Positions 1 through 64,000 of a stretch of DNA of 64,000 bases are shown here, one piece after another. The stretch lies in the IMG/VR virus record IMGVR_UViG_3300045902_000133; one strand, given 5' to 3'. This DNA comes from an uncultured virus (IMG/VR IMGVR_UViG_3300045902_000133) (taxonomy: Duplodnaviria > Heunggongvirae > Uroviricota > Caudoviricetes). Numbering within the stretch: the stretch's first letter is position 1; each line of letters begins with the position of its first letter. The position numbers and the translations under genes were made by a program. Under the pieces are notes generated by a model, which did not search any database, was not told the DNA's origin, and saw only the letters and a list, made by a program, of their open reading frames with translations.

Positions 1-480
1 AAGAAGGATAAGGTCACACTCGATGATATGATTTTGAGCTTCCGTTCTGTATTGAATACCATGCCGTTTGAGGCGGTGGCACGTAATACCGGAGTCAAGA
101 ACATCAGTGAATTCGATAACAAGAAGGTCAAGGGATTCAAAATCTTTGATAAGGGTACGCCGGCGCACGTTAAAGCTAGTATTGCATACAATCGGTGGTT
201 ACGTCACCACAATCTGGATAAGAGCTATGAAGTCATCAAAGATGGTGATAAAATCAAGTGGACCTATCTGAAAAAGAATGATCTCGGTATTGATACGATG
301 GCATTGAAGGGATATGACGACCCACCAGAACTGGTCGAGTTTGTTAACAAGTACATAGATTACGATGCCTTGTTTGAAAATGAGTTGAAAAACAAGATAG
401 AAGATTTCTATTCAGCATTAAAATGGGGTAAATTACCAACCGATGTCAACCAATCTGCTAGTAAGTTCTTCGAGTTCTAA
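1..480 (+). CDS. Family B DNA polymerase, C-terminal part (5' truncated by window edge)
   Basis: Open frame from base 1. KGTPAHVKASIAYN, IKDGDKIKWTYLK and IDYDALFE resemble the PolB thumb region of T4-like phages. Sits in a replication cluster. Confidence 0.8.
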   Translation, partial: KKDKVTLDDMILSFRSVLNTMPFEAVARNTGVKNISEFDNKKVKGFKIFDKGTPAHVKASIAYNRWLRHHNLDKSYEVIKDGDKIKWTYLKKNDLGIDTMALKGYDDPPELVEFVNKYIDYDALFENELKNKIEDFYSALKWGKLPTDVNQSASKFFEF

Positions 481-527
481 TAACAACTCATTTTTAAGAA
501 ACTAAACATTTTGCAAACTGGTCGCCA

Positions 528-1328
528 ATGTTCATAGACAAAACAAAAATATCAATTAGACGAATTTCTAATGATGTTGCTCGTGATATGATACGAAAAT
601 ATCACTATACTAAAAATCTCAATGGATGTAAATATGCGTTGGGTGTGTATTATAAAACTTCTACTAATGGATTCTTTGATATCGATGAAGAATTGGTGGG
701 GGTTATAGTATATGCACATCCGGTAAGTAATAAAGCAGTTGATAGTATTTGTGGACCTTCAATTTTAAAAAACGACGAAGTGTTGGAACTGGTTAGACTA
801 TATGTAAAAGATCTTCCCAATGATAAAAACATTGAAAGCTTTGTGATTGGACAGAGTTTTGAATGGTTACGTGCAAACGACCCCAAGGTGAAGGTCTTAA
901 TTAGTTATGCCGATCCTGAAGTTGGACATACAGGCCGCATCTATAGAGCAACAAACTGGCTATATCAAGGGTGCGGAATCAGTAAACTCATGCCTGACTA
1001 TAGCATCAAGCTCACCGAAGATGGCGAGTGGATTCATAGTCGTAGTGTTGCGTCAAAATTCGGTAATAAAAACATCAAGAGTCTCGCTAAAAGAATTGGT
1101 CACACGTTCTGGCAAAAGGAAGATTCATCTAAGCATAGATATATTTATTTTCTTACAGATAAACGAGAAACTAAACGACTCAAAAAAATGCTAAAGTTGC
1201 CTATACTACCATATTCCGAAATCAAACATCCGACACAGGTTATTAGAAAGGTGTATGTAAAAGATGGTGAAGTTGAAAAAATTGAGGTATTGCAAGGGGA
1301 AGACACCGGATGGAAACGTAAAAAGTAG
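528..1328 (+). CDS. Mom-family DNA modification (GNAT-like) protein
   Basis: ELVRLY...ESFVIG...LISYADPEVGHTGRIYRATNWLYQG matches the Mom-family signature. Confidence 0.8.
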   Translation: MFIDKTKISIRRISNDVARDMIRKYHYTKNLNGCKYALGVYYKTSTNGFFDIDEELVGVIVYAHPVSNKAVDSICGPSILKNDEVLELVRLYVKDLPNDKNIESFVIGQSFEWLRANDPKVKVLISYADPEVGHTGRIYRATNWLYQGCGISKLMPDYSIKLTEDGEWIHSRSVASKFGNKNIKSLAKRIGHTFWQKEDSSKHRYIYFLTDKRETKRLKKMLKLPILPYSEIKHPTQVIRKVYVKDGEVEKIEVLQGEDTGWKRKK

Positions 1329-1358
1329 TGTTTTTCACAAAATATACTATTTATATAC

Positions 1359-1441
1359 GCCTACCAAGCACACATATAAAATCCCGCATGAGTATCATCC
1401 TTACGCTTGGTAGGCTTTGGGTAGAGAAAATGCGGGATTTT
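1359..1441 (+). ncRNA. Putative pseudoknotted leader RNA upstream of GIY-YIG gene (copy 1)
   Basis: Crossing inverted repeats GCCTACCAAGC/GCTTGGTAGGC (1359-1369/1405-1415) and AAAATCCCGCAT/ATGCGGGATTTT (1378-1389/1430-1441). A related copy lies at 35258-35331. Confidence 0.6.
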
Positions 1442-1456
1442 TCTTTGGAATAGTGT

Positions 1457-2245
1457 ATGGAATATTATGTATACGCTCATTATATACCTGGAGAACCGTT
1501 TCCATTTTATATAGGAAAGGGTAAAGCTAATAGAGCATATGATTTAAAAGGACGTTCAAAGTTTTGGAATAGAAAAGCTAAGAACGGATTTGATGTAGTC
1601 TTTATAAGCGTCAATTTGGCGGAACATGAATCCTTACTTCTAGAAAGAAAAATGATACTATTTTATGGTAGAAAAGATAATGCTACCGGGTGTTTGGTTA
1701 ATCATACCGATGGTGGGGATGGATTAACAAACCCCTCAATAAAAACTCGTAAAAAAATTGCAGATGCAAACAAAGAACGATTTAAGGATCCACAATTCAG
1801 AAAAAGGTTTTCAGTAGCACAGAGAAACAAAGTTATAAAAGAATCTACTAAAACCAAAATGAGTCAGGCACATATAAACAGATTTAAGTCAATGGAGGAA
1901 AGAAATAAACATAAAAAACTGTCAGAAAGAGCTTGGTCTTCCGTGGAATTGAGAAAAAAGCAAAGTGAACTTATATCCAAGAAACACAAAGAAAATCCAG
2001 AAATTGCAAATAAGATAAGACAATATAGATTGGGTAAAACGCTTTCACCTGATAGTAGACGTAAGCTTAGTCAGAAAAAATGTGGACGGTCTTATATACT
2101 TGTGTCTCCTGACGGAAAAGAGTATACTTGTCTGTATCAAAGCGAATTTGCAAGAGAACATAATTTGAATGTAAAAAGCTTAAATAAACTTCTGTTGGGC
2201 AAAATAAAGACGCTTAAAGGATGGACAATAAAAGATGAAATATAG
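1457..2245 (+). mobile_element. Free-standing GIY-YIG homing endonuclease with NUMOD3-like repeats
   Basis: YYVYAH...FYIGKG..R...E...LVNHTDGGDG N-terminus, basic repeats and C-terminal SPDG...KGW. AT-rich. Confidence 0.85.
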
Positions 2246-2612
2246 AACCGGTACCGGTGATGGTAGTTTCAAATTCAAGGGTGAGTGGAGGCCAGACGAG
2301 TGGACATCACAAAATTCACAATAAAGCCTATATGTAAGAATATACGCCGAAAAATAGGGAGTCGGTTTTCCTCAAAACCAATACACCCCCATGTAAAGTT
2401 TTCTTTACTTGGAAAAACGGTATATTGGGGAAGCTTGGATATGTCTACCAAACAAGTAATTTCCTCTAGTGCCGTTATATCTGGACCGACTTGCATATCA
2501 CAGATGAGGGTAAAAAAGTTCATCCTCGGACGAGTTAATCGATCAATAAATGAACAACTACAACGGACAAAGTACCACCAATCACCCACAACCCTTAACA
2601 AATAATAAAACA

Positions 2613-3287
2613 ATGACACAACTATCCAAAATACTAAAATTCTCTCTCCTGTTCGCGCTCTTCGCGGCTTTTTCAACTTCTGAGGCACAGACTTGGCAGA
2701 GAGGGCAACAAGTTCTTATTTGGCCGCGACCAGACTCCATTGCAATCGGAGACACGGTTATATTCAACGGCTATGCACGCACCAGCGCCGGCGCTCCGGT
2801 GACAAATCCGCTTCTCCGGTGGAACATTGTGTTTGATAGCACAGCAACGGCGTTATTTACAGGTAACAGCGTTGGTCTGATCAGTCAGAGCACAAATCGT
2901 CAAGCAACCATTCATATTAGGTGGCAAACTCTAAGTGGGTTGTTTCGTGATTCCATACGAGTGAGATTTATTGAACGGCCGGCACCATTACCGTGGCGAC
3001 CTGGACAGCAAGCCTTATTGATGGTGACGGATACCGTGGCCCGAGCCGGTGATACGGTGTTATTCCGTGCATATGCACGAACTAGCTCTGGAGTAATTGT
3101 ATCAGCGCCACAATTCACATACTCATTTACCGACTATTCCTTAATTAAATCAGTTTTCATGGAAGGTAATACGGGTCAACTCGTATTTCGCGACACACTT
3201 AGAAGCAATCCAAATTGGTTTGCAATATCGTGGACTACCAATAGCGGAATTTTCAAAGACAGTGTAAAAATAGTTACAATTCCGTAG
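2613..3287 (+). CDS. Secreted protein with two tandem Ig-like repeats
   Basis: Signal peptide (..STSEA-Q). Internal repeat WxxGQQ..GDTVxFxxYARTSxG..I.W.T.SG.F.DS occurs twice. Alternative start at 2550. Confidence 0.65.
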   Translation: MTQLSKILKFSLLFALFAAFSTSEAQTWQRGQQVLIWPRPDSIAIGDTVIFNGYARTSAGAPVTNPLLRWNIVFDSTATALFTGNSVGLISQSTNRQATIHIRWQTLSGLFRDSIRVRFIERPAPLPWRPGQQALLMVTDTVARAGDTVLFRAYARTSSGVIVSAPQFTYSFTDYSLIKSVFMEGNTGQLVFRDTLRSNPNWFAISWTTNSGIFKDSVKIVTIP

Positions 3288-3343
3288 TGTTACACATTGT
3301 TACATACGGGGATCGACATAAAATCTGCCTCATGAGGATGACG

Positions 3344-3628
3344 ATGTATAAACTACTACACAAACCCACGGGTCTGTATTTTTGTCCGTCGCGTGAAATC
3401 AAAGGAACGTGGACGCGGCCCACAGACGGCCGCAAGTTCAACAATTATGTCAAGAGTAATCTAAGCAAGACCGGTAAGGTCTATCAAAATCGGCCTAGCT
3501 TCAAATATATTAGTGGGGGATTTTGGAATCATCTTGACGTACATCCCTCGTCAACAGCACTGTACCCGTGGTTGGTATCACGACTTAACACATTTATTGA
3601 AAGTGAATGGGAAATTGTCGAGGTGTAA
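3344..3628 (+). CDS. Hypothetical phage protein
   Basis: ORF preceded by a GAGG RBS. Confidence 0.55.
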   Translation: MYKLLHKPTGLYFCPSREIKGTWTRPTDGRKFNNYVKSNLSKTGKVYQNRPSFKYISGGFWNHLDVHPSSTALYPWLVSRLNTFIESEWEIVEV

Positions 3629-3650
3629 TTACAACACAATGAGGTAATAT

Positions 3651-3938
3651 ATGAAGCTTGTAAGAGACAATTATGATCCCGAACGACTAAAGAGTCGAAA
3701 GACAGAATCGGAAACAGAATTTAAGATTTTGCTCCGTGCAAAATTAGTTGAGGAAGCCTCGGAGGTTTTGGTGGCGATGGATCATAATAATCTTATGGAA
3801 GAAATCGGAGACGTGCTTGACGTATTGGATGGGATTATTGAATTATACAAAATTGATACGAAAGAACTAAACACCAAACGAAAGGCCAAGCGTAAGCTCA
3901 AGGGTGGATTCACAAAAGGCGTTGTGAAACTCAAGTAA
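3651..3938 (+). CDS. MazG-like NTP pyrophosphohydrolase
   Basis: KLVRD...KLVEEASE...EEIGDVLDV...K...GGF pattern. GAGGT RBS. Confidence 0.75.
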   Translation: MKLVRDNYDPERLKSRKTESETEFKILLRAKLVEEASEVLVAMDHNNLMEEIGDVLDVLDGIIELYKIDTKELNTKRKAKRKLKGGFTKGVVKLK

Positions 3939-3992
3939 ATAGTCCTATGCTTTCAATAGCCGATTATTCATTGTTTGAACACTATCACGGTT

Positions 3993-4637
3993 ATGAGCTC
4001 ACTACTACCATCGTATCTAAGACTTGATGTAAAGAACATTTCGGAAAAACATATACGACATAAGTTGTCATTAATCAAGCCGCTTGTATTTGAAAATCGT
4101 TCGTTCGTGGCAGGTGGGGTATTTAAGACGGTATTTGCACTTGGCGAAGATTTTAGCCCCAAGGATATCGACGTATTCTTTTACAACGACGCCGAACATA
4201 CACGGATGATGACGAGATTTACAGAGCTATCTGAAAAAGAAAATCCTCCGTATGTTTATTCGCATGCAAATGCAAATACCATATCGTACCAAAACGTAGA
4301 AACTAAGGTCAACATTGACTTAATTATGCGAGATTATGGTACGCCTGAACACGTTTTGAGTGATTTCGACTTTACGGTGGTCAAGTGCGCCGCAATAGTT
4401 GAAAATGGCGAATATAGACTGGTCTATCATCCGATGTTCTTTTCGGATTTTAATGAAAAAATTCTTCGATATGATAGCCACAAAGAATTTAATGCTGATG
4501 CTGTATTCAATCGTATGATCAAATACGTCCGATATGGGTATGATCCGTCACTAGAATTGAAGACACAATTGTTCAATTCTATCAAATCTATGTCATTGGG
4601 ATCGAAGCTTACCGATCCCAAGATAACGCGATACTAA
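3993..4637 (+). CDS. Nucleotidyltransferase-fold protein (polyA polymerase/CCA-like head)
   Basis: FVAGG...KDIDVFF...DFDFTVVK...R..KY..YGY. Confidence 0.7.
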   Translation: MSSLLPSYLRLDVKNISEKHIRHKLSLIKPLVFENRSFVAGGVFKTVFALGEDFSPKDIDVFFYNDAEHTRMMTRFTELSEKENPPYVYSHANANTISYQNVETKVNIDLIMRDYGTPEHVLSDFDFTVVKCAAIVENGEYRLVYHPMFFSDFNEKILRYDSHKEFNADAVFNRMIKYVRYGYDPSLELKTQLFNSIKSMSLGSKLTDPKITRY

Positions 4638-4701
4638 CCCTTGACAGAACACCATATAGATGTTACATTTATATGGTGTTCTCACTTTTACAGAGGAAAC
4701 A

Positions 4702-5427
4702 ATGAAGAAAAGTATTCTTGAACGGTTTATTTCCAAGTATAATCTTGGTGGCGTGGCTAATGCTGTCATTCTCAAGTCCGATGGTAAGAGTCTATCCACG
4801 ACTTTTATCAGTGACGACAAGAGCGTGGTAGGCGAAGTCAGCACCACACAACTACAGATGGACCCAGGCTCGTATGCTGTATATGATACGCCACAGCTTC
4901 GTAGTATGCTCGGTGTATTGGACGAGGATATCACGGTCAAGGTTGTTACCGTGAATGGTAAGAATACATCGTTGTCGTTTAGTGACAACAGCGGCGTAAA
5001 GACCAACTTTGTGTTGGCGTCTGAAGATAACATTCCAAGGGCGCCTGTCGCCAAGAAGGCCATGCCAAATTTTGAAGTCGTGTCCACTCTCGATAAGGTG
5101 TTCGTGGAACGATTCATCAAGGCTAAGAACGCATTGCCCGATGTAGAAACGTTTACGGTGTTGTGTGATGGTAAGTCGGCACAGATTGTTATTGGTCATA
5201 GTAAGATGAATACCAATCGTGTCACATTACCTCTGCCGGCATCAACGACAGACAAGATTGAACCCATCAACTTCCACGCCCGATATCTCAAGGATATTCT
5301 TGTAGCAAACAAGGAAGCAGATAAGGGTAAGATTGAAGTATCATCGCAGGGTATTGCTCGCGTAACATTTGAAATCGCGGATTTCTCGGTCACTTACTAC
5401 CTCCCAGTTATTCAGCTCGAAGACTAA
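4702..5427 (+). CDS. DNA polymerase sliding clamp (gp45-like)
   Basis: About 241 aa, with a FISKYNLGG start and YYL C-terminus typical of phage clamps. Lies upstream of the clamp loader. GAGG RBS. Confidence 0.7.
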   Translation: MKKSILERFISKYNLGGVANAVILKSDGKSLSTTFISDDKSVVGEVSTTQLQMDPGSYAVYDTPQLRSMLGVLDEDITVKVVTVNGKNTSLSFSDNSGVKTNFVLASEDNIPRAPVAKKAMPNFEVVSTLDKVFVERFIKAKNALPDVETFTVLCDGKSAQIVIGHSKMNTNRVTLPLPASTTDKIEPINFHARYLKDILVANKEADKGKIEVSSQGIARVTFEIADFSVTYYLPVIQLED

Positions 5428-6599
5428 TGCCAATTTCCGATTTCTTTGATGTAGAAGAAGAAACATTTGATGACAAGCGTTCCGCGTTTCTTGCACATAT
5501 GGATATGTTAAAATCTATGGATGTGAGAGAACTGACCTTGTACAAGAAACATCAAGAAATACAGAGTTTTTATAAGACATGGCACAATCGAGCGTCCCGC
5601 GTCAAAGCCAGAATTTGGCGTCCCACCGATATAATGAACGTAGATCAAACTGTGCAGGAAATTCTTCACATACAACCACGTATTCGATTCATTGAAAAAG
5701 ATGATCGAGAAGGTATTGATATGTGGAGAACCCTGCGCGTGTTTGGTCATACCGCTGACTTTGATCAAAACCCCGGTCGCTTTTTACGATTCGTGGTAGA
5801 AGACCAAGACGGTCGAATTTTAGGATTTGCGAGTTTGTCAAGTGATGTAATGAATCTTGGTGCTCGTGACCGCTGGATTGGATGGACAGATGCACAAAAA
5901 GAATCGGGTATGCTCAATCATACCGCAGTTGGTACTACTATTGCTCCTACACAACCATTAGGTTATAACTTTCTTGGTGGTAAGTTGATAGCATCGTTGT
6001 TAATATCAAAATACGTGCGTGATATATGGCAACGCGAATATGGTAATGTATTGGTGGGATTTACTACTATGTCGCTGTACGGCGATGGTAGTATGTACAA
6101 TGGTATCAAGTGGTGGAAGTCGTTAGGTGAGACAACAGGCAAAGTCAGCATCAAGCCTAACAACGATCACTATGATATTATGCATGATGTTATAAAGAAA
6201 AAGTATCCAGTGGAATACGATAAAATGATGACTACGGAACACGGTGGTCCTCCTACCGGCGCAAAACAAAAAATCATGCATATGATTTACAAGGAGTGTG
6301 GTCTTACCACGACACACTACGAGCATGGATTCAAGCGCGGTGTGTATTTTGCACCGGTATACAAAAACACACGGGAATTTCTTCGTCAAGAAATCTCAGC
6401 AGACTCGTTAGTTTTACAAGATAATCTTTGTAATGACCTCATGGATATTGTACCGTGGTGGCAAAACAAAGCAGAAAATAGATATCGAAAGTTGGTGGAA
6501 GAAAATCGCGTCAATCCAGATATCTTGTTTTATAATGACGCTATTTCTTTGGGTTGGGAAGAATTCAAAACCAAATATATCACACAGGTAGGGAGATGA
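5427..6599 (+). CDS. DUF4338/DruA-like GNAT-related protein
   Basis: PGRFLRF..LSSD...RDRWIGW...PTQPLGYNFLGGKL...TTMSLYG..SMYN...W..LGETTG. Coupled to the clamp gene by a TAATG overlap. Confidence 0.65.
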   Translation: MPISDFFDVEEETFDDKRSAFLAHMDMLKSMDVRELTLYKKHQEIQSFYKTWHNRASRVKARIWRPTDIMNVDQTVQEILHIQPRIRFIEKDDREGIDMWRTLRVFGHTADFDQNPGRFLRFVVEDQDGRILGFASLSSDVMNLGARDRWIGWTDAQKESGMLNHTAVGTTIAPTQPLGYNFLGGKLIASLLISKYVRDIWQREYGNVLVGFTTMSLYGDGSMYNGIKWWKSLGETTGKVSIKPNNDHYDIMHDVIKKKYPVEYDKMMTTEHGGPPTGAKQKIMHMIYKECGLTTTHYEHGFKRGVYFAPVYKNTREFLRQEISADSLVLQDNLCNDLMDIVPWWQNKAENRYRKLVEENRVNPDILFYNDAISLGWEEFKTKYITQVGR

Positions 6600-6654
6600 A
6601 TCATACAGTTAATGATTCCGTGGCTAGAAAATCAACGAAAATGGTATAAATAAT

Positions 6655-8010
6655 ATGAACGCTACACACAGTATATGGGTAGAAAAATATCGTCCTACCA
6701 CACTTGATAATTACATCGGCAACGATAGCATGAAGGCCAAGGTTGGCAAGTTTATTGCCGAGGGTGATGTTCCACACATCTTGTTGAGTGGACCACCAGG
6801 AACAGGCAAGACCACAGTGGCCAAGATTATTGTCAAGAACATTGAGTGTGAAAGCTTGTATATCAATGCATCTGACGAGAACAACGTAGATACAGTCCGA
6901 AACAAAATAAGGGGATTTGCCTCGACCGTGGGGTTTACAGATCTCAAAGTCATCATTTTGGATGAGTGTTTGGACGAAAATACATTGGTGTGGGTGCTTC
7001 GTGAGGGGTCAGAAACCGCAGTGGCTATAAAAGATGTAAATCCGTTGACGGATTTAGTGAAATCGTGGAATACAACCCACAATCGAATCGAGTGGAGACA
7101 ATTTGATAAATTTGATAAAGGTTTACAAGATGTATATGAACTTGAGTTAGAGAACGGTGAGGTCGTAATCTGTACGGCGGATCACAAATGGTACGTTCGA
7201 TCAGACACAGGCGAGATACTAGTGGTTAAAACATCAGAATTGGACACTTATTCTCACATACTGTCCCCAGAAGTGGAATTAAAAACTGTCAAAATTACGA
7301 AAATAAAAAAACTCGACGTACAAAGACGTGTATATGATTTATCCGTTCAAGGAAATCATAACTTTTTTATTGGACGGACACAAACACTGACTCATAATTG
7401 TGATTACATGACACCAAACGCACAAGCTGCGCTTCGTAACGTTATGGAAACGTTTAGTCGGTCGTGCCGATTCATCTTGACTTGTAATTATGTAGAACGC
7501 ATTATTGATCCGATCATCAGCAGAACTCAGCAATTCCACGTAGTTCCGCCGAATAAGATTGAGGTAGCCAAGCACCTCGCTGGTATCTTGAAACAGGAAG
7601 GCGTGTCGTATAAGCCGGATGACATCAAGTTGCTCGTAGATGCTTATTATCCCGATATTCGTAAGATTATCGGCGAAGCCTCGTTGGCCGTTAATGACGG
7701 GAAATTGTCAATTGATGCCGAGGAAGTGGTTGCTTCTGATATTAAACTTCGTGTCATTGAACTTCTTGGACAGAAGGGTGATGCTAAGAAGCGATTCACG
7801 GAAATTCGTCAACTGTTCGCTGATGCTGGTATTCGTGACTTTACTGAATTTTATAGTCTTTTATACTCCAATGTAGATACCTACGCTAAAGGAAATGTTA
7901 GTCAAGTAATTTTACACATTGCTGAGGGTCAAAAATACGACGCGCAGGTGGTCAACAAGGAAATTAATATGATGGCAACGATTATCAACATTCTACAAAC
8001 AATAGGGTAA
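6655..8010 (+). CDS. Clamp loader ATPase subunit (RFC small/gp44-like) containing an intein
   Basis: WVEKYRP, GPPGTGKT, INASDE, IILDE|..|CD, AQAALR, FILTCNY. Confidence 0.92.
   Translation: MNATHSIWVEKYRPTTLDNYIGNDSMKAKVGKFIAEGDVPHILLSGPPGTGKTTVAKIIVKNIECESLYINASDENNVDTVRNKIRGFASTVGFTDLKVIILDECLDENTLVWVLREGSETAVAIKDVNPLTDLVKSWNTTHNRIEWRQFDKFDKGLQDVYELELENGEVVICTADHKWYVRSDTGEILVVKTSELDTYSHILSPEVELKTVKITKIKKLDVQRRVYDLSVQGNHNFFIGRTQTLTHNCDYMTPNAQAALRNVMETFSRSCRFILTCNYVERIIDPIISRTQQFHVVPPNKIEVAKHLAGILKQEGVSYKPDDIKLLVDAYYPDIRKIIGEASLAVNDGKLSIDAEEVVASDIKLRVIELLGQKGDAKKRFTEIRQLFADAGIRDFTEFYSLLYSNVDTYAKGNVSQVILHIAEGQKYDAQVVNKEINMMATIINILQTIG
6967..7398 (+). mobile_element. Mini-intein (144 aa, no endonuclease domain) in Walker B of the clamp loader
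   Basis: Starts CLDENT, has block B CTADHKW and VYDLSV..NHNFF, ends THN followed by Cys. Confidence 0.92.
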
Positions 8011-8119
8011 TATGATCACAGCGGCGCTATTTTTTGTAATTGGTATCTGGGTTGGTTCAAAGCTTACCAAAAGCAACTAACCAGCTACTTATAGTAGAAA
8101 CCTACTAATCGAGGTATAC

Positions 8120-8422
8120 ATGAGTAAAATTGTTAGTCCCGACGCCGGACAAGTTTCTATTGATATAGGAAAAACAAAGGCTCTAGTCTGTAAGTGTGGA
8201 AACCATACTTTTACACAGATTAGTTTTCTTCGAGTTCTTCCTGCATTGTTATCACCCAACGGTAAGGATGCCATCATTCCCATGATGTCATTTGCGTGTA
8301 ACGCTTGCGGAGCCGTACCTGACCAGGTTATCCCGCCATTCATTCGTGATGAAGCATTGGGGCGCACCGGTGCCAACACAACTTCTGCGGACGCAGAAAA
8401 ACCCAAACTCGGTTTAATCTGA
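8120..8422 (+). CDS. Zn-ribbon hypothetical protein
   Basis: CKCGN...CNACG. GAGGT RBS. Confidence 0.7.
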   Translation: MSKIVSPDAGQVSIDIGKTKALVCKCGNHTFTQISFLRVLPALLSPNGKDAIIPMMSFACNACGAVPDQVIPPFIRDEALGRTGANTTSADAEKPKLGLI

Positions 8423-8433
8423 GGAGAATCATA

Positions 8434-8727
8434 ATGGCAAATTATTCACAACCCGCCGACGAAATCAAAAACATTATCCGTAAAGGATATCCGGATGGAC
8501 TTGACAGTGCTACTGCGGTTAAGCATATTAGTGTATTAGTTGCTCGGGTCAACGAACTAGAACGAGCACTAATGCCATTTGTAAAAGTAGGAAGTTCACC
8601 AAATTACGGCGATATGATGGTATCTGTCATGTACAAAAATTGTGCCGATGCTGCTAATGTTATGGATCGAACCCAGAGCGTTCCTGTCGGTGCAAAGCAC
8701 GAAACATTTATCCCCGCAGAATACTAA
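8434..8727 (+). CDS. Hypothetical protein
   Basis: GAGGAG RBS and tight gene packing. Confidence 0.65.
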   Translation: MANYSQPADEIKNIIRKGYPDGLDSATAVKHISVLVARVNELERALMPFVKVGSSPNYGDMMVSVMYKNCADAANVMDRTQSVPVGAKHETFIPAEY

Positions 8728-8730
8728 ACC

Positions 8731-9177
8731 ATGCCCCCCAAGACACCATTTGATCACATCAATGCAATTTTTACTAATCAGAAAATCGGCTATTATGATG
8801 AACTAAGTGAGGCTGACCGTAAAACGTTCACGCCATACGTCATCAATATGGGGATTAGTATGAATCCTGACTTCTTGCCATATGTCAACGAAGTCAACAA
8901 GTATTGGGGTCAAATGGGTCCGCGTGAAGTATACTTATTTTACAGTCAGTTGCTTCCCAAAGGTAAGCAGTTCAATAAGTGGATCAAGGGTAAAAAAGTT
9001 GAAGACTATGAACCGTGGCTTGTCGAGTTAGTAGCACAACATTTTTGTGTGTCTAAGGATGAAGCCATTTCGTATCTTCGGGTATTTTACAAGTCCGATA
9101 AAGGACGCCAAGAACTCAGGTCTATTCTTGAAGGATATGGATTAGAATCCAAAAAAATTAAGAGGGCAAAGTTATGA
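8731..9177 (+). CDS. Clamp loader small subunit (gp62-like)
   Basis: PFDHIN...FTPYVIN..SM...VNEVN...YLFY...LPKGK.F.KW pattern. Close to the gp44-like gene. Confidence 0.7.
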   Translation: MPPKTPFDHINAIFTNQKIGYYDELSEADRKTFTPYVINMGISMNPDFLPYVNEVNKYWGQMGPREVYLFYSQLLPKGKQFNKWIKGKKVEDYEPWLVELVAQHFCVSKDEAISYLRVFYKSDKGRQELRSILEGYGLESKKIKRAKL

Positions 9178-9231
9178 CGCAAAATGGAAAGGGCAGTAAG
9201 CCACGACCGATTCTAATTGATCGAGAAACAT

Positions 9232-10002
9232 ATGAATCAAACTGGGAAAGAATCTTTAATAAAAGAACAGAAGACCGCGAAGTATCGAACATTATTTATC
9301 AGCGATGTTCACATCGGGTCGGCGGGTTGCCGGTCGGGGGATCTACTGGAATTTCTGAAACACAATCCGGCTGAACAATACTATTTTGTTGGTGATATCA
9401 TTGACCTCCGATTGCTTGGGCGTGGAATGAGATGGAACCGAAACAACAATAATCTCATTCGTTGGATTCTCAAGCGGTCGAATAAGGTGCCTGTTATTTT
9501 TATTCCAGGAAACCATGATGAAGAATTTCGTGAAATTGTTGGTGTTCCATTTGGTGAAATCGCCATTAAGCGCGATGATATATTTGTGGCTGCCGATGGT
9601 AAGAGATACTATATTACTCATGGTGACGAAGCCGACGGTGTAGTTACTCTTCATCCGCGTCTCGCACTTGTGGGCACAATTGCATATGAACTTTTAATCA
9701 TAATGAATATCCAGATTAATAGACTACGATCATTTCTGGGAATGAAGCATTGGAGCTTCAGTGAATTCATTAAACACCGCGTAAAAGATGCTGTTAAGTT
9801 TATTACCCACTTTGAAAACATTATTGTAGACCGCGCCAAGGAACGAAACTGTTATGGAGTTATTACAGGTCATATTCATACTCCGGCTTGTAAAATGATT
9901 GACGGCGTATTATATTTAAACTGCGGAGACTGGATCGGTAACAGGACAGCAATAGCTGAGCATTTTGATGGAACAATGGAACTTGTAACATATCAAGATT
10001 AG
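9232..10002 (+). CDS. PlcP/LpxH-family metallophosphoesterase (phospholipase C-like)
   Basis: YRTLFISDVHIG, VGDIID, PGNHD, HGD, WSFS...VKDAV.FI, GHIH, YLNCGDW. Confidence 0.8.
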   Translation: MNQTGKESLIKEQKTAKYRTLFISDVHIGSAGCRSGDLLEFLKHNPAEQYYFVGDIIDLRLLGRGMRWNRNNNNLIRWILKRSNKVPVIFIPGNHDEEFREIVGVPFGEIAIKRDDIFVAADGKRYYITHGDEADGVVTLHPRLALVGTIAYELLIIMNIQINRLRSFLGMKHWSFSEFIKHRVKDAVKFITHFENIIVDRAKERNCYGVITGHIHTPACKMIDGVLYLNCGDWIGNRTAIAEHFDGTMELVTYQD

Positions 10003-10010
10003 GAGATAGT

Positions 10011-10556
10011 ATGTTGACAATTACGGCAGCACTATGGTTATCAGTAGTCGCACAACCACGTATTGTCAATCGACCATTTCCGGCCCGTGATCGTAGAGAT
10101 ACCACGATCAATTATATTGTAATTCACAATGATAGTAGTCCTGATCCAAAGACCACGTTTCGGTGGTTGCGGCGCAAGCAAAACTCGTATCACTACTACA
10201 TTAGTCGCACCGGTACTATATACCGGCTCGTTGACCCGAAATATGAGGCCGGCCATGCCGGTCTTTCATATTATGATGGTCACTGGCGCATGAATAAAGT
10301 CAGTATAGGCATCTGTTTGCAAAATAGTCCACCAGAAGCTTACACAGAAATTCAATACGACCGTTTATCGTGGCTTGTGTTTCAATTACAAAAGCGTTAT
10401 CCTGATAGTAGGGGCCGACCCATTATAGGTCATTCCGATGTAGCGTGGCCTAGAGGTAGAAAAAATGACCCAGGCGAACATTTCGACTGGAACAAATTTC
10501 ACAGTTATTTAGAGAAACTCAATAATGGAAGATCTAAAGGAAGAACAAGTCATTGA
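10011..10556 (+). CDS. N-acetylmuramoyl-L-alanine amidase (Amidase_2) with N-terminal signal-like segment
   Basis: IVIH, SYHYYI, AGHAG, SIGI, IIGHSDVA..RKNDPG. Confidence 0.85.
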   Translation: MLTITAALWLSVVAQPRIVNRPFPARDRRDTTINYIVIHNDSSPDPKTTFRWLRRKQNSYHYYISRTGTIYRLVDPKYEAGHAGLSYYDGHWRMNKVSIGICLQNSPPEAYTEIQYDRLSWLVFQLQKRYPDSRGRPIIGHSDVAWPRGRKNDPGEHFDWNKFHSYLEKLNNGRSKGRTSH

Positions 10557-11451
10557 AAAGAAGCGCTCTGTGTCATATTCGCAATATACGAAGTGGATGA
10601 CTTGTCCGCATCAGTGGAAATTGCAATATGTAGACGGTCATAAACAAGATTCCGGTATCAATCTGGTTTTTGGTACGGCCATGCACAATGTAATTCAACA
10701 TTGGCTTGGTCTTTTGTATGGTGACGATAAACTCAAGGCTCGTGTTTTCGATATGAACGCGATGCTCAAGGAGCAACTCATAGAATTGGTCAGAGATGAA
10801 CTCATGCCCGAAGGTCGTGAACCACTGACTACGCAGAAAGAAGTGGCTGAGTTTTATGCTGATGGATGTAATATTCTCGAACATATCCGTCAACACCACA
10901 AAGAGTGGTTTCCACCCAATCGGGAATTGATTGGTGTAGAAGTGCCTCTTGAGAAAGAATTGGAAAGAGGAATTTTATTTCGTGGTTACATTGACGTGGT
11001 GATGTATCACAAGGCCACCAAGACGTATTACATTTATGATTTTAAGACCAGCACCCGTGGTTGGTCATACGAGAAAACGGATGTTAACAAAACTGATCAG
11101 CTCATACTATACAAGCGATTCTATGCTGATTTGTTCGGTGTGCCTGTAGACAATATCATTGTTAAATTTATTATTCTTAAGCGTAAACTGCCCGAAAATT
11201 CTGATTTTCCGATAAAACATGTAGCGGGATTTGAACCTAGTCACGGCAAGGTTAGCATGAATCGTGCTGCCGCGCGGTTTCAAAAATTTCTTAATGAAGC
11301 GTTCGACGAAGAAGGCAATCCTCGCCCCGAACAGAAGGCCACTCCCTCCGAGAAGAACTGCAAGTGGTGTCCCTTTAGGAATGATGCATCGTTGTGTTCA
11401 TTTTCTTGGTATTTACCCTCAAATAAAAAGAAGGTCATTCGTAGAGGATAA
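10525..11451 (+). CDS. PD-(D/E)XK RecB/Cas4-like exonuclease
   Basis: SYSQ...CP..W, FGTAMH, GYID..DFKTS, QL.LY, C-terminal CKWCPF...C. Confidence 0.85.
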   Translation: MEDLKEEQVIEKKRSVSYSQYTKWMTCPHQWKLQYVDGHKQDSGINLVFGTAMHNVIQHWLGLLYGDDKLKARVFDMNAMLKEQLIELVRDELMPEGREPLTTQKEVAEFYADGCNILEHIRQHHKEWFPPNRELIGVEVPLEKELERGILFRGYIDVVMYHKATKTYYIYDFKTSTRGWSYEKTDVNKTDQLILYKRFYADLFGVPVDNIIVKFIILKRKLPENSDFPIKHVAGFEPSHGKVSMNRAAARFQKFLNEAFDEEGNPRPEQKATPSEKNCKWCPFRNDASLCSFSWYLPSNKKKVIRRG

Positions 11452-11521
11452 TATGTTGATTTCTATTCTAAGGAATTTCAACAGAAAGAACAATCCAAAC
11501 TTTAACCATTGAGTTCGTAAA

Positions 11522-11791
11522 ATGAATACTGTTCGATTTAACAAGCGGCAATGTCCATACTGTGCAAATATTCTTGACGCCGCCTCAAATGATGAAGACA
11601 TTACTCCACAAGTCGGAGACATCAGTATGTGTTTTTACTGTGGAGAATTGTCGCTGTTTGGAGAAGACAATTTTATTGCCGTGTCTGATGAACAAAAATC
11701 TGAACTACGTGAACATCTAAGTCAAAAAGAACAACATGTTCAGATTCTTCTTCAAGCACGATACCGAGAACTGATGAAACAAGTAGATTAG
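11522..11791 (+). CDS. Zn-finger hypothetical protein
   Basis: CPYC...CFYC. Confidence 0.6.
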   Translation: MNTVRFNKRQCPYCANILDAASNDEDITPQVGDISMCFYCGELSLFGEDNFIAVSDEQKSELREHLSQKEQHVQILLQARYRELMKQVD

Positions 11792-11881
11792 CAGAAATCT
11801 TGAGGGATTTTCGTTTTTCTACCAAACATCTACTACTTATAGTAGAGTCGTTTTTCTGATAGTAGATTTTAGGAGAGTCGC

Positions 11882-12361
11882 ATGGCTAGATCGGATTTTT
11901 ATGTTTACGAGTTAATAGATCCAAGAACATCCAAGCCATTTTATGTTGGTAAGGGTACAGGTGATCGTTTTAAAGAATATTACAAACAAGATTCAAGAAT
12001 AACGTCACATACTCGAGTAATACTGGAAGATATAAAGCTTTCTGGACAATCAGTAGAAGTAAAGATAGTGGCAAAGAATCTTTCCGAGGAAGAAGCTATT
12101 AATTTTGAAGCCGATCTTATCAAAAAGTATGGTCGATCAACAAAAGATGTCGGCGGCATATTGACCAATGTTTTAGCAAAAGATAAGCCAAAGTCAAAAA
12201 TTATAAGGTCTGAATATGCCACAATTCAAATTAGAAATGATATCAAAGAACAAGTAACTGATTTTTGTAATCGTAAAGGTTATAAGATCGGTCGATTCAT
12301 CGAAAATTTGTTTCTCCAAGCTGTATCAGGTAGTACATCGGGTAGCGCTGTACCGAGGTAA
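11882..12361 (+). CDS. GIY-YIG domain protein with short C-terminal RHH-like segment
   Basis: FYVYELIDPR..PFYVGKG..R...E..LI..YGR...LTN. AGGAG RBS. Confidence 0.75.
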   Translation: MARSDFYVYELIDPRTSKPFYVGKGTGDRFKEYYKQDSRITSHTRVILEDIKLSGQSVEVKIVAKNLSEEEAINFEADLIKKYGRSTKDVGGILTNVLAKDKPKSKIIRSEYATIQIRNDIKEQVTDFCNRKGYKIGRFIENLFLQAVSGSTSGSAVPR

Positions 12362-12434
12362 TATATGACTCAGTGTACTCAAGTTAGAAGAAGTAACCAA
12401 TGAAATTTCGCTTAGTTCAAAATAAGAGGTTGTG

Positions 12435-13970
12435 ATGACGGACACGTTACTACAAGAATCAGAAGTAGCAGGAACCGGTCGGTTTGATTCGAACGGAATA
12501 ACAACACTACAATCAGGTGCAATGGAAGACATCAAAAATCAAGTTGTTGGTAGTCATGAACAACGCGATGGTTGGATTCCAAAAGATCAACGTAAAAAAA
12601 TCTTACTACTATCTGATGATCTTCGAATGCCGTCTGGTGTCGGTGTTATGTCTCGTGAAATTGTGTTAGGAACGGCGCATCGAATCAATTGGGTCCAGTT
12701 GGGAGCCGCTATCAATCATCCAGAGGCCGGCCGAGGAATTGATATCAGTGCTTCCATAGAAACGGAATATGGTATCAAAGATCCTTATGTTCGTATTTTC
12801 CCATATAATGGATATGGCGATCCACCTATTCTACGTTGGTTGATTAATAATGAACGGCCCGATGCCATCATGCATTTTACCGACCCGCGATTTTGGGTTT
12901 GGTTGTATCAAATGGAGCATGAGTTCCGTGATACCATACCGTTATTATTTTATCATGTGTGGGATGATACCCCATATCCAAAGTATAACGAAAATTTCTA
13001 TCGTAGTTGTGATGCCATTTATGCAATTTCCAAACAGACATATAACATAGTACAACAAGTGTGGAAGAAAGACCCCCCAAAGCCGTGGCAAGTCAAATAT
13101 ATTCCACACGGTGTAAACCCAAATCTTTGGAAGCGATATACCGAAAAAGAAGACCTTGACCGCGTTGCACAAATCAGAAAGAACATGTTTGGCGAAGAGG
13201 CTGACACGGTTCAGTTTGTAGTGTTTTATAATAACAGAAATATTCGTCGTAAGATGACTAGTGATGTTATTCTCGCCTATCGTGACTTTTTATTGGGACT
13301 ACCCGAAAAGATGCGGGCCGAGTGCCGACTGCTATTACATACCGCACCTGTAGACGATAATGGTACCGATTTGTATGCCGTGCTTCGTGACGTGGCCCCG
13401 GAAGTTAATGCTGTGTTTTCAACGGCACGACTCGATCCCCGTTCGATGGTGGATATCTATAACAATGTTGATGTTGTCATCAATATTGCATCAAATGAAG
13501 GATTTGGTATTGGTACACTGGAAGCAATGATGTCAGAACGAATGATCATTGCCAATGTTACAGGCGGACTACAAGACCAGATGGGCTTTCGTGACGAGAA
13601 TGGTGAATTACTTAGGGAAGACAAGCATTTTAATGCCGAGTGGGGCACAAATGCTGATGGTCGTTACAAGAATCACGGGGAATGGGTTGTACCCGTATTC
13701 CCGAATAATCGTTCTCTCATTGGTTCTCCACCAACGCCATACATATTTGATGACCGCTGTGACTATCGTGATGCCGCAAAGGCATTGCGGCAAGTGTATG
13801 ATATGGGACCGGAAGAACGTGCTCGGCGTGGAAAGTTGGGCCGAGAGTTTGCAATGGGTCCAGCAGGCATGACCACAGATGAAATGAGTCGTAGATTTAT
13901 GGAGGCATTTGACGAGTGTTTCGAAAATTGGGAACCAAGAGATCGAGTAGGCATCTTCAAAGCGGAGTAA
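12435..13970 (+). CDS. Glycosyltransferase (GT4/GT-B)
   Basis: KILLLSDD, IPHG, NRNIRRK, NEGFGIGTLEA. Confidence 0.85.
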   Translation: MTDTLLQESEVAGTGRFDSNGITTLQSGAMEDIKNQVVGSHEQRDGWIPKDQRKKILLLSDDLRMPSGVGVMSREIVLGTAHRINWVQLGAAINHPEAGRGIDISASIETEYGIKDPYVRIFPYNGYGDPPILRWLINNERPDAIMHFTDPRFWVWLYQMEHEFRDTIPLLFYHVWDDTPYPKYNENFYRSCDAIYAISKQTYNIVQQVWKKDPPKPWQVKYIPHGVNPNLWKRYTEKEDLDRVAQIRKNMFGEEADTVQFVVFYNNRNIRRKMTSDVILAYRDFLLGLPEKMRAECRLLLHTAPVDDNGTDLYAVLRDVAPEVNAVFSTARLDPRSMVDIYNNVDVVINIASNEGFGIGTLEAMMSERMIIANVTGGLQDQMGFRDENGELLREDKHFNAEWGTNADGRYKNHGEWVVPVFPNNRSLIGSPPTPYIFDDRCDYRDAAKALRQVYDMGPEERARRGKLGREFAMGPAGMTTDEMSRRFMEAFDECFENWEPRDRVGIFKAE

Positions 13971-14236
13971 TTCCGCCGGGTGAAGATCCGAAAGTCAGAA
14001 AAATCATCTCGAATACCTCTGTTGCGGACCTTGTATTGCGAGAGTATAAAAAGGAAGAGTTTGACGAACAATTGTGGCGATTGAAGTGGGAAGACTTCAG
14101 ACATCCACATACCGGTGAGAACGGCACTCAATATTTAAATCGTATGAAATCTGAGTTGCCATTCAATCCCTCTTTACAAAAAAATTCTAATGTCATTATT
14201 GTGATTGAACCGTTATATGGACCAAAGAGGTAATAG

Positions 14237-15565
14237 ATGATAAAGCCAATGTGTGTTATTCAGAGCCCACTTGAAACTCGTTCTGGATATGGAGACATGT
14301 CACGAGACATTTGCCGTCATATCATTGAACTTGATCTTTATGATGTGAAATTAGTGAGTATGGGTTGGGGTATGACACCAATGAATGCACTCGACCCAGA
14401 AAAAGACACGGAGTTGATTAAGCGTATAGTGCCGCATCCGGTTCAACTTCCACGTCAACCCGAGTTGTTTATCCAAATTAGTGTACCTAATGAATTCCAA
14501 CCGGTCGGTAAATACAATATTGGTATCACCGCCGGCATTGAAACTACGGCAATTAGCCTACCGTGGGTACAAGGATGTAACCGCATGAATACGGTCTGGA
14601 CTATTTCACAACATTCAAAATTGGTCATTGAATCCACGAGCATAGAAGAACGTACCCCCGATGGGCGGACCATAGCCAATCATAAGGTTACTGTACCGGT
14701 TGAGGTGTTGCATAATTGTATCAATACGGAAATTTTCAAGAAGATACCACCGGAACTTATTGAACCAAAAGTTCGTGAGATGTTTACTAAGGTGAAGGAG
14801 AAATTTGCATTCTTGTTTGTTGGACACTGGTTGCAGGGTAATATTGGTGAAGACCGAAAAAATGTGGGTTTGTTAGTTAGCATTTTTTGTCAAGCGTTCA
14901 AGGATACAGTATCAACAAACAAACCAGCACTAATTCTCAAGACTTCTGGTGCTGGATTTAGTTTGTTAGACCGAGAAGATATTCTCAGAAAAATCAAAGA
15001 TATTCGATCTAGCATTGGTCCAAACTGTCCAAATGTATACTTGATTCACGGTGAATTGACCGAAGCAGAAATGAATAGTCTTTACAATCATCCCAAAGTC
15101 AAGGTACATATCAGTTTGACGAAAGGCGAAGGATTCGGACGCCCATTGTTGGAAGCCACACAAAGCGGCAAACCAATAATTGCCTCTGGTTGGTCAGGTC
15201 CTATCGACTTCTTAGAAAAGGAAAAGTGTATCTTGTTACCTGGTGAACTCAAGAATGTAGACGCCAGCGCGGTCTGGGAAAATGTCATCATCCCAGAATC
15301 ACAATGGTTTAATGTCAATCCTGATGCAGCGGGTAGTGCAATGCTTTTTGCATTCAGGAAGTATGATAATCTCGTTTTGCCAGCTAAGCAGTTGGCGAAA
15401 TCCGTTCGTGACAAGTTCAATTATGCAGTGATCAAGGATCGTACTAAAGACTTACTTGAAAAGTATGTACCGAAGATGGCCGTTCCGGCTCCGGTAGTAT
15501 TGCCTAAACTAAACAAAATTACGAAGAAAGTTGTAAATGAAGAATCTATCCAACCAACTGTCTAA
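14237..15565 (+). CDS. Glycosyltransferase (GT4/GT-B)
   Basis: SGYG, FLFVGHW, EDRKN, GEGFGRPLLEA. Confidence 0.85.
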   Translation: MIKPMCVIQSPLETRSGYGDMSRDICRHIIELDLYDVKLVSMGWGMTPMNALDPEKDTELIKRIVPHPVQLPRQPELFIQISVPNEFQPVGKYNIGITAGIETTAISLPWVQGCNRMNTVWTISQHSKLVIESTSIEERTPDGRTIANHKVTVPVEVLHNCINTEIFKKIPPELIEPKVREMFTKVKEKFAFLFVGHWLQGNIGEDRKNVGLLVSIFCQAFKDTVSTNKPALILKTSGAGFSLLDREDILRKIKDIRSSIGPNCPNVYLIHGELTEAEMNSLYNHPKVKVHISLTKGEGFGRPLLEATQSGKPIIASGWSGPIDFLEKEKCILLPGELKNVDASAVWENVIIPESQWFNVNPDAAGSAMLFAFRKYDNLVLPAKQLAKSVRDKFNYAVIKDRTKDLLEKYVPKMAVPAPVVLPKLNKITKKVVNEESIQPTV

Positions 15566-15938
15566 AACTCGCGACGAACTACCAAGTCATCGCTCGTATC
15601 TATCGAATGAACGAAAAATAGATATAAGTATGGTACTTCCGGGCGATGTTATTCGATTTTTATACGATGGAGAAGAGCGCACTGTGTTTGTGGTCAATCC
15701 TGCCTGGAATAAGTTGCTGCACGGATTGGCTATGAATGTCATCAATAGAAGAGACTTGATGGTAGAAGTTGTATCAAAGCGAAAAGTTGGAGACAACGCG
15801 CAAGATTTTTACAAACTGGTCTTGGATACCAACGCCATCAAAAAAATTGACTGCTACAGAACATATAAGTTAGAAAAGATACAAAGGCTTCGCCGACTTG
15901 ACTACCAAATTGATCAACGAGGACGTGGAGAACTATGA
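15537..15938 (+). CDS. Hypothetical phage protein
   Basis: Overlaps both neighbours. Contains a YRTY motif. Confidence 0.6.
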   Translation: MKNLSNQLSKTRDELPSHRSYLSNERKIDISMVLPGDVIRFLYDGEERTVFVVNPAWNKLLHGLAMNVINRRDLMVEVVSKRKVGDNAQDFYKLVLDTNAIKKIDCYRTYKLEKIQRLRRLDYQIDQRGRGEL

Positions 15939-16648
15939 GTGTAAATGTCGTATATAGACTCAGTGATAATGGATACGCCAAGGTCAAATTTCCTAATGCA
16001 ACTAAGATTCATTGTTTGGAAAATTGTCTAGAACATTTCGACGTTAACAATGTACATTTGTTTGTAGACGAGACCAATCTTCTAGATACCACCCGAACGG
16101 CTATAGAAGAAATTGATCTATCGCGATTCTTCGGCGATTTAAACTATTATGTAGGTGGTAGTTCGGCGGGTAGTTGGCGTCACGTATTTGACTACGCGCT
16201 TCAAAACTTTAACGATGACGATATTGTATATTTCCTTGAAGACGACTATCTTCACTTGTCAGGTTCCGAAAATGCAATTTTAGAAGGGATCCAGATTGCT
16301 GATTATGTGAGTCTCTACGACCATAATGACAAGTATATCCCAGGACAAAACGGCGGCAATCCGTTTGTTGATACCGATGGTGGTGAAATTACCAAGGTAT
16401 TTCGTACTAAGAGCCACCACTGGAAATTGACAAACAGTACCACCATGACGTTTGCGACCACAATTCGGCAACTCAAGAAAGATGAACAAACATGGAGAGA
16501 CTTTACGCAGGGCAGTCACCCTAATGACTTCCAGTGTTTCTTGACGCTTCGTGAACGAGGCCGCAGTTTGATTACCCCAATTCCTGGCCTTTCTACACAT
16601 TGCGAACCGCAGTGGGCCTCACCCGGTATTGATTGGAGTCGCGTATGA
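15935..16648 (+). CDS. Putative GT-A glycosyltransferase
   Basis: VYFLEDDYLH DxD-like motif. Located in the glycosylation island. Confidence 0.7.
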   Translation: MSVNVVYRLSDNGYAKVKFPNATKIHCLENCLEHFDVNNVHLFVDETNLLDTTRTAIEEIDLSRFFGDLNYYVGGSSAGSWRHVFDYALQNFNDDDIVYFLEDDYLHLSGSENAILEGIQIADYVSLYDHNDKYIPGQNGGNPFVDTDGGEITKVFRTKSHHWKLTNSTTMTFATTIRQLKKDEQTWRDFTQGSHPNDFQCFLTLRERGRSLITPIPGLSTHCEPQWASPGIDWSRV

Positions 16649-17556
16649 CCGCCCCAACATTATATGTCCCAAAACAGAAGAAAGACCTACTCATTGGTGC
16701 CGCCGATTTGTATGGTTGGGATCAAATTAAAGTGTGGGCACGTTCTATCAAGGAAAGTGGATTTACCGGTGATGTGATATTGCTGGCATATCGCATCCAG
16801 CCCGATGTTATAGAAAACTGTGAAAAGTTGGGAATTGAAGTATATCAAATCGGCCACGATTCGTTCGGTCAAGCAATTTTGCACAATAGTCGTGGCCGAG
16901 ACACGCAGGCCCATCAGATGCGATTCTTTCATGCATGGCAATTTCTCAATGAAGGTAACAACTGGGAAAATTATACACATGTAATGATCACCGATGTTCG
17001 AGATGTCTGGTTTCAAAAAAATCCACAAGAATGGCTTACCCCCAAATATGGCGTGAGTCGTCTCGATCATTCATTTACAGCACAGTCGTTCATTGCATCA
17101 AGTGAAGGCATCAAATATGGTGATGAACCGTGGGGAGCCGATAATATGTTAAACGGATTTGGTCCCATTGTATTAGAAACCGCAAAAGATTGGACAATTT
17201 ATAATGTTGGTGTAGTGGTGGGTAAGTCACGGGATATGATGGGGTTATTCCTGACTCTTTACAACATGACCGTCGGGCGCTATATTCCCAGTGATCAGTC
17301 AGCTTACAACATTCTTGTCAATGAAACAATGCCGAGGAATTTTCTAAAGACGCAACATTCTGACGGGTGGGCATGCCAGTGTGGTACAGTACTAGACCCG
17401 GAAAAGGCACATTATGTTCCTTATCTTGTAGATACACAACCTAGGGTTGTGAACGGTGTAGTATTGAGTATGCCGTATGAAAAACCATTTCACATCGTTC
17501 ATCAGTGGGATCGGGTGCCTGAGATCAAACAAATTGTAGAGTCAAAGTTTTTATGA
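16645..17556 (+). CDS. Putative GT-A glycosyltransferase
   Basis: MRF, ITDVRDVWFQKNP, DQSAYN, IVHQWDR. Confidence 0.7.
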   Translation: MTAPTLYVPKQKKDLLIGAADLYGWDQIKVWARSIKESGFTGDVILLAYRIQPDVIENCEKLGIEVYQIGHDSFGQAILHNSRGRDTQAHQMRFFHAWQFLNEGNNWENYTHVMITDVRDVWFQKNPQEWLTPKYGVSRLDHSFTAQSFIASSEGIKYGDEPWGADNMLNGFGPIVLETAKDWTIYNVGVVVGKSRDMMGLFLTLYNMTVGRYIPSDQSAYNILVNETMPRNFLKTQHSDGWACQCGTVLDPEKAHYVPYLVDTQPRVVNGVVLSMPYEKPFHIVHQWDRVPEIKQIVESKFL

Positions 17557-19019
17557 AGCAACCAATTAGTATAATTGTATGTTATAGAAATCGCGAAGAT
17601 CATCTTCGACGGTTCGTTCCACATATTACATCATTATTTAGTGATATTAAACATGAAATTATTATCGTGGAACAGGACGATGAAGAACGATTTAAGAGAG
17701 GCGTATTATTGAATGAAGGTGTAAAACTTGCGAAATATGATCTCGTTGCATTACATGATGTAGATTATCTACCGGAATCGGTGGATTGTTATTACGGTGA
17801 TACCGATGTGGTTCAACCGGTTAAACGGGTCAATTTCATCAATATGGATGGAACACCGCGCGCCGAGTCAGATATTCCAACCGGATACAGACATTTCAAA
17901 AACAGTGTAGACGATGATTTTTATGGTGCGGTGACAGTATTTCGCAAGGAGGCATTTTTCAAAATTAATGGTTTCAACTCGTTATATAACGGGTGGGGAC
18001 TTGAAGATGCCGACCTAAGAGAGCGCATCAAACATTATGGATTATCAGTGAGTCGTAATGACGGAACATTTCAAGCACTACCACATCCCGATTCCAATCC
18101 AGGTCTACAAGACGAAAATTTTCAAAGAAATCAAATGATATTCTCCAACTGGAGAAATTATTTGTTCTCTGGTGTAAATACACAAAATCTTACATCGGTT
18201 TCCGTTCGGACATCTCTGGATTCATTACGGCATATTAAAGTTCGTAATTTGCTGGTGTTTACAGAAGAAATGCGTCCGCTATGTAGTGTCGAAGAACTTT
18301 CTAAGTTTTATCAAGATTCGCCTGAGAAACACGAATATATCTGGCGAAATATGAAGAATTTAGTAAACAATACCACATTTTTAAAAGATCATAGAGATTT
18401 TGTAATCAATAACAACTGGGGATATGGCAATCGAGCATTTCACTGGATGTGGTATATACTAGTACGACAAGCGCCTGAAAATTTTAAGTTTCTTGAGATT
18501 GGCGTATTCAAGGGTCAGATAATTAGTCTGATATCACTTTTAAACAAAATACTCGGAAAAAACGGATCCGTGTATGCCGTCACACCACTGAATAAGTCAG
18601 GTGACAAATATGCAACACACCCCGATATTGACTATGAAGAAGCCATTGCTACCATTTATGCTCAATTTGGACTGGATGCCAGTGATTTGGTTTTAATAGA
18701 AGGATATAGTAATGATTCGGACATCATCGGCTCGGTTCGCAATTCAGCACCATATGATTTAGTCTTTGTAGATGGATGTCATGATTACGATGTAGTGGTG
18801 TCAGACTTGACTAATTATAGAGAGATGGTTACTATTAATGGACATATTGTTGTTGACGACTCCAGTAACTATCTGAACATTCCAGATAACTTAATTCGAG
18901 CCAATTGGAAAGGCTTAGAAGATGTATCTCGAGCCACCCGAGATGTGTTGGAAAAAGATTCTCGATTTGTTGAAGTTTTTGCGGTCGGTCATAATAGAAT
19001 TTTTAAGAGGATTTTATAA
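17553..19019 (+). CDS. GT7-like glycosyltransferase fused to a class I SAM methyltransferase
   Basis: N-half: YRNRE.HL, LHDVD, GWGLEDAD. C-half: FLEIGVFKG, VFVDGCHDY, VVDD. Confidence 0.8.
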   Translation: MKQPISIIVCYRNREDHLRRFVPHITSLFSDIKHEIIIVEQDDEERFKRGVLLNEGVKLAKYDLVALHDVDYLPESVDCYYGDTDVVQPVKRVNFINMDGTPRAESDIPTGYRHFKNSVDDDFYGAVTVFRKEAFFKINGFNSLYNGWGLEDADLRERIKHYGLSVSRNDGTFQALPHPDSNPGLQDENFQRNQMIFSNWRNYLFSGVNTQNLTSVSVRTSLDSLRHIKVRNLLVFTEEMRPLCSVEELSKFYQDSPEKHEYIWRNMKNLVNNTTFLKDHRDFVINNNWGYGNRAFHWMWYILVRQAPENFKFLEIGVFKGQIISLISLLNKILGKNGSVYAVTPLNKSGDKYATHPDIDYEEAIATIYAQFGLDASDLVLIEGYSNDSDIIGSVRNSAPYDLVFVDGCHDYDVVVSDLTNYREMVTINGHIVVDDSSNYLNIPDNLIRANWKGLEDVSRATRDVLEKDSRFVEVFAVGHNRIFKRIL

Positions 19020-19672
19020 TGTTTTTTTCGGATGGTTCGGAACTTGACAATAAAATATCAGAAGCGTTGCACGCCATTCACCTCGGCCAACCGCTTATTA
19101 TCGTAGATAGTTATGATCGGGAAAATGAAGGCGACCTAATGATTGCGGCGGAAAAAGCCTCACCAGAAACGCTGGCATTTATTGCAAAGGAAGCTCGTGG
19201 AATCATGTGTATCCCAACAGCCGGTGAAATTCTCGACCGACTACAAATTCCAATGAGTCCCAGTAATAACAATGATAAGTTTAGTACACCATTTACGGTG
19301 AGTATTGATGCCAAAGACGGTGTGACAACTGGCGTTTCCGTGGATGATCGTATGGTTACAATAGGATTAGTTCTTGATCCAACAACACAGCCTGATCAAC
19401 TTGCATATCCCGGTCATTTATTTCCACTTCGTCCACGGCCCGGCCTACTACGTGAACGACAAGGACATACCGAAGCTTCAGTTCAGCTTTGTATTTTAGC
19501 TGGTCTCAAGCCTGTTGCTATTATCTGTGAGATTATGAACGACGATGGTAGTATGGCTCGGGTGCCTGATCTAGTGCCATATGCGGAGAGATGGCAACTA
19601 TCTATGATTTCTATTGACGAGATTATTGAATATCTTGATAAATATGGTATCGAAACTTCACTGGCTATCTGA
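19019..19672 (+). CDS. ribB: 3,4-dihydroxy-2-butanone 4-phosphate synthase
   Basis: DRENEGD, FTVSID, TTGVS, PGHLFPL, RQGHTEA, ICEIMNDDGSMAR. Confidence 0.92.
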   Translation: MFFSDGSELDNKISEALHAIHLGQPLIIVDSYDRENEGDLMIAAEKASPETLAFIAKEARGIMCIPTAGEILDRLQIPMSPSNNNDKFSTPFTVSIDAKDGVTTGVSVDDRMVTIGLVLDPTTQPDQLAYPGHLFPLRPRPGLLRERQGHTEASVQLCILAGLKPVAIICEIMNDDGSMARVPDLVPYAERWQLSMISIDEIIEYLDKYGIETSLAI

Positions 19673-19675
19673 ATT

Positions 19676-20644
19676 ATGACGCAATTGGTTACTCGCGCTT
19701 ACAACCGATTTGAAACGAGTTTTCCTAAAGGAATCATCACGAAGATAAGCAAGGAACCGCGCCTTCGTGATGAACGTGGTTACTATATTGCTATCAATCG
19801 GGATTGTCCTGATCAGGCCGTGTATTTTCCGCGATTTGTTGATTTCGGCACTCGTTCATCGGATGCCGGTGATGAATATTGGTTTTCGCTCGAATATCTT
19901 CGTTATCCCACCCTGTCGGATCTCGTTCTAGGTAAGATTGAACATCTGATTTGGTGGGATAATGTGTTTCGCGATTTGTCTAGGGTGATGGATGAATGGG
20001 ACACCGTGAAGGATCCACATCCAGGTAAGAACGATTATACTCGTGAAATGTACATCACAAAAACACAAAGCGAGTATAATAAATTCAAGTATGGTTGGTC
20101 GGATCAGATTGGTAATTTATTCGATGAAACCGTCATTGGTATTAATAATCGTCCATACTCAAATTTTCATATTATTTGGCCTGAGATACGTGATTATATA
20201 GAACAACATATGTTGGACTATGATTCTGTACTCATTCACGGCGATTGTTGTTTTAGTAATATTTTTTATTCGGACGGGATGATACGTTTCATTGATCCTC
20301 GCGGTAGTTTTGGAAAACTCGGCATATATGGCGACCGTCGGTACGATATTGCAAAGCTGTATCATTCTGTAGATGGAATGTATGACTTCATCATCAATGA
20401 TAGGTTTACTGTTACAACTCACGGTGCCGATCTAGAACTAAAATTCCATCGGTGGCAAGAAGCAGAACGGGCCTTAGGAGAATTCGAGAAACATTTCTTT
20501 CCAAAATATAATCAGAAAGAAATCAAGATTCTTCAAGGCTGTATTTACATCGGTATGTGTGCTCGTCATTATGATAGTTTGGCTCGACAAACTGTGATGT
20601 ATGCTACGGGCGTTCGATTACTCAACGAAGCACTGGAACTATGA
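19676..20644 (+). CDS. APH/choline-kinase-like phosphotransferase (capsule BcbE-type kinase domain)
   Basis: TRAYN, IHGDCCFSNI, FIDPRG, GD.RYDIAKL.HS. Confidence 0.75.
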   Translation: MTQLVTRAYNRFETSFPKGIITKISKEPRLRDERGYYIAINRDCPDQAVYFPRFVDFGTRSSDAGDEYWFSLEYLRYPTLSDLVLGKIEHLIWWDNVFRDLSRVMDEWDTVKDPHPGKNDYTREMYITKTQSEYNKFKYGWSDQIGNLFDETVIGINNRPYSNFHIIWPEIRDYIEQHMLDYDSVLIHGDCCFSNIFYSDGMIRFIDPRGSFGKLGIYGDRRYDIAKLYHSVDGMYDFIINDRFTVTTHGADLELKFHRWQEAERALGEFEKHFFPKYNQKEIKILQGCIYIGMCARHYDSLARQTVMYATGVRLLNEALEL

Positions 20645-21414
20645 ACATTATTGTATTGATGGCCGGTGAAGGGCGGAGGTTTACCGAAGCTGGAATCACC
20701 ACGCCGAAGCCGTTGGTAGAAGTCAACAACAAAACCATTTTAGAATGGACGACTCGTTCACTGCCGTTTATTCAACATAAGGATCAGACCATAAATGTTC
20801 CCATCTACTCCGAGCAACTTTATTTTGCAATCAGAGAAGAACATGAACAATATGGAATGTCAGACTATCTCAAGAGTGTATATGGTAGTGACATCAATAT
20901 CGTCAGTTTCAAGAAAAGTACTCGTGGTAATTTGGAAACCGCCTACTTTGTGGCTGCCTTGATAGACAACGAAGACGATCCGCTATTAGTGCTGGATAGC
21001 GACAACAAGTATGATGGAACAGGTTTTCTCAGTACGATATCTGAAGCTTATGACTTTGATGATAGCATGGTTGTAACTTGTTTTGAACCACAAGACCGCA
21101 GCGATAAATGGTCATTTGTGATCGCCGAAGGTAATCTCGCAACCGAGATTTGCGAAAAAGATGTCTCGGCACTGGATAGAGGTGGCAAGCCGTTGGTTGG
21201 AACATTTTGGTTTCATAATACAAATCAGTTTATGGATCATGCAGATAAAATTCTCAGAAGCGGTGAACGTACTGGTTGGCCTGGAAGAGAAGAGTTTTTC
21301 ATAAGTCAAGTGCCAAGATCACATATAAAACAGGGCCGACCTGTATTTGTTCATACGATTACCGATGTGGTTCCATTAGGTACTCCTGAAGATGTTCAGA
21401 GGTTTCAAGTATGA
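20641..21414 (+). CDS. Sugar-phosphate nucleotidyltransferase
   Basis: IVLMAGEGRRF...PKPLV, LDSD, EK, LGTPED. Confidence 0.85.
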   Translation: MNIIVLMAGEGRRFTEAGITTPKPLVEVNNKTILEWTTRSLPFIQHKDQTINVPIYSEQLYFAIREEHEQYGMSDYLKSVYGSDINIVSFKKSTRGNLETAYFVAALIDNEDDPLLVLDSDNKYDGTGFLSTISEAYDFDDSMVVTCFEPQDRSDKWSFVIAEGNLATEICEKDVSALDRGGKPLVGTFWFHNTNQFMDHADKILRSGERTGWPGREEFFISQVPRSHIKQGRPVFVHTITDVVPLGTPEDVQRFQV

Positions 21415-21857
21415 GAATATGTTTAGATATTGATGATACAATAAATTTCTGTAAATCATCCGACGAAGAATATGGTAATGAACGGCCCCAACCAGGAGCA
21501 GTTGAAACGATAAAACGCTGGAAGGCGGAAGGACATTATATCATTTTATATACTGCTCGTCATATGAAAACTTGTGACGGTAACCAGGGAAAAGTTTTAG
21601 CTAAACAAGCAAAGAATTTATTTTCTTGGTTGGACAAATTTGAAATTCCATATGATGAAATATGGTGGTCCGCTCCACATGCTGACGTATTCATTAATGA
21701 TGCTGCAATTAATCATGTTCCGGGTAACTGGGAACATACGACACAGTTGGTTGACTCCATAATTCAAAGTGGCGGAATCAGAAGCTCTGAATCTCGAAAG
21801 AAATTGTTCAGTATGCAGAAAGATCTGACACACAATAAAAGTTCCGAGGACAATTAA
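21411..21857 (+). CDS. HAD phosphatase (capsule biosynthesis EcbF/BcbF-like)
   Basis: CLDIDDTI, IILYTARHM, WL...IPYDEI. Confidence 0.8.
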   Translation: MRICLDIDDTINFCKSSDEEYGNERPQPGAVETIKRWKAEGHYIILYTARHMKTCDGNQGKVLAKQAKNLFSWLDKFEIPYDEIWWSAPHADVFINDAAINHVPGNWEHTTQLVDSIIQSGGIRSSESRKKLFSMQKDLTHNKSSEDN

Positions 21858-21860
21858 TAT

Positions 21861-22763
21861 ATGATTATGTTACAAACAATTCAAAAAATGCCAAAGTTTT
21901 TTATTGATACCGCCGATGTTGACTACATCAAGCGTACTTGGGACAAGTTGCTCAAGAACGGTGTGCAGCCATCATCATTCTTGGGTGTTACGACCAATCC
22001 CAATGCACTAGCTAAGGTTGAATGTGATAATTTAGAAAAGCTAGAGTTGTTGGCTTATAAGCTCACAAAACTCACGACTGATATTCGTGGAGATAGAAGT
22101 GGTGTAGTATATTTTCAACTTCCCAATAGCAAAGCGACTGGTACGGAACTCTTCACATGGGTACATCTACTCAAGCGTCTTGGGGATGGTCGTACTCATA
22201 TTGGTATGAAGATACCGCCATACAAGCACATCCTCGATCAAGTTACACAACTCCGACTCAATGAAACGACACAGATTAATGTTACAGGTGTAAGTGATGC
22301 AGCAACAGCACTTCGGTGCTTCTCGTATCCAAGTGTAACTTATGTCAGTATTATTCCGGGTCGAATGGAGGAGGTAGGAATCAATGCCGACCAGCACCTT
22401 CGACTTGTGAATCAACGTTACGGTGCGTTTGATAGAAATCAGTTTATTATTGCCGGTAGTATGCGTACTTTTGACGGCCTACGTCGTTCGGTGGAGGCGG
22501 GTACAGTTCCGACCATCGGCGCTTGGGTATTTGACAGTATGACAGAGCAAGAATATGTTGAATTCAATGCACTTTGGAAACCGATGGTCATTGAAGGTGA
22601 TTACGCAAATGACCTCGTAACTGTAGATACGAAGAATCATAATCTTACCATTTCATTTTTTGAACAGATGGACGGATTGGGGGAAAAGTTGTATACAGAA
22701 TTCAGGAGTAAGGTTGGATTGGATACTAGTAGCGTTGCTGATAGGCAGACGCAGACCCCATAA
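21861..22763 (+). CDS. Transaldolase / fructose-6-phosphate aldolase family protein
   Basis: FIDTAD, GVTTNP, Schiff-base KIP, INVT, PGR, AGSMR. Confidence 0.8.
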   Translation: MIMLQTIQKMPKFFIDTADVDYIKRTWDKLLKNGVQPSSFLGVTTNPNALAKVECDNLEKLELLAYKLTKLTTDIRGDRSGVVYFQLPNSKATGTELFTWVHLLKRLGDGRTHIGMKIPPYKHILDQVTQLRLNETTQINVTGVSDAATALRCFSYPSVTYVSIIPGRMEEVGINADQHLRLVNQRYGAFDRNQFIIAGSMRTFDGLRRSVEAGTVPTIGAWVFDSMTEQEYVEFNALWKPMVIEGDYANDLVTVDTKNHNLTISFFEQMDGLGEKLYTEFRSKVGLDTSSVADRQTQTP

Positions 22764-22805
22764 ACGATATAAGCCAGATAGCATTCCATATGAGATTATC
22801 AGACC

Positions 22806-23474
22806 ATGAAAGTAGCTTTATGTATTAGTGGACAACCGCGTAATGTCCAATACACATACCCATATATTTACGAAAATCTAATTGAACCAAATAATGCAGA
22901 TGTTTTCATTCATTCGTGGATCAGTGAAGATATTGTGGGAAAACCGTTCATTAACTCGGGTAATTTCATTGCCAGCAACATAATTCCACAAAATATTGAT
23001 CAAATCATATTGGATTTATATAATCCTAAAAAATATATTTTTGAGCCACAAAAATATTTTGATGGCTCTCGGTATGAAGAGAGAAAATATCCAGGTATAA
23101 AACCTGAAAATAGTATTAGTCAACGATATTCGGTTTTCGAATCTATAAATTTAGCTTTGCCGTATCAATATGACTGTATTATTCGTATTCGTTTTGATTG
23201 GGGCATACAAATACCTGTTGAAGTTGTAGATTTTGAACTCTCTGCGCTTAATTGTCCCGATGATTCTCCCCACGACAATAGCATCAATGATCAATTTGGA
23301 TTTGGAAATTCCAAAGTAATGTCGCACTATGGTGATTTATACAACAATATGGATAATTTGTATAATAGAAATATACCGTTCTGTGATGAGATTTTACTTT
23401 ATCATCATATGATGGAAAGAAATATACCAATGAATCTCATTCATATTCCATATCAAATTATTCGACAATCATAG
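22806..23474 (+). CDS. Putative glycosyltransferase-like protein
   Basis: VALCISGQPR, DVFIHSW, YD.IIRIRFD, NDQFGFG. Confidence 0.6.
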   Translation: MKVALCISGQPRNVQYTYPYIYENLIEPNNADVFIHSWISEDIVGKPFINSGNFIASNIIPQNIDQIILDLYNPKKYIFEPQKYFDGSRYEERKYPGIKPENSISQRYSVFESINLALPYQYDCIIRIRFDWGIQIPVEVVDFELSALNCPDDSPHDNSINDQFGFGNSKVMSHYGDLYNNMDNLYNRNIPFCDEILLYHHMMERNIPMNLIHIPYQIIRQS

Positions 23475-23487
23475 GTTAGTAGAAAAA

Positions 23488-24411
23488 ATGGTTAATACTA
23501 AATCGGTTCTAGTAGTTACTCATGGATTTTTCGGGGATATACTATTTGCTTCTAGTATAGCCGAACGATTCGTGCTTGACGGGCAATATGAATGTGTGGA
23601 TTTTGTCATAGGATTTCCCCAAATGCAACAATTGATGAATAATAATCCATTCATAAGAAACGTGTATGTGTCAAATACGCCCGGTCCCACTCCGATTTAT
23701 AACATAAAAAATATTAATGATAGATACGACGCTATTATTAGATTGGGAACATTTGATTTAACTGAACCACCGCCATTACAAGTAAAACGTATGGCGGGCT
23801 GTAAAACATTAGATGCCGGTTTTACAACCTATATAAGACCAGAAATTAACGATATGGTATTGGAACAAATGATAAATTTACGAAATGAGTCGTATTCACC
23901 TACAACGCCTATTATTACCGTGATGTCTAATTGGCAGTCCAAAGCGTTCAGTTTTACCGAAGAGGAATATTGGAGAGGGATAGATGTACCCTATAAAGGT
24001 TATGGCGGACGACTCAGAAATATACCAAAGATTATAGATACTTTATCGGAACAATTCTGTGTTATTCCCGTAGGATTACCAGACGGAGTAAATCAATATG
24101 ATAGCCTAAGCATCCAAAATATTAATTCTCTGGAAATTGATGCTGCAATTATAAAAAATTCCAACGCATTTGTAGGGGCCGAAGGTGGATTGGCTAATAT
24201 TGCTTATGGTGTGAGATGTCCCACAATATTAGACAGTGCATTTGTATGGCAACTCTATGGACCAAACGGAGTAATTCGTAAAGTTTTACCTGAACCGCAA
24301 CTGGGGCCACGATTCTATGAGTATACCGGTGTGAATCACGTAGATCTCAACCCCTATTTAAACGATGAAGAATTATGTCAACAAATTATCGACAGAATCG
24401 AGGCGTTATAA
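23488..24411 (+). CDS. GT9-like glycosyltransferase
   Basis: FGDILFAS, NNPFI, FVGAEGGLANIA. Confidence 0.6.
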   Translation: MVNTKSVLVVTHGFFGDILFASSIAERFVLDGQYECVDFVIGFPQMQQLMNNNPFIRNVYVSNTPGPTPIYNIKNINDRYDAIIRLGTFDLTEPPPLQVKRMAGCKTLDAGFTTYIRPEINDMVLEQMINLRNESYSPTTPIITVMSNWQSKAFSFTEEEYWRGIDVPYKGYGGRLRNIPKIIDTLSEQFCVIPVGLPDGVNQYDSLSIQNINSLEIDAAIIKNSNAFVGAEGGLANIAYGVRCPTILDSAFVWQLYGPNGVIRKVLPEPQLGPRFYEYTGVNHVDLNPYLNDEELCQQIIDRIEAL

Positions 24412-25157
24412 TGGAATATGATTTTTTCAATTTTAAACCAGAACCGATGCTAACAATTAATTGTAGTGTTGTAAAAGATTTTGCTGAATTCAGCGGCGAA
24501 GAGTTGTGGGAAATCTCTGATAAAATGCGAATGCATAGATCTCTTAATGCCGTGGATGTAAAATCACATGAATCATTGGAACGGTTTTATAGCGATTCGA
24601 AAACATATATTTATGATATCTTGACAGCCAATTCGAATTTACAAGGACTGGCCAATAAAATTAATAAGTTTATACCCAATGGACTAAAGAATATACACCA
24701 ACATCCAGGTAAAACCTTTGCTGATTTTGGCGCCGGAACGGGCGTGTTTTGCGATATCATTACAAAACTTCGTCCTGATGTGGAAGTGCATTATATTGAT
24801 ATTGAAAGTTACATTACCGAGTTTGCTCGGTGGCGTATCAAAAAATACGAATTACCCATTACGATGCATATAATTCCTCAAGAGAATTTCGAATTCAAAC
24901 AAACATATGATATGCTATTTACTGATGCTGTATGGGAGCACTTGCCTCCCGATAAGCAAATTTCTTATGGAACGAAATTAGCAAATGCGTTGAATGTGGG
25001 TGGATTGCTGTATATGATCGTTGATTTATCGGGACACACCGATGATATGCCGATGCATTACAACTGTGATATACAAGCAGTTCATAACAACTTACGGCAA
25101 TCGGGATTGACTTGTTTATATGGTAATTACAATTTCGCGTCTGTTTGGACTAAGTAA
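24411..25157 (+). CDS. Class I SAM-dependent methyltransferase
   Basis: DFGAGTG, DAVWEHL, L..GG. Confidence 0.8.
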   Translation: MEYDFFNFKPEPMLTINCSVVKDFAEFSGEELWEISDKMRMHRSLNAVDVKSHESLERFYSDSKTYIYDILTANSNLQGLANKINKFIPNGLKNIHQHPGKTFADFGAGTGVFCDIITKLRPDVEVHYIDIESYITEFARWRIKKYELPITMHIIPQENFEFKQTYDMLFTDAVWEHLPPDKQISYGTKLANALNVGGLLYMIVDLSGHTDDMPMHYNCDIQAVHNNLRQSGLTCLYGNYNFASVWTK

Positions 25158-25210
25158 GAATTTTGAACTCCACAACCGATGTCGTATGAGAATATCCATT
25201 GGACAAAATT

Positions 25211-26209
25211 ATGAACAGATTATTACTGGTTACTGATGCGTGGGAACCCCAAGTAAATGGCGTGGTTACTACATTTCAGAACACTATCCGCGAAATGGAA
25301 CACATGAAATGGGAAGTTCACGTCATTTCTCCTCAGAACTTTCGTTGCATTCGGTTGCCATTTTACAAAGAAATTTCCATATCGTTAAACTTGTGGAAAT
25401 TTCCGGAACTATTTCATCGTGTTGATCCTACGCATGTTCATATTGCTACCGAGGGTCCATTGGGTATTGCGGCAAGACGATATTGCTTACAACGCGGATT
25501 ACAGTTTACTACTTCGTATCATACCGATTTTGCATCATATGCAAATATGTGGTGGGGTGTCGCACCAGATCACATTAGAAAATATTTGAATTGGTTTCAC
25601 GGCCCCGCATCAGTGGTGTTAGTTCCCAGTCGAGATGCACAAAACCATCTTGATTGTGATACCGTGGTGTGGGGTCGTGGAGTAGATCACAATAAATTCC
25701 GCAAAACACAGTTTACTATACGAAATACTATTTTGTGTGTGAGTCGCGTATCGAAAGAAAAGAATCTGGATGAATTCATCCAGATAGTTCCACCCGAAGG
25801 AATGAAAAAACATCTAGTAGGTGATGGTCCACATTTATTAAAATTAATTGACCTCGATGAAAGAACACACAACAATACAAAATTCGTCGGTAAAAAGTGT
25901 GGTGATGCACTCATTGCAGAATATCATCAAGCATCGGTATTTGTATTTCCGTCCTTATCAGATACCTTCGGTATTGTAATGTTAGAAGCACTCGCGGCGG
26001 GCGTACCTGTCATTGCTTACCACACCGGCGCTGCGCCGGATATCATAGAGCATGGTGTCAATGGATATTTGGTCCATTCCACGGAACAGATGGGGGATTA
26101 TATCAGACCTGCCATGCAACTGGATCGGGAAGCCGTGGTTAGATCAGCAGAAAAATTTAGTTGGGTATCGACTACACAAACATTTGTGAATAATTTGGTT
26201 CACGTATAA
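25211..26209 (+). CDS. GT4 glycosyltransferase, Agt-like glycolipid synthase
   Basis: LVTDAWEPQVNGVV, HIATEGPLG, FTTSYHT, WGRGVD, RVSKEKN, DTFGIVMLEA. Confidence 0.85.
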   Translation: MNRLLLVTDAWEPQVNGVVTTFQNTIREMEHMKWEVHVISPQNFRCIRLPFYKEISISLNLWKFPELFHRVDPTHVHIATEGPLGIAARRYCLQRGLQFTTSYHTDFASYANMWWGVAPDHIRKYLNWFHGPASVVLVPSRDAQNHLDCDTVVWGRGVDHNKFRKTQFTIRNTILCVSRVSKEKNLDEFIQIVPPEGMKKHLVGDGPHLLKLIDLDERTHNNTKFVGKKCGDALIAEYHQASVFVFPSLSDTFGIVMLEALAAGVPVIAYHTGAAPDIIEHGVNGYLVHSTEQMGDYIRPAMQLDREAVVRSAEKFSWVSTTQTFVNNLVHV

Positions 26210-26281
26210 AAATATCATTTTATCCCCTCTTGACTTTGTTGAGAGGGTCTATTATCTTTAATAAAATTATACCACGGAGAA

Positions 26282-26497
26282 TTGAGTGTGAATCTTTTTG
26301 TTAAAATTATACTATCGTGCATCGCGATCTATGTCGTGGTTCTACTTATCTTGAACCGAATTGAAATTAAGTTGTTGAAAGAAATAAACAAGAAATTTAC
26401 TGAAGAGAATGAAGAACTTCGTAAACTTTTATCAGATCAATCTCCTAAAACAGAAATTCCTCCACATATTGCAGGAAAGAAAATTCTTCATGGTTAG
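26282..26497 (+). CDS. Small membrane protein
   Basis: N-terminal hydrophobic helix. GGAG RBS. Upstream TTGACT promoter-like site. Confidence 0.5.
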   Translation: MSVNLFVKIILSCIAIYVVVLLILNRIEIKLLKEINKKFTEENEELRKLLSDQSPKTEIPPHIAGKKILHG

Positions 26498-26544
26498 TAC
26501 TTGGTATTGAACTTCTATTTATAATGAAACTTTTGGAGGAACAT

Positions 26545-27579
26545 ATGAAGGTATTGATCACAGGTTGCGCAGGATTGATCGGTTCACGACTCGCAGAATA
26601 CATTCTCAAAAATAAACCAGGTGTCACCGTGATTGGAGTAGACGATCTCTCTGGTGGATATGCTGAGAATGTACCGGAAGGTGTCATATTTTACAGGTAT
26701 GACATCGCAAATAAGCCCGAGAGTATTGATAGAATTTTTGAAACAAATGAAATTGATATCGTGTATCATTTTGCCGCATATGCTGCCGAGTGTGTAAGCC
26801 CGTTCATTCGTAGATTCAACTATATCAATAACTTGGTAGGCACCGCCAGTATTATCAATGCGTCCATCAAGTATGGTGTTAAGCGACTTGTGTTCACTTC
26901 CAGTATGGCTGTATATGGAGACAGTACCCCACCATTCAACGAAGATATGGTGCGTAATCCTGTGGACCCATATGGCGTAGCTAAAGCGGCAGCGGAACGC
27001 GATATTGAGATTGCAGGCGAACAACACGGTCTTGACTGGTGCATCATTCGTCCGCACAATGTTTATGGCCGCAACCAGAACATTTGGGATAGTTATCGGA
27101 ACTTCGGCGGCATAGCTATTTACAAAGGATTGGTGGGTGATCCAATCACTGTATACGGCGATGGATTGCAAACACGGGCATTTAGTGAAATGACCGATAG
27201 TTTGGAACCACTTTGGATTGCGGGAGTTGATGCCAAAGCTAGTAGACAAATCATCAATCTCGGTGGTATCAAAGAGACTACAATTTTAGAAGTTGCTGAA
27301 ATCGTAAAGGAATTGTCTGGCGTGAATATCATTCACTTGCCGCCTCGGCACGAAGTGCGACATGCATACCCAACATATCAGAAGTCGGTGGAGATTCTTG
27401 GATTTGAACACAAGACCGATATATACGAAGGCATAAAAAATATGTGGGAGTGGGCAAAAACACAACCCAAGCGCGAACGCTTTATTTGGAAAGAATATGA
27501 ATTAGAGAAAGGACTCTATGAATATTGGAAGCCAGAGGCTCTCAAGGACGGATACTGGAAGATGCCAGTTCATGTGTAA
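26545..27579 (+). CDS. NAD-dependent nucleotide-sugar epimerase/dehydratase
   Basis: TGCAGLIGS, FTSSMAVYG, YGVAK, RPHNVYG. Confidence 0.9.
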   Translation: MKVLITGCAGLIGSRLAEYILKNKPGVTVIGVDDLSGGYAENVPEGVIFYRYDIANKPESIDRIFETNEIDIVYHFAAYAAECVSPFIRRFNYINNLVGTASIINASIKYGVKRLVFTSSMAVYGDSTPPFNEDMVRNPVDPYGVAKAAAERDIEIAGEQHGLDWCIIRPHNVYGRNQNIWDSYRNFGGIAIYKGLVGDPITVYGDGLQTRAFSEMTDSLEPLWIAGVDAKASRQIINLGGIKETTILEVAEIVKELSGVNIIHLPPRHEVRHAYPTYQKSVEILGFEHKTDIYEGIKNMWEWAKTQPKRERFIWKEYELEKGLYEYWKPEALKDGYWKMPVHV

Positions 27580-27626
27580 TCTTCAGAGCGAACAACGAAT
27601 TCAAGAACTATACGCAAGACTTGATT

Positions 27627-28028
27627 ATGACACAAATACTCTACGCCGATGGCGGAACACTGGGACAGAACGGTAAAACGTTCGCCGGTATTTACTGGTC
27701 GGTCTATGACGAAAATCATAGCCGGCCGGTTGTAGCAAAGCGTATTAGCGAAACAGGTAACTTTACTACCAACAATGAGGCCGAATATTTGGCATTCGTC
27801 GAATGTCTCAACTTTTTGAAAGAACATCAACACAAACAAGCGACAATTAGAATGGACAGTCAACTTGTGGTGTCGCAGGTTACGGGAAAATGGAAAGTTA
27901 AAAATAAAAGACTTGTTTATCTTTATGAACAAGCAATTAAAAAAATGAATGACATGCTAAGACAAGGGTATAAAATAAAATTGGAGTGGGTACCTAGATC
28001 AGAACTCGTAAAACGACTCGGTCATTAA
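27627..28028 (+). CDS. RNase HI-like protein
   Basis: YADGG, TNNEAEYLA, DSQLVV.QV.G.WKV, WVPR. Confidence 0.85.
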   Translation: MTQILYADGGTLGQNGKTFAGIYWSVYDENHSRPVVAKRISETGNFTTNNEAEYLAFVECLNFLKEHQHKQATIRMDSQLVVSQVTGKWKVKNKRLVYLYEQAIKKMNDMLRQGYKIKLEWVPRSELVKRLGH

Positions 28029-28030
28029 AT

Positions 28031-28858
28031 ATGAATAATGTTAGCGTAATCATTCCATCATATCGTAACCCCAAGTATCTTGATTTGTGTTTGCGGTCTG
28101 CGGTGGAAAATCGCGAAAATCCAGAAACTGAAATTGTTGTTGTTGTTGACGGTTTCTTTGAAGAAAGTCGTGAAATATTAGAGAAGTATAGCGAAATATT
28201 GTATCTTGATCTTGGCACAAACAGAGGCATGCAATTTGCCTTGAATGCCGGTGTCATGCAAGCAAGTAACCCATTTGTATTCATTGTTAATGATGATAAT
28301 GTGTTTCCTACGGATTGGGACCGTCGCCTGCAAGAACAGATTCGGGAAGTCACCGAGACATATGGCGACCGATTTGTATTGACGGTGGATCAAATAGAAC
28401 CCACAGGACCAGGTATGTTTCATTTCCCAGTAGTGGATATCGGTCAAGACCTACAAACATTCGACTATGAACGTTTTCTGGAAATTGAATTGGCGCGACA
28501 AGGCGACCAACCCACAGCCGAAGACGGTCATATTTTTCCATTCGTGGTAGCCAAACGTTATTATATGGCGGTGGGCGGATTTGATACATTCTACAACAGT
28601 CCCAATGTGTGTGATTGGGATCACATGTTAAAGTATGAGTTACTTGACTTTCGATTTCCGCGCACGCGAGCACTTCGACTCTATCACTTTGGATCTGTAG
28701 CCACCAAAAAAAATGCAGAATCACAACAATTTAGGGATAGGGAATCTCAAGCCTTTAACGAATTTGAGTGGAAATGGGGCTTTCTCCCACACAATCAACC
28801 TGGTACCAACCGAAAGCTTCCCGATGGTAATTACCGGGGTATCGGAAAAAGTATATAA
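28031..28858 (+). CDS. GT2 glycosyltransferase
   Basis: SVIIPSY, VVVDG, N.G, VNDD, VGGFD. Confidence 0.85.
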   Translation: MNNVSVIIPSYRNPKYLDLCLRSAVENRENPETEIVVVVDGFFEESREILEKYSEILYLDLGTNRGMQFALNAGVMQASNPFVFIVNDDNVFPTDWDRRLQEQIREVTETYGDRFVLTVDQIEPTGPGMFHFPVVDIGQDLQTFDYERFLEIELARQGDQPTAEDGHIFPFVVAKRYYMAVGGFDTFYNSPNVCDWDHMLKYELLDFRFPRTRALRLYHFGSVATKKNAESQQFRDRESQAFNEFEWKWGFLPHNQPGTNRKLPDGNYRGIGKSI

Positions 28859-28948
28859 AGATTATATACACATTTGTTCAAAGAAAATTGGGGTTGACAA
28901 AAATTATGCGTGGTATTACCGTTCATATTGAACTCTAAGGGGATACGC

Positions 28949-29497
28949 ATGGATATTGAGGTTATTGCATTAAGCGGAAAAGCGGGTTCTGGTAAAGATT
29001 ACATCTATGAGAATTACCTGCGACCACGGGGGTATCATCGTTGGGCGTTGGCCGATCACTTCAAAATTTGGACTGTGGGTAAGGGTCAAGCAACTTATGA
29101 TGAAGTGTTTCATACAAAACCGCCTCATGTACGTAAAGCATTACAAATTAATGGAACTGAACAGGGCCGTAACATATATGGAGAAAATGTTTGGTTAGAA
29201 ACTGCTGCAACATGGATGCACCATCTTTCAAAAACTTGGGGCATAAACAAGTTTTGCATAACCGATTGTAGATTTCCAAATGAAGTCGAATTCATTCAAA
29301 GCCGCTTCGGAGGTCAAGTCATTCGTGTTATTGCTCCCACCCGTTCAGAAAATAATTCTCTGACTGTAGAGGCTCGATTACACATCAGTGAAACGGCTCT
29401 GGACACATATACTAAATTTGACTTCTTCATAAACAACGACCCCGATCAAGACCTAGAATCGCAGATTCGTCGGTTTCTTGATACGAATGTAAACTGA
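28949..29497 (+). CDS. Deoxynucleoside monophosphate kinase
   Basis: SGKAGSGKD, LAD..K, LQ..GTE, ITDCRFPNE, HISET. Confidence 0.85.
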   Translation: MDIEVIALSGKAGSGKDYIYENYLRPRGYHRWALADHFKIWTVGKGQATYDEVFHTKPPHVRKALQINGTEQGRNIYGENVWLETAATWMHHLSKTWGINKFCITDCRFPNEVEFIQSRFGGQVIRVIAPTRSENNSLTVEARLHISETALDTYTKFDFFINNDPDQDLESQIRRFLDTNVN

Positions 29498-29498
29498 T

Positions 29499-30236
29499 AT
29501 GTTAACCAGAACAAAGAATTTGATTTTTGATCTCGATAATACTATTTGTAATTGTTCAATCTTTTACAAACAAAAGCAGAACGAATTTGCGAAATATCAA
29601 TTCGAACGCACGGGTCACACAGAACAATTCTGTCTCAATTTGCTTAAAAGTATTGATGTCATATTCACAGAAACTCCGGAAGGGTTCAGCAAGAATCGTT
29701 TTCCTCGAGCTTTTGCCGCCGCAAGTGCTACACTTGACATCATGATGGGTAATCCCATAGATGACGAAGCCGCAGAACGCAGTTGGTTCATTGGCGATAG
29801 TGTATTCAATGAACCATACGATTTATTCGATGGTGTAATAGACACACTACACGCATATAAATCGGCTGGATTTAATATGTTCATCTTGACTAAAGGTGAT
29901 TACACAATACAAATGCGGAAAATCGTGAACAATGGTCTTGACAATATTTTTGATCATGACAAGATTTATATAAATCCACAAAAGACTCCAGCAGAACTCG
30001 CTCAAATCTTGAACGATCACGAACTACTCGCAAGCGAAACCGTGGTCATTGGGGATAGTTTACGAGATGATATTCGTTCGGCTCAAATGCTGGGTATCAA
30101 CAATATTCTCATTGAAGATGCCACAGGGACTTGGGCGTATGAGAACCAATATCATTTGCCAAGATATCGTCTGAAGAGTGTAACTGAATTACCTACTATT
30201 ATATCGTTGGATCGTAGTTTTGTAACAGTAAACTGA
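29499..30236 (+). CDS. HAD-family hydrolase
   Basis: IFDLDNT, LTKGD, IGDSLRDDI. Confidence 0.8.
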   Translation: MLTRTKNLIFDLDNTICNCSIFYKQKQNEFAKYQFERTGHTEQFCLNLLKSIDVIFTETPEGFSKNRFPRAFAAASATLDIMMGNPIDDEAAERSWFIGDSVFNEPYDLFDGVIDTLHAYKSAGFNMFILTKGDYTIQMRKIVNNGLDNIFDHDKIYINPQKTPAELAQILNDHELLASETVVIGDSLRDDIRSAQMLGINNILIEDATGTWAYENQYHLPRYRLKSVTELPTIISLDRSFVTVN

Positions 30237-30282
30237 TATTTATAAGAGTAGTTTGTCCAGTCACTTCCCGAGGAGATTTTCA

Positions 30283-30642
30283 ATGTTATTATTACAGGTA
30301 GTTGCCGATACAGTTCCGGCAATCCCGACCCCAACAACAGGTGTAGAACTTGTTTTTTACTTAGTGTCTCTTGGTGTTGGCGCTCTTGTCGGCAGCGTAG
30401 TAAAGTTACTCGAACGCGGTTCTGAATTGGTGGCAAAGCTGCCAGAAGTAGTGAAGCTCGCCATTATCGCGGTTTTGGCATTTTTGGTCGTCAAGGTTGA
30501 AACCTTTCTCGGCCTCCAACTGCCAGATAATCCACTTGATTGGAACCCAGATACCGTCAATGTCGTATTGACCGCAACCGCCGCAGTGGGCTTACGTGCG
30601 GCCGGCATCAAGAAGAAAACTCCACCTCCTCCAACCGTATAA
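30283..30642 (+). CDS. Membrane protein (holin-like)
   Basis: 2-3 hydrophobic helices and a basic C-terminus. AGGAG RBS. Confidence 0.55.
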   Translation: MLLLQVVADTVPAIPTPTTGVELVFYLVSLGVGALVGSVVKLLERGSELVAKLPEVVKLAIIAVLAFLVVKVETFLGLQLPDNPLDWNPDTVNVVLTATAAVGLRAAGIKKKTPPPPTV

Positions 30643-30655
30643 TAACGGAGCAAAA

Positions 30656-30832
30656 ATGCGCGGCTTAGAATATCTCGATGATGATTGGCAAGACGAAGTA
30701 AGTTCTTTTGAACGTATCAAACATCGACCAAAAGGAGTGAAGGGTATAGACGAACAATCCCAGAAACGTCGTCAAGAAGGACGAATTCGTCGAGAATACC
30801 AAAAGGTGCATGAATCAAAGTATACACGATAA
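30656..30832 (+). CDS. Small charged hypothetical protein
   Basis: GGAG RBS, 58 aa. Confidence 0.5.
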   Translation: MRGLEYLDDDWQDEVSSFERIKHRPKGVKGIDEQSQKRRQEGRIRREYQKVHESKYTR

Positions 30833-30911
30833 ACTTTGATTTTCGCAACAGAGTCCCCGATATCTACTATTTATGATGGTGGATATCGGGGATTCTTTTT
30901 TTGGTGATCTC

Positions 30912-32972
30912 ATGTTTGTACGCTCAAAGAAAATCGTAAATTTTGTCAATAAATTTCTATTGTTGTCCGAGTCTCTAACCGAGGCACCGGCATCAAATTT
31001 GCGTTTAAGTAAAGCAGCCGCATCGCGGGGTCTTGAACACTACGGAAACATATACTACGGTCCTAAGGGCAAGCGTGGTAAGGTTCCAGCTACCCACAAA
31101 TCCGTTGATGGAAAGATTGTTCCGCTCACAGCAAAAGAAAAACAACAAGCTGCAAGGGATTATGATGCGCAGGTAACACCAACGAAGAAGCCGGCATCAC
31201 GGTTAGCAGCCAAAGCAGCTAAACCGACCCCGACCGTCCAGCCAACCGCAAAGACTAACGCCGGAAAGGTACAAGCTATCAATATAAACATTGACAAGGT
31301 GCCTGGTTCCAAAAATCATCCGCTCCGTAAAGATCCGGTATTTTTGAAGTTCCTCCAGAATCCAACCAAGGCTGCCGCACAATACTTGCAAGACACATAC
31401 AATATGATGTTTAATAACAACAAGTTGTATGTTGGTACAATTATGGGGAAAGCTACTTCCGGAGATGCAGAACGTAAGCCGTTTGGCGAAAGTCCAGCCG
31501 GCCGAGAATTCGGTCGTTTGGTAGCAAAAGCAATCCGTGATTTGGGTGTAGACATTCCAGCTAAAGATCTTGATGCCCCCGCAGTCAGCAAAAAGAAGGG
31601 TAAAGAAGCGTTTAAAGCCACAAATCTATTTGGCAAAGACGCCGTACAACTCATCTCAGCCGAAGGATTTGACGGTGGAGTAAAAATTGGTAGTAGTGTA
31701 TTCTATGAAATAAAATATCCCCGGAATTTTATTGACCTTGTTATGGAAGAAGCTCGTAAAAAGCATCCAAACGCAACGGCAGAACAATTAAAAGAAGCAC
31801 GTAATATTGCAGAATCTTCAATAAAGATACATCGACATAAAATTGAAAAACTCAAACAAATTCAAAATTTACCTGCATACCGGTTTACTGGTATCGAAGG
31901 CACAAGGCAAATTACTACAGCACTAATAAATGCCATTCGTGATAATACAACAAATGATGATGACTTTCAAATGCTCATAGCTATTGTTAATGATATCTTT
32001 TATGCAAAAGACGTGAAAGATCTTTTTAAATCGTATGCCAAATTCATTAATAATGCACCACCGGAAATGTCAGCCGCGTTACCCTATGTGTCAGAAATCT
32101 TCTCAGCCATTCACCAAGTACACACTAAAGGTGAAGTTATTATTCCCGCAGATGATTCATACAAGTTAGTAGACATGATTGGATTGGGCAGTGATACTCC
32201 AACCAAAAATCCCATAGAGTTGGCTAATAAAATTAGTTTTGTATTGGTAGATACAGAAGATATTGAGCCCGAGTTTGATCTTGATCAAATTTCTGTATCT
32301 ACTAAGCTGGGCGAAGGCAGTGCAAGTTCGAATTATACCAAGTATGAAGAAACAGAATTTTATACCGATTATCGTGGTAAAAAATATACCAATGTAAAAA
32401 GCGATCTATTGGCTGTATCTCAACTTAGAAAAAGTTTATTCAGTAAGACAGAATCACAACCATTCCGAGATTCCAAGACACAAATATTTGCATTTGTCGA
32501 AAACTATAAAGACATTATTGCTGATTACTATGGATTGGATAGAAATATTGAAACAAAAAACATTGTAAAATTATTGAGTACCGGCAAACCACCAATTTGT
32601 GGTCCTAATGGATCCCCGGTGGCCGCGCCTGAATCGGCAGCGCTACTTAATGCCCATCCAGCTAATGCTGAATCGTGGCAACTCTGGAGTGTGTTGGGGT
32701 ATGCCACAGATGCTGTACACAATAAAATGGTAAACTTTCAAAATTATTCTACGCACGTTTATAAGAAAAATGGTGCAATTCATATTGCGGACGGATTATC
32801 AAAACTCAGTGCGTCAAAGTTCCAATTCTATAAAAATTTAAAAGATTTACCTGATGGTAATAAAATGCCGGACCAAGAACTTAATGCGTTCACAGTGCCG
32901 GCGACGCGCGCGAATATTAGAAATGGCAACCCATGTCAAAAAGACACAAAGATGAAAATAAAAAGGAGATAA
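30912..32972 (+). CDS. Large hypothetical protein, probable internal virion protein
   Basis: Follows a late-type TACTATTTAT motif. Its N-terminal module resembles that of 34264..35025. Confidence 0.6.
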   Translation: MFVRSKKIVNFVNKFLLLSESLTEAPASNLRLSKAAASRGLEHYGNIYYGPKGKRGKVPATHKSVDGKIVPLTAKEKQQAARDYDAQVTPTKKPASRLAAKAAKPTPTVQPTAKTNAGKVQAININIDKVPGSKNHPLRKDPVFLKFLQNPTKAAAQYLQDTYNMMFNNNKLYVGTIMGKATSGDAERKPFGESPAGREFGRLVAKAIRDLGVDIPAKDLDAPAVSKKKGKEAFKATNLFGKDAVQLISAEGFDGGVKIGSSVFYEIKYPRNFIDLVMEEARKKHPNATAEQLKEARNIAESSIKIHRHKIEKLKQIQNLPAYRFTGIEGTRQITTALINAIRDNTTNDDDFQMLIAIVNDIFYAKDVKDLFKSYAKFINNAPPEMSAALPYVSEIFSAIHQVHTKGEVIIPADDSYKLVDMIGLGSDTPTKNPIELANKISFVLVDTEDIEPEFDLDQISVSTKLGEGSASSNYTKYEETEFYTDYRGKKYTNVKSDLLAVSQLRKSLFSKTESQPFRDSKTQIFAFVENYKDIIADYYGLDRNIETKNIVKLLSTGKPPICGPNGSPVAAPESAALLNAHPANAESWQLWSVLGYATDAVHNKMVNFQNYSTHVYKKNGAIHIADGLSKLSASKFQFYKNLKDLPDGNKMPDQELNAFTVPATRANIRNGNPCQKDTKMKIKRR

Positions 32973-32974
32973 TC

Positions 32975-33661
32975 ATGTCTGATATATTAAAAAAGATTAC
33001 TATGGTGCCATTTGGAACACAACACTACATCAACGAAAATACAACCAAAAAGCAAATTTACATTCATCACACTGCAAGTTCTCCTGACCCATATGGTGTA
33101 ATTCGATGGTGGGAAAGCACGCCCGAGCGCGTAGCAACCAGTTTTATTATTGCGGGACATCCTGGTACTTCAACTCGATGGAAGGATGGAGATATCATTC
33201 AACTATTTAATAGTAGTAGATGGGCATGGCATTTAGGATTGAAACAAGTACATCTCCGTGTAGGTGGACCCAACGCATTATCCAATACACAACTCAATCG
33301 CGAAAGCATTGGTATTGAAATCTGTAATTGGGGTCAGTTGAAACAGACCGATAAGGGATTCATTAACTACGCCGGCGGCAGAGTTCCTGATGACCAGGTC
33401 GTAGAACTTGATCGTCCATATAAAGGATTTAAGTTTTACCAGAAGTATACCGACGCTCAGCTGGAGAACACCCGTGACCTCATTCGTTTCCTTGGGAACC
33501 GATGGAACATTCCCGTCAAATACAAGGGTGACCGTATTTTTGACATTTGCCCTGAGGCATTACGTGGAGATCCAGGTGTTTGGTCACACACTTCAGTTCG
33601 ACCCGACAAGTTTGATTGTTTTCCACAGAAAGAACTCATTCAGATGTTGAACAGTCTATAA
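32975..33661 (+). CDS. N-acetylmuramoyl-L-alanine amidase (endolysin-like)
   Basis: IYIHHTAS, WAWHLG, SIGIEICNWG, YTDAQ, SHTSVRPDKFDC. Confidence 0.85.
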   Translation: MSDILKKITMVPFGTQHYINENTTKKQIYIHHTASSPDPYGVIRWWESTPERVATSFIIAGHPGTSTRWKDGDIIQLFNSSRWAWHLGLKQVHLRVGGPNALSNTQLNRESIGIEICNWGQLKQTDKGFINYAGGRVPDDQVVELDRPYKGFKFYQKYTDAQLENTRDLIRFLGNRWNIPVKYKGDRIFDICPEALRGDPGVWSHTSVRPDKFDCFPQKELIQMLNSL

Positions 33662-33704
33662 GTTACTATTTATTACAGAATCACCTCTTTTTGAGAGATA
33701 TAGT

Positions 33705-34259
33705 ATGCCTATTCGTATGCTCGGGCTGGTAAATCTGAAGCCCATCAATGGAAACCCAAGCGCGTTTCAAGAAATGGTCCAGAACACAGAACGTGCATTA
33801 GGGCTGAAGTCTGAGGATCTTGACCCTGTAGGACAGGAAGACGATGATGTAGATAACGACGGTGACACGGATAGCTCTGACGCCTATCTCAAGAACCGTC
33901 GAAACGCGATCAGTAAGGCTATGAAGTCGGAGTCTATAAGTCGTAGTGACCTCAAGCGTATCATTAAAGAAGAATACGCAAAGTTGCAGGAAGAAATTGA
34001 AAAGACCAACAAAAAAATTGAAAAAGGTCTAGAAGAAATTCGTAAGGAATGTTTTACAGAAATGTTCAAGCGCGTTCGTGAACAAGGTAATAGCTTTGGA
34101 CCAGCCCTGGAAAAGCGTATGCACATCAATACCGTTGCCGAACTGCTCGAAGTTCAAATCAATGAACTCATGTTGTATTTCCTCAACAATGTTAAACACA
34201 CCAATGACCGTCACCTTGTAGAATATCGTCAAGGTCACGTTACATTTTACGCGAATTAA
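33705..34259 (+). CDS. Probable head/core-associated protein
   Basis: DLDPVGQEDDDVDNDGDTDSSDAYLKNRRNAI and LKRIIKEE motifs recalled from T4-like head-associated proteins. Late motif upstream. Confidence 0.55.
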   Translation: MPIRMLGLVNLKPINGNPSAFQEMVQNTERALGLKSEDLDPVGQEDDDVDNDGDTDSSDAYLKNRRNAISKAMKSESISRSDLKRIIKEEYAKLQEEIEKTNKKIEKGLEEIRKECFTEMFKRVREQGNSFGPALEKRMHINTVAELLEVQINELMLYFLNNVKHTNDRHLVEYRQGHVTFYAN

Positions 34260-34263
34260 TACC

Positions 34264-35025
34264 ATGACTAACGAACAAATTCGACAACGACTCCGAGAGA
34301 AGCTTCGACGTGTTAACGTTCGCATGGAAAGCAAGGCGAGCGAAGATGCAAAGAAGCTTGGTTTGGATTATATGAGCTTTGGCCGTTGGGGTAAGGATGG
34401 TAAAGTTACCCACAAGACCAAGAATGGTAAACTTGTTGCCTTGCAGCCGAACGATGCAAAGAAAGCAACAAACACGGAACCGAGTAATCCAAATCAAATG
34501 ATTGGACCCGACTCGCGGGTCAATGCTGTGCCGGATAAAATTAATAAACGTTTATCGACCGGCCAAGGTGAATATGAAATCAAGCATAAGGACGCCGCTC
34601 GTCAGTTGCCTGGCATGATTAAAACACTCATGCAAAAACACAAAGATGCCAGTATTAGCATTGAATCCGGTCCTGACGGATTCAAGTTACGTGTGGTACC
34701 TGTCGAACGCGGTCAACCCAAGAAATTGACCGTAGATGTGGGTCCGTTATCCATTGATCCCAAGGAAGGCAGTGTTACTCTAAATGGCGAACCGCTACAA
34801 TTGTCAAAGACGGAATCTAAGTTGCTCACTTATCTTGCTGGTAATCAGAATAAAGTTGTTTCTCGATCAACACTTCTTGATAAAGTATGGGGTGCCGCTC
34901 CCGATGTTCAGACACGTACCGTGGATATGCATGTGGCTCGACTAAAAAAGCGTCTCGGCCCCGCCGGCGGGATGCTACAAAGTGTTCGTGGTATGGGTTA
35001 TCGTATTGTTCCGCCGCAGAACTGA
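34264..35025 (+). CDS. Fusion of a phage N-terminal module and an OmpR/PhoB-type winged-helix DNA-binding domain, with no receiver domain
   Basis: C-terminus LQLSKTESKLL..L...VVSRSTLLDKVWG....TRTVDMHVARLKKRLG....LQSVRGMGYR is a Trans_reg_C pattern. The N-terminus lacks the receiver DD/D/K motifs. Confidence 0.85.
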   Translation: MTNEQIRQRLREKLRRVNVRMESKASEDAKKLGLDYMSFGRWGKDGKVTHKTKNGKLVALQPNDAKKATNTEPSNPNQMIGPDSRVNAVPDKINKRLSTGQGEYEIKHKDAARQLPGMIKTLMQKHKDASISIESGPDGFKLRVVPVERGQPKKLTVDVGPLSIDPKEGSVTLNGEPLQLSKTESKLLTYLAGNQNKVVSRSTLLDKVWGAAPDVQTRTVDMHVARLKKRLGPAGGMLQSVRGMGYRIVPPQN

Positions 35026-35118
35026 CTTGACAAAACAAACTCCATATAGTAACTTGAAGTAGTTTCCCACAACCAACGGGTCGTGGAACAAAGGATTAAA
35101 ACTAAAACGGGAGAATGC

Positions 35119-35241
35119 ATGAAGGTTATTTTGGAACCTACGATTACCGTCGTCGCAAGTACCCAGTTTCATGGTCACCCAGTTTACCAGATTCCATCTG
35201 ACGGAACTGACGCCGAGAAGCTGGGTAGTTTTGCCTCATAA
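35119..35241 (+). pseudogene. thyX: Orphan 5' fragment of thyX (40 codons)
   Basis: MKVILEPTITVVASTQFHGHPVYQIPSDGTDAEKLGSFAS* parallels the N-terminus of 35872..36696 at an offset of 753 bp. Confidence 0.85.
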
Positions 35242-35257
35242 CTAACTACTTATATAT

Positions 35258-35331
35258 GCCTGCAAGCACATAGTAAATTATCCCCATTAGTAGATATCCT
35301 CGCTTGCAGGCTTGGTATTGAACGTGGGGAT
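35258..35331 (+). ncRNA. Putative pseudoknotted leader RNA upstream of homing endonuclease (copy 2)
   Basis: GCCTGCAAGC/GCTTGCAGGC (35258-35267/35302-35311) crosses ATCCCCA/TGGGGAT (35280-35286/35325-35331). Confidence 0.6.
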
Positions 35332-35350
35332 TTTTTGTTTGGAATTTTGT

Positions 35351-35875
35351 ATGACACCCTTTACATATTATTTGTATCATAAACCCACCGGTAAAAAGTA
35401 TTATGGAGTTAGAACTGCAAAAGGATGTTGTCCCTCTGATTTATGGACTAAATATTTTAGTAGCTCTACGGTAGTTCATGATTTGATTAAAGAATATGGA
35501 ATGAATTCGTTTGAAGTGGAAGTTAGAAAAGTGTTCGATAATAAACGAGATGCAATTTTATGGGAGAGGAATGTCTTAATCAGATTAAAAGCTTCCAAGT
35601 CCGATCTATGGCTAAATAAACATAACGGTGGTGGGGCCGGATCTCACACAGAACAAACTAGAAAAAAGATAGCCAAAAATAATTCACGATACTGGCAAGG
35701 AAAAAAAAGGCCTGAATTATCAGAAAAATTGAAGGGTCACGAGGTATCAGAAGTAACAAAAGATAAAATAAGAAAATCTTTAAAAGGCATACCGCTTAAA
35801 GAAGAAACAAAACTAAAGATGAAAGGTAGAATACCGTGGAACAAAGGATTAAAACTAAAACGGGAGAATGCATGA
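35351..35875 (+). mobile_element. GIY-YIG-like homing endonuclease with NUMOD3 repeats
   Basis: FTYY...KKYYGVR...YFSSS...WE...LN, followed by HTEQTRKKI, SEVTKDKI and GRIPWNKG. Confidence 0.8.
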
Positions 35876-36696
35876 AGGTCATTTTGGAGCCCAGGGTTAC
35901 TATAGTAGCACACACTAAGTTCTACCCAACAGACAGATTTGAAATTCCAGAGGACGGCACAGATGCTGAGAAACTGGGTAGTTTTGCCGCAAAAGTGTGC
36001 TATGATAGCAGTGGAAAGCACGGCCGCAGTAATACCGACAATCAAACCGCAATTCTTGAGCATGGTCATGGATCAGTTCTTGAACACGCCACTGTGAGTT
36101 TTTTCATTGAAGGTATCACTCGCGGTCTTTCTCTTGAATTGAATCGTCACCGTCCATTTGCAATCAGTCAACGTTCAACGCGATATACTAAAGAAGAAGA
36201 TAGTGCTATTGTGCTTGAACCATATTATGCTGATCTGTTTCGTAAGCATAAGTTCGCGCGTGATTCCGTCCGTGGATGGATGCCTGCGAAGAAAGTCACG
36301 GATGACGAGTTGATCCCTGAGGTGGTTTTGGTCAAGGAATACCTTGATGGAGCCGAAAGAGCATTTAAGTTGTATGCAGAACAGGTGGCTGATCTTGAAA
36401 TGTTAAATCCCAACAATCTCACGGGATTTGATTTGCGTAAGTGGGCTCGTGGTAAGGCTCGTAACATTCTACCACATGGATTAGAGACGCGAGGCACTTG
36501 GACAATGAACTATCGAGCGCTTCGTTGGTTCATTGAGGCACGAAGCAATCGTCATGCCGAACCTGAAATTCGTCAGTTGGCTGATGTTTTGTTTACGGTG
36601 GTTCGACCACTTGCTCCAACTTATTTTAGTGACTTCAAACTCAACGCTGTCGTTGATGGCATCAGCGAATGGGTGCCTGATAATCATAAGGTATGA
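35872..36696 (+). CDS. thyX: Flavin-dependent thymidylate synthase
   Basis: GHGSVLEH, ELNRHR..SQRSTRY, AR..LP, NYR, R....AEPEIR. Confidence 0.92.
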   Translation: MKVILEPRVTIVAHTKFYPTDRFEIPEDGTDAEKLGSFAAKVCYDSSGKHGRSNTDNQTAILEHGHGSVLEHATVSFFIEGITRGLSLELNRHRPFAISQRSTRYTKEEDSAIVLEPYYADLFRKHKFARDSVRGWMPAKKVTDDELIPEVVLVKEYLDGAERAFKLYAEQVADLEMLNPNNLTGFDLRKWARGKARNILPHGLETRGTWTMNYRALRWFIEARSNRHAEPEIRQLADVLFTVVRPLAPTYFSDFKLNAVVDGISEWVPDNHKV

Positions 36697-36927
36697 CGAT
36701 GCGGCTTGATCCAGAAAAAGTACAAATAGAACAATTAATACGAGAGTCGGCCGAAAAAGAAAAACGTCTTCGTAAACTTGAACAAATTGTTAGAGACTAT
36801 GAAATGAAATTTCGCCACCTCGATGCAAGACTAAAACGAGTAGAAAATCGTGCAATAATGCGGCGTAAATAGACGTGTCAATCTTTATAGCGGTCCACAC
36901 TAATTATTGGTATTGGTGGAGGTCGCT

Positions 36928-37689
36928 ATGATAATTTACGAAATAAGAAATATAATAACTGATAGAAGATATATCGGTCAAACAAGACAGAAAGATCCAC
37001 AAAAACGACGCAGATATCACTACTGGACGTTAAACAAAAATATACATGTAAATGAATATTTACAACATTCGTGGAATAAATATGGTCAGAGTAAATTTGA
37101 GTTTAATGTTATTGATAGTGCTAATAGTTTAGAAGAGTTAAATAAAAAAGAACAACAGTGGATTGAAAAATATAGATCTATTAATTTATCGTATAATATG
37201 ACTATAGGCGGAGATGTTAGAGAATTTACAGAGGAAACTTTACAAAAATTGCGTATTAGCAGTACAAAAGCAATGGAATGTAAGCGTAGACCTATACCGG
37301 ATTTAATATCGCCCGATGGAACTGTATACACAAATTTAATTGGATTATCTGAATTTTGTAGAATCCATAATTTACGCAGAGCTAGACTACGCAAAGTAAT
37401 AAATGGTGATCAACACGAACATCGTGGATGGAAGTTAAAAGATCCGGTGTTAAAAGATCCAGAAATAAATAGAAAATATAAAAGTTCCGGTCCTAGGCCG
37501 CGAAAAAAGATAGTAGAAACATCAAAGAATTATAAAATTACAGATAATACAGGTAAAATTTATCAAACTTCAAATTTAAAAGAATTTGCAAGAAATATGA
37601 GTATACCATACCAATCGCTGACATTTTTAAAAAGAACGCAAACTCGCAATTCAAAAAATCTAAAAGGGTGGACGGTAGAACAGATTTAA
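36928..37689 (+). mobile_element. GIY-YIG homing endonuclease
   Basis: IIYEI.N...RYIGQT...H...LQ.SWNKYG...E...YN...GG, plus two SPDG/GW-type repeats. Confidence 0.85.
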
Positions 37690-37744
37690 AAAGAACGCAA
37701 ACTCGCAATTCAAAAAATCTAAAAGGGTGGACGGTAGAACAGAT
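37626..37744. repeat. Perfect 59-bp tandem duplication
   Basis: tttaaaaagaacgcaaactcgc...gacggtagaacagat occurs twice in tandem. Confidence 0.9.
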
Positions 37745-38338
37745 ATGATAGATCGCATATGTGTAAATTTTTTTTTTTTTTCGGGTCCGGGAAGTGGCAA
37801 GAGCACGGCTGCCGCGTCGTTATTTGTTAAGCTCAAGAAGCTACATGTAGACACCGAGTTGGTTGCCGAGTTTCCAAAAGACTTGGTGCTTGAGGGTAAT
37901 AAAACAGCATTGGCAAATCAAATCTATGTATTTGCCAATCAGTTGTATCGTGTTCAGTGTGCTTACAAAAATACACGGGTCGCTGTGGTAGATAGTCCGT
38001 TATTGTTATCGGCTATTTATAATCCAAATACCTCTGAGCATCTTGTGGATCTTGTACTGGAACAGCACAAACGACTGAATAATATGAACGTTTTTGTTCG
38101 TCGTGATGGTAATTATCCACACTCAATGATGGGACGCATCCATTCTCTTACCGAGAGTGTAAGTATTGATAATCAAATTATCAATCTGCTAGAACGTTAT
38201 GAAATCCCATTTGTCTATTATGATGAGTTAGGTGAAGATACTCTTATCGAACTGATTTGCGAGGAGATTGGGTATGTACCAACTGAAGATATACGACAAG
38301 GAGGATTGGCTACCAGGACCGTGGCAACAGGAACCTGA
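37745..38338 (+). CDS. P-loop kinase/NTPase (NadR/AAA_28-like)
   Basis: GPGSGKST, E.PKD, VVDSPLLLS. Confidence 0.75.
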   Translation: MIDRICVNFFFFSGPGSGKSTAAASLFVKLKKLHVDTELVAEFPKDLVLEGNKTALANQIYVFANQLYRVQCAYKNTRVAVVDSPLLLSAIYNPNTSEHLVDLVLEQHKRLNNMNVFVRRDGNYPHSMMGRIHSLTESVSIDNQIINLLERYEIPFVYYDELGEDTLIELICEEIGYVPTEDIRQGGLATRTVATGT

Positions 38339-38735
38339 TTGTGTTCGTTGGATAGACGAAACGACATCATTTGCCTGTGTTATGCATCGAATTCCCGACT
38401 GTGGTGCATGGCGTGCCTTTGTAGGTATTCCACCACAACATCCTGTTTATTTGACCAATAAAACACATACCGTATTTGAATTTGTTGATGTTCATAATAG
38501 TGTAAGTTTCGCGGGCATCGCACCCAGTGAAGATCTTTTTTTCAATCCGCCGATCCGCCGTTGGTGGATTGGATTCCACTTTATGGGTGAACATGACTTC
38601 AAACCAAAACGTATCGACCAAGCACATGTAGTCAATTATCGAGACATGAACTTTGCGATTCGAGAAACGAAAAGTCTCGCAAAGCAATTATATGATATGT
38701 ATGACCCCGATACGTTGAGTGAGTTAAATGCATGA
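38274..38735 (+). CDS. Hypothetical protein
   Basis: GPWQQEPD...VG.P..HP...VH...WWIGF pattern. GAGGAG RBS. Confidence 0.6.
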   Translation: MYQLKIYDKEDWLPGPWQQEPDCVRWIDETTSFACVMHRIPDCGAWRAFVGIPPQHPVYLTNKTHTVFEFVDVHNSVSFAGIAPSEDLFFNPPIRRWWIGFHFMGEHDFKPKRIDQAHVVNYRDMNFAIRETKSLAKQLYDMYDPDTLSELNA

Positions 38736-38979
38736 GCACGATGAACACGTCGAATGGCCTACATTGGATGTGAAACGTACCGGTGCATATTTATATGCAT
38801 CAAATGGCAAGATTGTGTGTGTTGTAAAACCCGATGGAACGCGAGAATGGTCGCCGGGAATGGAACATGAAACGATTTCATCGTGGGAAAGTTTCGGCGT
38901 ATACGATCCAATTCAACAAAAACAATTAGAAATTCAAATAGATAATATAATTCAACGATTTGTAACAAAACCCGCCTAA
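38728..38979 (+). CDS. Hypothetical protein
   Basis: Overlaps the upstream stop and is followed by a terminator. Confidence 0.5.
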   Translation: MHEHDEHVEWPTLDVKRTGAYLYASNGKIVCVVKPDGTREWSPGMEHETISSWESFGVYDPIQQKQLEIQIDNIIQRFVTKPA

Positions 38980-38993
38980 AAGCGGGTTTTTTT
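38967..38993 (+). terminator. Rho-independent terminator
   Basis: AAAACCCGC-CTAAAA-GCGGGTTTTTTT. Confidence 0.75.
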
Positions 38994-39075
38994 GTTACAT
39001 ATAGGGGATTGACTTCTTCGTTGTTATTGAGTAGTTTTAAGTTGTAATCATAAGACCAACCACCGAGGAATTACC

Positions 39076-40275
39076 GTGAACGCTACCGTAAACAAGAATC
39101 TCGTCGGAACCATTGTCAAGATCACTAAGGATGGCAGCCGTTATCATGCGATGAATACGAACGGCGATGATCTGACCGATTTGTTCGAGAGCTATCAGAT
39201 GGCCAGGGCATTCGAGGCAAATATGGCGCTCAAGGCCACAAAAGCTGCGAACGGTTTGCAGTGGCGTAAGGTCAGCATGGCCGAGTATGAGGCAGTGGCT
39301 AAGAATCACGCCACCCGAAATTTCAATGATCTGGAAATGGATCACAACAAGATCGTCAAGTTCATCACGAACGCAGCCGCAATTCGGCCACAATCGTACA
39401 AGATGAGCGACCTCAAGTGGCGATTTGCGATCCGCGCCGCAATGCGTGGCAAGAATATGATGGTTACTGGTCCGCAGGGTTGTGGTAAGACCGTGCTCGC
39501 ATTCACACTTTCCGAAGTGCTCAATCGTCCGATTTTCAATATTCCGCTCGGTTCCACACAGGATCCCCGCAGCGTGATTGTTGGTAACACGCATTTCCGG
39601 GAAGGCGAAGGTACGTTCGTGGCCGAATCGTATTTCGTAAATGCGATTAAGACGCCAAATGCCATCGTTCTTTTGGACGAGTTGACTCGCGCCCACCCCG
39701 ATGCGTGGAACCTGTTGATGCCCGTGCTCGACTACAAGCAGCGTTTCCTTCGTATTGATGAAGCACCCGATACGCCGACTATCGCGGTGGCACCCGGCGT
39801 GACATTTATCGCCACGGCAAACATCGGCCACTCGTTTACGGCAACGCGAACGCTCGATGCGGCACTTATGGATCGTTTCACTGTTATCGAAGTGGAGCCG
39901 CTCAATCGTGACGACGAATACAATCTACTCAAGGAACGTTTCCCTGAGGTCAATGATCGTCTGATTCAAGCGGTGGTCAATATCGCCAATGATATTCGCC
40001 GCGATGCGAAGTCGAATGACCCCAAGGTTAGCAACATCGTCAGCACTCGTATGACCATCGAAATCGCCGAGCTGTTGCATGATGGTTTCACGCTCGACGA
40101 GGCAGTGGAAGTTACGGTGTATCCCGCGTTCAGCGATGCGGGTGGCACGGATAGCGAACGCACATTCGTCAAGAGTATCGTACAGAAGCACATGCCGACT
40201 CGTCTCGATGATGTGAAGAGCCCGTTCACGCTGAACGATCCAAACGGCGAGGGCCTTCCCTGGGAATATCGGTAA
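39076..40275 (+). CDS. MoxR/CobS-like AAA+ ATPase
   Basis: GPQGCGKT, LLDELTR, FIATAN, LDAALMDRF, STR. Confidence 0.88.
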   Translation: MNATVNKNLVGTIVKITKDGSRYHAMNTNGDDLTDLFESYQMARAFEANMALKATKAANGLQWRKVSMAEYEAVAKNHATRNFNDLEMDHNKIVKFITNAAAIRPQSYKMSDLKWRFAIRAAMRGKNMMVTGPQGCGKTVLAFTLSEVLNRPIFNIPLGSTQDPRSVIVGNTHFREGEGTFVAESYFVNAIKTPNAIVLLDELTRAHPDAWNLLMPVLDYKQRFLRIDEAPDTPTIAVAPGVTFIATANIGHSFTATRTLDAALMDRFTVIEVEPLNRDDEYNLLKERFPEVNDRLIQAVVNIANDIRRDAKSNDPKVSNIVSTRMTIEIAELLHDGFTLDEAVEVTVYPAFSDAGGTDSERTFVKSIVQKHMPTRLDDVKSPFTLNDPNGEGLPWEYR

Positions 40276-40343
40276 TTTCGGTGTTACAAACTTGTTACAC
40301 AACCAGACTTGATTTTTACAATTCAAGTCGTTAGATTCAGAGT

Positions 40344-42422
40344 ATGACTACTACTATCCAGAATCCATACGTTCAGAAGCGCATCCAAGAACGGATTGCC
40401 AAGGCTCGTGAACAGCACAGCGTTTATTGGCTCGGCGATGAAGCCGAAGAAATGATGACGCAGTGCGAAATAGGTTCGCCCGAACATTTGCGGCGGCTTC
40501 GCATCGTGCAGCGTGCCATCGGCAATTTCGTTCAGATTGTCACTGGACGTAATATCCCCGTGATTTTCTCAAGTGGCAAGCTCAGTTACACCGATGGCAA
40601 GCAGGTCGTGATTTCCGCCGACCTTGATCCGTCGAAGATTGACGTACAGGTCGGTCTGGCGTTGCACGAGGCGTCGCACTGCCTTCTCAGCAATGAGTCA
40701 TTGGCATTTCTTCCGAAGATGGAAAAGAACTTCCGTGATCTTATCAGTAAGAGCACGATTCTGGCAGACGCTGCCAAGATTGGCATGACCGAATCGCAGG
40801 TTCGTCAGCTCATTCAGATGATGATGAATTACATGGAAGATCGTCGTATCGACCTGTGGATGTACGAAAACGCGAGCGGGTATCGCCCGTACTACCAGGC
40901 GTTGTATGATGCACATTGGCACACTCCGAAGATTGACAACGCGCTGCGCGATCCCAAGTTCCGTGATCCGTCCGTTCGCAATTACGAATTGTTCGTTATC
41001 AATATGACGAACAAGCATTTCGATGTTACTGCGCTCCCCGATCTTGACAAGATTCGTGACATTGTAAACTTCACTCGCAAGGGTTTGTTTGCTCGTGGTG
41101 ACGAGGATATTGGGTGGCGTCGGTGGGCTGGTATGGACACGGTCAATCACGATCATCTGCCTCTGTTGTTTGCGGATGCGCTTCGTATTGCGGAAATCAT
41201 CGTCCGTAATAGCAAGTCGGTCACAAGTGAGAATGGTCGGTCGGATGATATGAAGTTGCGGAATGTCAAGACGGTTGTTACTGATATGCCGAATATGGAC
41301 TTTTCGCCGACAAACGAAAACAGCGATGGTGAAGTCGAATATCGTCCCGTGTCTGGTAAAGAACTCGACGCCGCGCTCAACAAGCAGCGTAAGTTCCTTG
41401 ACCACTCGGCGCTCAATGAACAAAAGGAGACGCTGTCAAATCGGATTATGCGAGATCTCCAGATGCTTGAGGATTCCAAGGCCGATTTTAAGACCGTGGA
41501 AGGCAATTTCATTGGTCGTAATGTTAAGTGTCCGATTATCATTTATCGGGAAGTTACCAAGCGGACAGTCCAGAGTGATTCGTTCCCTATGCGATTCGGT
41601 GCTTATGGATATGGTCGTAACGTCGGCCGCAACCCCGATGCAGAACGTGCAGTCGCTGACGGCATTCGTATGGGTCAGGTTCTTGCCTCACGTATTTCCG
41701 TAGTACAGGATGAGAAACCGTTGAAGTTTACTCGTCAGGAAACTGGGCGTATTGATAAGCGACTGATTTCGGGATTTGGATATGGTAACGAAAAGGTGTT
41801 CCATCATATTGTTACTGAACAGCGTCAGCCTGTTGATGTATGGCTCGATATCGACCTGAGTGGTTCGATGATGGGTGAGAAGTTCCGCCAGGCGATGACG
41901 CTTGCCGTGGCTATTGCTTACGCGGCGGAAAAGAATCGTAAGATGAATTGTACGATTGCGGTTCGTGACGGCGGTTCGTCACACGCCCATTTGGCAATTA
42001 TCTATGATAGCAAGCGTCACAAGTTCCAGCGCGTTCGTGATGTGGTGCCGTATCTGTCGGCGGCCGGCGGGACGCCGGAAGCACTGTGCTTCGAAGCGGT
42101 CAAGGAAGAAATTCTCAAGACGAGCAAGGGTGCTAAGAAGTATTTCATCAATCTGTCGGATGGTGAACCCGGCCACGGATTTGAGTGGAAGGGTCGCCAC
42201 TACTCGTACGGCGGTGAATCGGCGTATAAACACACACGTCGTATGATGCAGGAGTTCCGTGCCAATGGTATTCAGGTAATGAGTTATTACATTGGTCACA
42301 GCAAGCAGGAACACGCGGGTTTCCGTAAGATGTATGGTCAGGATGCACATTTCATTGATCCGGCCAATGTTACCAGCATTGCTCGTACACTCAACAAGAT
42401 CATGGTGAATGGAGGTCAATAA
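40344..42422 (+). CDS. VWA-domain partner of MoxR with HExxH-containing N-terminal domain (CobT-like)
   Basis: LHEASH, EDRRID, MIDAS DLSGSM, GGTPE, LSDGEP. Confidence 0.85.
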   Translation: MTTTIQNPYVQKRIQERIAKAREQHSVYWLGDEAEEMMTQCEIGSPEHLRRLRIVQRAIGNFVQIVTGRNIPVIFSSGKLSYTDGKQVVISADLDPSKIDVQVGLALHEASHCLLSNESLAFLPKMEKNFRDLISKSTILADAAKIGMTESQVRQLIQMMMNYMEDRRIDLWMYENASGYRPYYQALYDAHWHTPKIDNALRDPKFRDPSVRNYELFVINMTNKHFDVTALPDLDKIRDIVNFTRKGLFARGDEDIGWRRWAGMDTVNHDHLPLLFADALRIAEIIVRNSKSVTSENGRSDDMKLRNVKTVVTDMPNMDFSPTNENSDGEVEYRPVSGKELDAALNKQRKFLDHSALNEQKETLSNRIMRDLQMLEDSKADFKTVEGNFIGRNVKCPIIIYREVTKRTVQSDSFPMRFGAYGYGRNVGRNPDAERAVADGIRMGQVLASRISVVQDEKPLKFTRQETGRIDKRLISGFGYGNEKVFHHIVTEQRQPVDVWLDIDLSGSMMGEKFRQAMTLAVAIAYAAEKNRKMNCTIAVRDGGSSHAHLAIIYDSKRHKFQRVRDVVPYLSAAGGTPEALCFEAVKEEILKTSKGAKKYFINLSDGEPGHGFEWKGRHYSYGGESAYKHTRRMMQEFRANGIQVMSYYIGHSKQEHAGFRKMYGQDAHFIDPANVTSIARTLNKIMVNGGQ

Positions 42423-42606
42423 ATGATTTTACTGGCCTTCATCGCCGCGTTCTTTTTTAAGTCGTCTGGGTGGGCATCATTTTGGATTGCCCTTTATTGG
42501 ATTAGTGGCGGGGCCGAAAGTCGATGTACACGGAAACACCCGACCGGCCCCTTGACATAAATGTTAGCATTAGTTATCTTATTTATATACTTTCAGAGGA
42601 ACCCAA

Positions 42607-42954
42607 ATGGCAAGAAACACTGACAAGACACACGCGCTGCTTATTCAGCGATTAGTCGATTTAATCGGACCCGCTCGAGAGCCTTTCATTGAAACCGGTC
42701 GTAAGTTTGACAAGGTGTATGTAGATGGCAAGGTCAGATATTTCGTGGCCAGAACCGATGTGAAAACGGCAAAGGCCGGCGACATTCTTGGTGCCAAGAG
42801 CAAACTCGCGCCGAACTTTCGATGGTTTTTTGGTACTCTGGAAAATGCCGATAAGTGGGATTGGTCTGAATACCACGGCAAGCCGGTCAGTGATGAAACG
42901 GTAATGCAAGAAAAGGGATATGGATCATATGTCCATTATGTCCGTAAAACGTAA
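42607..42954 (+). CDS. Hypothetical protein
   Basis: GRKFDKV...GDIL...K.AP. GAGG RBS and sigma70-like promoter upstream. Confidence 0.65.
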   Translation: MARNTDKTHALLIQRLVDLIGPAREPFIETGRKFDKVYVDGKVRYFVARTDVKTAKAGDILGAKSKLAPNFRWFFGTLENADKWDWSEYHGKPVSDETVMQEKGYGSYVHYVRKT

Positions 42955-43444
42955 ACGTAAACGTGGTAATAGACCTCACTTCCGTAATCGCGTTTTTCGA
43001 ATAAGAGGTACAACGTGTGAGTGGCGAGGATGTAAAGAAACACGCAAAGACATTCTTGAAATTCATCACATAGTTCCTGTCGCACAAGGCGGCAAGGACG
43101 AAATAAATAACGTAAAAGTATACTGTAAGGAGCATCATTTTATGGCACACGAACGAGCCCCAATTAACCTTCTTTCATTTAGCGGCGTAAACCTCGAAGT
43201 CGGTGCCTCTAACGAGGAACGTCAGAAGCAGTTAATCAAGGCCAACCCGAAGTTTGCCAATATTCTTCGGAAGCGTACTCCAAAGCACATCGGCCAGATG
43301 GTTTCCGAATATCGCCTGAAGTCAAATAAAAAGGCGTCCACAAGCAAGACTACAAAGACTACCGCCACAAAGACTATTAATATTGTGGATCTAGCAAATA
43401 TCATCAATTCCCTTAACGAAAAGGGATTCACAATTATCGCTTGA
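42938..43444 (+). CDS. HNH endonuclease
   Basis: CEWRGC...EIHHIVP...GG...NN...C..HH..H. Confidence 0.8.
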   Translation: MSVKRKRKRGNRPHFRNRVFRIRGTTCEWRGCKETRKDILEIHHIVPVAQGGKDEINNVKVYCKEHHFMAHERAPINLLSFSGVNLEVGASNEERQKQLIKANPKFANILRKRTPKHIGQMVSEYRLKSNKKASTSKTTKTTATKTINIVDLANIINSLNEKGFTIIA

Positions 43445-43469
43445 CAAATAAGTTTCTACTGGTTATAAT
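43441..43469 (+). promoter_or_regulatory. Consensus sigma70 promoter
   Basis: TTGACA-17bp-TATAAT with a TG at the extended -10 position region. Confidence 0.85.
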
Positions 43470-43474
43470 TATAG

Positions 43475-44170
43475 AGTGATCCATCTCCGCCGGAACGTGA
43501 ATGACACGGGGAGCCTCCGAAACAGGCGACTCCGGATAGTAAGACGGCGCGAAGATGTTCAACTGGTGAGTGAGGAGCCACCAGTTCGACGCCGGTGGGT
43601 GCGAGAACCACACGCAGGTTGTGAGATCCACTCAAAACTCACCGGCGATGCCTGCCGCCTGTTCGGAGGTCGTGACGACGGATGAATGATGATGAAAAAC
43701 GGCGAGTCTACTTCAACCAAGATGGTGAACGAGACGCAAAAATGAAAAATTTAATTGAAAGCGTGGTTGGTGGTATCTAACCACCCCTATCCGAGTCAAG
43801 CGCGGGTATGATGTCTCCCCCATATGGTATCATACGTCGGTCCCTGCCGACATAGGCATATTTATGATTGAAAATAATATATGGCAGAGGGCTCAAGCTA
43901 GTATGGGTAAACTTGGGTAACAGAAAAGTTGGGTCGATGGTGTACAGCGCACACCCGTGCAACTTCAGTCGTCTAATAAAACAAGACGCCTTGCTTTGAA
44001 CAAGGAAATGCGGGTTGGTCCCGCCTGATACGAAGCACCGGAAGAGCCGGTGATTAATTAAATTAATATTATTACCTATTCCGGCACCGATCCATTTTTC
44101 TTGAAGGTTATTATTACTGCGACCGGTGAGGTCACGGAGAATCCCCGCCCAAGTGGCGGGGATTTTCTTT
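43475..44170 (+). ncRNA. Large (~690 nt) structured non-coding RNA, family not identified
   Basis: Runs from a perfect promoter to a terminator with no credible ORF. Many hairpins and long-range helices (43513-43528/43656-43670; 43489-43495/44079-44085). Confidence 0.7.
44139..44170 (+). terminator. Rho-independent terminator
   Basis: AATCCCCGCC-CAAGT-GGCGGGGATT followed by TTCTTT. Confidence 0.75.
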
Positions 44171-44201
44171 ATGAGAACGATTATACAGGAGATGTGTATA
44201 A

Positions 44202-44798
44202 ATGCCAATCAGCCCAAAAGTCGGTCGCAAACGACCGCTCTTAAAGCGTGACATTGAACATGCGCAAGCCAATACCAATAGTCATCGTCAAGCCGCTCAA
44301 TATCTCCAAGTCAACTTTACGACCTATAAACGCTATGCCAAGGCGTATGAACTCTATGATACCGAATTTAAGAATAAGTCGGGTCGAGGGGTGAGCAAGA
44401 TTCGTCGCAAGAATGCGTTTGGCCTCAACGAAATATTGGAAGGCCGACGACCGGGGTATGACCGGAATCGACTGAAAGAACGATTGATCCGAGCGGGTAT
44501 GCTGGAACAGAGTTGCGGGTATTGCGGTTTCAACAAGGTCAAACCTGATGGCCGAGGCCCATTCGTGATGACCTATCGTGACGATGATAGCAATAATCTT
44601 GCACTAAATAATCTCAATTTAATTTGCTACAATTGTTACTATTTAACTACCGGCACGCTTCGCAAAGATGTGCTCGCACCTGACACGGCGGTCACCTACG
44701 CTGCTCCTGAAGAACTTCAGTTAGATGCACAACAGCTCAACGTCAATTGGGATGACATGGCCGATGACTATGATCGGATCACCGCTGATGATGAATAA
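44202..44798 (+). CDS. HTH plus degenerate HNH/Zn-finger protein
   Basis: RQAAQYLQVNFTTYKRYA helix-turn-helix. CGYCG...TYRDDDSNN..LNNL.LICYNC with the catalytic His absent. Confidence 0.7.
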   Translation: MPISPKVGRKRPLLKRDIEHAQANTNSHRQAAQYLQVNFTTYKRYAKAYELYDTEFKNKSGRGVSKIRRKNAFGLNEILEGRRPGYDRNRLKERLIRAGMLEQSCGYCGFNKVKPDGRGPFVMTYRDDDSNNLALNNLNLICYNCYYLTTGTLRKDVLAPDTAVTYAAPEELQLDAQQLNVNWDDMADDYDRITADDE

Positions 44799-44811
44799 TA
44801 TAAAAACTGAA

Positions 44812-45305
44812 CCAATCGAATCCAAACCAAGCTGAAATCCAAACCAGATTCCGATTTAAACCGAACCAAAATCCAATCGAATCCAAACCAAGCTGGAAAC
44901 GTAAAGTGCTCATACCCATGAATTCCGAGCCTCATGAGTTCTGAGCTGATCCAATCCGAGCCCCAAGTTCTGAGCTGATCCAATCCGAGCTTCAAGTTCT
45001 GAGCCTCAAGTTCTGAGCCTTAAGTTCCGAGCCTTAAGTTCTGAGCTGATCCAATCCGAACTTCAAGTTCTGAGCTGATCCAATCCGAGCTGATCCAATC
45101 TGAGCCTCAAGTTCTGAGCCTCAAGTTCCGAGCTGATCCAATCCGAGCTGATCCAATCCGAGCTTCAAGTTCTGAGCTGATCCAATCCGAGCTGATCCAA
45201 TCCGAGCTGATCCAATCCGAGCTTCAAGTTCTGAGCTGATCCAATCCGAGCTGATCCAATCCGAGCTTCAAGTTCTGAGCCGGAAACGTGAGGTGCTCAT
45301 ACCCA
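44812..45305. repeat. Tandem array of two unit types (15 bp and 14 bp) bounded by 27-bp direct repeats
   Basis: 12x GAGCTGATCCAATCY and 12x GAGCYYYAAGTTCY-like units (44927-45276). Flanks GCYGGAAACGTRARGTGCTCATACCCA at 44892 and 45279. CCAATCGAATCCAAACCAAGCTG occurs twice upstream. Confidence 0.9.
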
Positions 45306-45429
45306 ACGGGTATGGATATTTAAATTATAACAAAAACAGATAATATAATTCTACACATCATATACAATATATAATTGGTAAAGTATACGCCCTCGTGTGT
45401 CTAGCTTTTCAAAATTTTTAACGGGAAAT

Positions 45430-45660
45430 TCTTCGGTTCATGTTTTCAGCTCAGATCTTCACATGTTCAGATCTTCCGGTTTTCAGCTCGGCAAACATTC
45501 CGGCTCAGTAACAAGCCCTGTTTTCCGGTTCAGAGCTCTACATGTTCAGATCTTCACGTTTTCAGCTCGGATCTCCACATGTTCAGATCTTCATGTTTTC
45601 AGCTCGGCAAACATTCCGGCTCGGATCTTCACGTTTTCAGATCTCCCGGTTTTCAGATTT
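45430..45660. repeat. Degenerate repeat tract (TTCAGATCTT / TTTCAGCTC units)
   Basis: TTTTCAGCTCGGCAAACATTCCGGCTC occurs twice and CATGTTCAGATCTTC three times. Confidence 0.8.
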
Positions 45661-45838
45661 CTATATGATGTTCAGCAGATTAGCTAGCTATTTAGTTGCC
45701 AAGTTGCACGTTTTAGCGTTTTTGCACAATTTCTGGAACTGGTATATATAATATACGTGACTCGAGTTAATTAAATTAAATGCTTTTCGGGACCGGCGCA
45801 CACTTGACTTTTTGACCCGCAGCCGTTATGTTTCAACC

Positions 45839-46027
45839 ATGAACGTGACGAAACAGCTTCTCTGCGTGGCGATATTTGTTCTCATTGCCGCAACAGCAGT
45901 GTTTTTGATCAGCGAGCCCGTCTGGCTTTGCAGTGATGGAATTGATGAACCCACTTATGTTTGGCCGGGTCACCGGCCACCGCACATGGATTGTGCGCGC
46001 GCACCCAATACCTGGACGATCCCGTGA
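45839..46027 (+). CDS. Small membrane protein
   Basis: Hydrophobic N-terminus. GTGA overlap with the next ORF. Confidence 0.4.
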   Translation: MNVTKQLLCVAIFVLIAATAVFLISEPVWLCSDGIDEPTYVWPGHRPPHMDCARAPNTWTIP

Positions 46028-46302
46028 AAAACAACGATTCTCTGAAAGATGGTGGCTTTCTTGGTTTTCTTCTTCACCTCTTGATTTTTGGTCGGTTTTA
46101 TTATGCACTTCTTTTCTTCCTCGCCGTGCCCATACTGCTCGTGATCATATTTATATATGACGCGGTGCAAAGCGGTAAAGACATGTATTGGAAATGTTTC
46201 AATTACACGGCACAGCAAGAGACGATCATCGTGACGCAAGGCGAGAATCCTGCTGGATGGTATAAAAACGATCAGCAGGTCGTGTGCACACGGGTCAAAT
46301 AA
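46024..46302 (+). CDS. Small membrane protein
   Basis: Two hydrophobic segments. Start codon uncertain. Confidence 0.45.
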   Translation: MKNNDSLKDGGFLGFLLHLLIFGRFYYALLFFLAVPILLVIIFIYDAVQSGKDMYWKCFNYTAQQETIIVTQGENPAGWYKNDQQVVCTRVK

Positions 46303-46343
46303 CGTGACCCGCTCAACACCCTGTTCACGATTTTTCAACGAAT

Positions 46344-47228
46344 ATGACCATTATGCGTATTATACCGATCACCATGCTCATTGCACTCGCGTTGACCGGC
46401 CACGCGCAACCGCTCACGATCAGCCCCGCCACGGTTCAGACCGGGGAGACCATGCAGTTCCGAACCCGGCCGGGCCTCGGAGAAGCCGACTCCGGTGCAG
46501 AACCGTTCTTCCAGGACGGATTCGAGTCAGGCGCCAAGACGAACCGCAACGGATTCAGGTGGGGCGACGCAACCTTCGTCACCGTATCCGACATTCGCGC
46601 ACGCTCGGGATCATACGCGCTCCGCTTCAGGTTCAAGGCGAGGCCAGTGGGACAGAACAACATGGCGGAGCAGAGGTTCGACATGGGTCGATACCTTTCG
46701 GAGTTGTGGCTGGAGTATATGCTGTATGTCCCAGCCAACTACGTGCACCGCAATGACCAGCCCAACAACAACACGTTCTTGGTGTTCTGGCTAGATCGCT
46801 ACGACGGTCCAGGTACCTGGCACGCCGCCATCGAGCTCCTGCGCCGCTCCGATTTGGAGTCTGAGGCCCGCATCCTTGCCAGAAAGACCACCTCGAATCT
46901 GGTGGGCAACTCGCGACCAGAAGGGATCCAGTGGCCTCGATTCATCCATCCCAACGGGCCGGTTCGTATCGGTGAGTGGACGAGGATCCGAGTGCATCTC
47001 AAGGCCTCCAGCAGTTGGTCTGCTGACAATGGAGTGTTCGAGTTGTGGGCAGATTCGACTCTGGTGTTTGGACACTACACCGCCCGATTCCATAACTTCG
47101 ACACCGCAATACCTGACGCGGCGCTGCGCCGTGGCTACTTCATGGGTTGGGCGAACTCGGGGTTCACCGAAGATACGGACTTCTTCATCGACGACGTGAA
47201 GTTCTACGACCGGAACCCGGGTTGGTAA
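46344..47228 (+). CDS. Secreted beta-jelly-roll (polysaccharide lyase/LamG-like) protein
   Basis: Signal peptide ..TGHA-Q; FFQDGFESG, ARSGSYALRF, GEWTRI, NGVFELW, FFIDDV. GC-rich. Confidence 0.65.
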   Translation: MTIMRIIPITMLIALALTGHAQPLTISPATVQTGETMQFRTRPGLGEADSGAEPFFQDGFESGAKTNRNGFRWGDATFVTVSDIRARSGSYALRFRFKARPVGQNNMAEQRFDMGRYLSELWLEYMLYVPANYVHRNDQPNNNTFLVFWLDRYDGPGTWHAAIELLRRSDLESEARILARKTTSNLVGNSRPEGIQWPRFIHPNGPVRIGEWTRIRVHLKASSSWSADNGVFELWADSTLVFGHYTARFHNFDTAIPDAALRRGYFMGWANSGFTEDTDFFIDDVKFYDRNPGW

Positions 47229-47349
47229 GCGAGTGGCACCTCAAGCGTGTATTTATCTGGTAGGGTCAAGCCTATAGCTTTGGCGAGCCGATCAGCCAGG
47301 CCGAAGCATCTCGTCTTCTCAACACCTGATTCACAATTTTTCAACGAGT

Positions 47350-49416
47350 ATGACCATTATGAACATTATCTCAATTCTGCGACCGGCCATGTTGGCTGCA
47401 CTCATCTTGACCGGCCACGCACAACAACCACAGCTCACCGCGCTCACGATCAGCCCCAAGACGGCGACTGTTCAGACCGGGGAGACCATGCAGTTCCGAA
47501 CCCAGGCCCGGTGGAGCACGAACAGAACCACATTTGCAAGAATTTCCTACTCGACGACCGGTGGCACCATCGCCTCGACAGGCCGGTACACCGCACCAAG
47601 CACGCCCGGCACCTATCTGGTCATTGCCGCACATGTTGGTGGCACGCTCCGTGACACGGCGGTGGTGACGGTGCAGGCGGCGGTGACGCTGACATCGCTC
47701 ACGATCAATCCGAAGACGGTAACGCTCGGCACGGGGGCGACCCAGCAGTTCTCGGTGAACGGAACGTGGAGCAACGGCGCCACCACGGCCCCGACCGTGA
47801 CGTACACCGCCACCGGAGGCACGGTGACCGCAGGCGGGCTCTATACCGCCCCGAGCACGGCCGGCACTTACCGGGTGATCGCGGCGCACACTGGCGGGAC
47901 ACTGCGTGACACCGGCGTGGTCACGGTGACCGGCCCAGTAGCGGATCCGCTCCTCGAACCGGTGCCCACGTCCAACGTGATCTTTTCCGACAATTTCGAC
48001 AGCTACAGCACCATCACCGGTGGAGCGAACTCTCTTGAAGGCCCTTGGGCGTTGAGTCCCGGTGACCGACCAACATTCATCACCGGCCGTGGTGGGTCTG
48101 GTAAGGCCGTGCGATTCGATTATACCACCACGAAGCTGCACTATGTCATCGAGCGCAACATTAGCGCCCGCACCAATATCGTGGTGCAGTACTGGTTCCG
48201 GTTTTCCGCAGGCGCAGATCCGACCAGTGGCGGTGATAACTACTCGGGCATGAAGTGGCTCATCCTGAATCGTGCGACCGGCGTGGGACGCTACACGTTC
48301 GGCATCAGCAACATGAACGGGGGCGGACCACCCGGCGTGTCCAACACGGGCCGGGAGTTCACGGTGTTCGATGAGTCCGCCGCGCCGAACATGCCCGACC
48401 CATTCGTGCAGAACGTCACGAAAACCGTGAAGCAATCCACGGTCGCCGACGGCCAGTGGCACCGCTACACCGTGCAGGTCCAGACGGGAAGTGGCGGCTG
48501 GGTTCGCGTTTGGGTTGATGGCACGCTCGTGCTCAACACGCAGGGTTACGCCTATAACCATTCGCCAGACGGGATCGCCTACATCGACCTACCTGCAAAT
48601 GTGAATAAGATTCTGCCAGGTTACAATTTCACTTTGGACGTTGACGACATCAGGGCCTGGGTACCGGAGATCCCGGCATCGAGTGGGTTCTGCCCGAATG
48701 AACCGGCCGGACTCACGCTTGTTGGCGACACCAAGTTCCCGACCCTCAATCCGTCCGGCTGGCAGCAGTTCTACGGACAGCTCGTGTCGGACGCATCCGG
48801 ACCTGAGCTCGGAACGTCGATTGCGTTCCGGTTCCCGAAAGGATCATCGGAAGGCGGCTACGGAGCGGTGGAGCCTGCCAACGGCCTGCCGGCGCAGACG
48901 CGCCGTGTCTACAGCTGCTTCGTCTGGAAGCAGTCGCCGAACTTCCAAAACCACCCGAGTGATACCAAGGTCCTGTATCCGTTCCGCGCGACCAGATCGG
49001 GCGAGCGTCGCGACTTCGTCTGGGGTTTCGAGCCCGTCGGTTCCGTCTCCAGCGGGACGTTCCGGTCGAAGATCACCACGCAGTCATCGGTGGACGGCGA
49101 CAACCGTCGGGACAACCTCGCGGCGATGACCTTCCGTACGGGTCGGTGGTACAGGACGGAGATCCTGGTGGTCCACAACACGCCCGGGGTCAAGAACGGC
49201 ACGTACACCGCGTGGACGAGTGAGTGGAACGGCACGGCATGGACCAGCCCGGTGCGACATGCGCATTGGACCGATTTAGGCTACAGCGACAGCGGTGACG
49301 CCGGTTACTGGACCCGCTGGCAGTTCGACCAGTATATGGGTGGGCAAGGTGGGAGCCCGGTCCCGGAGGATCAGTTCATCTACTTCAATCGCATTCGCGT
49401 TGCGGCTTCGCGGTAG
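47350..49416 (+). CDS. Secreted protein with two Ig-like repeats and two jelly-roll/lectin-like domains
   Basis: Signal peptide. Repeat LTISPKT...TGGT...G.YTAPST.GTY.VIAAH.GGTLRDT occurs twice. DGQWH, VWVDG and GRWY motifs. Confidence 0.75.
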   Translation: MTIMNIISILRPAMLAALILTGHAQQPQLTALTISPKTATVQTGETMQFRTQARWSTNRTTFARISYSTTGGTIASTGRYTAPSTPGTYLVIAAHVGGTLRDTAVVTVQAAVTLTSLTINPKTVTLGTGATQQFSVNGTWSNGATTAPTVTYTATGGTVTAGGLYTAPSTAGTYRVIAAHTGGTLRDTGVVTVTGPVADPLLEPVPTSNVIFSDNFDSYSTITGGANSLEGPWALSPGDRPTFITGRGGSGKAVRFDYTTTKLHYVIERNISARTNIVVQYWFRFSAGADPTSGGDNYSGMKWLILNRATGVGRYTFGISNMNGGGPPGVSNTGREFTVFDESAAPNMPDPFVQNVTKTVKQSTVADGQWHRYTVQVQTGSGGWVRVWVDGTLVLNTQGYAYNHSPDGIAYIDLPANVNKILPGYNFTLDVDDIRAWVPEIPASSGFCPNEPAGLTLVGDTKFPTLNPSGWQQFYGQLVSDASGPELGTSIAFRFPKGSSEGGYGAVEPANGLPAQTRRVYSCFVWKQSPNFQNHPSDTKVLYPFRATRSGERRDFVWGFEPVGSVSSGTFRSKITTQSSVDGDNRRDNLAAMTFRTGRWYRTEILVVHNTPGVKNGTYTAWTSEWNGTAWTSPVRHAHWTDLGYSDSGDAGYWTRWQFDQYMGGQGGSPVPEDQFIYFNRIRVAASR

Positions 49417-49476
49417 GCCGGCATCCGTAGTCCAAAACCCGCCAGTAATCCGTCTAAATGACCGTCTGACGAAACG

Positions 49477-49514
49477 AAAACCCAGGCCCATACCTTGATA
49501 TGGCCTGGGTTTTT
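49477..49514 (+). terminator. Rho-independent terminator
   Basis: AAAACCCAGGCC...GGCCTGGGTTTTTT. Confidence 0.75.
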
Positions 49515-49582
49515 TCGTGTCTCAAAATCGATTCCTGACCGAAAACAAAAGAGCCCCGGATGATCGCTCCGGGGCGTGTTTG

Positions 49583-49801
49583 TTATAGTTTAAAGAACCG
49601 ACGTATTGCGGTCTTCGGGTTTCGTTGTGTTTTGATTTTCCGTTGTTTTTCTTCATGTATTGCAGAAGTCAGTTTCTGTGTCTTGCGCAATAATGTCTTC
49701 AACAAGATGATGTGCTCGACATATTCTTCATCTGTGAGCATGTTTTCTCGCCATTCCATATGAAGTTGTTTCAAGCACTTCCGATATTCGGCTTTGGTCA
49801 T
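49583..49801 (-). CDS. Small basic hypothetical protein (only credible minus-strand gene)
   Basis: MTKAEYRK..., followed on the minus strand by the GCCCCGGA/TCCGGGGC hairpin and a T-run at about 49545-49576. Confidence 0.4.
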   Translation of the reverse strand: MTKAEYRKCLKQLHMEWRENMLTDEEYVEHIILLKTLLRKTQKLTSAIHEEKQRKIKTQRNPKTAIRRFFKL

Positions 49802-50478
49802 TGGCGTGGATACACGAGGGGTTAGGACGGGTGATGTGGAACCTGAGACCTCTGAAAACAGAGACTCAGAGAACCACACCAGTAAAGTTTGAAAGACGGA
49901 ACAATGTTATAACATGATAAGAGAGGTAACAATGACTTCAAATATATTATAATACTGGCCTTTCTAGTTGAGCTGAGTGCTGAGTCTATTGACCATCACC
50001 CGCCAGAATGCACTGGCTTGTCCATTGGTGGAGTATCGGCCCTCGTATTCCTATCTGGCTAACCAGAACCACCTTGCATTTTACATTTCGGTAAGGGAAA
50101 TGCACCAAACCCCTGCTCAACTACCCATCCCGTTTTTTCAGGCGACTTTACATTAACCCATCGACCCAAGGCGAAAACGGTGTCAGAATACCTTTACTAC
50201 TACAATATATATCATCCAACATTGTGAAAGTTAGCAAAACATCCGTGGAATTTCAAGACACATTGAATTGTAAAGATTTCATACAACTTCGTGCTCACGG
50301 ATAAACACGGGTCATGACCACCGAGCTCAATTCAGCTTTTCCTCAAACACCGCTGATTCAGCTCCGTTTAATTCAATTAAATCGTTTTGTAACAATTCGG
50401 TCACACAGCTTGATTTCTGACTCGGTCCATATTATATTACCAGTATTGATCGCCACCCACATAAGAGGAATCGTTGAC

Positions 50479-50823
50479 ATGCCAAAGATGCGAAAGCAGG
50501 CCCATCCCCAGACCGGTAACAAGATGATCGAATGCCTGTTTTGTCGGACTCCAACTCGCACGGATAACAATACGTCGGCCTTGCTGTGTGGGCGTTGCGT
50601 CATTCGTCTGAGTGATCCGGTGTCGCGGCCCTCTGTGGCACCTGAAGTCGTGGCGGCACGCAAGCAAGCTCGAGCCGAGCGCAAGGCTGAACGCAAGGCC
50701 ACCGTGCCGAGCGGTCGTGGTCGAGGCTGGCACCTCAAGCGCTTGTTTATCTGGGAAGGTCAGGCCTATAGTTTCGGCAAGCCGATTTCCGCTCAAGCGG
50801 CTGCCCAACTCGCCAACAGTTAA
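50479..50823 (+). CDS. Zn-finger hypothetical protein
   Basis: CLFC...LCGRC...GRGWH. GAGG RBS. Confidence 0.65.
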   Translation: MPKMRKQAHPQTGNKMIECLFCRTPTRTDNNTSALLCGRCVIRLSDPVSRPSVAPEVVAARKQARAERKAERKATVPSGRGRGWHLKRLFIWEGQAYSFGKPISAQAAAQLANS

Positions 50824-50872
50824 CACGCGGCGTGCTTGGTTTACAAGCGTGATCACCAATTCACGATTTTCC

Positions 50873-51172
50873 CAATTCGGGTCACCCCTGAACGTGATGG
50901 TGTTTCTCATTGGCCCAATTCAGCATCTCCCCGGATACCAAGTCCAATTCAGCTTTTCCTCAAATTCCGTTCACGATGACCGCTGACAAGCTCGATTCAG
51001 CATCTCCGGGCCTGATTCACAATTCGTGCAGACATGGCCTAATTCAGCATCTCCCGTCCCCGTTTGCAATTCGGGTCACCCCTGAACATGATGGTGTTTT
51101 TCTTGGCCCAATTCAGCATCTCCCAAAGCCAAAAGCTCGATTCAGCATCTCGTGGCCCAATTCAGCATCTCC
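50873..51172. repeat. Dispersed repeats: 6x ATTCAGCATCTC plus a ~58-bp near-perfect pair
   Basis: 12-mers at 50918, 50995, 51042, 51111, 51140 and 51160. Long pair at 50873 and 51067. Confidence 0.85.
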
Positions 51173-51483
51173 CAGGACACGAAGCCTAATTCACGATCTC
51201 CCCGAACACCGAGCCCTATTCATCATTTCCCGGCCCCGATCACGACGTTCATCGGTATACACACTCATGCGATCACGTCTGATCATATAACGCCGTTGCA
51301 CCTCCTCGCTCCCACCACATCACCACCGCTTATATCTTGACATCGGAACCACAATACATGGAACAACCTGATATCATCGCTGACCTCGCCCGCCTCATCG
51401 CCTTGGCCGGTGTGGCCTTGGTCTATCACGACGACGAACCCGAAGAAACATCGAAGCCGGCCGGCTTTTTTGTGTGCAATCAC

Positions 51484-51757
51484 GACCGAAGAAAATCGGA
51501 AACCGAATAAACGGCGAAACCGAACCGTTCCCGAAACCGAAGAAACACCGACAAAGCTGATAAACCGAACAAACACCGAAACCGAAGAAACACCGACAAA
51601 GCTGATAAACCGAAGAAACACCGACAAAGCTGATAAACCGAATAAACGGCGAAACCGAACCGTTCCCGAAACCGAAGAAACCCCGAAACCGAAGAAACCC
51701 CGAAACTGAAGAAACCCCGAAACTGAAGAAACCCCGAAACCGAAGAAACCCCGAAAA
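51484..51757. repeat. A/C-rich tandem repeat array
   Basis: 5x 17-bp ACYGAAGAAACCCCGAA (51671-51755), 3x ACCGAAGAAACACCGACAAAGCTGATAA, and 2x ~47-bp block. Confidence 0.9.
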
Positions 51758-51984
51758 CAATGTAACGGCGGATTATCCGAAAAAAGGGCGAAGCTGTGCA
51801 AATGTAAATATTGCAAGGGGTTAGCGGGATAAGCTCACCTAATATAGTAAATCGTAAGTTATTATGCAATAACAACTTATCCTTCGTTATCAGTTTGTTA
51901 CAAACGGTTTGTAACGACCGTGTAACAACGGATTGGGGGGGGGGGGCACTTGTGAAATTGTAAAAATCGGCTATATTCCACCAT

Positions 51985-52365
51985 ATGAAAATCAATAACG
52001 CTTACCGCCAGGCGCATCGCGCCGATCAGCTCGCCGCCGACCTTATCGAGCAAGTGAACGACCTTGCCGAAGATACCGAACCCGACACGGTAACGGTGCT
52101 GGTGGCGACGCAGTATCTGGAGAATTACGGCGCTCACAATTGGGACGGCCAGGGTGAGGTTCCGTCCTATTGGAAGGCGAAGGGCGGCTCGGATTACCTG
52201 GTAACTGGCGTGCCTGCGCACCTGAGCGTCGAGGACGTGCTCGCTCGTATGAGCGACCGGTTTGAGCATAGCTCGCCGTATAGTCGCGAGTATGTAATCG
52301 GTGCCCGTCTCGTGTCCGAGGGATACGATTTCGATAATGTCGAATATATTCCGTTTCAGGCATAA
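51985..52365 (+). CDS. Hypothetical early protein
   Basis: TQYLENYGAH.W...WKAKGG. Directly follows a promoter, possibly leaderless. Confidence 0.65.
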   Translation: MKINNAYRQAHRADQLAADLIEQVNDLAEDTEPDTVTVLVATQYLENYGAHNWDGQGEVPSYWKAKGGSDYLVTGVPAHLSVEDVLARMSDRFEHSSPYSREYVIGARLVSEGYDFDNVEYIPFQA

Positions 52366-52515
52366 ACCCAGAGTGTCCTAAAAAGAGGACACACACCGGT
52401 GTGTAACGACAGTGTAACAACCGCCGATTTATGGGAAAATGCACTTGAAATCGGCCACGAAATCGGGTAGGTTTATAAGTCTTTCTCAATACCCTTCAGC
52501 GAGGATACTAACTGC

Positions 52516-53412
52516 ATGGCGCGTCATTACGTCAATCCCGTTGGACCCGATGGAAAGCGCAAGCGTGGCCGCCCCGCAAAGAATGTTGCGGCTGCCGCCG
52601 AGGCGCAGTTGCTTGAACAGATTCAAGCCGAACAAGACACCAACGAAACCGAAGCTGAGCGCGTCAAGCGTATCGCGGAACGTTTTACTGTGATGTATAA
52701 GTTGACGCACGGTGCAATCGGCGGACATGTGCGCTCATTGATCGTGTCGGGTGCTGCGGGCACGGGCAAGTCCTATACGATCAATCATCTGCTTAGCACG
52801 GCACACGAGCGCAATCAAATCCGCTATGAACCCGTCACGGGTGCGAACGTTACGGGTATCAATCTGTATAAGTTGCTGTTTCGTATGCAGAACGAGCGGG
52901 ATATTATCCTGATGGATGACTCGGACGAAATCTGGAACGACGAAGTTTCGTTGAACATGATGAAGGCAGCGCTGGATACTTCCCCTGTGCGGCGTTTGTC
53001 GTGGTTCTCGGAATCGTCGGTGTTGAAGGCCGAGGATATTCCGCAGCAGTTTGAGTATAAGGGTTCGATGATCTTCATTACGAACAAGGACTTCCAGACG
53101 ATCATCGATATCGGAAAGAGCAAGGTTGTTCCTCATTTTGCCGCGTTGATGAGTCGGTCCATTTATCTCGACTTGAAGTTGCATCGTCCGAAGGATCTGC
53201 TTGCGTGGGTGTTGCACATGACGGCGAAGAATCACATCCTGGTGCAGAATGGATTGACGCACGCGGAAGAGAATATGGTGCTTGACTGGACCCGTGAACA
53301 CTATACCGAGTTTCGAGAAATCTCCATCCGCACGTTGATGAAGATTGGCATGTTCGTGAAGACGAGTCCGAGCGATTGGGAAACGTTTGCCAAGGTCACC
53401 ATTCTGCGCTAA
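52516..53412 (+). CDS. P-loop ATPase with N-terminal AT-hook-like motif
   Basis: KRKRGRPAK, GAAGTGKS, LMDDSD, IFITN, SR. Confidence 0.75.
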   Translation: MARHYVNPVGPDGKRKRGRPAKNVAAAAEAQLLEQIQAEQDTNETEAERVKRIAERFTVMYKLTHGAIGGHVRSLIVSGAAGTGKSYTINHLLSTAHERNQIRYEPVTGANVTGINLYKLLFRMQNERDIILMDDSDEIWNDEVSLNMMKAALDTSPVRRLSWFSESSVLKAEDIPQQFEYKGSMIFITNKDFQTIIDIGKSKVVPHFAALMSRSIYLDLKLHRPKDLLAWVLHMTAKNHILVQNGLTHAEENMVLDWTREHYTEFREISIRTLMKIGMFVKTSPSDWETFAKVTILR

Positions 53413-53447
53413 TCGGCGCACCATCATTCATCGAGGAGGAAAGAAAC

Positions 53448-53729
53448 GTGTTCAAGAACGAAATCGCCACGGTTGATCACATCGCTGGTCTGACCAATGA
53501 TCTTCACATCGCAACAGATTTTCTTTGGGACGACACCGAAGACATCGCGCAGGCGCTGCGCGACTTGGATTTCGAAGAGTTGACGGACGACGAAACCGAT
53601 TCCATTTTCGATTCGATGGTCGATGCAGAGCGATGGGCGGCGCGTCATCTCAAGGAGTTTGATACGGTGCTTCGCAAGATCATCGCTGCACGTCGGAAGC
53701 TCGGTGATTTCCCCATTACCTCGGAGTAA
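53448..53729 (+). CDS. Acidic hypothetical protein
   Basis: GAGGAGG RBS, GTG start. Confidence 0.6.
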   Translation: MFKNEIATVDHIAGLTNDLHIATDFLWDDTEDIAQALRDLDFEELTDDETDSIFDSMVDAERWAARHLKEFDTVLRKIIAARRKLGDFPITSE

Positions 53730-53735
53730 TCAAAG

Positions 53736-54110
53736 ATGACCGCAATCAGCAAGAACGTCGTGCGTGATCTTCGCCCCGTGATCGAGCGAGCGATCAACGA
53801 TGTGCTCGTCAAGGCGGGTCTCAATGCTCGGGCCGAACTTGGCCGAATCACCTATGTGCCGGATCAGGAGTTTCGTTGTAAACTCACTGTGAATCAGTTG
53901 CGGAAGAACGTGGTCAAGTCGCGCCCGAGGGTCGGCGAAAACTGGATCTTCAATGGCAAGCGGTATCATGTCGAGGCGGACAACGGTGCGACGTTCGTTG
54001 TGTCGCGCCCGAGTCGCTCTCGTCGCGCCCGCTTTGTGAGGGGTCGGGGTATGGTGGCCGATTACAAAGTTGCCGCCGATCTGCTTGAACGTTTGGGAGT
54101 GCCTGCCTAA
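53736..54110 (+). CDS. Hypothetical protein
   Basis: GGAG RBS. Confidence 0.6.
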   Translation: MTAISKNVVRDLRPVIERAINDVLVKAGLNARAELGRITYVPDQEFRCKLTVNQLRKNVVKSRPRVGENWIFNGKRYHVEADNGATFVVSRPSRSRRARFVRGRGMVADYKVAADLLERLGVPA

Positions 54111-54298
54111 TGCCGCGCAAACTCCCGAAATCAGGCGTCGAACAGTTCGTGCGAGAGCTCGAACGACACGAAACGCTATGCCGAATGATCGGAGCGGGCG
54201 AGGGCGATTATGGAAAGTTAAGCCGCGAAATCGGCACGGTGCGAAATAAACTAATCAAACTGTTCGAAGCAAGAAAAGCACACGATGACAACATATAA
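54110..54298 (+). CDS. Hypothetical protein
   Basis: TAATG coupling to the upstream gene. Confidence 0.5.
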   Translation: MPRKLPKSGVEQFVRELERHETLCRMIGAGEGDYGKLSREIGTVRNKLIKLFEARKAHDDNI

Positions 54299-54449
54299 AC
54301 CGTAAAGCGGTGATCCGACGACGTTACCAGTTTGTTACGGGCGGGTTTGTAACATCAATGTAACAACCGAGATCATCCCTTGTATTCGGCGAGCGACTGT
54401 TATATTATACATTGTGAAAGCGATTCCAACCTCTATGGAGAACAGCACG

Positions 54450-54644
54450 ATGGCAAAGCTGATCCGCAATCAAGCGTTTGACGTGTTCCGCACCGAACGT
54501 GATCTTTTCGGCGGTTCCTCGACGCGGTGCATCGACACCGTTTTCTATTCGGAACACCCGAAGATGACTGTCGAGGAAGTGCGGCGCTCGCTTATCGAGC
54601 ACGACGGTTATCCCGCTGACATCGTCGTGCGGAGGGCGAAGTGA
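54450..54644 (+). CDS. Hypothetical protein
   Basis: IDTVFY...EEVRRSLIEHDGY..DI.V pattern. GGAG RBS. Confidence 0.6.
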   Translation: MAKLIRNQAFDVFRTERDLFGGSSTRCIDTVFYSEHPKMTVEEVRRSLIEHDGYPADIVVRRAK

Positions 54645-54865
54645 TGGCAAGGTTCAACCGAGTTCGAGCGGGGTCCGTTTATGTGTTCCGTCCTGTGATG
54701 ATTGATGTGATCTATCCTCAGACGGACGCGGAACCTGGTCAGCGCGTGCGCGTCGTGAATCTTACTGGCGCACCTAAGTGCAATACGGCGGGTCACTGCC
54801 ATATTGAATCGTTGGACGGCGACTTTCTCGGTTTGGTCCACGTCAACAGTCTCACTAAGGAGTAA
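54644..54865 (+). CDS. Hypothetical protein (SH3-like fold possible)
   Basis: GGAGG RBS and coupled to the upstream gene. Confidence 0.55.
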   Translation: MARFNRVRAGSVYVFRPVMIDVIYPQTDAEPGQRVRVVNLTGAPKCNTAGHCHIESLDGDFLGLVHVNSLTKE

Positions 54866-54869
54866 CATC

Positions 54870-55100
54870 GTGTCCGTTCAATCCGAAATCGACCGTCATC
54901 TCATCGACGCTGATCTCATTCGCCTTCGCAAGCTGATGGAATCGCATGACTGGTATTATGACTTCAGCGACGATTATAGCGTATGGTCGAGGGGTCACCA
55001 ACAGTATAACGCCATTCGCCGACTGGCGGAGTCGCTGGATCAGCGTGGCGTCAGCGATGAAGTTGACGAGCTGTTCAAGCGATATCGTCCCCAACCATAA
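54870..55100 (+). CDS. Hypothetical protein
   Basis: HDWYY.FSDD..VW.RG pattern. AAGGAG RBS. Confidence 0.6.
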   Translation: MSVQSEIDRHLIDADLIRLRKLMESHDWYYDFSDDYSVWSRGHQQYNAIRRLAESLDQRGVSDEVDELFKRYRPQP

Positions 55101-55339
55101 TCGGTAAAAGGGTGTCACAAATGTGATATCCGACCGACGTGTCACATCAATGTAACAACCGAGGTCATCCCTTGTATTCGGCGAGGGAATGTTGTATTAT
55201 ACATGGTAACAAAAAATCCAATGTAGGCGGGGCTGCATACAAGCGCCCGATAGTCGCGTTGTCCTTGACGCCGCGCCTACACCGGATTATTATTCTGGTG
55301 TGGGCCTCGATGTTTCACCTTTCTTTCGACGGAGCTAGA

Positions 55340-55594
55340 ATGAACATTCAGACTGCACGGTTCGTCCATCTCAGCGAGATTGTTGGGGACAAGCTCCATC
55401 TCTTTGAGCTTTTGGCTGAATCTTCGGACATGACGTGGGGAGACGCTAACCGCACCCTGATGGACGTTTCACGAGTACGAGGTGAACTGGTGGAGATGAA
55501 CGACAACCGGGAAGACGACGCCGAAGATATTTCGGACGTGTTGGCTCGCATCGACGCTATCCCTCAGGGGGTGTATATCGATATGGAGAACTGA
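55340..55594 (+). CDS. Acidic hypothetical protein
   Basis: GGAG RBS. Confidence 0.55.
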   Translation: MNIQTARFVHLSEIVGDKLHLFELLAESSDMTWGDANRTLMDVSRVRGELVEMNDNREDDAEDISDVLARIDAIPQGVYIDMEN

Positions 55595-55781
55595 CCTTTT
55601 TCTGGTTATTCCCATTCCCCCTGACGCCGCGCCTACACCGGATTATTATTCTGGTGTGGGCATGGTTTTCTTCTCTCTATTAAGGATGTCACAAATGTGA
55701 CACTCGACCGGTGTGTAACGGAATCGTAACAACTGGTTTCCTCTACTGGATTTTGCTTCATATATGGTATATGTTTACACT

Positions 55782-56411
55782 ATGAAAAATACTCCTCGCC
55801 TCCGCATGCCCAACGGTATGGACCTCAGTAAGTCGATGTCCCGTCCCGACTCCCGCGCCAACAAGGTGTTGGCATATCTTCGCACCCACCCGCACGCGAC
55901 GAAGGCAGATATTTTGCGTGATGTTTTCGGTCGCACCATCGTGAAAGAACTTGTGTATGGTCCCAATCGTGGGAACACGGTCACCCGAGGTTGGGGCGCA
56001 TACTTGTTCGGTTTGCTTCAGTCGCACGGATACATTCGTAAGACCCGAAAGGGTAATACCGTGACTTACGCGGTGATATCGTCTCCGTGTAAGTCCGACC
56101 TACACGGAGATGGGACGACCACAGTCTTCAAAGAAGGCACGAAAGTTTGGCCCGTTCATGCTCGTTCGAAAAATCCCGTAGTAGATTCCGTGTGGTGGCA
56201 GTCGGCGACCATATGGTGCGCGAAGTCGGTGAAGTTGAATCGTGCGATTACCATTGAGGAACCGCCAGTGGACGTGCCCGCCGATCCGAAGTTCTCGCGT
56301 TTTCTGGAAATGAACGCGAGAGGCGCGCGGTATGCAATCTACCTGTTCTCAAATCCCGTTCCACGAAAAAAGCATTTTGTGATCGGATTTGTGGCATCCG
56401 CTTCGATCTGA
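55782..56411 (+). CDS. Hypothetical protein, possible winged-helix N-terminus
   Basis: VLAYLRTHP.ATKADI...LQSHGYIRK. Follows a promoter. Confidence 0.5.
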   Translation: MKNTPRLRMPNGMDLSKSMSRPDSRANKVLAYLRTHPHATKADILRDVFGRTIVKELVYGPNRGNTVTRGWGAYLFGLLQSHGYIRKTRKGNTVTYAVISSPCKSDLHGDGTTTVFKEGTKVWPVHARSKNPVVDSVWWQSATIWCAKSVKLNRAITIEEPPVDVPADPKFSRFLEMNARGARYAIYLFSNPVPRKKHFVIGFVASASI

Positions 56412-56521
56412 TAAATGGATTGTGGTAATGTCACAAATGTAATGTCCGGCCGATGTGTAACGGAATTGTAACAACCGCCTAGGGGGCTTGTTATTCTGTC
56501 GGGAAGTGTTATTATTATTGT

Positions 56522-57280
56522 ATGACCAACACGATCAAGCTTCTCACGACGGGCAACCCCAAGGTTGCCAAGGGCCAGTCTCAGGGTTACCTGACTAACA
56601 TTCTCCACCTGGCCCCGAGCCGTATGTCGGGATACAATACGTGCCCGATGGCGACGAAGGGTTGCGCCGCTGCGTGCCTCAATACGGCGGGGCGTGGCGG
56701 ACTGTTCGCTGGTCACGCGACGGGCGTTCTGTCAGGTGCCGACCTGGTACAGGCCATTATGGACGGTCGGATCACGAATAAGATTCAACTTGCCCGCATC
56801 GCCCGCACCCGATTTTTCTTCGAGAATCGTGCGGCGTTTATGGCGCAACTGGTGAAGGAAGTCAAGGCGGCGATCAAGCGTGCCGCGAAGTATAACCTGA
56901 CTCCCGTGTTTCGTCTGAACGGCACGAGCGACATTCGTTGGGAAACGGTGAAGGTTGACGGTTTCGACAACATTATGGCGATGTTTCCGAATGTGCAGTT
57001 TTACGATTATACGAAAATCGCCAACCGTCGCGATCTGCCCGCTAACTACCACCTGACGTTCTCGCTGGCCGAGAGCAATCTTGCCGACGCCGAGCGGGCG
57101 CTCGCCAACGGTATGAACGTTGCTGCGGTGTTCCGCACGGTGCCCAAGGTGTTCCTTAGTGTGCCCGTGATCGACGGCGACGCAACGGACCTGCGGTTCC
57201 TGGACCCGAAGGGTGTCATTGTCGGTCTGAAGGCGAAGGGCAAGGCGAAAAAGGACGATAGCGGTTTCGTTCAGAACTAA
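56522..57280 (+). CDS. GP88-family protein
   Basis: LHLAP...CP.A..GC...CL...GRG, RLNGTSD, FYDYTK, NYHLTFS, DGD..DLRFLD, LKAKG. Confidence 0.75.
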   Translation: MTNTIKLLTTGNPKVAKGQSQGYLTNILHLAPSRMSGYNTCPMATKGCAAACLNTAGRGGLFAGHATGVLSGADLVQAIMDGRITNKIQLARIARTRFFFENRAAFMAQLVKEVKAAIKRAAKYNLTPVFRLNGTSDIRWETVKVDGFDNIMAMFPNVQFYDYTKIANRRDLPANYHLTFSLAESNLADAERALANGMNVAAVFRTVPKVFLSVPVIDGDATDLRFLDPKGVIVGLKAKGKAKKDDSGFVQN

Positions 57281-57293
57281 ACAAGGGGCCACC

Positions 57294-57593
57294 ATGAATA
57301 ACTTTCGTGTGAAGGTTGGAAGTAGCAGGAGCGTTGCCGTTCCCCCGCGTGATGCGGTGCGCCTCGGCAACGATGTCGTGTTGGATATGGCTAACTGTCT
57401 CATCGACAATATCGAGCGAGATCGCAACAATCTCGTGCGCGAACTCAGTGACCCCGATGATGTTCGGCAGTACTTCGTGTGCTCTGGTGATGTGATGGTC
57501 AAAGCGCTCGTGAGTCGCGGCGACAACGATTCGGATTTGCAAATTGAATTGTATATTTGCCAAATTGAGCGCTATGCGCGTTTCGCAATCTAA
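57294..57593 (+). CDS. Hypothetical protein
   Basis: AAGGGG RBS. Confidence 0.55.
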   Translation: MNNFRVKVGSSRSVAVPPRDAVRLGNDVVLDMANCLIDNIERDRNNLVRELSDPDDVRQYFVCSGDVMVKALVSRGDNDSDLQIELYICQIERYARFAI

Positions 57594-57626
57594 TCAACCC
57601 AACCCCACTCAACAGGAGAAAACCAT

Positions 57627-57896
57627 ATGTTCAAGCGTGCTCAGGTTCTTCGCGTCACCCGTGCCGTTTCTACCGTTAGCGGCGAACTGGTTCCCGCTGG
57701 TACTCGCGTTGTGATTCTCAAGCAGGAGGAAAACGGATCGTGGCGCTGCAAGGTGCAGGATGCGTCGCTTGAGACGTTGCGAGGCGCACGAGTCGTGGTC
57801 GGTGCCTCTCGTCTTGAGCAGACGTTCCGTGGTCGCCCGAAGGGTAGCACCAAGGCGGCGTCACAGCCCCAGGCCCCGCAGCCGCAGGAATCGTAA
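57627..57896 (+). CDS. Hypothetical protein with RGRP AT-hook-like tail
   Basis: AGGAG RBS. FRGRPKG motif. Confidence 0.6.
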   Translation: MFKRAQVLRVTRAVSTVSGELVPAGTRVVILKQEENGSWRCKVQDASLETLRGARVVVGASRLEQTFRGRPKGSTKAASQPQAPQPQES

Positions 57897-58052
57897 TTGT
57901 AAATCGGCAAAATCGGCCCCACTAGATTTTCTAGTGGGGTCGAGGCGGTGTGTAACGACCGTGTAACAGACGGTTTTGACCCCTTCCATTCTGTCGAGAA
58001 TGGGGGTATGTTCATACCATACGAAACGAACCCAACCCGAAACGGATTCGAC

Positions 58053-60203
58053 ATGCAGATTATCACCGAAAAGCGAAATGCCACCGTGGCTGGCATGAAG
58101 GCGCAGCGCGAGTTTACCGTCAAGGTCGGTGCGCACATTATGTCCGTGCTCAGCGGCCTTTACAAGAACCCCGTCGATGCTATGGTTCGTGAATACACCA
58201 CGAACATGTACGATGCGTGGCTCGCACTCAAGCGCAAGAACCCGAACGCAACCTATACGCCGTGCGAACTTCACCTGCCCACGGCGTTGTCGCCGTTCCT
58301 TGTGTTCAAGGATTACGGCGTCGGCATGAGCTTCGAGACTGTTTGGGAAGTGTATTCCCAGTATGGTAACTCCACGAAGAACGACAACAACGACGAAGTC
58401 GGTGGCTTCGGCCTCGGCAGCAAGACGGCGTTCTGCTACAACAACGGTCAGCAGTGGACGATTGAAAGCCGCTACAATGGCGAGCTGATGACGTTCATGG
58501 CGTTTGTTGGCGAAGACGGCATTCCGAACATCACGCACGTAACGACCGTGCCGACGAGGGAAGCGAACGGCGTCACGATTCGCATTCCGATCCGTCGTGA
58601 GCACGTGCAGGACGTTCACGTGGCAGCCCGTAAGTATGTGCCATACTTCCCGATGGACATCGTTGTGCTCAATGCCGATGAGCCGATCACGAAGCCGACG
58701 TATATCATTTCCGGCAACGGATATGGTATCGATATCAGCGGATCGCATGACTGGCGACGGTGGGGGCGCACCCGTATCATTATGGGCAATGTGCCCTACG
58801 ATGTTGACGTACAGCAGTGTGATCTCAGCGGATGGAATCTGCTACAGAACAACGTTGATCTGTATGTGCCGATTGGCACCGTGGACATTGTGCCGTCACG
58901 TGATGACCTGAAGTATACGGATCGCACGATTGCCTCCGTGAAGGCCGCGTTCGACGCAATGGTGCGTGATCTCGGCGCGGTAGTGTCTCGCACGATTGAT
59001 AACGCGCCGACGGAGTGGGCAGCGCACGCGCAGTTTCAGAATATGAACACGCTGCGAGGGCTTCGTGATGTTGTGAAGTCGGTCTGGTATCGTGGTAAAG
59101 AGATTGATACGACGCGCGGCGTCGTGCGCACGGCCGAAGAACTTCTGGCGCTCGACGATACGGCGGAGATCAGTTGCTACGGTGTCAGCAGCACGGTTCA
59201 CGGAACGCCAGAAGAGCAGTCCGGCGCAACGATGCGACTGGCTCCGAACCAGCATACGTACCTGATGATTGATGACCTGACGAAGGGTGCCGCCCGCGTC
59301 GCAAAGGGATACTGCTACACGCACCTTGTGAATCGCACCCCGCGAGCGGGGCGGACGCTCAAGTATGGGCATACCATCGGTCACGTTGTTCTTGTGAAGA
59401 CGAAGTTGACGAAGCAGCAGCTCAGTGATTTCTTCGGCGGGTTCCCTGTGAACGACATTCTGTTGGCTTCGCAGGTGAGCGGCAAGGTGAAGCTGCCTGC
59501 TGGTCAGAAGGGTAACGACGCACTCTATCGTTTCGACGGTGGTAAGACATGGGGTGCTCGTGTGAACGTGCCGACTGGTGGACCGTTCTACTACCTCGAG
59601 CTGCATCAGGATGTCCACAGCAAGCGTTGGGTGCCTGCATCGTTCGACGCTTCGGACGTTCGTGAACTGCTCACCATTGCCCGTGATCTCAAGATTGAAG
59701 TCAAGCAGTTGTATGGTATCAAGCACAACGAAGTATCAACGTTTGACGCTTCGGAGTGGAAGCCGCTCATTCCGACGCTGAAGGACGCCGCGCAGAAGTT
59801 GATTGATGCCGACCCGGCCGCTGCCGTGCGGTTCCAGCGTGAGATCACGCGGCCAATGGTGATGATGCGCAAGATTATCGACGCGGTTGGCATCCTCGCC
59901 GATTTCGCGGATTTCCACGCCGAACTCGCCCAGGTCAACAAGGTGAAGATGAACGAGAACCTTTTGATCGCACAGAAGATTTCTTCATCTTCGCGTCGTC
60001 TGGGCCTCAACGTGGAATGGCCGACCGTTGATAACAACATCGTGCCGTCATTGCAGACGATGTTGGACAAGATCATTGCCAAGTATCCGATGATCGGCGT
60101 GATGATCGGCATTGCACCTGCGTCAGGTTTCGGCTACGGTGGAACGCAAAACCCGTTTTACCAGTATAAGGATCAGATTACCGATTACATCACTAATCGG
60201 TAA
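58053..60203 (+). CDS. rIIA-like protein (GHKL ATPase N-terminus)
   Basis: LY.NP...VRE..TN..DA, DYGVGM, YG.STK...GGFGLGSK, NGVTI, MGNVPY, PSRD.L.Y. Lies upstream of the rIIB-like gene. Confidence 0.8.
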   Translation: MQIITEKRNATVAGMKAQREFTVKVGAHIMSVLSGLYKNPVDAMVREYTTNMYDAWLALKRKNPNATYTPCELHLPTALSPFLVFKDYGVGMSFETVWEVYSQYGNSTKNDNNDEVGGFGLGSKTAFCYNNGQQWTIESRYNGELMTFMAFVGEDGIPNITHVTTVPTREANGVTIRIPIRREHVQDVHVAARKYVPYFPMDIVVLNADEPITKPTYIISGNGYGIDISGSHDWRRWGRTRIIMGNVPYDVDVQQCDLSGWNLLQNNVDLYVPIGTVDIVPSRDDLKYTDRTIASVKAAFDAMVRDLGAVVSRTIDNAPTEWAAHAQFQNMNTLRGLRDVVKSVWYRGKEIDTTRGVVRTAEELLALDDTAEISCYGVSSTVHGTPEEQSGATMRLAPNQHTYLMIDDLTKGAARVAKGYCYTHLVNRTPRAGRTLKYGHTIGHVVLVKTKLTKQQLSDFFGGFPVNDILLASQVSGKVKLPAGQKGNDALYRFDGGKTWGARVNVPTGGPFYYLELHQDVHSKRWVPASFDASDVRELLTIARDLKIEVKQLYGIKHNEVSTFDASEWKPLIPTLKDAAQKLIDADPAAAVRFQREITRPMVMMRKIIDAVGILADFADFHAELAQVNKVKMNENLLIAQKISSSSRRLGLNVEWPTVDNNIVPSLQTMLDKIIAKYPMIGVMIGIAPASGFGYGGTQNPFYQYKDQITDYITNR

Positions 60204-60435
60204 ACTGTAAATCATCGGCCCCACTAGATTTTTCGGTGGGGCCGATGGCGGCGTGTAACGACCGTGTAACAGACGGTTTTGACCCCTTCCATTCTGCCGA
60301 GAATGGGGTATGTTCATACTATACGACCAGAAGGCGTCTTTTGATTGGATCAGAGGGCTTGACGAAAAAGTTGTTATTGTGTAGATTTAGAAAGTAACCC
60401 AACCCGAACGGAAACCCCAAAAGAGGATACTCAAG

Positions 60436-61545
60436 ATGACTGCAACGAACGCTGTTCCTCCGATGATCGTCACCGACACCGGCATTACCATCTTTATTGA
60501 TGGTCAGGTGTTGGTTGCGCCGAACGATCATCCTAACTTCCAGGCCGTCAAGGATGCCATCGCTGCGTCCGATTTCGACAAGATTCCGGCACTGCTCGAT
60601 GTTCGCAGCGCGGTCAACCGTTATGTCGGTTCCGTGAACGCTCCTGGTTTCACGATGATCGGTGACTTCCTCGCGCTGGATGGTAAGCCGTTCACCTTTG
60701 AAGTGACTGAAAAGGTGCTCAACATGATTGCCGAGGGTCAGCCCGCCGAACCGATTTACAACTTCCTGCGCAAGGTTCGCCAGAACCCGCGAGTTGCTGC
60801 ACAGGACGAACTCTTGCTGTTCTGCGTCGCCAACAACTTCATGATCCACGCTGATGGTGATATCATCGCCTACAAGAGCGTGCGTGGAGACTACAAGGAC
60901 ATTCACTCCGGCACCATCCTCAACACGGTTGGTAGCGTGGTCCAGATGCCGCGTCAGGCGGTTGACGATGATCGCGACCGCACGTGCTCGACGGGTCTGC
61001 ATTTCGCCAGTTACGAATATGCGAGCACGTGGGCTGGCACGATTGATGGGGTGAACCTTCGCCTTGTCGTGATGAAGATCAATCCCGCCGATGTTGTCGC
61101 CATCCCGAGCGATTACAACAATCAGAAGGGTCGCACGTGGCGTTACGAGATCATCGCGGAAATCACGGGTCGGGGTGGCCCGCTGCCGAAGCGTGAGGTG
61201 TATACCAACAGCGATCTCGGCGTGACGAACAGCACGGATGTTAGTGAGAGTCGTTGGTCGGAGAGTGAAATCCAGCGCAAGAACGAAGTGCTCAAGGGTT
61301 GGCTCGAACGCCAGTCGGAAGTAGACCGTGAGATTGAGTCGATGCAGTCCGACCTCGATGACCTTTACGACCGCATCGCGAGGATCAACGATCTCGGCGG
61401 TGATGCGCCGGCGCTCGAGGATGAGGCCAACGACATGGAGAACGAGATCGGAGAACTCGCCGAGGAAAGTGGTCGCCTCGCAGACAAGATCGCTCGCATC
61501 GAGAATGAGATTCGCGATCTCGGCGGCGTTCCGGTCACGGCGTAA
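60436..61545 (+). CDS. rIIB-like protein with acidic coiled-coil tail
   Basis: HPNF, NP, DG.IIAYKSV, MPR..VDDD...CS.GLH, KINPADVVAIP.DY...KGR..RYEI. Confidence 0.82.
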   Translation: MTATNAVPPMIVTDTGITIFIDGQVLVAPNDHPNFQAVKDAIAASDFDKIPALLDVRSAVNRYVGSVNAPGFTMIGDFLALDGKPFTFEVTEKVLNMIAEGQPAEPIYNFLRKVRQNPRVAAQDELLLFCVANNFMIHADGDIIAYKSVRGDYKDIHSGTILNTVGSVVQMPRQAVDDDRDRTCSTGLHFASYEYASTWAGTIDGVNLRLVVMKINPADVVAIPSDYNNQKGRTWRYEIIAEITGRGGPLPKREVYTNSDLGVTNSTDVSESRWSESEIQRKNEVLKGWLERQSEVDREIESMQSDLDDLYDRIARINDLGGDAPALEDEANDMENEIGELAEESGRLADKIARIENEIRDLGGVPVTA

Positions 61546-61809
61546 TCACCAAGGAGTCCCCAATCGGGTTGGGGCAGAAAAAGGGCCGAGTCCAGAAATG
61601 GACTTGACCCTTTTTCGTTGGCGGGCGGCATGTAACGGAATTGTAACACCGCAAAAAGGGGCTTGATTGTGTTGGGGGATTGGGGTATTATTATAGTGTA
61701 ATGACTGACGAAAACAAAATCGAAATGGTTGACGGGTCGCCTCACAAAGCGTAAAAACCCCCGTCACCTTCCGATTAGACAAAACCCAACTCAAAAGAGG
61801 AAAACGAAC

Positions 61810-62103
61810 ATGACCGCAAAGGCTGCAAAGACCGTGAAGGCTCCGTCGGCCAAGGCGATGGCTCGCAAGCGCACGGTGCAGGAGCGTAAGTCGATTACCG
61901 CGCAGATCCGCTCGGCCGAGAAGATCGCCCGTTCTTTCGAGAAGGCGCGTGAGACTCTGACTGCCGAGGTGGCGAAGCTCAACGGCGATATCAAGACTCA
62001 GCTCGAGCAGGTTCTCGCACAGCTCGGCGTGGCCGCAACCATCGTCGATGCCGAGGTCGAGTCGCAGGCGGTTGCACTGGCTCGGACGTTCGTGAAGCGA
62101 TAA
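61810..62103 (+). CDS. Basic coiled-coil hypothetical protein
   Basis: AGAGG RBS. Follows a boxed promoter. Confidence 0.6.
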   Translation: MTAKAAKTVKAPSAKAMARKRTVQERKSITAQIRSAEKIARSFEKARETLTAEVAKLNGDIKTQLEQVLAQLGVAATIVDAEVESQAVALARTFVKR

Positions 62104-62509
62104 TCGCGTTCGTAATCAACTGTCGCCACAGACGGATGGATAATCCGAAGTAGCCTAAAGGCACGGTCGTTAGACCGCCGGGGAGTGTGACGGACAGGAA
62201 CCCATCCCTTCAGTTGATACACCTCCAGGTCGTGTCGCGGTGGCACGACCTGGAATCGTTTGCCCGACATGTAACATCCGTGTAACAACCTTCGTTGACC
62301 CATAAGCACCTGCTCAGCGACCTGAATGATCTTTCGCCGCCGAGCGATGATCCGTGGAACGAATAACTGGGGTTGCGCCCGCAGCCCCCTCCACAAACAC
62401 CAGTCAAAATGGTCACTCGCATTAACTTGCTGTCGGATCTGCCATATCAGGAAGCTGAAGATATGCCGATCTGCTGCTCGCCGGCGTCCGAAACATATTG
62501 GAGCATATA

Positions 62510-62908
62510 GTGCGCAAGACTTTCCTTGTCGTGTTCGGCGTGGATCTCGCCACCAAGCAACTCGCAACTTGGTGGTTGCCATCATTCGTAGTATACAACA
62601 CCGAGATAAGCAAGGTCGGTTTGAGCAACATCGGACATATCGTGTTGACCGTAATGCTCTGCTGGTTTTTTTGGGAGCTTGGTCAGCGACAGGACATTGC
62701 CAATATCAAGCCCTATGCTGCTACAGCGGTCGCTGGATCATTAGCTAATTTGGTGAGCTATGTATCAGATCCACCGGGTGTGCTTGATTTCATTCCCGTG
62801 CCTGGCATTGGCATTGCCAATTTCGCCGATTTTGCAATATGGGTCGGCACAATCGGTGTGGTCTATGTTGTTGCAAGACAAGCACTTACGCTACACGCCG
62901 GCGTGTAA
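62510..62908 (+). CDS. lspA: Lipoprotein signal peptidase II (LspA)-like membrane protein
   Basis: D.ATK, YN, G..ANL, VLDFI and NFADFAI with both catalytic-type Asp residues retained. Hydrophobic. Confidence 0.65.
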   Translation: MRKTFLVVFGVDLATKQLATWWLPSFVVYNTEISKVGLSNIGHIVLTVMLCWFFWELGQRQDIANIKPYAATAVAGSLANLVSYVSDPPGVLDFIPVPGIGIANFADFAIWVGTIGVVYVVARQALTLHAGV

Positions 62909-63190
62909 CGACCGTGTAACATGGGATTTGGGGGCTTGTGGTTTAGTCGCCTCTGGTGTATTATTTATTTAGAGTAAATGATGAACGGTGGTCACCAACC
63001 GAAATGGTGACGGACTCTTGACCAGGTATCAAGAGCGGCACCCGTGGTCCGTAACAAAAGTGTTACAAAAGTAAGCTTGACCTGAGACACCGAATGGGTT
63101 ATCTTACTAACGTTGATTGACAAACGAAACGAGTGTCCTGCCACCGACCGTCGGGACTAATGACGGCTCTCGCGTCCGTCGCTCGTTTAT

Positions 63191-63262
63191 GGCGCTATCG
63201 TCTAGTGGCTAGGACATGAGACTTTCAATCTCAGAACACGGGTTCGACTCCCGTTAGCGTCA
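63191..63262 (+). tRNA. tRNA-Glu(TTC)
   Basis: Acceptor GGCGCTA/TAGCGTC, anticodon arm TGAGA-CTTTCAA-TCTCA, T-loop TTCGACT. No encoded CCA. Confidence 0.9.
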
Positions 63263-63267
63263 CCTAT

Positions 63268-63331
63268 GGTCGATGGGTATGGATGGGTCATTCGTGGGTC
63301 ATCCGGACGAGTTCGAGTCTCGTTACGACCA
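63268..63331 (+). pseudogene. Degenerate tRNA-like element
   Basis: T-arm ACGAG-TTCGAGT-CTCGT and GGTCG/CGACC acceptor. D and anticodon arms are not canonical. Confidence 0.45.
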
Positions 63332-63495
63332 ATTCGATAAAGAGCTCGGCATCTCTGAAAACTGCCTATAAGAGAATGGCGCTGATACTCTTTAATAAAC
63401 TGCGCAAGTGGCTACCAGTGTGAACGGTGTTGGCGCACTAAGCACGCTCGGTAGAAGCGACCGATTTTGTATAGCGCCAAATATACATTATCGGA

Positions 63496-63564
63496 TATCA
63501 CATGGTCTAACGGATAGGACGGCCCCTGGGGGGGCAGATATGGGTTCGAGTCCCATTGTGATTA
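63496..63564 (+). pseudogene. tRNA-like element with collapsed anticodon loop
   Basis: Acceptor ATCACA/TGTGAT, intact D arm and T arm ATGGG-TTCGAGT-CCCAT. Anticodon arm GCCCC-TGGG-GGGGC has a 4-nt loop. Confidence 0.55.
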
Positions 63565-63832
63565 TAGCGGACATAGGAATTACCCGTCGGATGATCCGAC
63601 GCAGCCGATCTCGGCGATGTTTGACAATCGTTGTGTGTGATGCCTGGCCGCCCCAAGGAGGGGTCTGTGATCAGAAACCTGCCAGTTTCTGGTCACACAG
63701 GTTGAGCAGTGGCAGCTGCAATTAGCCATTAACATAAGGCAAAAATCCGGGAAACATCTGAATAGGCGAAACCCGGACATCACCACTATTCATCCTTAGA
63801 TCAGAGGTCGAGAAATTCTCGGGGTGATTTAC

Positions 63833-63905
63833 GCTTCGATAGCTCAATTGGCAGAGCAGCTGACTTTTAATCAGTAGGTTACAGGTTCGACTCCTGTTCG
63901 AAGCA
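63833..63905 (+). tRNA. tRNA-Lys(TTT)
   Basis: Acceptor GCTTCGA/TCGAAGC, anticodon arm CTGA-CTTTTAA-TCAG, T-loop TTCGACT. Confidence 0.92.
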
Positions 63906-64000
63906 CTAAAGGCTGGAATTACCCGCTGGGTTCATACAGTGCAGCCGAATGGCGGTTAGATAATCTCCTGTCCTTGCATAAAACTAACAACGCCAGTAAA

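Follow-up and report, generated by a model that had tools for sequence, protein, structure and literature searches.

A candidate structured RNA of about 690 nt in a large T4-like phage, with an embedded tRNA-Gln(UUG)-like cloverleaf and a short reading frame

The window, a 64,000-nt stretch of DNA from an uncultured virus of the Caudoviricetes (IMG/VR record IMGVR_UViG_3300045902_000133), belongs to a large T4-like phage, which codes for a polymerase, a clamp, clamp loaders, rIIA/B and many glycosyltransferases. Two plus-strand genes of the HNH type enclose a region of about 690 nt, the features of which are listed in Table 1. Two viral records match the window identically across this region. 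One of them (G002) extends the genome, and in it Rfam gives 42 additional tRNA hits; a tmRNA, a group I intron and a true GOLLD RNA are present as well. The tRNA region of the phage contains a one-piece tmRNA (tag ANPALALAA) and a group I intron-like element (L152 6341-6686 (-) and 13806-14007 (-)), and the tRNA set includes a tRNA with a CUA anticodon and one with an ACC anticodon. A tRNA-like gene at 63496-63564 of the window has an abnormal short G-rich anticodon loop and is labelled 'tRNA-???' by ARAGORN.

Table 1. Features of the RNA locus and its borders, with positions in the window
Feature	Position	Strand	Basis
HNH1, HNH endonuclease gene	42920..43444	+	Pfam HNH, E 2.6e-7
sigma70-type promoter TTGACA-17-TATAAT	43441..43469	+	12/12 consensus
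5' strand of the helix that joins the two RNA ends (3' partner 44123-44135, immediately ahead of the terminator)	43476..43493	+	pair p 0.84, 0.68; prediction
5' structured module (15-bp closing stem, one bulge, three inner hairpins)	43513..43670	+	z -3.9, 0/300 shuffles
GGAGGT, Shine-Dalgarno-like, 11 nt upstream of the start codon, forming the 3' side of the 15-bp stem	43665..43670	+	sequence, fold
ORF P0018, 32 codons, acidic N-terminus	43682..43780	+	translation; called as gene in JGI/IMG
Weakly structured linker	43800..43921	+	z +0.7; 236/300 shuffles fold as well
3' structured domain	43922..44101	+	z -3.2, 1/300 shuffles
tRNA-Gln(UUG)-like cloverleaf	43962..44031	+	descriptor match, 0/5000 shuffles
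Intrinsic terminator (14-bp hairpin, 44136-44168, and U-rich tail)	44136..44172	+	pair p 0.99
Convergent sigma70-like site, directed into the RNA 3' end	44180..44208	-	11/12; sequence scan
HNH2, conserved HNH-fold gene with N-terminal helical region	44202..44798	+	PHROGs HNH, E 1.4e-6

An earlier reading of the letters alone (the sequence-only reading) had placed the RNA between two HNH-fold genes, and HNH profile matches for both genes bear this out. The stop codon of HNH1 overlaps the -35 hexamer of the RNA promoter, and its product has one relative, which is 75% identical and of equal length. HNH2 starts about 30 nt past the terminator, and a promoter-like site for it is lacking on the plus strand. 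An alignment, read with what we take to be the positions of the HNH motif, indicates that the catalytic histidines are replaced in its HNH-like zinc-binding region. The structure model of HNH2 has a pLDDT of 72, and its fold matches are weak (best E 0.1), with several HNH-fold proteins among them. Relatives of HNH2 exist at 56-76% protein identity, and the gene is conserved in many large phages, where it often lies ahead of a non-coding gap. HNH2 was considered as a partner of the RNA and rejected. The RNA is absent from all 80 distant HNH2 loci examined. Enough upstream DNA was available for 47 distinct loci; in 44 of these the gap upstream of HNH2 does not exceed 223 nt, and in 3 a protein-coding ORF extends up to the gene. 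Since relatives have HNH2 without the RNA, or without room for it directly upstream, this gene is regarded as a neighbour.

Downstream of HNH2, at a sign change of the GC skew, the window has two arrays of 14-15-nt mixed repeats in opposite orientation (44812-45690). Similar repeat-rich gaps follow HNH2 in some distant relatives (clear in 2 of the 4 that were displayed). The arrays are a candidate origin or genome-end region, to which HNH2 might bind.

The borders of the RNA are marked by conventional signals. The consensus promoter that had been proposed is indeed present, with all 12 positions matching. In 139,695 nt of phage sequence, scanned on both strands, only two such 12/12 sites occur; the second is located in the tRNA array, and the first 14 nt are common to both. 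From the promoter spacing, transcription is predicted to start at 43475/43476. A terminator had likewise been postulated, and a 14-bp hairpin (44136-44168) followed by a U-rich run, absent from the list of a simple terminator scan, was found at the 3' end. The convergent site beyond it is one of 10 sites at 11/12 in the 139,695 nt; it would start an antisense RNA at the terminator, reading into the cloverleaf domain. A 10-mer within the RNA (43865-43874), which resembles a boxA-type signal, is found in the 139,695 nt only here and in the GOLLD leader. As it was chosen post hoc, with about 0.5 copies expected by a rough estimate, it carries little weight.

Every half of the helices listed in the sequence-only reading is present, at its position wherever one had been given. 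The description of the RNA as highly structured holds for its modules, which fold strongly (z -3 to -4), but not for the whole RNA, where structure is moderate once the terminator is left out (z about -1.7). In numbers, the fold z score is -3.96 with the terminator (0/20 shuffles as good), and -1.64 (0/40 shuffles) and -1.78 (3/60) without it. For comparison, the tmRNA of the same phage has a z score of -2.5, parts of its GOLLD have -2.6 and -5.4, and one of five coding control windows reaches -2.11. The minus strand folds equally well or better (z -3.4). Watson-Crick stems of at least 8 bp number 8 in the RNA versus 2.3 +/- 1.6 in shuffles (1/300).

The helix GCCGGAA/TTCCGGC (43489/44079), which had been thought to close nearly the whole RNA, loses out to other pairings: 44079-84 is predicted to join 44038-43 nearby (p 0.92), and the partner of the 5' end is 44123-44135 (p 0.7-0.8). 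Forcing that helix costs 2.9 kcal/mol. Within the 5' module, the four main helices have probabilities of 0.89-0.97. Its longest inner hairpin holds CGAGA (43602-06) and UGAGA (43622-26), which may be read as T-loop-like words. The following segment (43671-43800) has a z score of -2.4 (2/300 shuffles). In the 3' domain, a long helix (43922-43942/44085-44101) surrounds the cloverleaf and two hairpins, with helix probabilities of 0.86-0.88. The module z scores are inflated because the boundaries were picked after the fold had been seen. The segment 43911-18 is complementary over 8 bp to the 5' arm and loop of the terminator; 7-8-bp stems are common in this part of the DNA, with at least 45 of them listed.

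Two features had been overlooked in the sequence-only reading, the embedded cloverleaf and a 32-codon ORF. The statement that the RNA is without a credible ORF has to be revised, as the frame at 43682-43780 combines gene-like codon use with a Shine-Dalgarno-like site. With this internal ORF, the label "non-coding" becomes doubtful. Measured against 395 real coding windows of 32 codons, the codon score of the ORF ranks at the 92nd percentile; it is equalled by 1 of 1551 off-frame windows and attained by 16 of 3000 shuffles of the ORF. Shuffles of the whole RNA yield an equally good best ORF in 15 of 2000 cases. In the JGI/IMG gene collection, the ORF is a singleton cluster, with no relatives at 90%. 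For its peptide, no usable match was obtained in the Atlas and no tblastn match in phages; the peptide is without a membrane-spanning hydrophobic stretch. The distance from GGAGGT to the start codon is slightly greater than for the GAGG sites of the phage's genes. The first five bases of GGAGGT are buried; for each of six transcript lengths tried, their probability of being unpaired is at most 0.01. A 143-codon antisense frame and a 69-codon 5' frame were also considered as genes and rejected, since they have no relatives and are absent from the gene collection.

It was a weak blastn match to tRNA-Gly genes of phages that directed attention to 43962-44031. Relaxed ARAGORN reports a tRNA-Gln(ttg) here, and the cloverleaf is undetected by the Rfam tRNA model and by default ARAGORN. 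With a single-sequence model of the 3' domain, E values of 0.004-0.8 are obtained at tRNA-array loci. In the D, anticodon and T stems, each of the 14 pairs is Watson-Crick. As in a canonical tRNA-Gln(UUG), U8 and the YUNNNRN anticodon loop are kept, the loop being identical to that of one ordinary tRNA-Gln(UUG) gene of the same phage. Departures are limited to the D-loop, which is without GG, the T-loop, which has 5 nt, and the acceptor end, where 4 of 7 pairs form (the outer 3 are broken) and CCA is lacking. Such departures are rare in this phage: among 47 tRNAs called, the D-loop GG is kept in 44 and the T-loop consensus in 45. Both are absent in two, one of which is the tRNA within the phage's GOLLD. 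The phage also has two ordinary tRNA-Gln(UUG) genes, so that the copy in the RNA is not needed for decoding. In the full-length ensemble, an alternative pairing through the anticodon (p 0.85) is favoured over the anticodon stem, and forcing the cloverleaf costs 1.4 kcal/mol.

The RNA has no Rfam match at gathering score. In the segment 43300-44300, no large-RNA, tmRNA, RNase P or intron family matches up to E 10, in line with the earlier remark that hallmarks of tmRNA, RNase P and introns could not be found. The OLE, HEARO, T-box, riboswitch, RNase P and group I/II models are likewise without a match up to E 10 in this segment. Up to this threshold there are seven weak matches, four on the terminator region and three to chance pieces. 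The group I intron model works here, as it matches this phage at another locus. Readings of the RNA as RNase P, group II domain V, hammerhead or T-box, based on hallmark motifs, were rejected; the words are not collinear, and Rfam is without a match.

The RNA had been compared with ROOL and GOLLD. Size and phage context do fit, but by covariance models it is a member of neither. The GOLLD model (RF02032, conserved 3' domain, gathering score 150 bits) does not detect this RNA and finds the phage's own GOLLD with 198 bits. The latter is located at G002:C1:47903-48369 (-) (locus L150 1501-1967), and its linker holds a tRNA-Ser-like unit, which is without D-loop GG and T-loop consensus. A three-word pattern of the conserved GOLLD 3' end occurs in 82 viral stretches; in the phage record, it hits the GOLLD locus and not this RNA. 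Proximity to a tRNA array, a criterion for GOLLD, is not found, as the nearest tRNA is 19 kb away and the main tRNA array starts about 37 kb away. An embedded tRNA is an optional GOLLD feature, which is present in this RNA at 43962-44031 and was found in 3 of 56 distinct GOLLD loci. In the GOLLD of another virus (L201), the linker contains a complete tRNA-Gln(UUG) with CCA. Passages in PMC12286853 and PMC12990946 state that tRNAs sometimes sit in the GOLLD linker, and the former describes GOLLD and ROOL as RNA-only homo-oligomeric nanocages. The RNA thus has in common with GOLLD that it is large and structured, that it occurs in a phage rich in tRNAs, and that a tRNA-like unit is embedded in it. 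It differs in having its own promoter and terminator far from the main tRNA array, in placing the tRNA-like unit within the long helix of the 3' domain, and in its gene-like ORF.

The ROOL model (RF03087, gathering score 99.1 bits) has no matches at E <= 1 in two phage records, one of which contains the RNA. It recovers its positive control from L. salivarius with 130 bits, and this control has no pairwise similarity to the RNA. The RNA is like ROOL in its similar length, in being phage-borne and in being multi-branched; a feature of ROOL's own is its three pseudoknots. According to passages in PMC5737381, ROOL has a mean length of 581 nt, a known phage context and few invariant bases. As in tmRNA (RF00023), a tRNA-like part is joined in one RNA with a reading frame that is short and A-rich and ends in a hairpin. 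The tRNA-like domain of tmRNA is built from the 5' and 3' ends of the molecule, terminates in CCA and has no anticodon arm, whereas the cloverleaf in this RNA is contiguous and internal, has an anticodon arm and is without a free CCA end. Default ARAGORN finds no tmRNA tag in the RNA, and its relaxed calls are marked 'tag not identified'. The contiguous cloverleaf with its anticodon arm and the lack of a tag exclude that the RNA is a tmRNA. A tRNA mimic within an mRNA is reportedly found in the E. coli thrS operator. As in mimics of that type, an anticodon arm is shown within a longer RNA near a blocked ribosome site. Unlike in thrS, the cloverleaf is near-complete and follows the ORF, and the neighbouring genes include no synthetase.

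Only identical copies of the RNA were found across all searches. A blastn search against 50,697 phage records returned 9 weak matches to tRNA-Gly and 2 chance matches, and one against plasmids 2 chance matches of 28 nt. Four exact-pattern scans of viral contigs yielded 46 loci (2 of them self), 2 loci (both self), 2 loci (both self) and 30 loci (2 self, 28 unrelated proteins). With nhmmer, no non-identical copy was detected in 82 HNH2 loci, 16 AAA loci, 80 GOLLD loci or the rest of the phage. Whole records were picked via 44 of the 80 GOLLD loci. Single-sequence covariance models found, in 49 viral records, the RNA itself and one 46-nt piece at E 0.043; there was no homologue in 50 sources searched in the same way, and a search of 40 kb with filters off had a best E of 0.7. 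In 50 viral records, blastn gave 3 matches, each being the word used to retrieve that record, and a D-arm pattern with 3 mismatches allowed gave none. Among GTDB contigs, 1 distant locus was obtained by HNH2 alignment. In the nearest strain (93% identical), the sequence stops some 800 nt short of the RNA; the region is missing from the nearest record (G001). No description of the RNA was found in a literature search, which covered 6 supplementary files of PMC10690425, the largest catalogue of viral RNA candidates. Three 12-nt words of the RNA are absent from these 6 files; the other 3 files of this paper could possibly list the RNA. The data support a structured transcript of about 690 nt that has a strong promoter, stands by itself and lies outside Rfam, and we consider it a real, uncatalogued candidate with a single example, from one phage only.

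As to its nature, we tentatively favour that this is one structured RNA, GOLLD-like in plan and unrelated to GOLLD in sequence, which displays an unprocessable tRNA mimic; this is our leading reading, held with less than even confidence. An abundant transcript of about 690 nt would extend between the strong promoter of host type (at 43441) and the terminator (44136-44172); the signals are visible in the DNA, transcription is expected from them. Its ends are predicted to pair just before the terminator, enclosing the 5' module, the short ORF and the mimic-bearing 3' domain. In sequence, the mimic keeps the D-arm, anticodon arm and T-stem, with the elbow loops, acceptor end and CCA lost. The elbow and the acceptor end are the usual recognition points of tRNA processing. 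With the parts read by the processing enzymes gone, the mimic would stay inside the large RNA. The RNA would most likely act in trans on host tRNA-handling proteins, offering an intact Gln anticodon arm as a decoy or sponge; possible targets might be an anticodon nuclease, a U34-modifying enzyme or a synthetase. This decoy role is an inference. It may be noted that tRNA-Gln(UUG) belongs to the U34-thiolated set and that anticodon nucleases are a known anti-phage defence, as passages in PMC4810235 indicate. With its ribosome site hidden by the 5' module, the ORF would yield the peptide only once the RNA has refolded or been cleaved, if at all.

The favoured reading of one structured, mimic-displaying RNA is supported by the perfect promoter in the style of the tRNA array, the terminator and the 5'-3' closing helix, by the z scores of the modules (-3.9, -2.4 and -3.2) and the excess of long Watson-Crick stems, by the cloverleaf (0/5000) and its 14/14 arm pairs, by the rarity of elbow-less tRNAs in the phage, by its two ordinary tRNA-Gln(UUG) genes and by the tRNAs found in some GOLLD linkers. 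Counting against it are the lack of a non-identical homologue, an overall z score below that of the phage's tmRNA and GOLLD parts, the equally good or better folding of the minus strand, the disfavoured anticodon stem in the full-length ensemble and the coding-like ORF, which fits an mRNA.

This last point also speaks for the main competing view, which we hold to be somewhat less probable: the locus may be a satellite mini-operon, made up of a structured leader or orphan module, a real small gene and a drifting tRNA-Gln, with an incidental end-to-end fold. It agrees with the gene-like ORF, with the unstructured linker (43800-43921) and the modest overall z score, and with the tRNA region of the phage, which likewise mixes tRNAs, small ORFs and spacers and has a promoter of the same type. 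Given the working tRNA-Gln(UUG) copies in the phage, this copy would be free to decay. Random decay should, however, also strike the arm stems, and yet 14 of 14 pairs are intact. Further, the cloverleaf sits inside a long enclosing helix, the RNA ends pair beside the terminator, and the ribosome site of the ORF is blocked at every length tried. The blocked site is accommodated if the locus is a cis-regulated mRNA, the 5' module of which hides the ribosome site, while the mimic would be an operator-like sensor for the peptide or for read-through into HNH2. The thrS leader is a precedent for such a sensor, GGAGGT makes up the 3' side of the 15-bp stem, HNH2 follows the terminator after about 30 nt and lacks its own plus-strand promoter-like site, and 43911-18 complements the 5' arm and loop of the terminator over 8 bp. 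We nevertheless consider this unlikely. The alternative pairings also cover GGAGGT, so that an open state is not seen; 7-8 bp stems are plentiful (at least 45 listed); no riboswitch or T-box model matches; and relatives express HNH2 directly behind protein genes, without the RNA.

That the RNA is a very divergent member of ROOL, GOLLD, tmRNA or RNase P, missed by the models, is very unlikely. Its size and phage context fit ROOL and GOLLD as portrayed in parts of PMC5737381, where ROOL is also said to have few invariant bases, so that a distant member could score low; the tRNA-like part with a short A-rich frame recalls tmRNA. Against this, there is no Rfam match up to E 10, the GOLLD model picks out the GOLLD of the phage (198 bits) but passes over this RNA, the ROOL model recovers its positive control and nothing in the phage record, and a normal tmRNA is encoded elsewhere in the phage. 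Still less probable is a type I toxin-antitoxin-like pair, in which a fold-back mRNA for a small peptide would be kept silent by its own fold, together with antisense RNA made at the convergent promoter. The buried ribosome site, the 5'-3' pairing, the small ORF and the 11/12 promoter (44208-44180) would suit it. Most type I toxins have a membrane-spanning hydrophobic stretch, though, which the ORF peptide lacks; the antisense RNA would cover the terminator and the cloverleaf rather than the ribosome site; and the cloverleaf is left unexplained. We give least credence to an RNA associated with replication or a genome end and with the repeat arrays at 44812-45690. The RNA does lie about 650 nt upstream of these arrays, where the GC skew changes sign, but the terminator and a whole gene intervene, and relatives with HNH2 and downstream repeats have no RNA.

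It is tempting to speculate on an extension of the favoured structured-RNA reading, even if it is quite unlikely, in which the RNA, as a new kind with two functions, is also a messenger. The mimic would be bound but not released by host tRNA enzymes, and binding or cleavage would open the 15-bp helix, so that the 32-residue peptide is translated. In this way, the phage might detect that U34-modified tRNAs are being attacked or depleted, and respond by making a protein. Speculatively, the altered T-loop (UUGGU) might receive tRNA CCA ends or pair with the complementary ACCAA inside the ORF (43716-20).

GOLLD and ROOL form giant RNA cages, and some GOLLDs hold a tRNA inside. An elbow-less tRNA is found in the GOLLD of this phage and in the sequence-unrelated RNA described here, which suggests that a captive tRNA mimic is a recurring phage device. 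If the fold holds, the RNA would be a third large phage RNA scaffold and would allow a direct test of the decoy or storage ideas. If the mimic switches the small ORF, this would be a new coupling of tRNA surveillance to translation.

Two further gene pairs in the vicinity deserve mention. Upstream of HNH1 (39076-42422), a MoxR/CbbQ-type AAA+ ATPase precedes a protein of 692 aa, the C-terminus of which is probably a vWA domain (weak PHROGs match), and this pair is found again near HNH2 in distant phages. Beyond the repeat arrays (46344-49416), two GC-rich genes have a duplicated 5' end in common and code for polysaccharide-lyase-like and Ig-like domains; their products are likely surface or tail-associated proteins.
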